From NCBI GenBank assembly GCA_016935715.1, contig JAFGQJ010000087.1, positions 1 to 34,383 on the forward strand: a stretch of 34,383 nucleotides of DNA. Reading direction: 5' to 3'. Shown piece after piece: positions 1 to 34,383 of this stretch. This DNA comes from Spirochaetales bacterium. GTDB taxonomy: Bacteria > Spirochaetota > Spirochaetia > SZUA-6 > DRHE01. The notes beneath the pieces were generated by a model. That model ran no database searches. It saw only the letters and a program-made list of their open reading frames with translations, and was not told the origin of the DNA. Every line of letters starts with the position of its first letter. The first letter of the stretch is position 1. The translations under genes and the position numbers were made by a program.

Positions 1-1673
1 AACAGCTCCACCCCGACCGTCGGGATCAGGGCCAGGCTGCCGGCGAACACGAGGATGATTACGATCAGCACCAGTGCCTTGTGCCTGAGGGCCCAGCCCA
101 GGGAAGCCCCGTAGATCCGGTCCAGCAGGCGCAGAGCCGCGCTCCTGCCCTTCAGCTCCTCCTCCACGTCCAGGAGGGTGTTGGACTTCTTCTTGATCGC
201 CACCTTGCGGATCCTGCTGGAGAGCATGGGAATCACGGTCAGAGCCACCAGCAGGGAGGCCAGCAGGGAAAAGGTGACGGTGAAGGCGAGGTCCCGGAAC
301 AGCTCCCTCGCCATGCCGCGGATGAACAGCACCAGGGGCAGGAACACCGCCACCGTGGTCAGGGTGGAGGCGATGATGGCATTGGCCATCTCCTGGGAGC
401 CGTGGCGGGCCGCCTCACCGGCCTTGGCGCCGCTCTCCCTGTATCGGAAGATGTTTTCGATGATGACGATCGAGTTGTCCACCAGCATGCCGATCCCCAG
501 AGCCAGGCCGCCCAGGGACAGCATGTTCAACGTCAGATCGAAGAAGTACATGGCGATGATGGTGATGATGATGGACAGGGGAATGGAGACGGCCACGATC
601 AGGGTGGTGGGCAGGTTGCGCAGGAAGATCAGCAGAACGAAGACCGCCAGGATGCCGCCCAGGAGGGCCACCCGCCAGACGTTGGCGATCGCCTCATTGA
701 TGAAGTCTGCGGAAACGAACAGCTCCACCAGGCGGACGTCCTCCGGCAGGGAGCGTTCGATCGATTCGATCCTGTCCTGAACCCGGTTGGTGATCTGCAC
801 GGTGTTGGTGCCGGACTGCTTCTGTACGGCCATGATGATGGCATCGTTGCGGTCCACCAACACATCGGTATCGTCATCCGCATAGCCGCTGTACACCGCA
901 GCGACATTCTCCAGGTACACGGGTTTGCCATTGCTGCTGCCGACTATGATGGCCCTGATCTCGGACAGATCGTCCAGGCGGCCGATGGTCCGCAGGGAGT
1001 ACTTGCGGGCACCCTCGCTGATCGCCCCGCCGGTGACGTTGATGTTTTCCGCCCGTACTACATTGACCACCTGATCGATCGACAGCCCGTGGGAGGCCAG
1101 CAGGGTCCTGTCCAGGTCGACGCGAATCTGCTTCTCCAGCCCCCCTTCGATGGAAACACTGGCCACCCCGTCGATCTGCTCCAGGGATGTCTGAATCGTG
1201 TTCTCGGCGATGAAGCGCAGGCTCTCCAGATCCCGGCGCCCCTCGATGGACAGAACCACGATGGGGGTCATGGAGGGATCGAACTTGAACAGCACCGGCT
1301 GAGAGGCGTCATCGGGGATGAAATCCCGGACCAGGTCGAGGCGCTCCCTTAGATCGTTGGAAGCCTCGTCCAGATCCGTGCCCCATTGGTATTCCACGAT
1401 GACCACCGAGGTCCCCTCCCTCGAGGTGCTGCTGATCTTCTCTATGCGGCTGGCCGAGGCCGCGGTGTTTTCGATCACCTTGGTCAGGTTCTCCTCGACC
1501 TCCCGGGGGGACACCCCCGGATAAGTGGAGTAGATGACGATGACGGGAAAGGAGATGTCCGGTATCAGATCGATGGCTAGCTTGCCCAGGGAAAAAACAC
1601 CGAGAACGATCAGGGCCAGGTAGAAAACCGTGGCCGTCACCGGCCGTTTGACCGAGAGATCGGTGATCTTCAT
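1..1673 (-). CDS. RND (AcrB/BesB-like) efflux permease, N-terminal ~557 codons; the gene continues past the left edge of the window
   Basis: Absent from the ORF track because it runs off the window. Reverse-complement from the ATG at 1673-1671 reads MKITDLSVKRPVTATVFYLALIVLGVFSLGKLAIDLIPD..., and further on ...GIGMLVDNSIVIIENIFRY.... These are the typical N-terminus and TM4 region of RND permeases. Its ATG overlaps the stop of the upstream MFP gene (ATGA), and it is last in a tolC-MFP-RND operon. Confidence 0.85.
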   Translation of the reverse strand, partial: MKITDLSVKRPVTATVFYLALIVLGVFSLGKLAIDLIPDISFPVIVIYSTYPGVSPREVEENLTKVIENTAASASRIEKISSTSREGTSVVIVEYQWGTDLDEASNDLRERLDLVRDFIPDDASQPVLFKFDPSMTPIVVLSIEGRRDLESLRFIAENTIQTSLEQIDGVASVSIEGGLEKQIRVDLDRTLLASHGLSIDQVVNVVRAENINVTGGAISEGARKYSLRTIGRLDDLSEIRAIIVGSSNGKPVYLENVAAVYSGYADDDTDVLVDRNDAIIMAVQKQSGTNTVQITNRVQDRIESIERSLPEDVRLVELFVSADFINEAIANVWRVALLGGILAVFVLLIFLRNLPTTLIVAVSIPLSIIITIIAMYFFDLTLNMLSLGGLALGIGMLVDNSIVIIENIFRYRESGAKAGEAARHGSQEMANAIIASTLTTVAVFLPLVLFIRGMARELFRDLAFTVTFSLLASLLVALTVIPMLSSRIRKVAIKKKSNTLLDVEEELKGRSAALRLLDRIYGASLGWALRHKALVLIVIILVFAGSLALIPTVGVEL

Positions 1674-2644
1674 TCCTTCACCTCCGCCACGGTCACCGCA
1701 TCGCCGTCGCTCAGGGACTGCTGGCCGACCACCGCCACCAGCTCGCCTTCGGCTATCCCCGCCTCTATCACCGCCGTCTCTCCCTGCACGAAGGCGATCT
1801 TCGGCCGCACCTCCCGGGCCACCTCCCCCTCGATCACGAAGGCCGCGCGGCTGCCCTCCTTGTCTATCAGAGCGGCAAGGGGAATCGTCACCGCATCATC
1901 CCTGCGGCGCAGGACGATGCTGGCCTCGGCGAACATTCCCGGCTTCAGCTGGTATCCCCTGTTCACCACCCGGATGCGGGTTTCCCGGGATCTGGATGCC
2001 GGATCCAGCACGGGGCTGAGGCTGTTGATGGTGCCGTGGAACACCCGGTCGGGATAGGAGACCACCGAGATCTCCACGGGCTGGCCGATCCGAACCTCGG
2101 CGATCCGCTTCTCCGGAACGTCGACCCTCACCTCGACCACGTCCATGTCCACGATCTGGAAAAGTGGGACCCCGGGATTGACGGCGGCCCCCTCCTGGGT
2201 CAGCACGGATTTGACCACTCCGGCGATGGTCGACTCCACCTCCACCGGTGCGAATTTCAGTCCCGCCTGGTCCCGGTCGATCACGGCCAGAACCTGGTCC
2301 TTCTCGACGAAATCCCCCGCTTCGGCCTTGATCTCGGTGATCTTGCCGCCGACCGAGGTCGGGATCCCCACCTCCTTCTCGGCGAATACGGATCCGTACA
2401 GGGCGAGGCTCTCCTGCACGCTCTGCCTGACCGCCGCGGTGACCGCCACGGGCACCGCGAACATCTGCTCCCCGTCGTCCTCCGGGCCTCCCCTGCCCGC
2501 ACCGCCGGCCCGGGACAGAAAGGCCAGGAAACCCGGTCCCTCTCCCTCCTGTTCCGCAAAGCGGGTGTAGCCGAGATATCCCCCCACGGCCACGACCGCC
2601 ACCACTGCGAACAGGATGATAACCGTCCGAACTCCCCTTTTCAT
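1670..2644 (-). CDS. Efflux membrane-fusion (periplasmic adaptor, HlyD/AcrA family) protein, hairpin-less type
   Basis: Track ORF 1670..3034 trimmed to internal Met 131 (MKRGVRTVIILFAVVAVVAVGGYL, a membrane anchor); the upstream part overlaps the tolC-like gene. Lipoyl half-motifs (GKITEIKAEAGDFVEKDQVLAVID / STIAGVVKSVLTQEGAAVNPGVPLFQIV) are followed by beta-barrel and MP-domain-like sequence. Confidence 0.85.
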   Translation of the reverse strand: MKRGVRTVIILFAVVAVVAVGGYLGYTRFAEQEGEGPGFLAFLSRAGGAGRGGPEDDGEQMFAVPVAVTAAVRQSVQESLALYGSVFAEKEVGIPTSVGGKITEIKAEAGDFVEKDQVLAVIDRDQAGLKFAPVEVESTIAGVVKSVLTQEGAAVNPGVPLFQIVDMDVVEVRVDVPEKRIAEVRIGQPVEISVVSYPDRVFHGTINSLSPVLDPASRSRETRIRVVNRGYQLKPGMFAEASIVLRRRDDAVTIPLAALIDKEGSRAAFVIEGEVAREVRPKIAFVQGETAVIEAGIAEGELVAVVGQQSLSDGDAVTVAEVKE

Positions 2645-2685
2645 ACGCTCTTCCCCCGTACGTTCATCGTCTTGAAAATCCGCGT

Positions 2686-4020
2686 CTAGAAATCCGCCAC
2701 CCCGACCACGTCCATCAGGTCCAGGACATTGCGGTTGTAGTTGTAGATCGCCTGGGCGTAGGCCAGCCTGGCTCCGTTCAACCCCAGCTGGGCGTCCTCG
2801 AGTTCGACGCTGGAGATGTACCCGCCCTCGTACTGTTCGACCGCCGCTTCGTACAACCGCTCGGCCAGCTGCACGCTCTTTCTCCCCGAGGCGATCTTGG
2901 CCTGCTCCTCGGTGATCCTGAGGATGCTCGACTCCACGGCGATGCGGATGCCCGCCTCCAGGGCGCCGTGCTGCAGGCGAAGATCCTCCGCCCGGATCCG
3001 GGACTTCCCGATCTTGGCGCTCGCCTCGCTCCACGGGAAGAAGCCCGAGACGGGCACGCTCAGGCTCAGACCGGCTGTCAGGCTTCCCATCCAGTAATCC
3101 GAATTGAAGTACTCGGCGTCCCCCGTGGCCGGATCGTAGCGGCTGTTCACGTTGTATCTGGCCCAGGCGGCCAGGGTGGGCAGGCGGAGGCTGCGCTCGA
3201 GCTCCGCCTGCGCCTCGGTGATATCCATGAGCTTTCTGAAGCTCTGCAGATCGTACTTGCCGCCCAAGGCCCTGCCGATCAGCGCCTCCCGGTCCAGATT
3301 CGCCTCGATCTGCTCCAGTTCGCCGACCAGCTCGAAGCGGAAATCCTCCTCCTCGATGCCCAGGACGTTCCTCACGTTGAGCAGGGCTATGGCCACGCCA
3401 TTGTTCGACGATATGACCGTGGCCCTGTAGCTCTCCAGGTCCGACTCGGCCCGCAGCACCTCGAAATCCGGCACCAGGCCCGCCTGGTAGCGCTGCCGGG
3501 CCACCTCCAGGGCCTCCTCCTTGCCGGCCAGGGTCTCGAGATTGATCGCCTGCACCTCCAGGGCCAACAGGTAGCCGTAGAAGGCATTCCTGATCAGCAC
3601 GACCGTCTTGCGGCTCTCCTCCGCCAGGTCCAGGGCCGCCTGGGCGACGGCCTCTTCGGCCAGCTTCACCCCGTTCTTGATCTTGCCGAAGGCGTACACG
3701 CTCTGGCCGACTTCCAGGGATACGCCAAGGGGGTCGGTGCCGGAAATCGGCACTTCGGTTCCGCTGCCGGGAGAGGTCTCCTTCGTGTTGTCGAACACGT
3801 GGGTCCAGCTCACGCCGGCCGACACCGAGGGGTAGTAGCCCGCCCTGGCCGCAGCCAGATCCGCCCGGGCGGCCGCCACGGCCAGCTTCTTCGACTGGAT
3901 GGCCGTGCTGTTGGCCAGGCCGTAGGCGATCGCCTCCTCCAGGGTGAACCGGTAGGTTTCGGCACCCGCGCTGCCGAGGGTCGTCATCAGCAGCAGCAAC
4001 ACCGCTCCGATCCGTCTCAT
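2686..4020 (-). CDS. TolC-family outer membrane efflux protein
   Basis: 444 aa. Signal peptide MRRIGAVLLLLMTTLGSAGA. N-terminal LEEAIAYGLANSTAIQ motif, and a two-fold repeat of coiled-coil-rich sequence typical of OEP/TolC proteins. Start overlaps the tetR stop (ATGA at 4017-4020). Confidence 0.85.
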   Translation of the reverse strand: MRRIGAVLLLLMTTLGSAGAETYRFTLEEAIAYGLANSTAIQSKKLAVAAARADLAAARAGYYPSVSAGVSWTHVFDNTKETSPGSGTEVPISGTDPLGVSLEVGQSVYAFGKIKNGVKLAEEAVAQAALDLAEESRKTVVLIRNAFYGYLLALEVQAINLETLAGKEEALEVARQRYQAGLVPDFEVLRAESDLESYRATVISSNNGVAIALLNVRNVLGIEEEDFRFELVGELEQIEANLDREALIGRALGGKYDLQSFRKLMDITEAQAELERSLRLPTLAAWARYNVNSRYDPATGDAEYFNSDYWMGSLTAGLSLSVPVSGFFPWSEASAKIGKSRIRAEDLRLQHGALEAGIRIAVESSILRITEEQAKIASGRKSVQLAERLYEAAVEQYEGGYISSVELEDAQLGLNGARLAYAQAIYNYNRNVLDLMDVVGVADF

Positions 4021-4760
4021 CCGCTGTTACCTCCTTCCGCTCCGCCTTCTATTCCCCGCAGCAGGATCTCCATGATGGCCTGGACGCGTTCGGCCGGAGA
4101 GGATTCCCTGGCTTCTCCGAAACCCTCTGCCATCCGGCACATGTCCTTTCCGGATGCACCGATTGCCTCCACGGTCATCCCGGCTGTGTCCATCCTGGAC
4201 ATGCACACGGAATGTATCGCCTGATTGACCATGCCCACGTAGCTCGACACCACGTCCCGGGTATCGATGTCACCGCGGATCATATTCTTGCTCTTTCCCT
4301 CTTCCACCAGCCCGTACAGATACTCGTCGAGGCGCCTGCGTCTCTCGAAGAACGGGCCCAGGAGCTTCCTGTGGATCGAGGCCATCTCCGGATTGAGGGC
4401 CGCGGTGAACAGCCGGAAATAATTCGGATTCTCGGCGAAAAAAGTGACCTGGGCCAGGGCGATGGCCTTCATTCTGTCCAGTGGATCCCGAGATGCAACG
4501 ATCCGCCTGGTCACGAAGGTCTCCAGGCGCTCGAGCACCGCGAGCATGGCGTGGAAGTACAGGTCCTCTTTGTCCTTGAAATAAAGATACAGAGTGCCCT
4601 TGGCCAGCCGTGCCTCCCGGGCTACCTCGTCCAGCGCGGTCGTTTCATACCCCTTGCGCGAAAAAACTCTCAAGGAAGCCCGGATGATGGCTCTGCGGCG
4701 CCGTTCCTTCTTGAGCTCCTGTACTTCGGGCATGATCCGGGTTCCGTCCTTCCTCGACAT
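4017..4760 (-). CDS. TetR/AcrR-family transcriptional regulator (probable repressor of the efflux operon)
   Basis: HTH region RRAIIRASLRVFSRKGYETTALDEVAREARLAKGTLYLYFKDKEDLY is a textbook TetR N-domain. Start is uncertain: ATG at 4760 (MSRKDG...) or ATG at 4733 (MPEVQELKK...). The track start at 4868 is probably too long. Confidence 0.85.
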   Translation of the reverse strand: MSRKDGTRIMPEVQELKKERRRRAIIRASLRVFSRKGYETTALDEVAREARLAKGTLYLYFKDKEDLYFHAMLAVLERLETFVTRRIVASRDPLDRMKAIALAQVTFFAENPNYFRLFTAALNPEMASIHRKLLGPFFERRRRLDEYLYGLVEEGKSKNMIRGDIDTRDVVSSYVGMVNQAIHSVCMSRMDTAGMTVEAIGASGKDMCRMAEGFGEARESSPAERVQAIMEILLRGIEGGAEGGNSG

Positions 4761-4788
4761 TGTCACCGGCACGGCGGGGACATGCAAA

Positions 4789-4808
4789 ATGACTGAACAG
4801 TCAGTCAT
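4789..4808. promoter_or_regulatory. Inverted repeat ATGACTGA-ACAG-TCAGTCAT, candidate TetR operator
   Basis: Perfect 8-bp arms with a 4-bp spacer, containing the nested TGACTG-AA-CAGTCA. It lies 29 nt upstream of the tetR ATG at 4760, in the divergent tetR/kinase intergenic region. Confidence 0.4.
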
Positions 4809-4918
4809 AAACATATGAAGGTTTGGATGGATCGTCAAGATAAATCGCATCGGAACCCTCCGGCGCACCCCGGCCGCGACGGATGAACAGGATTGCGAAC
4901 TCCCCTGTCATCGTAATA

Positions 4919-4947
4919 TTGATTTCCGAGCCGGATTCGAATATTGT
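4919..4947 (+). promoter_or_regulatory. Candidate sigma70-type promoter for the PfkB kinase gene (TTGATT-17-TATTGT)
   Basis: Hexamers with 17-nt spacing about 30 nt upstream of ATG 4979. Sequence match only. Confidence 0.25.
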
Positions 4948-4978
4948 GAAGAAAGTCAATCGGAAATTGGAGGCAGTT

Positions 4979-6127
4979 ATGGCAGAAGTTGTACGTTACC
5001 AGCAGATCAAGTCCCAGGAGTCCTGCAGATACGACGGTGTTTCCATGGGAGAGGTGATGATGCGCATCGATCCCCGCGACGTGCCGACCGCCAGGATGAG
5101 AGACAGCGTCCGCGTGTTCCAGGGCGGAGGGGAAACCAACGTAGCCTGCGGTCTGGCCTACACCTTCTCTCTGCGCAGCGCCGTGCTCACCGCTCTGGTG
5201 GATGACCCGATCGGGGAGAACATCCGCAACCAGATGCGGGAGGCCGGCGTGGACGTTGGCAGGATCGTCTGGTGGAACACGAAGAACGACGGCAGCCGCT
5301 ACTCCACCGACCAGAAGGGCGGCCTGCACAACGGCATCAACTTTACCTACGCAGGCTCGGGGGTCATCCCCTCCAACACCAGCTACTACCGTGCCCACAG
5401 CCCGGCGACCCGGCTCGAGCCCGGTGATTTCGACTTCGACTCATTGTTCGGCGATGAGGGGGTGCGGGTGTTCAACACCGGCGGCATCTTCACCCTCATC
5501 GGAGCGAAAACGGCGGACCTGGCTATCGAGGCGGCGCAGAAAGCCGCGGAGCACGGAACCTTCGTCTCCGCGGACCTGAACTACCGCTCGAAAGTCGAGC
5601 CGGACAAGGGCAAGGCCCGGGCGATCAACCAGAAGCTGGCCCCTTACCTCGGCTTCCTGGTGGGCAACGACTCGGACCTGTCGGATGCCCTGGGCTACGA
5701 CACCAGATCGAAAAAGGGCGCCGGATTCGACGAATGGCTTCCCGCCTACCAGGAGACGATCCGGAAGGTTGCCGCGGATTTCCCCAATCTGAGCCTGATC
5801 GGCACCCAGTGGCGGGGCGCCCACAACGCCGACCTGGTCAGCTGGGCCGCGGTTCTCTACGACACCAGGGCGGAGGCTTGGTACACGGCTCCGGTGCGGG
5901 AGAGGATCCCGATCCGGGATCGGACCGGCGGGGGTGACTCCTTCGCCTCCGGCGTGATCGCCGCGCTGCTGAAGGGCAAGGACCTGGAGACGGCGGTAAA
6001 CTGGGGAGCGGCCCACGGAATGCTGGTCCAGGAGACCCCCGGTGACATCACCATGGTCAACCAGGCCGCGGTGGAGGCGGAGGTCAAGAGAGCCGCGGCT
6101 GGGGGAGGGGTCAAAGCCACCCGCTGA
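4979..6127 (+). CDS. PfkB-family carbohydrate kinase (2-keto-3-deoxygluconate-kinase-like)
   Basis: Track ORF 4883..6127 trimmed to Met 33 (MAEVVRYQQ), which has GGAGG 5 nt upstream. C-terminal PfkB signature DRTGGGDSFASGVIAAL. N-terminal GGGETNVACGLA. Confidence 0.85.
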   Translation: MAEVVRYQQIKSQESCRYDGVSMGEVMMRIDPRDVPTARMRDSVRVFQGGGETNVACGLAYTFSLRSAVLTALVDDPIGENIRNQMREAGVDVGRIVWWNTKNDGSRYSTDQKGGLHNGINFTYAGSGVIPSNTSYYRAHSPATRLEPGDFDFDSLFGDEGVRVFNTGGIFTLIGAKTADLAIEAAQKAAEHGTFVSADLNYRSKVEPDKGKARAINQKLAPYLGFLVGNDSDLSDALGYDTRSKKGAGFDEWLPAYQETIRKVAADFPNLSLIGTQWRGAHNADLVSWAAVLYDTRAEAWYTAPVRERIPIRDRTGGGDSFASGVIAALLKGKDLETAVNWGAAHGMLVQETPGDITMVNQAAVEAEVKRAAAGGGVKATR

Positions 6128-6137
6128 GGAGGCCGCT

Positions 6138-6608
6138 CTGGCGCAGCCGGATATTCCCGTAGACCTTGAAGCGGCCTCCTGCCGGGACAGGGGCGCGTAC
6201 CTCCTGGTCATCGAGGTGGACAGCCCCCGTGTCGTGAACGCAGGGGCCCTGGGGGAGCTTCAGCTGGAGGCCGGCTGGTACGTCTACGTGGGCTCGGGGA
6301 AGAGAAATCTGAGCGCCCGGATCGCCCGTCACCACCGCAGGAGCAAAAAGATGCACTGGCACATCGATTACCTGCTGGAGCGTGTCGATCCCCGCCGTGT
6401 GAAGAGCCTTCCCATACGCAGCCGTCATGATCTGGAGTGCAGGCTGGCACGATCCGTGGCCGGCCTGGCCGCGGGATTCGTCCAGGGATTCGGCTGCTCC
6501 GACTGCAGCTGTGCGAGCCACCTCTTCCGCTTCGATGCCGATCCCCTTCGGGACCGGCGGTTCCTCGGCCTGCTGCTGCACTACCGTCACACCGTCGCCC
6601 TGGCCTGA
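6138..6608 (+). CDS. GIY-YIG/DUF123-family (Uri-superfamily) protein; start codon uncertain
   Basis: GAYLLVIEVDSPRVVNAGALGELQLEAGWYVYVGSGKRNLSARIARHHRRSKKMHWHIDYLL matches the DUF123 pattern (G.Y.YVGS...L..R..RH....K..HWHIDY). Possible starts are GTG 6042 (86-nt overlap with the kinase), CTG 6138 (GGAGG 5 nt upstream) or GTG 6216 (which would remove the first strand). Confidence 0.65.
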   Translation: MAQPDIPVDLEAASCRDRGAYLLVIEVDSPRVVNAGALGELQLEAGWYVYVGSGKRNLSARIARHHRRSKKMHWHIDYLLERVDPRRVKSLPIRSRHDLECRLARSVAGLAAGFVQGFGCSDCSCASHLFRFDADPLRDRRFLGLLLHYRHTVALA

Positions 6609-7114
6609 TCCTCGTGCAGGGCGATATCCTCGGCATCCCAGGGGTAGCAGATCCAGAGGTCCTCCGTTTCCCGGCCTGCGAAGTAGTGCCGGATCTCCTC
6701 GGGAAGGTGCCCCCGCTTTTCCTTGTTCTTGTTGTGCAGCACCACGACGGCGATCTCCGTGGGGCGGTGGCGGAGAAGCTCTTTGAGGCAGTACTCCAGG
6801 GTCACCCGGGAATCGTCGACCTCATCCACCACCAGAACCCTCTTGCCCGACAGCTTGCGCTCCACCTCGTCGATCCACTGGATCGTCTGGGGGGTCGCCT
6901 TGGGAAGGTTGTCCAGCCCGTAGTAGGAGATGCCCACCGCATAGATGGGGCGGTTGATGAAGGTCTTGAGAATGCGGGCGGGGATGAATCCCCCCGTCCC
7001 GATGGCCACGATGACGTCCGGATCGAAACCCGCCTCCGTGACCCGCCGGGCCAGCTCCTTCACGGTTTCATGGATCTGCCCGTAGCTCAAACAGTACTTC
7101 TCTGAACTTTTCAT
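6587..7114 (-). CDS. Purine phosphoribosyltransferase (xanthine-guanine PRT, Gpt-like)
   Basis: 175 aa. The PRPP-binding loop VLVVDEVDDSRVTL, VAIGTGGFIPARIL and the C-terminal WICYPWD align along the whole length with Gpt-type PRTs. Confidence 0.8.
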   Translation of the reverse strand: MKSSEKYCLSYGQIHETVKELARRVTEAGFDPDVIVAIGTGGFIPARILKTFINRPIYAVGISYYGLDNLPKATPQTIQWIDEVERKLSGKRVLVVDEVDDSRVTLEYCLKELLRHRPTEIAVVVLHNKNKEKRGHLPEEIRHYFAGRETEDLWICYPWDAEDIALHEDQARATV

Positions 7115-7123
7115 GCCGGAATA

Positions 7124-7642
7124 TCAGCTGCTCTGCTGCGGCCCGGAGCGACTGCCCTCTTGTTCGCCGCCGCTCTCCCGGGCCCGATCGTACTCCACGA
7201 TCCGCCGGATCTTGGGTTCGGAGCGCCCGCCGGGGGTGTACTCGCAACGCATCCAGATCGTTACCAGGGTCTTGGCCAGCTCGGCCCCGGTGACCTGGGA
7301 GCCCAGGGTCATGATATTGGCGTTGTTGCTCTTGCGCGCCCGCTCCGCCGAGTAGGCATCGGAGCACAGAGCGGCGTAAGCGCCGGGAACCTTGTTGGCC
7401 GCGATGGACACGCCGATTCCCGTGCCGCAGATCAGGATCCCCCGATCGTGTTCTCCCCGGGCCACCGCCTCCGCCACCCGTATCGCCACGTTGGCGTACA
7501 CGGGATCCTCACTGCCGTAGTCCCGGTATTCGTACCCCAGCTCCCGAAGGTGCTCCTGGATGATGCCTTTGAGCTGCGCCGCGTTGGGATCGCAGCCGAT
7601 TGCGACCGGTTTCACGGCCCGCTTCCCCTGCTGCCCGGGCAT
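7124..7642 (-). CDS. rpiB: Ribose-5-phosphate isomerase B (RpiB/LacA/LacB family)
   Basis: VAIGCDPNAAQLK...GILICGTGIGVSIAANKVPGAYAALCSDAYSAERARKSNNANIMTLG is the RpiB core. It carries a low-complexity C-terminal tail. Confidence 0.8.
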   Translation of the reverse strand: MPGQQGKRAVKPVAIGCDPNAAQLKGIIQEHLRELGYEYRDYGSEDPVYANVAIRVAEAVARGEHDRGILICGTGIGVSIAANKVPGAYAALCSDAYSAERARKSNNANIMTLGSQVTGAELAKTLVTIWMRCEYTPGGRSEPKIRRIVEYDRARESGGEQEGSRSGPQQSS

Positions 7643-7643
7643 T

Positions 7644-7997
7644 TCAATTGTCCACGTACTCCGGTCTCATCGGCGCAAAGAACTCCACCACCTCGCTGTC
7701 CTCTATCGCCTCGGCGCCGTGGTGCTCCCAGGGGTCGAAGGCATAGCTCGTTCCGGCGGTCGCCACGAAGCTCTGCCCCTCGTTCAACAGGAAGCGGACC
7801 CTGCCGCTCAGGACATATCCGTGCTGCACGACTTCATGGTTGTGCAGGGGAATCGCCGATCCCCGGGTCAGCCTGAAATGACAGAGCATGCTCTGTTCAT
7901 TGAAGGACAGGGTGGTGCGGAAGATTCCGGCCGGCTTCTCCACGCTGCCGAGCTTTCCCAGTTCTGCGATCTTTCGCCTTGCTTTGCTGTCTCTCAT
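7644..7997 (-). CDS. Cupin-domain protein
   Basis: 117 aa. The cupin metal motifs are visible in LHNHEVVQHGYVLSGRV and in the downstream ...WEHHGAEA. The gap to rpiB is 1 nt. Confidence 0.7.
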   Translation of the reverse strand: MRDSKARRKIAELGKLGSVEKPAGIFRTTLSFNEQSMLCHFRLTRGSAIPLHNHEVVQHGYVLSGRVRFLLNEGQSFVATAGTSYAFDPWEHHGAEAIEDSEVVEFFAPMRPEYVDN

Positions 7998-8078
7998 GCT
8001 TCAGGAGTATAACGAAGATCGGCCCCCGCGGCTATTACCCGTGACGGGAAAACCGTCGTTCGTCTCCCGCAGAGCGCT

Positions 8079-8546
8079 TCAGGCGATAATCGAGAACCTG
8101 CAGAATTTCGGTTTGGCCAGGCGTTCGAAATCCTTGTACGGGATCTGGATCAGCTCCGTGTGGGAGCAGGCGTTGAAGGCGATCTCTTCATCCTTTTTCA
8201 GGGTTTCGTCCGCATACACCGGCAGGCCGTAGAGATTCCCGAAGGGCGGCATGGCCCCGGTCTCACATCCGGAAAACAGGTGGGAGAACTCCTCCTCCCT
8301 GGCCAGGTCCACGCTGGAGGCCTTGCACGATTTTTTGAGGCTCTCCAGGTCGATCTGGTACTTGGCGGGCAGCACGGCCATGGCCATCTTTCCGTCGATC
8401 TTCACGATTACGGTCTTGGCCATGTTCCTGCCTTTCACGTGTGCAGAGGCGGCGATCTCCTGAGCCGTGTACGCGGTGGAATGTCGCAGCGACACGTACT
8501 TGACCTTGTTCTTGTCGAGAAACTCTTTCAACTGCGTGACGGGCAT
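8079..8546 (-). CDS. YbaK/ProX-like aminoacyl-tRNA deacylase domain protein
   Basis: 155 aa. KTVIVKIDGKMAMAVLPA....GAMPPFGNLYGLPVYAD...IAFNACSHTELI is typical of the YbaK/EbsC editing-domain fold. GGAGGAGG ribosome-binding site upstream. Confidence 0.7.
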   Translation of the reverse strand: MPVTQLKEFLDKNKVKYVSLRHSTAYTAQEIAASAHVKGRNMAKTVIVKIDGKMAMAVLPAKYQIDLESLKKSCKASSVDLAREEEFSHLFSGCETGAMPPFGNLYGLPVYADETLKKDEEIAFNACSHTELIQIPYKDFERLAKPKFCRFSIIA

Positions 8547-8674
8547 GATTTTCCTCCTCCCCCTAATGATAGATGATTACGGGCGCGAGCGCAAAGCAAA
8601 ATCCCTGTCGACATCGATCCGGGGAACGTGTACAGTGGTCGAAAATTCCCGAAGAGCACAGGGGAGGCAGAGCG

Positions 8675-9136
8675 GTGAGTTCGAACGTTCAGGCCAGATA
8701 CACCCACACGAATCTGGTAGCCCGGGACTGGCGCAAACTGTCCCGGTTCTATGAGAGCGTGTTCGGTTGCCTCCCCGTTCCCCCCGAGCGGGATCTGGAG
8801 GGCGAAGGACTGCAGCGAGGCAGCGGAGTTTCCGGTGTGCGGATCAGGGGGATCCACCTCCGCCTGCCGGGTTACGGAGCCAAAGGACCCACCATCGAAG
8901 TATTCGAGTACAGCCGGGGCATCGGGTGCGAACCCCCGGTCCCGAATCGTCACGGCTGGGGGCACATAGCCTTCGAGGTCGACGATGTGCCCGCTGCATT
9001 GCAGGCCGTGGTGGAAGCGGGAGGATCCCGCCTGGGTGAAGTGGTTACCTTCGAGGTGCCGGAGGCGGGTACCATTACCTGGACCTACGCTCGTGATCCC
9101 GAGCAGAATATAATCGAGCTGCAGAGCTGGTCGTGA
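8675..9136 (+). CDS. VOC (glyoxalase/bleomycin-resistance/dioxygenase) family protein
   Basis: Track ORF 8573..9136 trimmed to GTG 8675, which has GGAGG 7 nt upstream. YTHTNLVARDWRKLSRFYESVFG....WGHIAFEVDDV....ARDPEQNIIEL is the VOC beta-alpha-beta-beta-beta pattern. Confidence 0.7.
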   Translation: MSSNVQARYTHTNLVARDWRKLSRFYESVFGCLPVPPERDLEGEGLQRGSGVSGVRIRGIHLRLPGYGAKGPTIEVFEYSRGIGCEPPVPNRHGWGHIAFEVDDVPAALQAVVEAGGSRLGEVVTFEVPEAGTITWTYARDPEQNIIELQSWS

Positions 9137-9171
9137 GCGCATCAGGGGCGCCGCAATGCCGCCGAAACGCG

Positions 9172-9927
9172 ATGAAGCTTCTGTCCTGGAACGTCAACGG
9201 GCTGCGGGCCGTCCTTCGCAAAGGCGGCTTCTCCTTCCTTTCCGAGCAGCGCCCCGATATCCTCTGCCTGCAGGAGATCCGGGCGCAGCCGCAGCAGGTG
9301 GGCCCGATCCTGCCCGAGTATCCCTGCCAGTACTGGAACCCAGCGGAAAAGGCCGGTTATTCCGGCACGCTCTGCTTCTCGAAGACCGAAGCCCTGCAGG
9401 TCCGCCGGGGAATGGGCAGTCCGGAGCACGACGGCGAGGGACGCCTGCTCACGCTGACGTTCCCCGGCTTTCACCTGGTGAACGTCTATACGCCGAACGC
9501 CCAAAGGGGACTGCGGCGGCTGGCCTACCGACAGAAGTGGGACCGGGATTTCAGGGCCCACCTCCTGCACCTGGAGGAGAGCGCTCCGGTGGTGTTCTGC
9601 GGGGACCTGAACGTTGCCCACGAGGAGATCGACCTGGCCCATCCCCAGGCCAACAGGCTGAACGCCGGCTTCACCGACCAGGAACGGCAGGGATTCAGCG
9701 GACATCTGGCGGCGGGCTACATCGACACCTTTCGCGAGTTCTGCAAGGAGGGAGGACACTACACGTGGTGGAGCGCTGTCACCCGGGCACGGGAGAGGAA
9801 CGTGGGATGGCGGATCGACTATTTCTGCATTTCCCGACGCCTGCGTCCCGCTCTCGGCAGCGCCTTCATCCTGCCGGAGATCCCGGGCTCGGATCACTGT
9901 CCCGTGGGCATCACCCTGGAGCTGTAG
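9172..9927 (+). CDS. xthA: Exodeoxyribonuclease III (AP endonuclease, EEP fold)
   Basis: MKLLSWNVNGLRA...DILCLQE...YSG...VNVYTPN...GDLNVAH..D....FT..ER......GY.DTFR....YTWWS.....N.GWRIDY...SDHCPV contains all the ExoIII motifs. Track ORF trimmed to Met 14. Confidence 0.9.
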   Translation: MKLLSWNVNGLRAVLRKGGFSFLSEQRPDILCLQEIRAQPQQVGPILPEYPCQYWNPAEKAGYSGTLCFSKTEALQVRRGMGSPEHDGEGRLLTLTFPGFHLVNVYTPNAQRGLRRLAYRQKWDRDFRAHLLHLEESAPVVFCGDLNVAHEEIDLAHPQANRLNAGFTDQERQGFSGHLAAGYIDTFREFCKEGGHYTWWSAVTRARERNVGWRIDYFCISRRLRPALGSAFILPEIPGSDHCPVGITLEL

Positions 9928-12719
9928 CCGTCCCGCTCATCGGGCACTCGTGAAACGTAGGGCGCCGCCGCCGCCTTCAGGCGCTGGTACTCCTCTTCGA
10001 CGGCCGCAAGGGCCGATCGGGATGCATCCAGGTCGCCGGCTCCGGCCGCATCCTCGAGCCTGCGGGCGGCATCACCGAGGGAAGGGGCGACCAGATTGTA
10101 GGCTCCCCCCTTCATCGAATGGGCCTCCTGGCGGACCTCTCCCCACTGCCCCGCTTCCACAACGCCCGTGATCCTGTCGATCTGAACGGCCACGGTCTTC
10201 AAGAACGAGGCCAGGACGCCGCGAACCACGTCCTCCCGTCCCATGAAGACCTCGAGAGCTTTGGGGAAATCGAAGACCGCCTTCGCCTGGCCCTGCGGGG
10301 GAACCCCCTCCCCGGGATCCGACGGAGCCGAAACGCCCGGCAGCCACCGATCGAGAACGGGAAGGAGATCCTTCTTCTTGAAGGGCTTGGTCAGGCAGTG
10401 GTCCATTCCGGCGGCGATCGCCCGCTGCTGTTCTTCCTGCAGCGCGCTGGCCGTGACGGCTATGATCGGAGTTCCCACGCCCATCTCTCTCAGCTTCCTG
10501 GTGGCATCGTAGCCGTTCATGTTCGGCATCTGGACGTCCATGAAGATCAGATCGTAGCGTGTCTGCCCGGCCGCCTCGAGCGCCTCCAGGCCGTCGGCCG
10601 CCAGGTACACGCTGTGGCCGAGCTTTTCGAGGATCGTCTTGAACAGCTGCCGGTTGACCTCGTGATCCTCGACGACCAGAATACGGGCCACCTTCGGCTC
10701 CGCTCCGGCGGGTCTCTCCGGCGCCTCGCCCGCTTCTTCGACCAGCTCCGTCTCCTCGGCCGCTTCCAGCTCCGCCAGCTCCGGTTCGTACTCCAGGGTC
10801 AACACCCTGAAGACCTCGGCCAGAAGGGAGCTGCGCTTCACCGGTTTGCTCAGGTAGCCGTGAAACCATCTGAGGCGCTTCATCTTGGCCTCTCCGCTTC
10901 CCGACCCTTCCGGTGTCAGCAGGATGAGCTTCATTTCCGAGAGCAGCGGATCGGAGGTCACCTCGCTGGCCAGCTGCCAGCCGTCGATTCCGGGCATGCG
11001 CAGATCCACCAGGACCAGGGCGTAGGGATCACCTCCCTCCTGCACGGATCGCCGCATCCGCTCCAGCGCATCCTTGCCGGTCTGCGCTTCCTCCACGCGG
11101 CTGCCCCAATACTCCAGGTAGTTTCTGACGCACTCCCGCGCCGATGCATTGTCATCCACCACCAGCACCCGCAGACCGGAAAAAAAATCAGCCGGCAGGT
11201 CTTCGAACAGGTTGGCCTTGTCCTGCGTTTTCAGCGTAACGGTGAACCAGAACGTGGAGCCGGCGCCCTCTTCGCTGTCCGCCCCGATCCTGCCTTCCAT
11301 CATTTCGACCAGGCTCTTGGAGATCGACAGCCCCAGCCCGGTGCCTCCGTACTTGCGGGTGGTTGAGGTATCGGCCTGAGAGAAGGATTGGAACAGCCGG
11401 GCCATCCCCGTCTTCCCGATCCCGATTCCGGTGTCCCGGACCATGAACTTCAGGGTACAGCGATCATCCCCCTTCTCCACCGACTCGACGGAGATCTGCA
11501 CCTCCCCCTCTGCGGTAAACTTCACCGCGTTGTTGAACAGGTTGATGACGATCTGGCGCAGGCGGGCGGGGTCTCCCCGCAGGCGGTGGGCAACGCCCGG
11601 GGCGATGAATAGGATCACCTCCAGGTTTTTCCTATGCGCCTCCAGGATCACCAGATCGACGGCTTTCTCGCACATCTCGTAGAGGTCGAAATCGATCTCC
11701 TCCAGGGTGAGCTTTCCCGCCTCGATTTTCGAGTAGTCCAGGATGTCGTTGACCAGGGTGAGAAGGACATCGGCGGAGAAGCGGACCTGATCGGCGTATT
11801 CGCTCTGTTCCATGTCCAGGTCCGTATCCAGCAGAAGCTCGGTCATGCCGGTTATGGTGTGAATCGGCGTGCGAATCTCGTGGCTCATGTTCGCCAGGAA
11901 CTCGCTCTTGGTGCGGGCCATGGCCTCTGCCAGCTCTTTCGCCTTCTGCAGATTCACCTCGCTTCTCTTCCAGCGGCTGACGTCCTTGACCAATCCGAAG
12001 ATGTACTGCCCCCGGCCGGATGGATCCGGAAGTATCGACAGGGTAAGGCGCCACCAGGCGTTCTGGCCGTCGTGGCGGTGAAAACGGCTCTCCGTTTCGA
12101 AATAGCCGACCTCCCCCGCCTTCAGCGCGGAGAGGTTCTCCTGGTACTGCCCGCAATCATCCGGATGGGCGAACACCGACAGCTTCCTGCCCTTCAGCTC
12201 CTCGGCCGAAAAGCCCAGCATGGTCTGCAGAGCGGCATTGCTGCGCACCAGCCGCCCCTCCAGGTCCATCAGGACCATCCCCACGGGACAGTGATTGAAA
12301 AAGGAGGCGAAGGGGTTTTCGTCGTCCTTCAGCTGCCCGACCTCCCGCATCAGATCCTCCAGCGACCGGGAGGTGGCGTGAAGCTGATGCGTGTAGCGCA
12401 GGACCCGCCGCAGCAGGTCCTCGCTGAGCGACTCGCTGATCAGGAAATCCTGAGCCCCCGCCGACAGCGCCCTGGAACCGCTTTCCCCGCTGTCCACCAG
12501 GACCACGATCGGCTGATCCGTCTTTTTCCTCAGCTCGCGGACTTTCTCTTCCAGCTCATGACCGGCAACCCTGCCGCAGTCGAGCAGGATGACATCGACA
12601 TCGACGTGAACGAGAAAATTGTTGGCTTCCTGGATATCCTCGGCGAACAGAAGCTGATCCGCTCCCTCTTCCCGTATGGCGAAGCTGTTTCTTTCGACTC
12701 CCACCAGCAAGATTTGCAC
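9894..12719 (-). CDS. Soluble hybrid sensor histidine kinase: pseudo-REC, PAS, HisKA, HATPase_c, REC, REC, HPt
   Basis: 941 aa with no TM segment. H-box [18 protein letters not shown]1 and G2 boxes ([28 protein letters not shown]). Two canonical receivers ([24 protein letters not shown] and [26 protein letters not shown]). C-terminal HPt ([12 protein letters not shown]). Confidence 0.9.
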
Positions 12720-12834
12720 CCGTGTATCCTAATCCCTCGACAACGGCCGCGTCAACAAAGTTTGTCTGAAGGTGATACCCGGGGCGAAAAAATCATGTTG
12801 CATTATCCGGGGCGTCCATGGCAAACTCTAGAGT

Positions 12835-13776
12835 ATGGTTAAACGTGGTGCAATCGTGCTGATTTCCCTTCTGGCTGTGCTGCTCGGCTCCTGTTCGATC
12901 AACAAGATGGCCGTCAACCTGGTAGCCAGGACACTCTCCTCCGGGGAGAGCACCGTTTTCACCGGCGAAGAGGATCCGCAGCTGGTGGCCGACGCGCTGC
13001 CCTTCGCCATGAAGCTCTACGAATCGCTGCTCGAGCAAACCCCGGAAAACGAGGATCTGCTTCTGACCACGGGCAGCATCTTCGCCATGTACGCCAACGC
13101 CTTCGTCCAGACCCCGGCCAGCATGCTGCCGGCAAGCGAATACGAACAGCAGCAGCAGGCGCTCGCGCGGGCCAAGAAGCTGTACCTGAGGGGTCGCGGG
13201 TATCTGATGCAGGCCATGGAGCTGCGCCACCCGGGATTCGGCGAGCAGCTGCGCAGCAACGAGCTGGAGCAGGCCCTTGCGCCCACCGAGGTCGAGGATG
13301 TCCCCTTTCTGTTCTGGACAGCCGCCGCCTGGCTGGGGGCGTTCTCGACGGACACCTTCGACATGGAGCTTCTGCTCGGTCTGTCCAAGCCGATCGCGAT
13401 TCTCAATCGGGCGCTGGAGCTGGATGAATCCTGGTCGGAGGGGATGATCCACGACACCCTGATAGCGATCTACGGCTCCCTGCCCCAGGCCATGGGCGGC
13501 AGCCAGGAGAAGGCGCGCCATCATTTCGAGAAGGCGGTGGAGTACTCGGGAGGACTGTCTCCCTCCCCGTACATCTCCCTGGCAGGCACCGTGTCCGTGG
13601 CCAACCAGGACGTGGAGGAGTTCCGCCGTCTGCTGGGTCAGGCGATCGCCATCGATCCGGATGCGAATCCGGACAATCGCCTTCAGGTCCTGCTCGCCCA
13701 GGACAAGGCCCGCTGGCTTCTCGACCACGTGGAAGATTTTTTTCTCATCGATTTGGAGGAGGGGGATCAATCATGA
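12835..13776 (+). CDS. tatT: TatT-like TPR lipoprotein associated with a TRAP transporter
   Basis: 313 aa. Lipoprotein signal MVKRGAIVLISLLAVLLGSC. All-helical TPR-like sequence (FAMKLYESLLEQTPENEDLL..., WSEGMIHDTLIAIYGSLPQAMGGSQEKARHHFEKAVE). Stop overlaps the start of the TRAP SBP gene (ATGA). Gene order matches the T. pallidum TatT-TatPT-permease arrangement. Confidence 0.7.
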   Translation: MVKRGAIVLISLLAVLLGSCSINKMAVNLVARTLSSGESTVFTGEEDPQLVADALPFAMKLYESLLEQTPENEDLLLTTGSIFAMYANAFVQTPASMLPASEYEQQQQALARAKKLYLRGRGYLMQAMELRHPGFGEQLRSNELEQALAPTEVEDVPFLFWTAAAWLGAFSTDTFDMELLLGLSKPIAILNRALELDESWSEGMIHDTLIAIYGSLPQAMGGSQEKARHHFEKAVEYSGGLSPSPYISLAGTVSVANQDVEEFRRLLGQAIAIDPDANPDNRLQVLLAQDKARWLLDHVEDFFLIDLEEGDQS

Positions 13777-14756
13777 GGCATAGATGGGCTCTGGTGCTGC
13801 TGGTCGGCATCCTCTTCGGTTCCTTGCAGGTCGAGGCGCAGGTGATCAAGGTGGGCAGCGTGGCCCCCGAGGGGTCTCCCTGGGACAGAGCGCTGAAGCG
13901 CATCGCTCTGGACTGGCAGAAGATCTCCGGCGGGAGGGTCACCCTGAAGATCTACAGCGGCGGGATCGCCGGGGACGAGCCGGACATGATCCGCAAGATG
14001 AGGATCAACCAGATCCAGGCCGCCGCCATGTCCGGTTCCGGCCTCGGCAAGATCGATCCTGACTGGCTGGTGTATCAGCTTCCCTTCCTGACCCAGAACG
14101 ACGAGGAGCTGGACTACCTGTTCGAACGCCTGCGGCCCGAGCTGGAGCGGCGGATGGAGGACAAGGGATTCACCTTCCTAGCCATCATCAAGTCGGGGTG
14201 GCTGCGCTTCTTCGCCAAGGAGAAGGTGGTCACGCCGGACGATTTCCGGAAGCTGAAGTTCTTCGTCATGGAGGGCAGCCCGGAGGTGGACCAGGCCTGG
14301 AAAATTATGGGTTTCCATATCGTGCCCCTCCCACCGAACGACGCCTTCGCAGCGCTGCAGAGCGGAATGGTGGAGATTTTCACCGCCTCCCCGCTGACCG
14401 CGGCGGCGATGCAGTGGTTCGCCCTGGCCCCCCACATGACCGACATCAACTGGACGCCCTTCACCGCCGGGCTGGTGATCTCCAACCAGGCCTGGCGCAG
14501 GATCCCGCGGGAGCTGCAGCCCAAGCTCAAAGCGGCGACCCGCAGCGTCCTGGCGGATCTGGAAGCGGAGATCATTGAGCTGGAGAACCAGGCCATGGAA
14601 ATCATGAAGGACAACGGCCTGATCGTCCACCAGGTGCCGCCGGCCGTCCAGGAAGAGTGGGAGGAGCTGGTCCAGGAGGGCTTCAAGATCCTCGTCGGCG
14701 ACGTGATCTCCCGCGACCTGTACGAGCAGGCCAGACAGATCATCTCAGAATATTAA
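13773..14756 (+). CDS. TRAP transporter substrate-binding protein (DctP family, TatPT-like)
   Basis: 327 aa. Signal peptide MRHRWALVLLVGILFGSLQVEA. DctP-like IKVGSVAPEGSPWDRAL...LKIYSGGIAGDEPDMIRKMRINQIQAA. Confidence 0.85.
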   Translation: MRHRWALVLLVGILFGSLQVEAQVIKVGSVAPEGSPWDRALKRIALDWQKISGGRVTLKIYSGGIAGDEPDMIRKMRINQIQAAAMSGSGLGKIDPDWLVYQLPFLTQNDEELDYLFERLRPELERRMEDKGFTFLAIIKSGWLRFFAKEKVVTPDDFRKLKFFVMEGSPEVDQAWKIMGFHIVPLPPNDAFAALQSGMVEIFTASPLTAAAMQWFALAPHMTDINWTPFTAGLVISNQAWRRIPRELQPKLKAATRSVLADLEAEIIELENQAMEIMKDNGLIVHQVPPAVQEEWEELVQEGFKILVGDVISRDLYEQARQIISEY

Positions 14757-14765
14757 GTAGAGTCC

Positions 14766-16676
14766 ATGCAGCCGCTACAGTCGGACCGCCGGGCGATTCG
14801 GGGCGCTCTCCGCTTCGAAAACGGCCTCAGCGGGCTCGTTCTGCTGCTGATCGCCCTGCTTCCGGCCATGGAGATCATCGCCCGGCTGTTCTTCAAGACC
14901 GGCATCCACAGCTCTGCGGATCTGACCCACCACCTGGTTCTCTGGCTGACCTGCCTGGGGGGGGCGATCACCTCCAGGGAGGGAAAGCACATCACCCTGT
15001 CGGCGGGCCTGGAGATGATCGGCAGCTCCGTGCGCCTCTGGATCGTCACCGCAACCACTTTCATCTCCACGACCATCTCCACGGCCATGACCTGGAGCGC
15101 CCTGTCCCTGGTGCTGATCGGTTTCGACCCGAGCAAGCGGATCGGCTTCATTCCCGTCCAGATCGCCGCGGCGGTCATCCCCCTCGGCTTCCTGCTCATC
15201 ACGGTGCGGTTCCTGGCCCGCTCCCCGATCCGCGGATGGAAGCGCGCCCTGGCCGCCTTGGGCTGCCTCCTGGGAACGATCATCGCCTTCAGCTCGGTGA
15301 TGAACGTCCTCTACACCGTTTTTCCGCAGGTGCCCCTGTTCCTCGACGGCCTGCAGATGCTCTTCCAGCAGATCGCCGAGCGGATATCCCTGGCCGGCCT
15401 GGTGATCGTGATCCTCTCGATCTTCTTCGGCACGCCCATCTTCATCGTGCTGGGCGGGGTCGCCTATCTCCTGTTCGTGCGCTCCTTCGGCGCCCTGGAG
15501 GTGATCCCGAGCGAGGCCTACTCCATGCTCACCGGCTACAGCATCCCGGCCATACCCCTGTTCACCTTCGCCGGCTTCATCCTCTCTGAGAGCAAGGCGG
15601 GGGAGCGGCTGGTGCGACTGTTCCGGGCCTGGCTGGGCTGGCTGCCCGGGGGGCTGATCATCATGGCGGTCCTGGTCTGCACCTTTTTCACGACCTTCAC
15701 CGGCGCGACCGGGGTGACCATCCTGGCCCTCGGAGCCCTGCTGGCCTACGTGCTGGTGGAAAGCGGACGCTATTCGACGGATTTCGCCAACGGCCTGATC
15801 ACCGGCTCGGGGTCGATCGGGCTGCTGTTTCCCCCCAGCCTGCCGATCATCCTCTACGGGGTGATCGCCCAGATCAACATCAAGCACATGTTCGTCGGCG
15901 GCATCCTGCCCGGTCTGCTCATGGTGCTCACCATCTGCGGGATAGGGGTGTTCACCGCGGTCAGGCACAAGGTCAAGCCGGTGCGCTTCCAGATCAGGGA
16001 AGCGGCCCTGTCCATCAAGGACTCTTTCTGGGAGATCCTGCTGCCGGTGATCATACTCCTCGGCTACTTCGGCGGCCTGTTCACCCTGGTGGAGACCGGG
16101 GCGGTGGCGGTCATCTACGCACTGATCATCGAGATGCTGATCCACCGGGATCTGTCGCTCAGGGACCTGCCAGGCGTCATGCTGAAGTGCATCCCCATCG
16201 TCGGCGGCGTTCTGATCATCCTGGCCGCGGCCAAGGGATTGTCCTACTACCTGGTGGACGCGGAGGTGCCGATGCGCCTCAGCAGCTGGGTGCAGGCGAA
16301 CATCAGCTCCAGGTACCTGTTCCTCATCCTCCTGAACCTGGCTCTGCTGGTAACCGGCTGCCTGATGGATATCTTCTCCGCCATCCTGGTGGTGGTTCCC
16401 CTGATCATTCCCATGGGGGAGATATTCGGCGTCCACCCGGTGCACCTGGGGGTGATCTTCCTGGCAAACCTGGGAGTCGGCTACCTCACCCCGCCGGTCG
16501 GGCTGAACCTGTTCCTGGCCGCCTACCGCTTCGAACAGCCCTTGGTCCGCATCTACAGGAACGTCATCCCCTTCTTCCTGGCCCTGCTGGCGGTGGTCCT
16601 GCTGATCACCTACGTGCCCTGGTTCTCCGTCGGGCTGCTGAGGTGGGAGTTCCTGATCCGTCTGTTCAATCTCTGA
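14766..16676 (+). CDS. TRAP transporter fused small/large permease (DctQ-DctM fusion)
   Basis: 636 aa and polytopic. The N-terminal ~170 aa are DctQ-like (ENGLSGLVLLLIALLPAMEIIARLFF). The rest is DctM-like (GTPIFIVLGGVAYLLF..., FTTFTGATGVTILALG..., ANLGVGYLTPPVGLNLF). Confidence 0.9.
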   Translation: MQPLQSDRRAIRGALRFENGLSGLVLLLIALLPAMEIIARLFFKTGIHSSADLTHHLVLWLTCLGGAITSREGKHITLSAGLEMIGSSVRLWIVTATTFISTTISTAMTWSALSLVLIGFDPSKRIGFIPVQIAAAVIPLGFLLITVRFLARSPIRGWKRALAALGCLLGTIIAFSSVMNVLYTVFPQVPLFLDGLQMLFQQIAERISLAGLVIVILSIFFGTPIFIVLGGVAYLLFVRSFGALEVIPSEAYSMLTGYSIPAIPLFTFAGFILSESKAGERLVRLFRAWLGWLPGGLIIMAVLVCTFFTTFTGATGVTILALGALLAYVLVESGRYSTDFANGLITGSGSIGLLFPPSLPIILYGVIAQINIKHMFVGGILPGLLMVLTICGIGVFTAVRHKVKPVRFQIREAALSIKDSFWEILLPVIILLGYFGGLFTLVETGAVAVIYALIIEMLIHRDLSLRDLPGVMLKCIPIVGGVLIILAAAKGLSYYLVDAEVPMRLSSWVQANISSRYLFLILLNLALLVTGCLMDIFSAILVVVPLIIPMGEIFGVHPVHLGVIFLANLGVGYLTPPVGLNLFLAAYRFEQPLVRIYRNVIPFFLALLAVVLLITYVPWFSVGLLRWEFLIRLFNL

Positions 16677-19114
16677 AAGGCCGGCAGCACCGCGAGCATC
16701 AGCGCATAGCAGGCCGCGGCCGGGAGCAGCAGGCGGCTGATCCCCCAGCTCATGGCCAGCGGTACGGCCAGGATCGAAGCCACCACCGAGGCCACGCCGT
16801 TGGCGGCCCAGCCGAAGGCGCGGAAGCGGGGCGTGGGAACCAGGAGACGGAGAGCGACGGGAAAGGGCACGCCCATAAGGAAGGCCAGCGGCGCCAGCAG
16901 GATGAATGAGCCCAGAAGCTGCGCCGCTGCTCCGGCGGCCAGCAGCAGCCGGAGCGCCGCGCCGAACAGCGGGCAGAGCGCCGCCTGGCAGAGGATCAGC
17001 ACGATGAGCACCGGCGGCAGGGCCCGCCGGCTCCAGCGGGCCGACACGGCCCCGCCGATTCCCGACATCACCAGCAGCTCGGCCAGCACCACCGTGAAGG
17101 CGATCACCGGGTTGCCGAACACGAAGGTGTAGCCCTGGAGAAAGGCCATCTCCACGAGCATGAATCCCGCGCCGGCGGCCAGAAAATAGAGCACCGCCGC
17201 GGCCCGGCCCCCGCTGCCCGGTCCCGGCTCCGGAGCCGCGGCCGTCCGGGGGGGAATCAGCCGGGGCAGGAGCAGCAGCACCAGGCCCAACACTGCGGCG
17301 ATGCCGAGGACCACGAGAACGACCGTCTCGCCGGAGAGCAGGAGGGTGTAGAAACGGCTCCCCGTGGAGCGGAACAGGGCACCGAGCTTCGACCAGCGGG
17401 TGAAGCGGCTGTGAAAGGGCCGGTCGTCCCGGGCGGGGGAGATATCCAGATAGTAGGAACGGAAATATTCCTCCCCCCTGTTCTCCTGAAGTGCCGCCTG
17501 CAGCCGCTGTATCTCCCGGTAGTGGAAGGGCTCCGCGAAACTGTTGAACCTGTTGACCTCCTGCCCGCCTATCCCCGTGTAAGATACCGGATCGAAGTTG
17601 CGGCTGAGGCAGAAATCCCGCAGATCCTCCAGGTCCGAGGCATCGAAGGGCGTGGGAGAAGCCAGGAGCGTGTAGCTGTCCCAGCCGCGGATCAGGATCA
17701 GGTGAGTGCCCGGACTGCGCACACCGAGGCTGTCGAGGGCGCTGAAAGCGGCGGCGAAGACCTTCAGGGAATCGGAGGGCGGCAGGAGCAGCCTGCGGGA
17801 CAGGATCAGCACTCCCTGCGGGTTCAGACGCCGCAGGCAGGAGGCCAAGGCTTCCACGGTCAGCAGATGCTGCTGGTCCAGGCTGGCCATGCCGGGCACC
17901 GACGGCCCCCAGGCCTCCACCTGTATCCGGTCGTATAGACTCCTATCCCTGGCCAGATGGCGCCGCAGGTTGCCCGAAGCGACGCTGATCTTCGCCTGCG
18001 ACCGCTTCTCCCAAGAGGAGCTTCGCTCCCGGTAGGCGGCGGCCGCCTCGGGATGTTCGACCAGCAGGGTGATCTCCCGCGCCCCGGCGGAGACGGCGCA
18101 GGGAAGGCTCAGGCCTCCGCCCTGCTGCAGGATCAGGACCCGGCCGCCCCTCCCGTTTCCGCCCTTCCCGTTCCCGCCGGGCAGCGGCCGGAGCGAATAG
18201 CCGGCGTAGGAATGCAGGTAGCGGCTGAACTGCGCGGCTCGATCATCCCCCGGATCGTAGAGCACGAACAGGGCGTCCCCGTCCTGAACAAGAAAGTCGG
18301 CCGGGGGGAGATCCCCCGTGTACTTCAGGCTCAATCCCGGGGCGAAGCGGATGTAGGGGCTGCTCACGCGGTCCAGGCGTCCCCGGATCGTGTTGCTTCG
18401 GGACTCTACCGAGGTTTCCGGAAACTGAAGCACCTGGGGCAGCAGCTTGTACGGGGAGGGGTGGATCTCGAGATGCTTTCCCCCCCCATAGAGCAGCAGC
18501 GCACCGGTGATCAGGAATAGCGCCGCCGCTGGTAGAAAGACCGGCCAGCTGCGGGCCAGCAGGGAGCGCAGGAGCGGAACAGCCAGCAGCAGCAGGGCGC
18601 AGCAGAGCACGATCCGGCCTTCCCCCAGGCGGGGGAGCAGCGAAGCCGGAAGCAGGGCCCCCACCGCCGAGCCGAGCATATTGGCGAAATAGATCCATCC
18701 CGTCTGACCGGGCATGCCGGCAAAGGTCAGGGACACCACGGCCCCGGAACAGAAGAAGGGCACCAGCAGCAGAATGAAGGTGAGTGCAAGATAGGCGCCC
18801 TGCAGCCACTCCAGTGGCATGCGGAAGTAATCCAGGGGGATATTCTTCACGGACAGGAAGGATCCGCCGATGGCCAGGGAACAGAACAGCAGCAGCAGCG
18901 TGAATCGCGGTGAATCGAGCGTGCGGGCCGACCAGCCGGGACTGCGCCTCTCCACCAGGCTGAGCACGCTGCCGCTGGCCGCGAAGCCGAACATGACGAT
19001 GCTGATGACCATGAAGGAGAGGTGGTTCCACTGCGAGTAGGAGAAGAAGCGGGTCAGCAGGACCTCGTAGCACAGGGAGGTGAGAGAGACCGTGAATACA
19101 GCCGGGAACACCAT
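16610..19114 (-). CDS. Polytopic membrane protein with a central spermidine-synthase-like (class I methyltransferase fold) domain; 'fused MFS/spermidine synthase'-type with a second C-terminal membrane domain
   Basis: Track ORF 16610..19369 trimmed to Met 86 (MVFPAVFTVSLTSLCYEVLLTRFFS), 17 nt after the pcm stop. The central segment RVLILQQGGGLS...EITLLVEHPEAAAAY...YDRIQVEAWGPSVPGMASL....LRRLNPQGVLIL aligns with the SpeE motifs. Residues ~630-834 are again multi-TM (AGAGFMLVEMAFLQGYTFVFGNP). Confidence 0.7.
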   Translation of the reverse strand: MVFPAVFTVSLTSLCYEVLLTRFFSYSQWNHLSFMVISIVMFGFAASGSVLSLVERRSPGWSARTLDSPRFTLLLLFCSLAIGGSFLSVKNIPLDYFRMPLEWLQGAYLALTFILLLVPFFCSGAVVSLTFAGMPGQTGWIYFANMLGSAVGALLPASLLPRLGEGRIVLCCALLLLAVPLLRSLLARSWPVFLPAAALFLITGALLLYGGGKHLEIHPSPYKLLPQVLQFPETSVESRSNTIRGRLDRVSSPYIRFAPGLSLKYTGDLPPADFLVQDGDALFVLYDPGDDRAAQFSRYLHSYAGYSLRPLPGGNGKGGNGRGGRVLILQQGGGLSLPCAVSAGAREITLLVEHPEAAAAYRERSSSWEKRSQAKISVASGNLRRHLARDRSLYDRIQVEAWGPSVPGMASLDQQHLLTVEALASCLRRLNPQGVLILSRRLLLPPSDSLKVFAAAFSALDSLGVRSPGTHLILIRGWDSYTLLASPTPFDASDLEDLRDFCLSRNFDPVSYTGIGGQEVNRFNSFAEPFHYREIQRLQAALQENRGEEYFRSYYLDISPARDDRPFHSRFTRWSKLGALFRSTGSRFYTLLLSGETVVLVVLGIAAVLGLVLLLLPRLIPPRTAAAPEPGPGSGGRAAAVLYFLAAGAGFMLVEMAFLQGYTFVFGNPVIAFTVVLAELLVMSGIGGAVSARWSRRALPPVLIVLILCQAALCPLFGAALRLLLAAGAAAQLLGSFILLAPLAFLMGVPFPVALRLLVPTPRFRAFGWAANGVASVVASILAVPLAMSWGISRLLLPAAACYALMLAVLPAFQRLNRRIRNSHLSSPTENQGT

Positions 19115-19131
19115 GACGGTTCGGCGGACCC

Positions 19132-19866
19132 CTACCTGTATTTCTCCAGGGCTTTTCCGGTCATCGGCACGAACAGCACGCCCGTGATCTGTTGAAGCCG
19201 AAAGTCCTCCCCCTTCCTGGTGACCACCACCAGATTCTGGAAGCTGAAGGGATGGCCCAGGGGCAGAACCAGCCTGCCTCCGTCGACCAGCTGCTGCAGC
19301 AGCGGCGGGGGCACGTGATCCACCGCCGCGGTGATGATGATGCCGTCGAAGGGCGCCTCCTGCTCCCATCCGTAGTACCCGTCGCCGTGGAGGGTGCGGA
19401 CATTGTCGTACCCCAGCTCCCGGAGGACGTCCGTGGCCCGGTCGTGCAGGAGCTCCTTGATCTCGATGGAGAATACCTCCCCGGCCAGACCGGACAACAC
19501 GGCGGCCTGATATCCGGAGCCGGTGCCGATCTCCAGGACCCGGTGCTCCGGCCGCACCGCGAGCAGCTCGGTCATCAGGGCTACGATATAGGGCTGTGAG
19601 ATGGTCTGCCCCTCTCCGATCGGGAGGGGCGAGTCGTCGTAGGCCCGGTCCTGCAGCGTCCGGGGTACGAACAGGTGCCGGGGCACGGCGCGCATCGCCT
19701 CCAGGACCTCCCTGTCCCCCACCCCCCGTGCCTCAATCTGCCGGCTCACCATGTCGAAGCGCTTCTGCCGCATGGCCCTGGGCTCGTCCCAGGCGCCGGC
19801 GCAGGGCGCCAGCAGGGTCATGGCCGTCAGGGCGCAGGCGGCCAGCATCGCCAGTCTGAGCTTCAT
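19132..19866 (-). CDS. pcm: Protein-L-isoaspartate O-methyltransferase with N-terminal signal peptide
   Basis: VPRHLFVP......AY.D.PLPIGEGQTISQPYIVALMTELL..RPEHRVLEIGTGSGYQAAVLS is the Pcm signature. The N-terminus MKLRLAMLAACALTAMTLLAPCAGAW looks like an export or lipoprotein signal. GGAGGAGG ribosome-binding site. Confidence 0.85.
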   Translation of the reverse strand: MKLRLAMLAACALTAMTLLAPCAGAWDEPRAMRQKRFDMVSRQIEARGVGDREVLEAMRAVPRHLFVPRTLQDRAYDDSPLPIGEGQTISQPYIVALMTELLAVRPEHRVLEIGTGSGYQAAVLSGLAGEVFSIEIKELLHDRATDVLRELGYDNVRTLHGDGYYGWEQEAPFDGIIITAAVDHVPPPLLQQLVDGGRLVLPLGHPFSFQNLVVVTRKGEDFRLQQITGVLFVPMTGKALEKYR

Positions 19867-19952
19867 CTCATCCTCCTCCCCTTCAGTATACTCCAGCCGT
19901 GCCCGTCATTGAAACTCGTGCCCGCACCGCTTCAGGGCGCTTCAGCTTTCGA

Positions 19953-19982
19953 TTGGCAAAAGACCGCGAAAGCGGGTAGAAT
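19953..19982 (+). promoter_or_regulatory. Candidate sigma70-type promoter (TTGGCA-18-TAGAAT) for the GNAT gene
   Basis: Hexamer match in the 205-bp divergent pcm/GNAT intergenic region, about 90 nt upstream of ATG 20072. Confidence 0.3.
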
Positions 19983-20071
19983 GACAGCCTGGAGGCGGGC
20001 AGACGGCAGCCTGGCGGAGGAGAATACCGAGCAAGGGATCCGGCGGGGCGCGCGGATCGGTTGGGCGGAAG

Positions 20072-21214
20072 ATGAATGTAGCTGTGGAAGAGGTGGAAGA
20101 CAAACGGTCCCTGAGGGAGTTCATCCGCCTTCCCGAGCGGCTCTATCGAAATGATCCGTTATGGTCGCCTCCGATCTGGCTGGAGGAGAGGCGGACATTC
20201 ACCGCCGGCAATCCCCTTCTGGCTCATTCGGACTACGCCCTGTTTCTGGCCCGGTCGGACGGCGGGGCGGAGGGCAGGATCCTGGCCTACATCGACCACA
20301 AGTTCAACGACTTCTACGGCGCCAGGATCGGCATGTTCGGCTCCTTCGAGACTGCAAACAGGATCGAGGTGGCGGAGGCTCTGCTTTCAGGGGCCGGGCG
20401 CTGGCTGGCCGCCCGCGGCATGGAATCGATCCGCGGGCCCCTCAACCCGGTGGCGGAGTGCTGGGGCTCCCTGTACCGCGGCTTCGACCGGCCGGCCACC
20501 TTCATGATGCCCTACAACCCGCCGTACTACAACGCCTGCCTGCAGGAACTGGGCTTCGAAAAGGTCAAGGATCTCTTTGCCTTCGAGGGGGACGCCGGGC
20601 AGGGCTACCGCATGCCGGAGCGCTTCATCCGTTTCCGGGAAAAGCTGCTGGCCCGCCGTCCGCAGATCCACGTCCGCCGCATCGATATGAGGCACCTCGA
20701 CCGGGAAGCCGAGTCGATCTGGCGGATCTCGAACCAGGCGATCCGGGGCAACTGGGGCTGGGTTCCCTACGACAGGGAAGAGCTGAACGCGACGCTCAGG
20801 CAGCTCAAACCCATCGTCGATCCCGATGCGATCTGGATCGTGGAGGATGCGGGCCGGACGGTCGGCTTCTGTCTGGGCTTCCCCGACATCAACATCATCC
20901 TCAGGCGGATCGGGGGCCGTCTGTTTCCCTTCGGCTTCATCGCACTGCTGGCAGGGCGGAGGCGCCTGCGGGAGTACCGGCTGTTCGGCCTGGCCGTGCT
21001 GCCGGAGTATCACAGCCTCGGCCTGGACGTTCTGCTGTACATGAGCCTGTTCGAAGCCCTCGCCCCCCGGGGCGTGCGCATGGAGGCCAGCTACGTCCTG
21101 GAGGACAACTCGAGCATGATCAATGCCCTGCTCAAGCTGGGCTTGAAGCAGACGAAAACCTACAGAATCTATGAAAAAGCGCTCGGCGCTGCTACGAAAG
21201 GAGGGAGAAGATGA
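20072..21214 (+). CDS. GNAT-like N-acetyltransferase family protein (uncharacterised ~380-aa subfamily)
   Basis: 380 aa. The C-terminal half has an acyl-CoA N-acyltransferase-like pattern (RLFGLAVLPEYHSLGLDVLLYMSLFEAL). The family call is by eye only. Confidence 0.55.
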   Translation: MNVAVEEVEDKRSLREFIRLPERLYRNDPLWSPPIWLEERRTFTAGNPLLAHSDYALFLARSDGGAEGRILAYIDHKFNDFYGARIGMFGSFETANRIEVAEALLSGAGRWLAARGMESIRGPLNPVAECWGSLYRGFDRPATFMMPYNPPYYNACLQELGFEKVKDLFAFEGDAGQGYRMPERFIRFREKLLARRPQIHVRRIDMRHLDREAESIWRISNQAIRGNWGWVPYDREELNATLRQLKPIVDPDAIWIVEDAGRTVGFCLGFPDINIILRRIGGRLFPFGFIALLAGRRRLREYRLFGLAVLPEYHSLGLDVLLYMSLFEALAPRGVRMEASYVLEDNSSMINALLKLGLKQTKTYRIYEKALGAATKGGRR

Positions 21215-22065
21215 TCGTCACCGGCATCGCTGACGAGGGCTCCCCGGAGCTCGAGGAACAGATCCGCATCCACAGGACCCTGGGCTGGAACACCCTGGAG
21301 CTGCGCCTGATCGGCAAGACCAATGTCTGCGCCGTGGACGAGGCGGCCTTCGAGGAGGTCTATCGAACGGTGCGGGAGGCTGAGATGGAGGTGGTCTGCT
21401 TTGCCTCCTCCATTGCCAACTGGGCCCGGCCCGTCACCTCGGACTTCCAGCTGGATGTCCGGGAGCTGAAAACCGCGGGTCCCCGCATGCACCGTCTGGG
21501 AACCCGCTTCATCCGGGTCATGTCCTATCCCAACGACGGATTGTCCGAGGCGGACTGGCGCAGGGAGGTGATCCGCCGCATGAAGGAGCTTGCCCGCATC
21601 GCCGCGGAGGAGGATGTGGTGATGGTGCATGAGAACTGCTCCGGCTGGGGAGGCATGAGCGCGGAGAACCAGAGAATCCTCCTCGAGGAGGTCCACTCCT
21701 CCAACCTGCAGATCGTCTTCGACACGGGCAATCCCGTCGGTGAGGGACACCCGCCGGAGGAGACCTGGGATTTCTACCAGACGGCGCTGCCGTTCATCAA
21801 GCACGTCCACATCAAGGACTGCCGCAGGAACGACAAGGGCGAGATCGAATACACCTACCCGGGAGAGGGTCAGAGCATGGTGCGCAGGATCCTGAGCTCC
21901 CTCATGGACCTGGGATACGAGGGGGCCTTCTCCATCGAGCCCCACATCACCGCCCAGATCCACCTGGGCACGACTTCCAGCGGCAGGGAGGCGGAAGAGA
22001 TCTACCTGGAGTACGGACGCAGGACCAACGCCATGCTGGCGGAGCTTGCCGGGGAGGCCGGATAG
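21211..22065 (+). CDS. Sugar phosphate isomerase/epimerase (xylose-isomerase-like TIM barrel)
   Basis: 284 aa. ...FIRVMSYP...VMVHENCSGWG....IVFDTGNP....IKHVHIKD......PGEG.......L...GYEGAFSIEPH is typical of the AP_endonuc_2/TIM family. ATGA overlap with the GNAT stop. Confidence 0.8.
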   Translation: MIVTGIADEGSPELEEQIRIHRTLGWNTLELRLIGKTNVCAVDEAAFEEVYRTVREAEMEVVCFASSIANWARPVTSDFQLDVRELKTAGPRMHRLGTRFIRVMSYPNDGLSEADWRREVIRRMKELARIAAEEDVVMVHENCSGWGGMSAENQRILLEEVHSSNLQIVFDTGNPVGEGHPPEETWDFYQTALPFIKHVHIKDCRRNDKGEIEYTYPGEGQSMVRRILSSLMDLGYEGAFSIEPHITAQIHLGTTSSGREAEEIYLEYGRRTNAMLAELAGEAG

Positions 22066-22608
22066 CTACTGCCCGTTCAGGGCGAATCCCCGCTCCAGGC
22101 AGCGCTTGTTGATCTCATTCAGGTTCCTGTGCCTGGCGGAGACAGCCTGGTCCAGGGTCGCCCGGATCGAGTCCAGTGAGGCGATCTCCGGTTTGATGGC
22201 GGCCAGCAGGCCGAGCATGATCATGTTGGCCGAGCGGGCGCTTCCCTCCCGTTCGGCCAGCTCGTTGGCCGGTACGGAAATCCGGCGGATATCCCCCCGG
22301 GAGGGCTCGATATCGATCAGGGAGCTGTTGTACAGCAGGGTGCCGCCCTCCCTGAGCCTGGGCTCGAACTTGATCAGGGAGGGCTTGTTCATCACCACGC
22401 ACACCGAGGGATGGGGAATCACCGGGGAGGCGATCTCCTGGTCGCTGATCACCACCGAGCAGTTGGCCGTGCCGCCACGCATCTCGGCGCCGTAGGACGG
22501 GATGTGGGTGACCCGCTTTCCCTCCTTCATCGCCGCCAGGCAGATGATCGTGCCGGAGAGGATGATGCCCTGGCCGCCGAAACCGGCAAAGATGATTTCT
22601 TCCCGCAT
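22066..22608 (-). CDS. 2-oxoacid:ferredoxin oxidoreductase, gamma subunit
   Basis: 180 aa. The N-terminus IIFAGFGGQGIILSGTIICLAAMKEGKRVTHIPSYGAEMRGGTANCSVVIS is the canonical gamma-subunit N-terminus. Confidence 0.85.
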   Translation of the reverse strand: MREEIIFAGFGGQGIILSGTIICLAAMKEGKRVTHIPSYGAEMRGGTANCSVVISDQEIASPVIPHPSVCVVMNKPSLIKFEPRLREGGTLLYNSSLIDIEPSRGDIRRISVPANELAEREGSARSANMIMLGLLAAIKPEIASLDSIRATLDQAVSARHRNLNEINKRCLERGFALNGQ

Positions 22609-22619
22609 GGCTTACACTC

Positions 22620-23375
22620 CTACCTGTCCCGGAAGTTGCCCAGGGGATAGTAGGCGACCATCTCGGTGCCTACCCACTCCGCCGCAGCCTGGCTGTCCAT
22701 CCCCCAGTTGGTGGGACACATGGACAGGTATTCGACGAAGGAGAAACCCCGGCCCTTGACCTGGTTCTCGATGGCTTTCCGGGTGGCCCGCCTGGCCTTG
22801 AGGATATGGGGGACATCGTGCACCGAGCAGCGCTCGATGAAAACCGGCGCCTCCAGCGTGTTCAGCAGCTCGCAGGCCCGGATCGGCATACCCGCCTCCG
22901 CCGGATTGCGGCCGTAGGGGGACGTCTTGGTCTTCTGTCCGGCCAGAGAGGTCGGGGCCATCTGGCCTCCGGTCATGCCGTAGACGGCGTTGTTCACGAA
23001 CAGGACCGTGATGTTTTCCCCGCGGTTTGCGGTGTGAATCGTCTCCGCGGTGCCGATGGCCAGAAGGTCCCCGTCCCCCTGGTAGGAGATCACCAGCCGG
23101 TCGGGCAGGACCCGCTTGACCCCCGTGGCCACGGCCGGGGCCCGTCCGTGGGCCGCTTCCAATCCGTCGGCGTCGATGTAGTCGTATATCAGAACCGCGC
23201 ATCCCACCGGGGCGATGACTATGGTCCTGCTCCGCATGCCCAGCTCGTCGATGACCTGGGCCATGAGCCTGTGGATGATTCCGTGCCCGCAGCCCGGACA
23301 GTAGTGGGTGGGTACATCGATGAGTGTCTCGGGTCTGGAGAACACCCGTTTGGCTTCTGCGCCTTTAGCTGTCAT
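22620..23375 (-). CDS. 2-oxoacid:ferredoxin oxidoreductase, beta (TPP-binding) subunit
   Basis: 251 aa. [13 protein letters not shown]...[43 protein letters not shown] is the TPP motif GDG...NN. Confidence 0.9.
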
Positions 23376-24435
23376 GGCCTGTTATCCTTTTTATGATCTC
23401 CCGCTCTTCGACGAGCATGGCGCCCATGCGGCCGTAAAACTCGATCGGGACTCTGCCCCCCAGCGCCAGGCGCACATCTTCGAGCATCTGCCCCGCGTTC
23501 ATCTCCACCACGAGCACCTTGCTCTTGCCCTCCGCCTGCTCGAGCAGCTGCCGATAGGGGAAAGGCCAGAGTGTGATCGGACGTAAAAGACCGGCCTTCA
23601 CTCCCGCCTCCCGCAGCTGGTTCACCGCGGCTTTACAGATGCGGGCGGCCAGCCCGAAAGCGACCAGCAGAACTTCCGCGTCCCGGCACTGATAGCATTC
23701 GAAGCGGATCTCCGCGGCTTCGATCTCGCGATACTTTTCCTGGAGACGGAGGTTGATTTTCTCCACCCCGTCCTCCGGCTTGAGCCGCAGCGAAGCGATC
23801 ACCCGGCGTTCGCGGCCCTGCGCGCCGTCGAGGATCCAGGAGGACTTGTCGTACCGCTTCTCCGGCGGCTCGGGCAGAACGAGGGATTCGGACATCTGCC
23901 CGAGATAGCCGTCGCCCAGGATCATGGTCACGATCCGGTACCTGTCGGAGAGGTCGAAGGCGGAGACGGTCAGGTCGGCCAGTTCCTGAACGGAAGCGGG
24001 AGCCAGGACGATCATGTGATAGTCCCCGTGGCCTCCTCCCTTGGTGGCCTGGAAGTAGTCCCCCTGAGCCCCGGAAATATTGCCCAGCCCCGGCCCGCCG
24101 CGCATCATGTTCACCACCACGGCGGGAAGCTCGGTGCCTGCCAGGTAGGAAAGACCCTCCTGTTTGAGGCTGATTCCCGGGGAGCTGGAGGAGGTCATGG
24201 TTCTGCCTCCGGCAGCGGCCGCCCCGAAAACCATGTTGATCGAGGCGATCTCGCTCTCTGCCTGCAGGAAGGTGCCTCCTACCTCGGGCATGCGCCTGGC
24301 CATGTAGGCGGCGATCTCGTTCTGTGGGGTTATCGGATAGGCGAAGTAGTAGCGGCAGCCGGCGATGATCGCCGACTCGGCTATGGCCTCGTTTCCGCGC
24401 ATCAGTACGGGTTGCACCACGGGAATCCCTTTCAA
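23365..24435 (-). CDS. 2-oxoacid:ferredoxin oxidoreductase, alpha subunit
   Basis: [31 protein letters not shown]... is the conserved alpha N-terminus. The track ORF (to 24603) overlaps the delta gene. The likely start is TTG 24435, which overlaps the delta stop by 2 nt; the alternative is ATG 24402. Confidence 0.85.
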
Positions 24436-24656
24436 CTTGCTTTGGCGAAACGCAAGATTTCGATGGCCGTGTCCGGACAGACGATGGCGCAGGACATGCA
24501 CGCCGTGCAGCGGTCCGGATCGAAGCAGACCGCGTAGTGGTGGCCCTGCTCGTTGAACGACTCTGCAAGTTCGAGAATGGCTTCGGGGCAGGCCTTGACG
24601 CACAGGCCGCAGCCCTTGCAGCGCTCCGTGTTGATTTCAGGTTTACCTCTGGCCAA
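24432..24656 (-). CDS. 2-oxoacid:ferredoxin oxidoreductase, delta subunit (2x[4Fe-4S] ferredoxin)
   Basis: 74 aa with two CxxCxxCxxxCP motifs (CKGCGLCVKACP, CTACMSCAIVCP). TTG start with GGGAG 7 nt upstream. Confidence 0.85.
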   Translation of the reverse strand: MARGKPEINTERCKGCGLCVKACPEAILELAESFNEQGHHYAVCFDPDRCTACMSCAIVCPDTAIEILRFAKAS

Positions 24657-24754
24657 TACTGTACTCCCAGCTTTTGAACTATTCGGGGATTTTTGTGTGT
24701 TCGATTAGATGGACAGGGAAACGGTCCGAAAGGTTGCAGGAAATCCGAGCCGGC

Positions 24755-25621
24755 TCATGAATCTCCCAGCTCGACCCGGCGGGCTCGCTCCCTGAGGGAA
24801 CGGCTGAAGGAGATCCGCGGAGCCGCCTCCTCGGGCCGGGCCGGGACGGTCATCTCCCTGCCCGTGGCCGGATTGACGATCACGCGGGCCTTGCGGGCCG
24901 AGCGCTTCTTCAGGGACAGCCTGCCGATCTTCCCCAGCGGCACCCGTTCGCCGAGCAGCATCCCGGATTCGATCATGGTGAGGTAGTCACCCACGAGACG
25001 ACGGACCTGTTTCTGGGTCATCCCGTTCTTTCGGGCCAGATAGGCGATGATCGCCCGGCTGTTGAACTGCTCTGGCAGCTCCTGCCCGGCGGAGAGAACG
25101 GTCCGGTTGATCTTCACGAAGCCGTTGGTCAAAAAGATGGTCGCCTCCCGGATGCGCTTCTCCTGCTCCTCCGGCGGAACCTCCCGCGGACAGACGGCGA
25201 TCTTCAGCAGCTTCGAGGTGCTTCGAACCTTGCCGCCGCTGAGCTGCGCTTCGCTGTCCAGCCGCACGTCCCCGGCCAGGCCGCTGCCCTCCATGATCAC
25301 AAGGTCCGGAACATCGGCGCGCAGGGAGATGCTGGCGTACTCCACCTGCCTGCCGGCGCCGGCGAGCGTTCCCAGGCTGATCAGGGATCCGGAGTAGGAA
25401 AGCAGCAGAGCTCCCCGGGGATCATCCCTGGAAAAGGACTCCACCTCCTCCATGTCCAGGGCCCGGATCTGGCCTTCGAACATCCGTTTCTTCTCCAGCC
25501 AGACCATGGCCATCTTCTCGAAGGACTCCTCGGTATCGGGAAGTCCCGAGCTGCGGGTGATCGTCTTCAGGTGGGAACGCACCGTGTCGGACAAACCCGC
25601 GATTTCCTCGTTCATCCTCAC
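24755..25621 (-). CDS. Two-domain protein: unrecognised ~170-aa N-domain ('domain X') fused to a C-terminal HU/IHF (DNABII) DNA-binding domain
   Basis: 288 aa. Residues ~187-281 (nt 24779..25063) read NSRAIIAYLARKNGMTQKQVRRLVGDYLTMIESGMLLGERVPLGKIGRLSLKKRSARKARVIVNPATGREMTVPARPEEAAPRISFSRSLRERA. This is the HU layout: helix-turn-helix body, then a beta-arm with R..NP.TG. The N-domain is paralogous to ORF 26092..26622. ATGA overlap with the FHA gene stop. Confidence 0.7.
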   Translation of the reverse strand: MRMNEEIAGLSDTVRSHLKTITRSSGLPDTEESFEKMAMVWLEKKRMFEGQIRALDMEEVESFSRDDPRGALLLSYSGSLISLGTLAGAGRQVEYASISLRADVPDLVIMEGSGLAGDVRLDSEAQLSGGKVRSTSKLLKIAVCPREVPPEEQEKRIREATIFLTNGFVKINRTVLSAGQELPEQFNSRAIIAYLARKNGMTQKQVRRLVGDYLTMIESGMLLGERVPLGKIGRLSLKKRSARKARVIVNPATGREMTVPARPEEAAPRISFSRSLRERARRVELGDS

Positions 25622-25983
25622 TCCTCCTGTTCGCCTTCCTCGATCCCGTGCTCGGCCAGCCAGGATTTGGCGTTCGGCCAGCGGAAGCGCAGCTGCGTCT
25701 TTCCCAGGGTGATCAGGTAGCCGTCCCTGAGGTTCTTCTGGATGTACTGCTTCTCCTTGACCCGGGTCTTGTTCAGGCTGCCGAGATCCATCATGGTGAA
25801 GTGATCACCCCGGAACACGATCTGGCAGTGCTTGCGGGAAACGTAGGGATCCGGGAGGTGCAGGTCACAGTGAGGATCCCTGCCGATCGTCACGGTCTTG
25901 TGGGCGATGGGGAAGGTGTCTCCCTCCCGCTCGCCGCTGAGGATTTCCAGATAGACTTCCGGCGGGAAAAGCTCCGGCTCCAT
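25618..25983 (-). CDS. Small cytoplasmic FHA-domain protein
   Basis: Track ORF trimmed to Met 14 (MEPELFPPEVYLEIL), with AGGAGG 7 nt upstream. TIGRDPHCDLHLPDPYVSRKHCQIVFRGDHFTMMDLGSLNKTRV has all the FHA pThr-binding positions (GR, SxxH, N). Confidence 0.8.
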   Translation of the reverse strand: MEPELFPPEVYLEILSGEREGDTFPIAHKTVTIGRDPHCDLHLPDPYVSRKHCQIVFRGDHFTMMDLGSLNKTRVKEKQYIQKNLRDGYLITLGKTQLRFRWPNAKSWLAEHGIEEGEQEE

Positions 25984-26091
25984 TGTTTTGCCTCCTGATA
26001 CAAGTCTACTCGATACAGGCAAAGAAACAAGAGAAAATATTCGAAAGGTGCGCTATACTAGTAGCAACGCTAAAGCTACGAGGAGGAACCC
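25984..26091. promoter_or_regulatory. Divergent promoter/operator region of the FHA-kinase cluster
   Basis: 108 bp, noticeably less GC-rich than the flanks. Contains direct repeats GATACA at 25997-26002 and 26012-26017, inverted repeat TTTGCCT (25987-25993) / AGGCAAA (26017-26023), a TATACT -10-like hexamer at 26054-26059, and AGGAGG ribosome-binding sites for both divergent genes. Confidence 0.35.
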
Positions 26092-26622
26092 ATGGGCGAG
26101 TACCTGGATCAAATTCCGGCGGAAGTGCAGGATCATATTCGGCAGATAACCAAATCCTCGGGTTTGCCGGACTCCGAGGAATCCGTGGAAATGATCGCCA
26201 AGGGCTGGCTGGAGAAGAAGGAGCTGTTCGAAAACCAGCTGGAGGAGATGGACATGGAGGAGGTGGAGGAGATGGACCGGGAGGACGAGCAGGGCTGCCT
26301 GGCCATGACCTACTCCGGATCGCTTTTGAACGTCGGTCCGATGATCGAGGGAAGCCGCACCGTCCAGTACGCCAGCATCGGACTGCGCCAGGACGTGCCG
26401 GAAACGGCCAGCAAGGAAGGCTCCAGCCTGGCCAGCGACGTGCAGGTCGGAGAGCCGGTGAGCTTCTCCCCCGGACCCATCCAGAGCTCCTCCCCGATCT
26501 TCAAGATCGCCGTGACCACCGGGGACCTGGAGCCGGAGGAGCAGGAAGAGAGAATCACCAAAGCCACCATGATTCTGGCCGAAGGATTCGTCGAGGTGAA
26601 CAAGGACCTCGATTTGGAGTAG
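26092..26622 (+). CDS. Stand-alone 'domain X' protein, paralogue of the N-domain of 24755..25621
   Basis: 176 aa, with AGGAGG 5 nt upstream of the ATG. A gapless hand alignment to the HU-fusion N-domain gives about 79 identities over ~165 positions (e.g. ITKSSGLPDSEES/ITRSSGLPDTEES, WLEKK, DMEEVE, YSGSL, YASI.LR.DVP, KIAV, PEEQE.RI..AT). Confidence 0.7.
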   Translation: MGEYLDQIPAEVQDHIRQITKSSGLPDSEESVEMIAKGWLEKKELFENQLEEMDMEEVEEMDREDEQGCLAMTYSGSLLNVGPMIEGSRTVQYASIGLRQDVPETASKEGSSLASDVQVGEPVSFSPGPIQSSSPIFKIAVTTGDLEPEEQEERITKATMILAEGFVEVNKDLDLE

Positions 26623-26812
26623 AATCAAACTGATACTGGACGAACTTAGGCGGATCTACGCCCGCAGCGCTCCTCCGGAAGCGGAGGAGCTGCTAGAGGA
26701 AACACTGTCGACCATCGAGGTCCTGGACAACGAGCCTCAAGCCACCCGACCCCGCGACGCTCGGGACAGACCCGGCGGGCTGCTGTACCTGGATCCGGGC
26801 CTCCCCACGATC

Positions 26813-27658
26813 GTGGTACCGGATCTGCATGCCCGCATGGATCTGGTCCTGGCCGTGCTGGCGGAGGGAGCGGAGAGCGGCGCTGCGGCGGTGGACCGGC
26901 TGGCCGCCGGGGAGCTTCAAATTCTCTTTCTGGGTGACGCTTTTCACGCCGAAGGGCGGGCAGCCGCCCGCTGGCAGGCGGCGCTGGAGGAGTTCAAGGG
27001 GGGCTACCGCAAGCACGGCCACATGGATGCCGAGATGAGGGAAAGCCTCGGCGTGATGGAGATGGTGATGGCCCTCAAGCGCCGCTTTCCGCAGCACCTT
27101 CACTTCCTCAAGGGCAACCACGAGAACATCGCCAATGAGCAGGGCGGAGGCAACTATCCCTTCCTCAAGTTCGCCAATGAAGGGTTGATGGTGCGCATCT
27201 ACATGGATCACTTCTATGGTGAGAAGACCCTCGAGGCCTACTCCGAGCTGGAGAAGAGCTTCCCGGTCCTGGCTGTCGGGGGGAACTTCCTCGCCTCCCA
27301 CGCCGAACCGGCGTGGTTCATTCCGAGGGAGGAGGTAATCGAGTACCGCAGGATACCCCAGGTGGTGTACGGGTTGACCTGGACCGACAACGGCGAGGCG
27401 GAGCCGGACAGCGTGGAGCGGATGCTGGAACACTACCTGGGGCCGGAAGCCGGCGCCGACGCCTTCCATTTCGGGGGCCACCGCCCGGTGCGCGGCGGCT
27501 ACAACCTCCGCTCCGGCGGCCGCTACGTTCAGATCCACGATCCGGACCGCTACGTCGTGGCCGTGCTGCCGGCGCTCGTTCCCATCGACCTGGACCGGGA
27601 CATCCGGGAACTGGACCCGGAGGCATACAAGAAACTGATCCTGGAACCTGACCAATGA
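26813..27658 (+). CDS. Divergent calcineurin-like metallophosphoesterase (PPP-like Ser/Thr phosphatase candidate); the true start is probably upstream of the track start
   Basis: Motifs appear in the PPP order: VVPDLHA (D.H), FLGDAFHAEG (GD), LKGNHENI (GNHE), LASHAEP (H), FGGHRPV (GH). The stop overlaps the kinase ATG (ATGA). The GTG at 26813 is the second Val of TIVVPDLHA, and the frame is open back to 26600. Confidence 0.7.
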   Translation: MVPDLHARMDLVLAVLAEGAESGAAAVDRLAAGELQILFLGDAFHAEGRAAARWQAALEEFKGGYRKHGHMDAEMRESLGVMEMVMALKRRFPQHLHFLKGNHENIANEQGGGNYPFLKFANEGLMVRIYMDHFYGEKTLEAYSELEKSFPVLAVGGNFLASHAEPAWFIPREEVIEYRRIPQVVYGLTWTDNGEAEPDSVERMLEHYLGPEAGADAFHFGGHRPVRGGYNLRSGGRYVQIHDPDRYVVAVLPALVPIDLDRDIRELDPEAYKKLILEPDQ

Positions 27659-29577
27659 ACGGCAAACCGAAAAAGTCAGCCGGCACGGGCCGAAAGGTCG
27701 GCAAGTACACGATCCTCTCGAAGATCGCCCAGGGCGGAATGGGTTCGGTGTACAAGGCCAAGCATCCCACCCTGAAGCGTTACGTGCTGCTCAAGAAGCT
27801 CACCCTGAAGGGCGGCCCGCAGTTTACCGAACGATTCCGGCGGGAAGCCCGCATCATGATGGACTTCAAGGACGATCACATCGTACAGGTCTACGATCAC
27901 TTCAAGGAGGGCTCCTCGTACTACATAGCCGAGGAGTTCGTCGACGGCGTGTCCCTCGAGCAGCTGATCAGGCGGGAGCGCTACCTGTCCAACGAAGCCG
28001 CCGCCCTGATCTTCTACGAGGTATGCAGGGGACTGCAGCACGCCCACGAAAAAGGCGTGATCCACAGGGACATGAAGCCGGGCAACATTCTCATCTCCAA
28101 CCAGGGGGAGGTCAAACTGGTCGATTTCGGCATCGCCACTTCCCTCCAGGACAGCGAGGAGGGACTGACCCGGGACGGGATGACCCTGGGCACGCCCTCC
28201 TACATCCCTCCGGAGCAGATCGACAACGCCAAGAGCGTGGACAGGAGAGCCGACATCTATTCCCTGGGGGTGGTGCTCTACGAGATGCTCACCGGCAAGA
28301 CTCCCTTCCCGGGCAGCTTCACGGCGGAGACCATCGCCCTGATTCACAAGGGCAGATACACCCCGCCCAAGAGGCTCAACCCGAAGATCGCACCGGCTCT
28401 GGCGAAGATCGTGGCCAGGTCCATGCGGCCGAACCGGCGCCGGCGCTTCCAGGACCTGCGACAGATCGTCCGCCGCCTGGAGAGGAGGATCAAACGCCGG
28501 GACCCGGCCACGATCAGGAGAGCGCTCAAACGGGTTATCCAGGGCAGGGAGATCGGTGACGTCTACAGGCCCAGGCGCTCCTGGGCGTTCTGGTTGTTCA
28601 CCGGCCTGTTCCTGGCCGCCCTGCTCGCCGCCGGCGGGTACTACCTGTATCTGAAGGGCTACCACTACGAGATCATCCAGCCCGACAGGTACGGGTCTCT
28701 GGTCGTTTCCACCCGGATCCCCGCCTCCTACAAGGACCCGAAGGACATCTACATCGCCTCGGTGCTGTACCGGGAAACCGAAGGGGAGCTGGTACGCATC
28801 GAGGAGCCGGGCCTGCGTTTTCGGGTCCGGGAGATCGCCGAACGGGCAGCGGGGCAGGAAGACAGCTACTTCCTCGAGTCCGAGCGGGTCTACCTGGCCA
28901 CGGGCCGCTACCGGCTGAAGGTGAACCTGGAAGGCCAGCTGCACTGGCGTTCCTTCTTCCTGGGCTCCCGAACCTACCAGAAGCAGCACCTGGACACCGC
29001 TTCCGGGAAGCGCCTGGAGATCCGGCTGGAACAGACACCGCCGCTTCCGCTGGAGGTTCGCTGGGAGGTGAGGGATATCCGCAGCGGTGATGACCTGAGC
29101 GATTCCGCGCTCCTGTCCGTGTTTCTCACCGACCGCTGGGTCCGCTGGAACCCGAGGATCGCCGCGTCCCTGACCACCGGTGCGAGCTATCGGTTCCGGG
29201 TCGAGCATGACGGCTACTACCCCCAAAGCTTCAACCTGCTGATCAAGGCATACCAGCCGCTGCTGCAGCTGGACGCGGAGCTGATCCCCTACCCGGGAAC
29301 GGTTTCGATCGAATCCGATGCGGAGGGGTTGCAGCTCCTGCTCGATGATTCCCCCTCCTATCTCAGCGGCGGCCGGGAGAGGGTCTACCGGTCCCTGGAG
29401 CCGCTGGAAGCGGGAAGCCGGCAGCTGGTCCTGGATCCGGGGGAGTACATTCTGACTGTGAAGAGGGACGATCGCCTGTCCCGCAGCCTGCCGGTTATCG
29501 TCATCTCTGGGCGCACCGTGCGGGTGGACGTCCGCTACGACGGTGCCGCCAGGAAGCTCGAGGTCACGCTGAAATGA
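27655..29577 (+). CDS. Hanks-type Ser/Thr protein kinase with one TM helix and a ~320-aa extracytoplasmic beta-rich (PEGA-like) region
   Basis: 640 aa. Gly-loop IAQGGMGSVY, catalytic Lys in YVLLKKL, HRDMKPGNIL, DFG, GTPSYIPPE. TM helix WAFWLFTGLFLAALLAAGGYYLY. The C-terminal part has PEGA-like strands (GTVSIESDAEGLQLLLDD...LDPGEYILTVKRDD). Confidence 0.9.
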   Translation: MNGKPKKSAGTGRKVGKYTILSKIAQGGMGSVYKAKHPTLKRYVLLKKLTLKGGPQFTERFRREARIMMDFKDDHIVQVYDHFKEGSSYYIAEEFVDGVSLEQLIRRERYLSNEAAALIFYEVCRGLQHAHEKGVIHRDMKPGNILISNQGEVKLVDFGIATSLQDSEEGLTRDGMTLGTPSYIPPEQIDNAKSVDRRADIYSLGVVLYEMLTGKTPFPGSFTAETIALIHKGRYTPPKRLNPKIAPALAKIVARSMRPNRRRRFQDLRQIVRRLERRIKRRDPATIRRALKRVIQGREIGDVYRPRRSWAFWLFTGLFLAALLAAGGYYLYLKGYHYEIIQPDRYGSLVVSTRIPASYKDPKDIYIASVLYRETEGELVRIEEPGLRFRVREIAERAAGQEDSYFLESERVYLATGRYRLKVNLEGQLHWRSFFLGSRTYQKQHLDTASGKRLEIRLEQTPPLPLEVRWEVRDIRSGDDLSDSALLSVFLTDRWVRWNPRIAASLTTGASYRFRVEHDGYYPQSFNLLIKAYQPLLQLDAELIPYPGTVSIESDAEGLQLLLDDSPSYLSGGRERVYRSLEPLEAGSRQLVLDPGEYILTVKRDDRLSRSLPVIVISGRTVRVDVRYDGAARKLEVTLK

Positions 29578-29599
29578 AGGCCAATAACGGGAGGTGTCT

Positions 29600-30496
29600 A
29601 TGAGCACGGGAGTGCGCAGATTGATCTTGCTGTGTCTCGGAATACTGGGCGGGGCGGCTGCCTGGCCGCTGGCCGAGCTGGTCGTGGCCTCTCAGGCCCG
29701 CTTCCCCTCGTACCTGTTTTTCATCGCAGTTCTGGGTGCGGCCGTGGGGATGCTGATGGGCGCGTTTTTCGGGTCCGCCGCGGGGATTTTCGCCCGGGTC
29801 GGATCGAGGATCGTTGCCGGCATGCTCGTCGGCGCCCTCGTCGGCCTGATCGGAGGCCTCGTCGGGCTGCTGATCGGACAGGCGGCGCTGTTCCTGATCG
29901 GCGGCCTGTTTCTCGGTCTCGACTCGTACAGAAGCTTCCAGACGATAGGGCTTCCGATCGCCCGGGCGGTGGGCTGGGCCTTCCTGGGAGTATTCGTCGG
30001 GGCGGCCGAAGGCCTGAGGGCCGGCTCGGGCAAGAAGATCGGCATCGGCCTGATCGGCGGTCTGATCGGCGGTTTGATCGGCGGAGCCGTCCTGGAGTAC
30101 TCCCGCCTGTATCTCCCCCCGGCCCTGCCCTCCCGGCTGATCGGCCTGATCGTTCTGGGGCTGGCCATCGGCCTGTTCTACGGGATCATCGAGCGCAGCA
30201 TGGCCTTCGGAACCCTGAGGGTTCTGAACGGCCGTCTGAAGGGTAAGGAGTTCATCCTCAACGAAGGACGGGTCCGAATCGGCCGCGCCCGGCGGAACCA
30301 GATCACCCTGGAGCCCTATGAGAACCTGGCGGACCGCCAGGCCCAGATCCGCTTCCGCAAGGGGGAAGCGGTGCTGACCAACCTGGAGCCGAAGCATCCG
30401 GTGCTGGTCAACGACCGGCCGGTCACGGAACAGCGCCTCAAGTACGAGGATGTCCTGAAGATCGGCTCGGCCAAGCTTTTCTACCAGTACGAGTAG
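29600..30496 (+). CDS. Polytopic glycine-zipper membrane protein with C-terminal cytoplasmic FHA domain
   Basis: ATG 29600 has GGGAGG 5 nt upstream (the track starts at GTG 29594). About 6 Gly/Ala/Leu-rich TM helices (GMLVGALVGLIGGLVGLLIG, GLIGGLIGGLIGG), then an FHA-like region LRVLNGRLKGKEFILNEGRVRIGRARRNQITLEP....VLVNDRPV. Confidence 0.8.
   Translation: MSTGVRRLILLCLGILGGAAAWPLAELVVASQARFPSYLFFIAVLGAAVGMLMGAFFGSAAGIFARVGSRIVAGMLVGALVGLIGGLVGLLIGQAALFLIGGLFLGLDSYRSFQTIGLPIARAVGWAFLGVFVGAAEGLRAGSGKKIGIGLIGGLIGGLIGGAVLEYSRLYLPPALPSRLIGLIVLGLAIGLFYGIIERSMAFGTLRVLNGRLKGKEFILNEGRVRIGRARRNQITLEPYENLADRQAQIRFRKGEAVLTNLEPKHPVLVNDRPVTEQRLKYEDVLKIGSAKLFYQYE
30050..30085 (+). repeat. 3 x 12-bp in-frame tandem repeat (ctgatcggcggt / ctgatcggcggt / ttgatcggcgga) encoding (LIGG)3
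   Basis: Read directly from the sequence, inside the TM-FHA gene. The first two units are identical and the third has 2 mismatches. Confidence 0.8.
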
Positions 30497-30511
30497 AGGA
30501 GGCTCTGTACC

Positions 30512-31915
30512 ATGAAACGAATAATAACAGCGGCGGCCCTGATCCTGTTCGGCTCTGCGACTCTCTCCGGCTACAACGTACGCCTGTCCCAGATCGATGC
30601 CTCCCGGCTGCTGCTCAGCCAGACCGTTCGGCTGTACGTCAGCGTCACCGACGATCTGGGCGTGCCGGTTGACCGGCTGGAGCAGGGAAGCTTCACGATC
30701 TTCGAGTCCCCCGATGGCCTGGAGTTCCGCAGAATCGAGGGACTGACCGAGTTCAAGCCCCGGGCCGCCTCGGCCGATGGGATCAGCTTCCTGCTTCTCA
30801 TCGACAACTCGGGGAGCATGTACGACACCCTGGACGGGCGTCCCACCGAGGAGGCGGGGCGCATGCGCATCACCCATGCCAGGAACGCGGTGCGCACCTT
30901 CCTGGGCAGCATGACCCAGCCCAGGGACACGGTAGGCCTGGCGTCCTACAATACTTCCTACACCCGGCTGGCCGCCCCCTCGGGGGACAAGGCTCGGCTG
31001 GCCGGCTTCCTCGACGGCATCGAGAGGCCGGACCCGGAGCAGGCTTACACGGAGCTGTACGCAGCCCTGACCCTGGGGGTGGAGGATTTCGAAGGCATCG
31101 GCGGGCGCAGGGCTATCATCATCCTCTCCGACGGAGAGAACTACCCCTACTTCGAACGTTCGGGCAAGCCCCATCCGAGCCACGGGACCAGGACCTACCG
31201 CTACACCGAGCCGATCCAGGCCTGTCAGGAGGCCGGCATCTCGGTGTACGCGGTGAATTTCGCCGCCCAGAAGGATCCCAACCTGGAGGCGATCGCCGTG
31301 GAGACCGGGGGCACCGTGTTCGACGCCCGCAGCCAGGAGGAGCTGGCCCGGGTCTACCAGCGCATCCACGAGCAGGTGGCCGGGGAGTACCTGATCGGCT
31401 ACCGGGCAACCATGGCGCCGGCGGAGCGCAAATTCGTGCGGGTGCAGGTGGAGCAGCAGGGCCGGCTGGATCAGGCCACGCGCTTCTACTTCTCCAGCAC
31501 CGTTTTCGGCCTTCCCCGCCGGCCTCTCAGCGCCCTCCTGATCATCCCCTTCGTGCTGGCCTTCGTTCTGCTCTGGCTGATCTCCCTGCTGAAATTCGAG
31601 AAGAAGAGGGGACCGGCGACCCTTGAGGTGCTCAAGACCAGGGTGGGCCGGGCCCAGACCAGGGTGATGCCCCTGGGCACGGCCAAGACCGTGATCGGCG
31701 GCAGCCGCAGCGCCGACCTGACGATCGTGGGCAACCCGAACGTCAGGGAACGGCACGCCACGGTGGTATACGACGCCAAGAAAAAGGCCTATACGGTGGT
31801 GGGTTCGGGGGACCTGACGGTCAACAACCGGCCGGTGAAGACCAAGGTGCTCGAGCCGGGGGATGTGATCGACGTGGGCGGGGCCACCATCGTGTTCGAC
31901 GACGGGGAGGTGTAG
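30512..31915 (+). CDS. Signal peptide, extracytoplasmic vWA domain, TM helix and cytoplasmic FHA domain protein
   Basis: 467 aa. Signal MKRIITAAALILFGSATLSG. MIDAS motif LLLIDNSGSM with downstream ...IILSDGEN. TM helix LSALLIIPFVLAFVLLWLISLL. C-terminal FHA-like region TVIGGSRSADLTIVGNPNVRERHATVVYD....LTVNNRPV. Confidence 0.85.
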   Translation: MKRIITAAALILFGSATLSGYNVRLSQIDASRLLLSQTVRLYVSVTDDLGVPVDRLEQGSFTIFESPDGLEFRRIEGLTEFKPRAASADGISFLLLIDNSGSMYDTLDGRPTEEAGRMRITHARNAVRTFLGSMTQPRDTVGLASYNTSYTRLAAPSGDKARLAGFLDGIERPDPEQAYTELYAALTLGVEDFEGIGGRRAIIILSDGENYPYFERSGKPHPSHGTRTYRYTEPIQACQEAGISVYAVNFAAQKDPNLEAIAVETGGTVFDARSQEELARVYQRIHEQVAGEYLIGYRATMAPAERKFVRVQVEQQGRLDQATRFYFSSTVFGLPRRPLSALLIIPFVLAFVLLWLISLLKFEKKRGPATLEVLKTRVGRAQTRVMPLGTAKTVIGGSRSADLTIVGNPNVRERHATVVYDAKKKAYTVVGSGDLTVNNRPVKTKVLEPGDVIDVGGATIVFDDGEV

Positions 31916-31924
31916 GCGCCTGGA

Positions 31925-31943
31925 TCGGGTCGAAACGACCCGA
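31925..31943 (+). terminator. Stem-loop tcgggtcg-aaa-cgacccga at the end of the kinase/FHA/vWA operon (no U-tract)
   Basis: Perfect 8-bp GC-rich stem with a 3-nt loop, 10 nt after the vWA-FHA stop. No T-run follows it, so it is not a canonical intrinsic terminator. Confidence 0.3.
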
Positions 31944-31957
31944 CGGAATGCGCATCG

Positions 31958-33031
31958 ATGAACGGCATAAAGACGAACCCAGTACCCGGTTCCGGCGGGA
32001 AGCGCTCCGGCCTCTCCTCTGCTGCCCGGATCCTAACCACCACGGTCGGTTCCTTTCCCTACCCGGCCTGGCTGGCCGCCATGCCCAGCGAGCAGTCCCT
32101 CATGGACGCAACCAGGGTGGTGGTGGACATCCAGAGACAGGCGGGCATCGACCTGCCCACCGACGGGGAGCTGTACCGCTTCGACGTGAACCATCCCGAG
32201 ACCAATGGCATGATCGAGTACTTCATCTCCCCTCTGGCCGGGGTGCGCAGCGCGATCGGCCGCCTCGACGCCCTCGAGTTCCAGCGCAAGCACGGGATGG
32301 GCTTCCGCCGCAAGCCCGCCGGAGTGGTCGAGGCTCCTCTCGGGGAAGGCTCGCTCGACCTGCCGTCCGACTGCGCGCGCTCCGCAGCGGTGGCCGGCAG
32401 CGGCCTCAAGTTCACCGTTACCAGCCCGTACATGCTGGCGCGAACCCTGCTGGACAATCACTACGGGGATTTCGAAGCCCTGCTGATGGACCTGGCCGGC
32501 GTGCTGGCCGCACAGGTTGAGGACCTGGAATGCGCCTGCCTGCAGGTGGACGAGGCCAACCTGCCGGGAAGTCCCGGTGACGGCCCGATGGCCGCCCGGG
32601 CCGTCAACCGCATCCTGGATGCGGTGGGCCGGGGTGTGCCGCAGCGGGCGGTGCACCTGTGCTTCGGCAACTACGGGGGCCAGACCATCCAGAGAGGCAC
32701 CTGGGAGGCGCTGATCGGCTTTCTCAATGAGCTGCACGTGGACCACCTGGTCCTGGAGATGGCCCGTCGTCCGGAAAGCGACCTGGAGGCATTGAAGCAG
32801 ATACGTTCCGACATCAGCCTCGGTCTGGGCGTCATCGACATCAAGGTCAACCAGGTCGAAAGCCCGGAAGAGGTGGCCCGGCGCATCGAGAGGGCCGAGA
32901 AAACCCTGGGGGAGGGGCGCGTGGGCTGGGTGCACCCGGACTGCGGATTCTGGATGCTGCATCGCTCCGTGGCGGAGCGCAAGATCACGGCTCTGGTCCG
33001 GGGCCGGGACCTGTACCTGGGAAGCCCATAG
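31958..33031 (+). CDS. Cobalamin-independent methionine synthase (MetE) C-terminal-domain-like Zn protein
   Basis: 357 aa. LTTTVGSFPYPAWL N-terminus, GIDLPTDGELYR, the His-x-Cys Zn motif AVHLCFGNYG and the C-terminal HPDCGF are typical of the MetE/UROD-like family. Confidence 0.8.
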   Translation: MNGIKTNPVPGSGGKRSGLSSAARILTTTVGSFPYPAWLAAMPSEQSLMDATRVVVDIQRQAGIDLPTDGELYRFDVNHPETNGMIEYFISPLAGVRSAIGRLDALEFQRKHGMGFRRKPAGVVEAPLGEGSLDLPSDCARSAAVAGSGLKFTVTSPYMLARTLLDNHYGDFEALLMDLAGVLAAQVEDLECACLQVDEANLPGSPGDGPMAARAVNRILDAVGRGVPQRAVHLCFGNYGGQTIQRGTWEALIGFLNELHVDHLVLEMARRPESDLEALKQIRSDISLGLGVIDIKVNQVESPEEVARRIERAEKTLGEGRVGWVHPDCGFWMLHRSVAERKITALVRGRDLYLGSP

Positions 33032-34349
33032 CCGCGGCGGAATAATCCCGGAGAACCATGCGGATGCTCGCTTCGATCAGCTCCTCCGGGTCCGTGTTCA
33101 AGCGGCCTTCCCGGATTTCCCGGTAGTGCCTGGGCAGGTACTGGCTGATCAGGGTCAGGGGGATCTCCACCTGCCGCATGTTTTCGAGCAGCAGCTCTAC
33201 CGCGCCTTTGACCATCGGAACCTGCCAGTAGTAGCGGCTGCGGTCCGAAAAGCTGTACTTGCGGGCCAGATAGACCTCCTGCGCGCTGCCGGTATGGTAG
33301 CTCTGCCAGCTCGACGGATTGTCGCTCATCGCCTTTTCCAGGAACAGCTCCAGCCGGGACAGTCTGGCTCGATAGGAGCCTCCCAGAAGCTCCTTCTCCA
33401 TGCTCTCCAGGGCGAACAGACACTCCCGCATGGCGAAGGTCAGGGCAGGTCCCACCTTGAGGACGGCGAACCGGTCCTCGACCAGCTGTCTCAGCAGCCC
33501 CGGCCGCTGATGGTCGGTGGAATGCGCCTCCAGCAGCAGCCCGGTGTGCCTGCGGGCGGCGCTGATCAGCTTCCCCGCCCTGGCGCGCTCGTACGGGTAC
33601 ACGACGTGCTCCCCGAACTCCACCCCGGGCTGCACCACCACGGCGACGACCCGCTGCCACGCCTCCTCCAGACCGCCGGCTTCGAACTCCCGCCGGCACG
33701 AAGCGATGGTCTGCTCGAGCTCCCTCACGTGAGTCACCGCGGCCGCCTCCGCCTGGCTCTGCACCCCTCCCGGAGCGGGAACATCGGTGCCGATCACGTA
33801 GACGGGCGGCGAGCCGCCGCCGAGCTCGAGGCCCGCACGGCGCGAGTCCCGGCAGGCCGCCTCCGCCGCTGCTGCCAGCTGCGCTTCCCGGCGGGCGACG
33901 AGCTCCGGCTCCAGGCCTCCGTGTTCGTCGACGGGATCACCGCCCAGAGGCATGCTCGCATCCAGGTGAATCTTGGCATATCCGGCCTTCACGCAGGAGG
34001 CGACCAGCTCACAGGCCTTCTGCATGGCCTGCCCGGCCGCCTCCCGGCGCCACGGATAAGGCCCGAGATGGTCAGCGCCGAGCATGATCCTCTCCCCTGG
34101 GAAACCTTCCCTGCCGGCGACCGCGAAGACGAAATCCCGAAACCCGGCGGGTTTCATCCCCGTATAGCCGCCGAACTGATTCACCTGATTGACCGTGGAC
34201 TCGACGAGAAACGGCAGCTCATCGGCCCGGGCCTGGGCCATGGCCGCGGCGATCACCCGGGGATGGGCGCTGCAGATCGAGTAGATTCCCCGGGGATCCC
34301 CCCTGTTCTGCGCTTCGATGAGATCGGTGAAAAAATCCAATGTCTTCAT
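32985..34349 (-). CDS. D-tagatose-bisphosphate aldolase class II accessory protein (AgaZ/GatZ/KbaZ family)
   Basis: 454 aa. GIYSICSAHPRVIAAAM...FLVESTVNQVNQFGGYTGMKPAGFRDFV....MLGADHLGPYPW is the GatZ/KbaZ N-terminal signature. Confidence 0.85.
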   Translation of the reverse strand: MKTLDFFTDLIEAQNRGDPRGIYSICSAHPRVIAAAMAQARADELPFLVESTVNQVNQFGGYTGMKPAGFRDFVFAVAGREGFPGERIMLGADHLGPYPWRREAAGQAMQKACELVASCVKAGYAKIHLDASMPLGGDPVDEHGGLEPELVARREAQLAAAAEAACRDSRRAGLELGGGSPPVYVIGTDVPAPGGVQSQAEAAAVTHVRELEQTIASCRREFEAGGLEEAWQRVVAVVVQPGVEFGEHVVYPYERARAGKLISAARRHTGLLLEAHSTDHQRPGLLRQLVEDRFAVLKVGPALTFAMRECLFALESMEKELLGGSYRARLSRLELFLEKAMSDNPSSWQSYHTGSAQEVYLARKYSFSDRSRYYWQVPMVKGAVELLLENMRQVEIPLTLISQYLPRHYREIREGRLNTDPEELIEASIRMVLRDYSAAAMGFPGTGPGPGPEP

Positions 34350-34383
34350 CCGGTCGATCCTTTCCTGCTCTCTGCCGTGCTGC

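What the first reader, a model, noticed from the sequence alone, without database searches (positions are those of the whole stretch)
24755..31943. Seven-gene FHA / Hanks kinase / PPP-like phosphatase / vWA cluster with an HU-fusion output: candidate undescribed phospho-threonine signalling system
Seen in sequence: on the minus strand, a small FHA-only protein (25618..25983) is translationally coupled (ATGA overlap at 25618-25621) to a 288-aa protein whose last ~95 aa are an HU/IHF fold. On the plus strand, 108 bp away, runs a tightly packed five-gene unit. Its members are a paralogue of the HU-fusion N-domain (26092..26622), a divergent calcineurin-like metallophosphatase (to 27658), a Hanks kinase with one TM helix and a ~320-aa outside domain (ATGA overlap at 27655-27658), a polytopic glycine-zipper membrane protein ending in FHA (29600..30496, 22-nt gap), and a signal-peptide-vWA(MIDAS DNSGS)-TM-FHA protein (30512..31915, 15-nt gap). 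A GC-rich hairpin follows. Established knowledge: FHA domains read pThr written by Hanks kinases. Kinase/phosphatase/FHA triads are known from T6SS control (PpkA/PppA/Fha1) and actinobacterial division (PknB/PstP/FhaA), and vWA+FHA+PP2C+kinase neighbourhoods have been noted in comparative-genomics work. Inference: none of the usual client genes (T6SS, FtsW/PBP) is present here. The phosphatase is PPP-like rather than PP2C. Three FHA modules sit in three different topologies. The only recognisable outputs are a nucleoid-protein-like DNA binder and an unknown domain present twice. A plausible model is that extracytoplasmic sensing by the vWA and PEGA-like domains drives Thr phosphorylation, FHA scaffolds assemble at the membrane, and the HU-fusion protein is captured or released to change DNA binding. 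An alternative is that the glycine-zipper membrane protein is a membrane-perturbing effector in a conflict-type system.
Basis: partly seen in the sequence, partly recalled or inferred. Interest (0 to 1): 0.85.

Follow-up and report, generated by a model that had tools for sequence, protein, structure and literature searches.

The report
Spirochaete phospho-threonine signalling gene cluster
A conserved seven-gene cluster, found only in uncultured spirochaetes, links a membrane kinase, a phosphatase, phospho-threonine-binding (FHA) proteins and an outward-facing adhesion-type (vWA) domain to a previously undescribed protein domain that also occurs fused to a DNA-packaging protein; it is a new variant of a known kind of signalling system, and its function is untested.

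Summary
All seven genes are real at essentially the stated coordinates.

**Conservation.** The cluster is co-inherited. Of 49 informative loci from Spirochaetota genomes assembled from metagenomes (MAGs), 46 keep X–kinase–TM-FHA–vWA-FHA in the same order. 39 also keep the phosphatase, 31 have the X-HU gene within 10 kb, and 15 have the small FHA gene. Identities of the genes fall together (r = 0.96–0.99).

**Domain X.**
- It has no Pfam, NCBIfam or PADLOC match and no PDB or BFVD fold match.
- It gives only 192 clusters among 1.84 billion representative proteins.
- It occurs almost only alone (~176 aa) or fused to HU (~290 aa).

**Other components.**
- The phosphatase has a PPP fold (top 50 Foldseek hits all PP5/PP1/PP2A/calcineurin) with a remodelled motif II.
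- Only the small cytosolic FHA keeps the canonical phospho-threonine-binding residues; both membrane FHAs are degenerate.

**Corrections.**
- The phosphatase gene most likely starts at a conserved CTG (26630).
- The X-HU gene most likely starts at ATG 25615. The stated ATGA overlap is really GTGA.

**Interpretation.** The best reading is a self-contained transmembrane Ser/Thr signalling module. X would act as a receiver-like domain and X-HU as the DNA-binding output. This is inferred, not shown.

**Known systems.** It belongs to none of them: no T6SS, PASTA/PBP or MoxR genes are present. It is a new variant of a known kind and moderately interesting.

The parts
24755..25615 (-). g1, X-HU: N-terminal domain X (aa ~1-175) fused to a complete HU/IHF-type DNA-binding domain. 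Likely start ATG 25615; the ORF finder's GTG is at 25621.
   Evidence: Pfam PF00216, E 3e-13. The HU part aligns over its full length to T. maritima HU 1b8z, including the NPxTG arm. Start codon reasoning. The X part is ~45% identical to g3.
25618..25983 (-). g2, small cytosolic FHA protein with canonical phospho-threonine-binding residues; its stop lies 2 nt before the g1 ATG.
   Evidence: Pfam FHA, E 3e-17. GR...SRKH...SLNKT conserved in 23 orthologues. Shine-Dalgarno AGGAGG lies 7 nt before ATG 25983.
25984..26091 (.). 108-bp divergent intergenic region holding both Shine-Dalgarno sites and a -10-like GCTATACT upstream of g3.
   Evidence: Sequence. A GnTATACT element ~25-35 nt upstream of the X start recurs in most related loci. 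It did not pass the two-hexamer promoter scan.
26092..26622 (+). g3, stand-alone domain X (176 aa), first gene of the plus-strand operon and the gene with the highest identity to the window in most loci.
   Evidence: No Pfam, NCBIfam or PADLOC hit. 297 homologues, all unnamed. 192 clusters in 1.84e9 representatives. AF2 model with pLDDT 72 has no PDB or BFVD fold match.
26630..27658 (+). g4, PPP-fold metallophosphatase (342 aa) with a probable CTG start 10 nt after a GGAG that lies inside the last codons of g3.
   Evidence: CTG invariant in 11 relatives; distant orthologues have ATG at the same place. AF2 pLDDT 88, pTM 0.90. Top 50 Foldseek hits are all PP5/PP1/PP2A/calcineurin, E ~1e-10. Motifs PDLHA, GDGFHAEG, GNHE, SHAEP and GGHRP are near-invariant, with their catalytic residues invariant.
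27655..29577 (+). g5, receptor Hanks-type Ser/Thr kinase: kinase domain, one membrane helix (aa ~310-328), and a ~310-aa beta-rich ectodomain that is less conserved.
   Evidence: Pkinase, E 1e-54. Membrane helix. Catalytic K, HRD and DFG and the activation-loop Thr residues are conserved. ATGA overlap with g4. Ectodomain has only a weak CarboxypepD_reg hit.
29600..30496 (+). g6, roughly six-helix glycine-rich membrane protein with a cytoplasmic, degenerate FHA domain.
   Evidence: Hydropathy. FHA E 3e-8 and Yop-YscD_cpl E 9e-13. GR is kept but Ser, His and Asn are replaced in 51 orthologues. Shine-Dalgarno GGGAGG lies 6 nt before the ATG.
30512..31915 (+). g7, signal peptide, extracytoplasmic vWA domain with an intact MIDAS motif, one membrane helix, and a cytoplasmic divergent FHA domain.
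   Evidence: VWA E 1e-11; FHA 22.8 bits against a 20.7 cutoff. Membrane helix at aa 342-360. MIDAS conserved. In the FHA, Ser is replaced by Arg/Lys and Asn by Asp.
31925..31943 (+). GC-rich hairpin (8-bp stem, AAA loop) directly after g7, without a U-tract.
   Evidence: -20.6 kcal/mol for the 47-nt context 31914-31960, z -3.08.

Best explanation
This is a self-contained transmembrane Ser/Thr phospho-signalling module specific to Spirochaetota.

**Sensor.** A membrane complex is formed by three proteins. They are the receptor Hanks kinase (g5), a single-pass protein with an outside vWA/MIDAS domain and an inside FHA-fold domain (g7), and a six-helix membrane protein with an inside FHA-fold domain (g6). 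The two membrane FHA folds probably act as scaffolds rather than canonical pThr readers.

**Reset.** A PPP-fold phosphatase (g4), translationally coupled to the kinase, resets the signal.

**Output.** The family-specific domain X is the cytoplasmic partner, most likely the phospho-acceptor or docking domain. It behaves like a receiver module. It occurs alone (g3), as single-domain response regulators do, and fused to an output, the HU DNA-binding domain (g1). Phosphorylation of X, and/or its binding by the one canonical FHA protein (g2), would change where X-HU sits (membrane or nucleoid) or how it binds DNA.

**Shown:** the domain content, topology, conservation, co-inheritance, phosphatase fold and fusions.
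**Inferred:** that X is the kinase's substrate or partner, that FHA binds it, and that DNA binding is the regulated output.
For: - **Co-inheritance.** 46 of 49 informative loci keep X-STK-TMFHA-vWAFHA in the same order, 39 with the phosphatase and 31 with X-HU within 10 kb. Identities correlate at r = 0.96-0.99. No other gene family is co-conserved, and the flanks are ordinary metabolic genes.
- **Active components.** Kinase catalytic motifs and activation-loop Thr residues are conserved. The phosphatase has a PPP fold with invariant metal ligands and an ATGA overlap with the kinase gene. The MIDAS motif is intact. g2 has a canonical FHA pocket.
- **X as the key element.** It is always present and is the first gene of the operon. 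It has the highest identity to the window among the cluster proteins in most loci, 44-90% across the loci that carry the operon. It occurs almost only as X or X-HU.
- **Link between X and the membrane complex.** P0185 is a g7-type SP-vWA-TM protein in which X replaces the FHA.
- **Link to DNA by two independent routes.** One is the HU fusion with an intact DNA-binding arm. The other is the L053 variant (X-FHA-PPP-STK), whose kinase lacks the membrane part and carries a Lys/Ala/Pro H1-like tail.
- **Candidate acceptor sites.** Ser/Thr residues are conserved in both paralogues: the TYSGSL turn, S23, S31, S95, S134 and T159.
- **Precedents in the literature searched.** Titles found include phosphorylation regulation of D. 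radiodurans HU (PMC9900698), a review of protein phosphorylation in DNA-related processes in bacteria (PMC4754617), and the eukaryotic-like tail of mycobacterial HupB (PMC5676037) (titles and abstract openings only). Phosphorylation also controls complex formation between the FHA protein ArnA and the vWA protein ArnB, with a PPP phosphatase reversing it (PMC7472852 abstract).
Against: - No experiment and no complex model supports X as a substrate or FHA ligand.
- The X fold is unknown (pLDDT 72, no structural neighbour), so X could instead bind a small molecule or be an enzyme.
- The two membrane FHA domains lack canonical pThr-binding residues.
- The only canonical FHA is next to the operon in a minority of loci (15 of 49).
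- X-HU is not adjacent in about a third of loci. Its presence elsewhere in those genomes could not be tested, because the scan patterns do not match X-HU.
- The phosphatase lacks the Asp-Arg of PPP motif II (GDGFHAEG), so its substrate could differ from phosphoproteins.
- The vWA-TM-X fusion is a single protein cluster, and its genomic context could not be retrieved.
Confidence: 0.45

Rival explanations
1. The module controls an envelope or membrane process rather than DNA. The six-helix glycine-rich protein g6 (a transporter, channel or envelope factor) is the regulated client, as MviN/FhaA is in mycobacteria. X is an adaptor for that process, and X-HU merely autoregulates the operon or is a side branch.
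For: g6 and g7 are as tightly co-inherited as the kinase (46 of 49 loci). The membrane part of g6 is as well conserved as its FHA domain, with repeated G(A/S)AEG motifs. X-HU is missing from the neighbourhood in ~1/3 of loci. The membrane FHA folds look like scaffolds.
Against: The g6 membrane domain matches no transporter or enzyme family. No envelope-synthesis gene is co-conserved. The L053 variant drops g6 and g7 entirely, keeps X, FHA, the phosphatase and the kinase, and puts a DNA-binding-type tail on the kinase.
Confidence: 0.2
2. It is a conflict (anti-phage or anti-competitor) system. The vWA and kinase ectodomains sense attack, and the glycine-zipper membrane protein or the HU fusion acts as an abortive-infection effector.
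For: It is a self-contained cassette found in different genomic contexts in distant relatives. One MAG holds a decayed second copy (L065). The kinase ectodomain is less conserved than the kinase domain. vWA/STK/FHA threat-sensing systems exist: Esr (PMC13622651) and the vWA-MoxR systems (PMC7159879).
Against: PADLOC matches only the generic kinase domain. There is no MoxR ATPase, toxin, nuclease or immunity gene. X is absent from viral contigs, plasmids and phages. Close relatives keep the same chromosomal neighbours, and the genes' identities decline together, which indicates vertical descent. No mobile-element genes flank the cluster.
Confidence: 0.1
3. It is a structural tether between nucleoid and membrane, or a chromosome-organisation device. 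X-HU binds DNA constitutively and is anchored to the membrane complex through X, with phosphorylation tuning the anchoring during the cell cycle rather than controlling transcription.
For: HU-type domains bind DNA with little sequence specificity (established knowledge). The vWA-TM-X fusion would place X at the membrane. An H1-like tail sits on the variant kinase.
Against: No segregation or division genes are co-conserved. Extracytoplasmic vWA/MIDAS and kinase ectodomains suggest sensing of external ligands rather than a cell-cycle cue.
Confidence: 0.1
4. The adjacency is fortuitous: unrelated signalling genes merely lie next to each other in this genome.
For: None beyond the general abundance of kinase and FHA genes in bacteria.
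Against: The same order recurs in 46 of 49 informative loci down to 34-45% protein identity, with correlated divergence. Start/stop overlaps and 15-22-nt gaps are present.
Confidence: 0.01

Closest known systems
Sulfolobus acidocaldarius archaellum regulatory network (ArnA FHA / ArnB vWA / ArnC, ArnD Hanks kinases / PP2A)
   Same: It has the same component set: FHA protein, vWA protein, Hanks-type kinase(s) and a PPP-family (not PP2C) phosphatase. Phosphorylation drives formation of FHA-vWA complexes, dephosphorylation dissolves them, and the output is gene expression (PMC7472852 abstract).
   Different: It is archaeal. From prior knowledge, its genes are not one operon, ArnB's vWA domain is cytoplasmic, and ArnA carries a zinc finger. 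Here the vWA domain is extracytoplasmic and fused through a membrane helix to the FHA domain. The kinase is a receptor, and there is no zinc finger. The candidate output is the novel X domain and X-HU.
Type VI secretion threonine-phosphorylation pathway (PpkA / PppA / Fha1)
   Same: A membrane Hanks kinase combined with a periplasmic vWA domain, an opposing phosphatase, and an FHA protein that reads the signal (PMC1262709; the PppA/Fha1 details are from prior knowledge).
   Different: In PpkA the vWA domain is part of the kinase itself. PppA is a PP2C, and the client is the T6SS apparatus. No T6SS gene is present here. The phosphatase has a PPP fold, and the vWA domain sits on a separate FHA protein.
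Deinococcus radiodurans DRA0331-DRA0334 operon (vWA - STK - FHA - PP2C)
   Same: An operon that combines a vWA protein, a Ser/Thr kinase, an FHA protein and a phosphatase. FHA docking modulates the kinase/phosphatase balance (preprint abstract).
   Different: Its phosphatase is a PP2C with its own KI-FHA domain. It has no X domain, no HU fusion and no membrane FHA proteins. It was not compared by sequence here.
Actinobacterial Esr threat-sensing pathway and vWA-MoxR ternary systems
   Same: vWA plus Ser/Thr kinase plus an FHA-containing output protein. The extra domains of that output protein vary and often bind nucleic acids (PMC13622651; PMC7159879).
   Different: Those systems are defined by a MoxR AAA+ ATPase and beta-propeller surface sensors. 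Neither is present or co-conserved here. Here the variable output domain is attached to X, not to FHA.
Mycobacterial FhaA/FhaB-PstP-PknA/PknB division cluster, and phosphorylation of HU-type nucleoid proteins
   Same: A kinase/phosphatase/FHA triad. g2 scores best against the FhaB/FipA model (E 7e-17, below its cutoff). HU-type nucleoid proteins are known phosphorylation targets (D. radiodurans HU, PMC9900698; review PMC4754617). That Ser/Thr kinases phosphorylate mycobacterial HupB is prior knowledge, not read here.
   Different: No PASTA domains, no PP2C and no RodA/PbpA genes are present. HupB carries an H1-like tail rather than an N-terminal X domain.

Membership tests
T6SS threonine-phosphorylation pathway (PpkA/PppA/Fha1) | Embedded in or next to a type VI secretion gene cluster | tested here: not met
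   No other gene family is co-conserved in 65 loci. The window flanks are 2-oxoacid:ferredoxin oxidoreductase, MetE-like and GatZ-like genes.
T6SS threonine-phosphorylation pathway (PpkA/PppA/Fha1) | PP2C-type phosphatase partner | tested here: not met
   g4 hits Metallophos and has a PPP fold. No PP2C domain is found in any cluster protein.
Actinobacterial PknB/PstP/FhaA-FhaB division cluster | PASTA-domain kinase with RodA/FtsW and PBP genes | tested here: not met
   NF033483 (PknB_PASTA_kin) scores 278.9 against a cutoff of 450 and covers only the kinase domain. No PASTA Pfam hit. No RodA or PBP neighbours.
vWA-MoxR ternary systems / Esr pathway | MoxR-family AAA+ ATPase encoded with the vWA protein | tested here: not met
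   None of the seven proteins has an AAA+ domain, and none is co-conserved in the neighbourhood.
Known anti-phage defence systems (PADLOC-DB v2) | Match of the system-specific proteins to PADLOC models | tested here: not met
   Only the generic kinase domain of g5 matches (PD-T4-6, mad6 and similar). The other six proteins give nothing.
Arn-type FHA/vWA/kinase/PPP network | Zinc-finger FHA protein (ArnA) and orthology to ArnA/ArnB | tested here: inconclusive
   No zinc-finger domain is present in any cluster protein. Direct sequence comparison with ArnA/ArnB was not made, as no sequences were at hand. The resemblance is at the level of component types only.
PPP-family Ser/Thr phosphatase (g4) | PPP catalytic fold | tested here: met
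   AF2 model with pLDDT 88 and pTM 0.90. Top 50 Foldseek PDB hits are all PP5/PP1/PP2A/calcineurin, E 8e-11 to 2e-9, TM 0.52-0.68. All 48 profile hits in PDB sequences are PPP enzymes.
PPP-family Ser/Thr phosphatase (g4) | Signature motifs GDxHG, GDxVDRG and GNHE | tested here: inconclusive
   GNHE is invariant. Motif I is PDLHA, with Asp and His kept. Motif II is GDGFHAEG, with the metal-binding Asp kept and the Asp-Arg replaced by invariant His...Glu. The metal ligands are present and the phosphate-binding Arg is not.
HU/IHF DNA-binding proteins (g1 C-terminus) | Full Bac_DNA_binding domain including the beta-arm NPxTG | tested here: met
   PF00216 scores 50.2 bits against a cutoff of 22.4. 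Full-length alignment to HU 1b8z includes VNPATG.
FHA domain as phospho-threonine reader | Conserved Arg (GR), Ser and His (SxxH) and Asn (NG[ST]) of the pThr pocket | tested here: met
   For g2: GR, SRKH and SLNKT are conserved in 23 orthologues.
FHA domain as phospho-threonine reader | The same pocket residues in the two membrane-anchored FHA domains (g6, g7) | tested here: not met
   g6 reads LADRQAQI / NLEPK, so Ser, His and Asn are lost. g7 reads V[RK]E[RQ]HA / GSGD[LI]T, so Ser and Asn are lost. This holds in 51 and 50 orthologues. The fold is still recognised by Pfam.
vWA domain with MIDAS (g7) | DxSxS...T...D metal-ion-dependent adhesion site | tested here: met
   DNSGS, YTELY and SDGEN are conserved at 80-100% in 50 orthologues.
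Hanks-type Ser/Thr kinase (g5) | Gly-rich loop, catalytic Lys, HRD, DFG and an activation loop ending in PE | tested here: met
   Pkinase, E 1e-54. QGGMG, LLKK, HRDxKPxN, DFG and GTPSYxPPE are conserved.
PEGA domain (kinase ectodomain) | Match to the PEGA family | tested here: not met
   No PEGA hit. There is only a sub-threshold CarboxypepD_reg hit (19 bits against a cutoff of 32.3, E 0.0018).

The most novel reading that the evidence does not exclude
Domain X is a new receiver-like domain for Hanks-kinase/FHA signalling. It would be the counterpart of the two-component receiver domain. It occurs alone, fused to HU, or, rarely, fused directly to the vWA membrane sensor. Its phosphorylation-dependent capture at a membrane FHA/vWA/kinase complex would sequester or release a nucleoid-type DNA binder. 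That would give a one-step route from the cell surface to the chromosome that has not been described in bacteria.
Probability: 0.3. Interest if true: 0.7.

Novelty: new variant of a known kind. Interest (0 to 1): 0.5.

Why it matters
Bacterial Ser/Thr kinase pathways mostly lack the dedicated, recognisable output modules that two-component systems have. Here a kinase/phosphatase/FHA/vWA cassette is inherited as a block together with a family-specific domain that is found almost only alone or fused to an HU DNA-binding domain.

If X proves to be the phospho-acceptor or FHA ligand, three things follow:
- It would define a new output domain for phospho-threonine signalling.
- It would give a direct link from surface sensing to a nucleoid protein.
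- It would assign a function to several hundred 'hypothetical' proteins in environmental spirochaetes.

The practical limitation is that all carriers seen so far are uncultured MAGs.

Tried and rejected
**Identifying X**
- Pfam, NCBIfam and PADLOC on X gave nothing.
- A PDB profile search with X gave only a marginal proteasome beta-2 hit (E 0.006). I judged it chance, because the AF2 model shows no Ntn-hydrolase match.
- Foldseek of the X model against PDB (best E 0.23, TM ~0.2) and against BFVD (best E 0.06) found no neighbour. The model has only moderate confidence (pLDDT 72).
- Cluster look-up for source names of X homologues returned only 'hypothetical protein'.
- A profile search of 1.84e9 representatives did not extend X to other architectures beyond X, X-HU, one vWA-TM-X protein and a few fragments or possible chimeras, such as P0263 with GNVR.

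**Testing for mobility or defence**
- Searches for X in viral contigs, plasmids and phages found nothing.

**Other dead ends**
- A metagenome scan to recover the genomic context of the vWA-TM-X fusion P0185 found nothing.
- Lenient Pfam scans of the kinase ectodomain, the g6 membrane domain and the g7 N-terminal region gave only sub-threshold hits.
- I considered a +1 programmed frameshift fusing X to the phosphatase, because g4 is in the +1 frame and has no canonical start. I rejected it in favour of CTG initiation. There is no slippery site at GAG-TAG. The CTG is invariant while its neighbours vary, and distant orthologues have an ATG at the equivalent codon.
- I looked for a conserved operator in the divergent intergenic region. 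Only a -10-like element and clade-specific blocks were seen.
- Literature searches for this cluster in spirochaetes found nothing.

Full report

Yes. The ORF list contains all seven reading frames at the stated coordinates. Pfam gives these domain calls:
- g1 (24755-25621, minus strand): a Bac_DNA_binding (HU/IHF) domain at aa 188-279, E 3e-13.
- g2 (25618-25983, minus strand): FHA, E 3e-17.
- g3 (26092-26622): no family.
- g4 (ending at 27658): Metallophos.
- g5 (27655-29577): Pkinase, E 1e-54.
- g6 (29600-30496): a C-terminal FHA domain.
- g7 (30512-31915): vWA plus a C-terminal FHA domain (22.8 bits against a cutoff of 20.7).

Hydropathy shows one membrane helix in g5, about six in g6 and one in g7. 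The distribution of positive charges puts the kinase and all FHA domains in the cytoplasm and the vWA domain and kinase ectodomain outside.

The ATGA overlap of g4 and g5, the 22-nt and 15-nt gaps, and the GC-rich hairpin after g7 are confirmed. The hairpin spans 31925-31943; the 47-nt stretch containing it folds at -20.6 kcal/mol (z -3.1), and it has no U-tract.

Three details need correction:
- The g2/g1 junction reads GGAGGAG-TGA-GG-ATG. The four-base overlap is GTGA, not ATGA. The better start for g1 is ATG 25615, which has a good Shine-Dalgarno spacing and matches the MxE N-terminus of X.
- The conserved reading frame of g4 extends 61 codons upstream of its first GTG and contains no ATG, GTG or TTG. 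In 11 close relatives a CTG (window 26630-26632) is invariant. It lies 10 nt after a GGAG inside the last codons of g3, while neighbouring bases vary. More distant orthologues have an ATG at the same position. Initiation at CTG is therefore the best reading. Public gene calls for this clade are truncated accordingly.
- 'PEGA-like' for the kinase ectodomain rests only on a sub-threshold CarboxypepD_reg hit.

**2. Is the adjacency meaningful?**

A scan of one genome per species for relatives of X returned 65 loci. Nearly all are from MAGs labelled Spirochaetota (Spirochaetaceae, Spirochaetales, Treponemataceae) from soda-lake sediments, peat, soils and aquifers.

tblastn of the seven window proteins against these loci gave the following counts among the 49 loci that extend at least 6 kb beyond X:
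- 46 have the kinase, the TM-FHA protein and the vWA-FHA protein, in the same order and on the same strand.
- 39 also have the phosphatase. In L054 it has moved downstream to the opposite strand and is still linked.
- 31 have X-HU within 10 kb, either divergent upstream as here or convergent downstream.
- 15 have the small FHA gene.

Protein identities to the window fall in parallel from about 90% to about 35-45% (pairwise r = 0.96-0.99). This indicates co-inheritance.

All-against-all clustering of every ORF in the loci found no further co-conserved family. The window flanks are 2-oxoacid:ferredoxin oxidoreductase subunits, a MetE-like protein and a GatZ/KbaZ-like protein. These neighbours are shared only with the closest relatives. 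The cluster is thus a self-contained five-to-seven-gene module.

**3. The parts**

*Domain X.*
- It has no match in Pfam, NCBIfam or PADLOC. All named homologues are 'hypothetical protein'.
- A profile search of 1.84 billion representative proteins finds only 192 clusters. They have essentially two lengths: ~176 aa (X alone) and ~280-305 aa (X-HU, confirmed by Pfam on examples).
- An AlphaFold model from 17 sequences predicts an alpha/beta domain (pLDDT 72, pTM 0.70). It has no structural neighbour in the PDB or BFVD.
- The two paralogues share the motifs [LM]TYSGSL, YASIxLRxDVP, GP, S[ST]SP and several conserved Ser/Thr residues.
- X has the highest identity to the window among the cluster proteins in most loci and is always the first gene of the operon.

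*Phosphatase (g4).*
- Its motifs PDLHA, GDGFHAEG, GNHE, SHAEP and GGHRP are near-invariant, with their catalytic residues invariant.
- The AlphaFold model is confident (pLDDT 88, pTM 0.90).
- Its top 50 PDB neighbours are all eukaryote-type PPP phosphatases: PP5, PP1, PP2A and calcineurin (E about 1e-10, TM 0.52-0.68). A sequence profile against PDB chains also hits only PPP enzymes.
One caveat is that the Asp-Arg of motif II is replaced by an invariant His...Glu, so substrate chemistry may differ.

*Kinase (g5).* It has all catalytic motifs and conserved activation-loop threonines. Its ectodomain is much less conserved than its kinase domain.

*vWA-FHA protein (g7).* It has an intact, conserved MIDAS motif.

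*FHA domains.* They are not equivalent.
- g2 keeps the canonical Arg, Ser, His and Asn of the phospho-threonine pocket.
- g6 keeps only the Arg.
- g7 keeps the Arg and His but has Arg/Lys in place of the Ser and Asp in place of the Asn.
- g6 matches the Yop-YscD cytoplasmic-domain model better than the FHA model. From prior knowledge, that family is an FHA fold that does not read pThr.
- I therefore treat the two membrane FHA folds as probable scaffolds. This is an inference.

*HU part of g1.* It aligns over its whole length to Thermotoga HU, including the DNA-inserting arm.

**4. Informative variants elsewhere**

- P0185 (701 aa) is a g7-type protein (signal peptide, vWA with DNSGS, membrane helix). 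Its FHA domain is cut off after about 25 residues and replaced by a divergent X domain plus an unknown ~125-aa C-terminal domain. This fusion argues that X works at the cytoplasmic face of the vWA membrane protein, and that X can carry outputs other than HU. It is a single cluster, and I could not recover its genomic context.
- L053 carries a reduced cluster, X-FHA-PPP-kinase, with no g6 or g7. Its kinase has no membrane helix or ectodomain and ends in a ~95-residue Lys/Ala/Pro-rich tail. The tail is of the H1/HupB type; the mycobacterial precedent is the paper titled 'HupB ... with an Indispensable Eukaryotic-Like Tail' (PMC5676037). This gives two independent fusions that connect the pathway to DNA.
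- L065 is a decayed second copy, and L059 is a lone X gene in a MAG labelled Deltaproteobacteria.

**5. How it most likely works**

*Shown:* a co-inherited set of an active-looking receptor kinase, a PPP-fold phosphatase translationally coupled to it, an extracytoplasmic MIDAS-vWA protein and a polytopic protein that each present an FHA fold to the cytoplasm, one canonical FHA reader, and a family-specific domain that is found free or fused to HU.

*Inferred:*
- The three membrane proteins form a sensing complex.
- The kinase phosphorylates itself and X.
- The phosphatase reverses this.
- X acts as a receiver-like module. Free X and X-HU compete for, or are captured and released by, the complex and the g2 FHA protein.
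- The result is altered DNA binding or location of X-HU.

My confidence that this is a dedicated Ser/Thr signalling module is high (about 0.85). That X is its dedicated cytoplasmic partner is moderate (about 0.6). That regulated DNA binding by X-HU is the output is lower (about 0.4). The overall figure given is 0.45.

Rivals are a membrane or envelope client role for g6 (0.2), a conflict system (0.1), a structural nucleoid-membrane tether (0.1) and chance adjacency (about 0.01). The conflict reading lacks support:
- PADLOC matches only the kinase domain.
- X is absent from viral contigs, plasmids and phages.
- There is no MoxR, toxin or immunity gene.
- Inheritance looks vertical.

**6. Comparison with known systems**

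The component list is closest to the Sulfolobus Arn network: the FHA protein ArnA, the vWA protein ArnB, Hanks kinases and the PPP phosphatase PP2A. There, phosphorylation drives FHA-vWA complex formation and PP2A dissolves the complexes (PMC7472852).

It also resembles:
- the T6SS threonine-phosphorylation pathway, in which PpkA carries a vWA domain (PMC1262709);
- the Deinococcus DRA0331-0334 vWA-kinase-FHA-PP2C operon;
- the actinobacterial Esr pathway, whose FHA output protein carries variable domains that often bind nucleic acids (PMC13622651).

Membership in each fails on a defining feature. There are no T6SS genes, no PP2C, no PASTA/RodA/PBP genes, no MoxR ATPase and no zinc finger. Phosphorylation of HU-type proteins has precedent (PMC9900698 and PMC4754617).

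**7. Novelty and score**

The kind of system is known: a kinase/phosphatase/FHA/vWA phospho-threonine module. What is new:
- the lineage-restricted domain X and its HU fusion;
- the split topology of vWA(out)-TM-FHA(in) plus a polytopic FHA protein;
- a remodelled PPP phosphatase;
- the block inheritance in Spirochaetota.

Full-text searches found no description of it. I rate it a new variant of a known kind, with interest 0.5. It is a well-defined, testable candidate for a new output domain in Ser/Thr signalling. It is not startling to a specialist, is known only from uncultured organisms, and has a mechanism that is still inferred.

Noticed in passing
window 26597-26640 (g3/g4 junction): The phosphatase gene has no ATG/GTG/TTG for its first 61 conserved codons. 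A CTG at 26630-26632, 10 nt after a GGAG inside the end of g3, is invariant in 11 related genomes. Distant orthologues use ATG at that position. Public gene calls for this clade are N-terminally truncated (273-318 aa).
   Followed up: yes
window 25613-25621: The g1 start is more likely ATG 25615 (Shine-Dalgarno GGAGGAG 5 nt upstream, N-terminus MNEE matches X) than the GTG at 25621 that overlaps the g2 stop.
   Followed up: yes
L053:9986-13298: A reduced variant of the cluster (X - FHA - PPP - kinase) with no g6 or g7. Its kinase has no membrane helix or ectodomain and ends in a ~95-aa Lys/Ala/Pro-rich H1/HupB-like tail.
   Followed up: partly
protein P0185 (701 aa; no locus retrieved): A g7-type signal peptide-vWA-TM protein whose FHA domain is replaced by a divergent X domain, followed by an unknown ~125-aa C-terminal domain. 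It is a single cluster. Its genomic context was not found in the metagenome scan.
   Followed up: partly
L065:10216-10949: A second, decayed copy of the cluster in a MAG that also has an intact one (L042). Fragments of X, the phosphatase and the kinase are fused into short ORFs.
   Followed up: partly
L059:10001-10531: A lone X gene (47% identical) with none of the other cluster genes within 10 kb, in a MAG labelled Deltaproteobacteria. This could be a binning artefact or a stand-alone use of X.
   Followed up: no
proteins P0166 and P0139 (X family): Some X domains carry 30-70-residue Gly/Pro/Ser/Ala-rich insertions between the SLGP and YASI motifs, so this loop tolerates large disordered inserts.
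   Followed up: no
window 26044-26060 and the equivalent position in most loci: A -10-like element (G)nTATACT lies ~25-35 nt upstream of the X start codon across distant loci. In close relatives a longer block (AGTnTACTC...GCAAAGAAACAAG) next to the g2 start is also conserved. This is a possible promoter or operator.
   Followed up: partly
window 32985-33031: The 3' ends of the MetE-like gene (31958-33031, +) and the GatZ/KbaZ-like gene (32985-34349, -) overlap convergently by 47 nt.
   Followed up: no
L001:7552-8631 and 8 other close relatives: Close relatives carry an extra ~359-aa ORF between the oxidoreductase alpha subunit and X-HU. It is absent from the window, where that interval is only ~150 bp.
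   Followed up: no

Follow-up and report, generated by a model that had tools for sequence, protein, structure and literature searches.

An undescribed protein domain, stand-alone and fused to an HU/IHF domain, beside a conserved kinase–phosphatase–FHA operon in uncultured Spirochaetota

The window analysed here, a 34,383-nt stretch of DNA from a Spirochaetales bacterium, encodes two paralogues of a ~170-aa domain, one (S) consisting of little else and the other (H) carrying it ahead of an HU/IHF domain. The shared domain is an undescribed family, so far found only in uncultured Spirochaetota, and from gene context S and H are probably the soluble partners of the adjoining kinase/phosphatase/FHA gene cluster and its link to DNA. 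The features of the locus are collected in Table 1.

Table 1. Features of the S/H locus, with positions in the 34,383-nt window.
Feature	Position	Strand	Basis
H gene, HU-fused paralogue, 286 aa	24755..25615	−	ATG 25615; ORF open from GTG 25621
HU/IHF (DNABII) domain of H	24785..25060	−	Pfam PF00216, PDB HU matches, Foldseek, invariant columns
Orphan domain of H, residues 1 to ~173 of 286 aa	25097..25615	−	Predicted topology as in S
Small soluble FHA protein, ~121 aa	25618..25983	−	ATG 25983, ORF open to 26022; Pfam FHA E 3.5e-17
Divergent control region	25984..26091	no strand	Sequence and alignment with nine close relatives
S, stand-alone paralogue, 176 aa	26092..26622	+	ORF and BLASTP versus H; entire protein is the orphan domain
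Calcineurin-like metallophosphatase, 342 aa if started at CTG 26630	26630..27658	+	Pfam PF00149
Membrane Ser/Thr protein kinase	27655..29577	+	Pfam Pkinase E 1e-54
Polytopic membrane protein with C-terminal FHA (TM-FHA)	29594..30496	+	Pfam FHA E 2.8e-8, Yop-YscD_cpl E 9e-13
vWA, hydrophobic (predicted transmembrane) segment and C-terminal FHA (vWA-TM-FHA)	30512..31915	+	Pfam VWA E 1e-11, FHA E 1.2e-4

By BLASTP, the 288-aa minus-strand ORF (24755–25621) aligns over residues 3–173 with the 176-aa plus-strand protein without gaps (81/171 identical, 47%; 116/171 positives; E 5e-50), close to the ~79 identities in 165 positions counted by hand in the first-pass annotation. The DNA-level trace of this paralogy is a pair of inverted repeats, 25439–25550 and 26157–26268, of 112 nt and 76% complementary. 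Across the family S and H fall into two distinct subfamilies, with mean identities of 0.56 among S sequences, 0.55 among H sequences and 0.39 across the two classes, and the nearest neighbour belongs to the same class for 283 of 298 sequences; S and H are anciently duplicated members of an undescribed α/β domain family. The fused protein had been given as 288 aa, and its ORF is indeed open from the GTG, but its most likely start is the ATG six nucleotides further in, as in the database-called 286-aa protein (P0121). The TGA of the upstream small FHA gene lies 2 nt before this ATG; with H starting directly behind the FHA stop, the divergent region lies between the small FHA gene and S. Thus, of the two paralogues originally placed on either side of a divergent promoter, S does border it but H comes second in the minus-strand pair. 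In the AlphaFold2 model of H, the shared domain's final helix reaches to ~170, a low-confidence linker spans 176–183 and the HU helices begin at 186, so that S, ending at 176, stops where the linker of the fused copy starts, as had been noticed from the sequence.

That the domain could be assigned to no family was borne out by all our searches. The S homologues (n = 297; nearly all of ~176 aa, with a few truncated or as long as ~206 aa) contain no Pfam domain, none of 29 members scanned matched Pfam in the shared domain at E ≤ 0.001, and NCBIfam and PADLOC scans of S and H left it unmatched. (PADLOC did match the kinase to PD-T4-6, a hit that was dismissed because the PD-T4-6 models are generic kinase models.) A profile search of 1.84 billion (1.84e9) representative proteins returned 196 relatives of the shared domain only. 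AlphaFold2 modelled S (pLDDT 86.9, pTM 0.84) as two helices, seven strands and one long helix, with the same topology for the shared domain of H, and Foldseek searches with the S model gave no significant fold match (best E 0.17 in the PDB and 0.10 in BFVD, TM-scores ≤ 0.30), the insignificant leads being Bet v 1/PYL, profilin, GAF and BcsA/PlzA. Kinship with two-component receivers was supported neither by Pfam, with no Response_reg match, nor by the predicted topology, which is unlike (βα)5. Our literature search found no paper on the shared domain or on its HU-fused architecture.

The C-terminus of H is a genuine HU/IHF domain, as first read, and from sequence and model is predicted to bind and bend DNA. 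Residues 188–279 match PF00216 (Bac_DNA_binding; E 3e-13, 50.2 bits against a cut-off of 22.4), phmmer against the PDB matches H to solved HU structures, best to Thermotoga maritima HU (1b8z, E 1.8e-6), and Foldseek relates the H model to HU, IHF and Hbb structures with probability 1.00 and TM(target) 0.6–0.87. The model fits the DNABII fold throughout this segment, with helices 186–196 and 201–220, four strands and helix 272–279 making up the stalk, the sheet with its arm and the C-terminal helix. In the β-arm K242, A243, R244, N248 and P249 are invariant across 29 H orthologues, and N248-P249 aligns with the NP of T. maritima HU, where the arm-tip (intercalating) Pro resides. The C-terminal ~95 residues of H thus share the DNABII signature, fold and arm-tip Asn-Pro with classical HU/IHF proteins, including Borrelia Hbb. 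Classical members, of ~90–100 aa, carry no extension beyond low-complexity tails (Burroughs et al., 2017, PMC5499826), whereas H adds a folded 170-aa N-terminal domain and a β-arm longer by 3 + 3 residues, that is, by three per strand relative to T. maritima HU. Kinase or FHA associations are not mentioned in that survey of HU diversity.

Approximately 170 loci were retrieved, all from Spirochaetota MAGs, and three genome scans for a cultured host of S or H gave MAGs only. S is the first gene of the plus-strand operon and is followed by the metallophosphatase, the membrane Ser/Thr kinase, TM-FHA and vWA-TM-FHA; the order S–(phosphatase)–kinase–TM-FHA–vWA-FHA is kept in 79 + 80 + 13 loci. Context counts for the S gene were 85/92 (kinase after S), 76/92 and 67/72 (S, then the full set of kinase, TM-FHA and vWA-FHA genes), with no phosphatase beside S in about one-sixth of loci. 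The association of homologues with kinase and FHA genes, on which the initial proposal for S and H depended, is therefore near-universal, and the operon, with its Pkinase, three FHA and Metallophos domains, is conserved across genomes. Of 96 H copies, 65 adjoin S in divergent orientation and five are convergent at the 3′ end of the operon. For eleven H genes the nearest S or kinase gene is 6 kb or more away, with no conserved partner among their neighbours, and H can thus be encoded away from the operon. The small soluble FHA protein is part of the cluster in some clades, its gene being coupled to H in several distant lineages. The arrangement differs more strongly in one lineage (P0303, 8 contigs), where the vWA-TM protein carries the shared domain C-terminally in place of its cytoplasmic FHA and a HAMP-nucleotidyl cyclase gene adjoins the TM-FHA and vWA-domain fusion genes in a locus with no kinase, and at locus L159, where a distant S homologue overlaps the gene of a 47%-identical phosphatase downstream of a che operon, without a kinase or FHA gene.

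In the window, the kinase consists of a kinase domain (residues 18–265), one hydrophobic segment at about residue 300 and a C-terminal region of ~300 aa. When the three FHA domains were aligned, the full GR / SxxH / N set occurred only in the small soluble FHA protein; the canonical pThr-binding residues are absent from both membrane FHA domains, so phosphothreonine reading may be missing from part of the system. The Pfam-annotated operon contained no DNA-binding or soluble non-enzyme output candidate besides the S/H domain proteins, and an Rfam scan of the window returned no RNA families.

Alignment of the divergent region with nine close relatives revealed an invariant −10-like TATACT (26054–26059) with GGTG ahead of it. 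The region also contains an A-rich block, AAAGAAACAAG, at ~26021–26031 and the S ribosome-binding site GAGGAGG at 26080–26086. In distant relatives a GCTATACT-type −10 element faces both H and S, back to back, but the H–S intergenic regions hold no operator shared across lineages: only promoter-like −10 elements recur, and an AT-rich inverted repeat (TTTTTCA...TGAAAAA) is lineage-specific. At its other end S is tightly coupled to the metallophosphatase gene (PF00149, 27.1 bits, cut-off 21.5). The latter seems to begin at a CTG 8 nt from the S stop, with the Shine-Dalgarno GGAG inside the last S codons. This start adds an N-terminal extension of ~60 aa, conserved in all relatives, to the 26813–27658 frame that alone was in the program's ORF list; most homologues are ~338 aa, and the NCBI-called gene of the closest genome begins at the equivalent CTG. 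The phosphatase frame is already open within S, which prompted consideration of a +1 frameshift joining the two; this was rejected given no evident slippery site, no S–phosphatase fusions among the homologues listed and the NCBI CTG call.

The Ser/Thr-rich block ITRSSGLPDTEES had been put forward as a phospho-acceptor and FHA-docking site, and our alignments weaken that proposal, as the block is clade-specific. Its position 20 is Thr in 82% of stand-alone versus 41% of HU-fused copies and its position 28 is Thr in 61% and 75% respectively; its best-conserved residues are Gly24 and Leu25, which vary in at most one of the two alignments, and in the model it makes the turn linking the first two helices. 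Divergent members have no recognisable version of the block, even where an HU-fused copy has a small FHA gene directly upstream (L060 and L063), and the block does not conform to a conserved N-terminal pThr motif of the GarA/OdhI type. The conserved blocks listed in the first-pass annotation are real in the S/H pair but unequally conserved across the family, with [TS]xSGS[LI], R89, YxS, RxDVP and [ST]S134 kept in the divergent members examined. Thr/Ser73 and [ST]133-S134 are conserved across the shared domain, and its near-invariant polar residues (H15, K42, R89, Y93, R99, D101, S75, S77, S134 and N170) resemble a ligand-binding or catalytic site more than a mere docking patch.

Each of the three outcomes that the first-pass annotation had named as refuting its proposal was checked, and none was observed. 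Together, the orphan status of the domain, its co-occurrence with kinase and FHA genes and the DNABII fold make S and H very likely components of the kinase system, H with a DNA-binding output. The original idea of kinase-system partners, one of them coupled to DNA, is hence supported by gene context, although not through the specific phosphosite. As a whole, the best explanation, to which we give somewhat better than an even chance, is that S and H are the cytoplasmic partner module of the cluster, H being the output and S the output-free copy. The shared domain would then be a soluble module serving a conserved signalling cluster that spans the envelope. The cluster's kinase is a membrane protein of Hanks type and its metallophosphatase is PPP-like; the FHA and vWA-FHA proteins are anchored in the membrane, and some clades add a small soluble FHA protein. 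The HU domain of H would dimerise and bend DNA, and the state of its N-terminal domain would set where or how well H binds, candidate states being phosphorylation, binding by FHA, kinase or phosphatase, and pairing with S. S, which would be made with the phosphatase, would most likely compete with H, act as a sink or form hetero-oligomers with H, or else serve the phosphatase as a regulatory subunit or substrate. The paralogy, the orphan status of the domain, the HU fold, the conservation of the operon and the tight coupling of its genes are shown; we infer these physical interactions, the phosphorylation, the DNA binding and the decoy role. Functional statements on the family rest on gene context, and the family is confined to uncultured spirochaetes. 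Further points in favour of this explanation are the domain fusion in the P0303 lineage and the S–phosphatase overlap at L159; weighing against it are the eleven unlinked H genes, the loci with no phosphatase beside S, the conserved polar residues, the poor conservation of the N-terminal Thr/Ser block and the two non-canonical membrane FHA domains. A more ambitious version, possible but held only tentatively, is that the shared domain is a new signal-receiving module for Hanks-type kinase/phosphatase systems (or for a second messenger), with the HU fusion turning an envelope signal into DNA bending and the stand-alone copy acting as a decoy or sink.

The conserved polar residues might instead belong to a receptor for a small anionic ligand such as a cyclic or linear nucleotide, which we regard as unlikely. 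The metallophosphoesterase would then be the phosphodiesterase that removes the ligand, H a ligand-controlled DNA bender and S a buffer, with the kinase and FHA proteins parallel or upstream. Such a role would suit H15, K42, S75-G-S77, R89, Y93, S95, R99, D101, S134 and N170, which are common to both subfamilies and kept in the most divergent members, as well as the persistence of the S–metallophosphoesterase pair at L159 and the cyclase gene in the kinase-less P0303 locus; the calcineurin-like superfamily includes class III cNMP phosphodiesterases, and ligand-binding folds (Bet v 1/PYL, GAF, PilZ-containing proteins) are among the weak Foldseek leads, none significant. However, no ligand-binding family was found by sequence or fold, the PilZ motifs RxxxR and DxSxxG were absent from the shared domain on inspection by eye, and the cyclase association is that of one lineage. 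Moreover, 85 of 92 loci place the pair inside a kinase operon, a setting in which one would expect a protein phosphatase, and the best PDB sequence match of the metallophosphatase, albeit weak (E 0.035), is the PPP Ser/Thr phosphatase BSU1.

Less probable again is that H is a specialised nucleoid-associated or architectural protein whose N-terminal domain is an oligomerisation or bridging module capped by S, the kinase linkage reflecting co-regulation from a shared divergent promoter and nothing post-translational. HU proteins are obligate dimers, to which a self-associating domain would add bridging, and both the 11 unlinked H genes and the same −10 element placed back to back on the two genes would agree with this; yet it leaves unexplained why S is the near-constant first gene of the kinase operon and coupled to the phosphatase, why the domain takes the place of FHA in the vWA-TM protein, and why the small FHA gene is coupled to H in several distant lineages. 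That the domain is an enzyme, for instance a hydrolase of Ser/His/Asp type or an Ntn-like one with a signalling molecule as substrate, seems highly improbable. H15, D101 and several serines are invariant, and the profile search gave one borderline match around YSGS to a proteasome β-2 subunit (E 0.008), its sole PDB sequence match, but this was the only one among the many proteasome sequences in the PDB and was judged to be chance. The predicted topology, at 176 aa, is not the four-layer αββα fold with N-terminal nucleophile of Ntn hydrolases and drew neither these nor any other hydrolase in Foldseek, and an enzyme offers no obvious rationale for an HU fusion plus a stand-alone duplicate.

To our knowledge, most bacterial Hanks-type kinase systems lack an assigned output, and a dedicated DNA-binding effector encoded alongside is found in few. 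Precedent for an HU-type protein under the control of such kinases exists in mycobacterial HU (HupB), whose phosphorylation by Ser/Thr kinases abolishes DNA binding (reviewed in PMC4754617), and for H such control is proposed by analogy. HupB, however, is an ordinary HU that ends in a basic tail and is phosphorylated within that HU, and its gene lies apart from those of its kinases. H, in contrast, comes with an additional domain dedicated to it, a paralogue that stands alone and an operon of fixed layout, and its phosphorylation is only proposed. Related in gene content are the Sulfolobus ArnA/ArnB–ArnC/D–PP2A network, in which FHA and vWA proteins, Hanks-type kinases and a phosphatase have gene expression as output, and the vWA–kinase–FHA–phosphatase operon type of Deinococcus DRA0331–0334 (PMC6509490, PMC7472852, bioRxiv 10.64898/2026.01.23.701218). 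As described, both systems are without the S/H domain and the HU fusion, the Deinococcus phosphatase is of PP2C type where the spirochaete enzyme is calcineurin-like, and the membrane anchoring of the vWA and one FHA protein sets the spirochaete cluster apart. Two-component receivers share the design logic of one domain both alone and fused to a DNA-binding output beside signalling enzymes, but by analogy only, with no kinship of sequence or fold, and the chemistry of S and H, if any, would be Ser/Thr phosphorylation.

As a candidate pathway the cluster is compact and strongly conserved: it would start at the periplasmic ectodomains of the vWA protein and the kinase, continue in the cytoplasm with FHA, kinase and phosphatase proteins and finish at an HU-type DNA bender, with an undescribed domain in two forms at its junction. 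If this link is true, it would define a new domain family, possibly with a new fold, and an unusual regulation of a nucleoid-type protein, and would allow several hundred entries now named only 'HU family DNA-binding protein' or 'hypothetical protein' to be given an annotation. Should the domain prove to be a signal receiver, S and H would be a Ser/Thr-kinase counterpart of the pair formed by a response regulator and a single-domain receiver, built on a fold without known relatives.

The window carries two paralogous copies of an orphan domain, one in S (the stand-alone protein) and one in H (its HU-fused paralogue), which BLASTP aligns without gaps with 81 of 171 positions identical (E 5e-50), a likeness also found in the DNA as inverted repeats (112 nt, 76%). 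At the C-terminus of H, an HU/IHF domain is matched by Pfam (E 3e-13), is similar in sequence to solved HU proteins and, in an AlphaFold2 model (pLDDT 79), resembles Anabaena HU-DNA, IHF and Borrelia Hbb with a Foldseek probability of 1.00. The proposal in the first-pass annotation that the two domains are paralogous and one is fused to HU is thus borne out, as is its observation that the stand-alone copy ends at the linker, since residues 176-183 of H, the sole long low-confidence stretch between domains, begin just where S stops. Classical HU/IHF proteins are short and extended at best by low-complexity sequence (Burroughs et al., PMC5499826), whereas H has both the extra orphan domain and three additional residues on each beta-arm strand relative to T. 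maritima HU (ARKARVIVNP..., ...VPARPEEAAPR), from which a longer DNA-embracing arm is predicted.

With a limit of E 0.001, no Pfam model matched any of 29 diverse members of the orphan domain family, and NCBIfam and PADLOC contained no match to it. A search of all PDB sequences with its profile returned a proteasome beta subunit as its only hit, a borderline one (E 0.008) that we regard as chance. AlphaFold2 confidently models S (pLDDT 86.9, pTM 0.84) with helices at 10-22, 29-52 and 148-175 and, in the stretch from 56 to 141, seven strands; Foldseek comparison of this model with two sets, PDB and BFVD, gave best E values of 0.17 and 0.10 respectively (TM-scores <=0.30). When 1.84 billion cluster representatives were searched exhaustively with an HMM, 196 qualified as relatives (E 0.001 or better), and all ~170 genomic loci retrieved were from Spirochaetota metagenome-assembled genomes (MAGs; Spirochaetaceae, Sediminispirochaeta-like, Alkalispirochaeta, Treponematales and one Leptospirales bin), with no isolate genome among them, so that the family is so far limited to uncultured spirochaetes. 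In two homologues (P0259 and P0278), long Gly/Ser/Ala/Glu-rich low-complexity insertions follow the SGSL...GP hairpin at about residue 85, which argues for a surface loop that accepts large insertions.

S proteins (~175 aa, publicly labelled 'hypothetical') stand alone, and H proteins (~283-305 aa, labelled only 'HU family DNA-binding protein' or 'nucleoid DNA-binding protein') carry the C-terminal HU. Identity averages 0.56 among S proteins, 0.55 among H proteins and 0.39 across the two classes, and 283 of 298 sequences have a nearest neighbour of their own class, indicating that the duplication is older than the radiation of these lineages. A third architecture, comprising vWA, TM helix, orphan domain and a ~125-aa tail (P0303, 701 aa), is regarded as real because it is present on 8 contigs; here the orphan domain occupies the position of FHA in the window's vWA protein. 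Next to the P0303 gene (8001-10106 in loci L157/L158) are genes for a TM-FHA protein and a HAMP-nucleotidyl cyclase, and the locus contains no kinase gene.

In the window, a 108-bp spacer separates the minus-strand pair of FHA134 (the small soluble FHA protein) and H from the diverging plus-strand operon. The kinase gives a strong Pkinase match with HRD and DFG motifs present, and the phosphatase has DxH, GD and GNHE motifs and scores above the Metallophos threshold. By a weak, three-sequence FHA alignment, only FHA134 retains the full canonical set of Arg, Ser-x-x-His and Asn, and the membrane FHA domains are substituted (GR to GG; SxxH to AxxQ or RxxH; no Asn). Downstream of H, the oxidoreductase-like ORFs are a neighbourhood not conserved in other lineages.

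Features of the S/H locus and its surroundings in the window
Feature	Coordinates	Strand	Probable start	Remarks
2-oxoacid:ferredoxin oxidoreductase-like ORFs	22066-24656	minus		by eye, without profiles; ferredoxin-like ORF, then alpha-, beta-, gamma-like subunits
Small 4Fe-4S ferredoxin-like ORF	24432-24656	minus		by eye, without profiles
H, 288-aa ORF	24755-25621	minus	ATG 25615, behind GGAGGAG	286 aa in database (P0121); start two bases past FHA134 stop codon
HU domain of H	24785-25060	minus		
FHA134	25618-26022	minus	ATG 25983, after GGAGG	25618-25983 from this start; directly 5' of H
Spacer	25984-26091			
S, 176-aa ORF	26092-26622	plus		
Conserved phosphatase extension	within 26600-26812	plus		apparent 190-bp gap after S
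GGAG	26616-26619	plus		inside final codons of S
Metallophosphatase, next gene after S		plus	CTG 26630	8 nt beyond S stop
Ser/Thr kinase, 640 aa	27655-29577	plus		
TMFHA, polytopic membrane protein with FHA at its end	29594-30496	plus		
vWAFHA, vWA-TM-FHA protein	30512-31915	plus		

The apparent gap after S is coding, encoding a conserved N-terminal phosphatase extension of ~60 residues found in all relatives; most homologues of the phosphatase are ~338 aa long. Because neither the window nor its ten closest relatives have ATG, GTG or TTG at the homologous start position, many gene calls in close relatives are shortened to 273-278 aa. In the closest complete genome, the NCBI annotation (P0394) starts the phosphatase at a CTG just past the S stop, and the equivalent CTG is the likely start in the window. 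With GGAG lying in the last codons of S, translational coupling of S and phosphatase is probable, as it is for FHA134 and H. In the spacer, the window and locus L001 lack ~22 bp (CGCTGTCCTTTCTC...) present in most close relatives, upstream of an invariant GGTGxGxTATACT element, suggesting that this promoter is probably of the extended -10 type and needs no conserved -35 box. Five other H-S intergenic regions (L067, L076, L117, L078 and L074, from MAGs titled Treponema sp. in one case, Treponematales in another and Spirochaetota/Spirochaetaceae in the rest) share an AT-rich inverted repeat, TTTTTCA(N~20)TGAAAAA, between two divergent -10 boxes; absent from the window's clade, it could be an operator.

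In almost all loci, tBLASTn with the window proteins found the order S-(phosphatase)-kinase-TMFHA-vWAFHA. Counting unique copies with at least 3.2 kb downstream, S is followed by the kinase in 85/92 (at least three of the seven exceptions being H copies wrongly classed as S) and directly by the phosphatase in 76/92; with at least 6 kb downstream, kinase, TMFHA and vWAFHA all follow in 67/72. H adjoins S divergently in 65 of 96 copies, lies convergently at the 3' end of the operon in five, shares the strand of S in one and is unlinked in 11 (at least 6 kb flank on each side), the remaining 14 being on contigs too short to decide; no conserved neighbours of the unlinked H genes were found. Distant lineages (L060, L063, L075 and L112) again have a small FHA gene directly 5' of H. 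At L159 (8001-9528), the genes for a very divergent S (31% identity) and for a metallophosphatase (47% identity) overlap. This pair comes immediately after flaA-cheA-cheW/cheR-cheX-cheY, is followed by DUF3276 and SMC genes and has neither kinase nor FHA genes nearby, which hints at a motility/chemotaxis link in that lineage.

The N-terminal block ITRSSGLPDTEES had been proposed as a phospho-acceptor and FHA-docking site. Across the 150 S and 146 H proteins scored, Ser23 is conserved in 85% of both, and position 28 is Thr in 61% of S and 75% of H; Thr20 is kept in 82% of S and only 41% of H, and the block, the turn joining helices 1 and 2 in both models, can no longer be recognised in six divergent members or in H proteins from distant lineages that are linked to FHA, which speaks against that role. 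Both of these groups keep the [TS]xSGS[LI], R, YxS, R..VP, GP and [ST]S motifs. Conserved at >=90% in both subfamilies are H15, W39, K42, F46, G68, S75-G76-S77-L78, R89, Y93, S95, I96, R99, D101-V102-P103, G128, S134, F166 and N170, and Ser or Thr occupies positions 73 and 133 in ~100%; the least confident loop of the models contains the strongly conserved LRxDVP segment. Within the clade to which the window belongs the block may have a use, but the family is not defined by it; should there be a conserved phosphosite, better candidates would be the SGS hairpin, S95 or [ST]133-S134.

The most economical reading, with function judged from context, is that the orphan domain would be a soluble cytoplasmic partner of an envelope-spanning kinase/phosphatase/FHA/vWA system, with H as DNA-binding output and S, which lacks an output, as a competitor, a sink or a subunit of the phosphatase. 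We favour it because the operon position of S is near-invariant, two cases of tight gene coupling occur, a fusion puts the orphan domain in place of a cytoplasmic FHA and the cluster has no other output protein. Gene context thus upholds the earlier general idea of a kinase-system partner with one copy coupled to DNA, but not its specific phosphosite. The main rival, in which the orphan domain would be a small-molecule receptor paired with a phosphodiesterase, draws on its pocket-like conservation pattern and on the kinase-free pair of S and metallophosphoesterase.

Mycobacterial HupB is a precedent for an HU protein under kinase control (PMC4754617). In Sulfolobus, FHA/vWA/kinase/phosphatase modules regulate gene expression, and Deinococcus is described as having a comparable operon; each of these differs from the present system in having neither the orphan domain nor an HU fusion. 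The S/H locus is a real, well-conserved feature, in which an undescribed domain family and an unusual HU architecture lie within a signalling operon of a kind already known.
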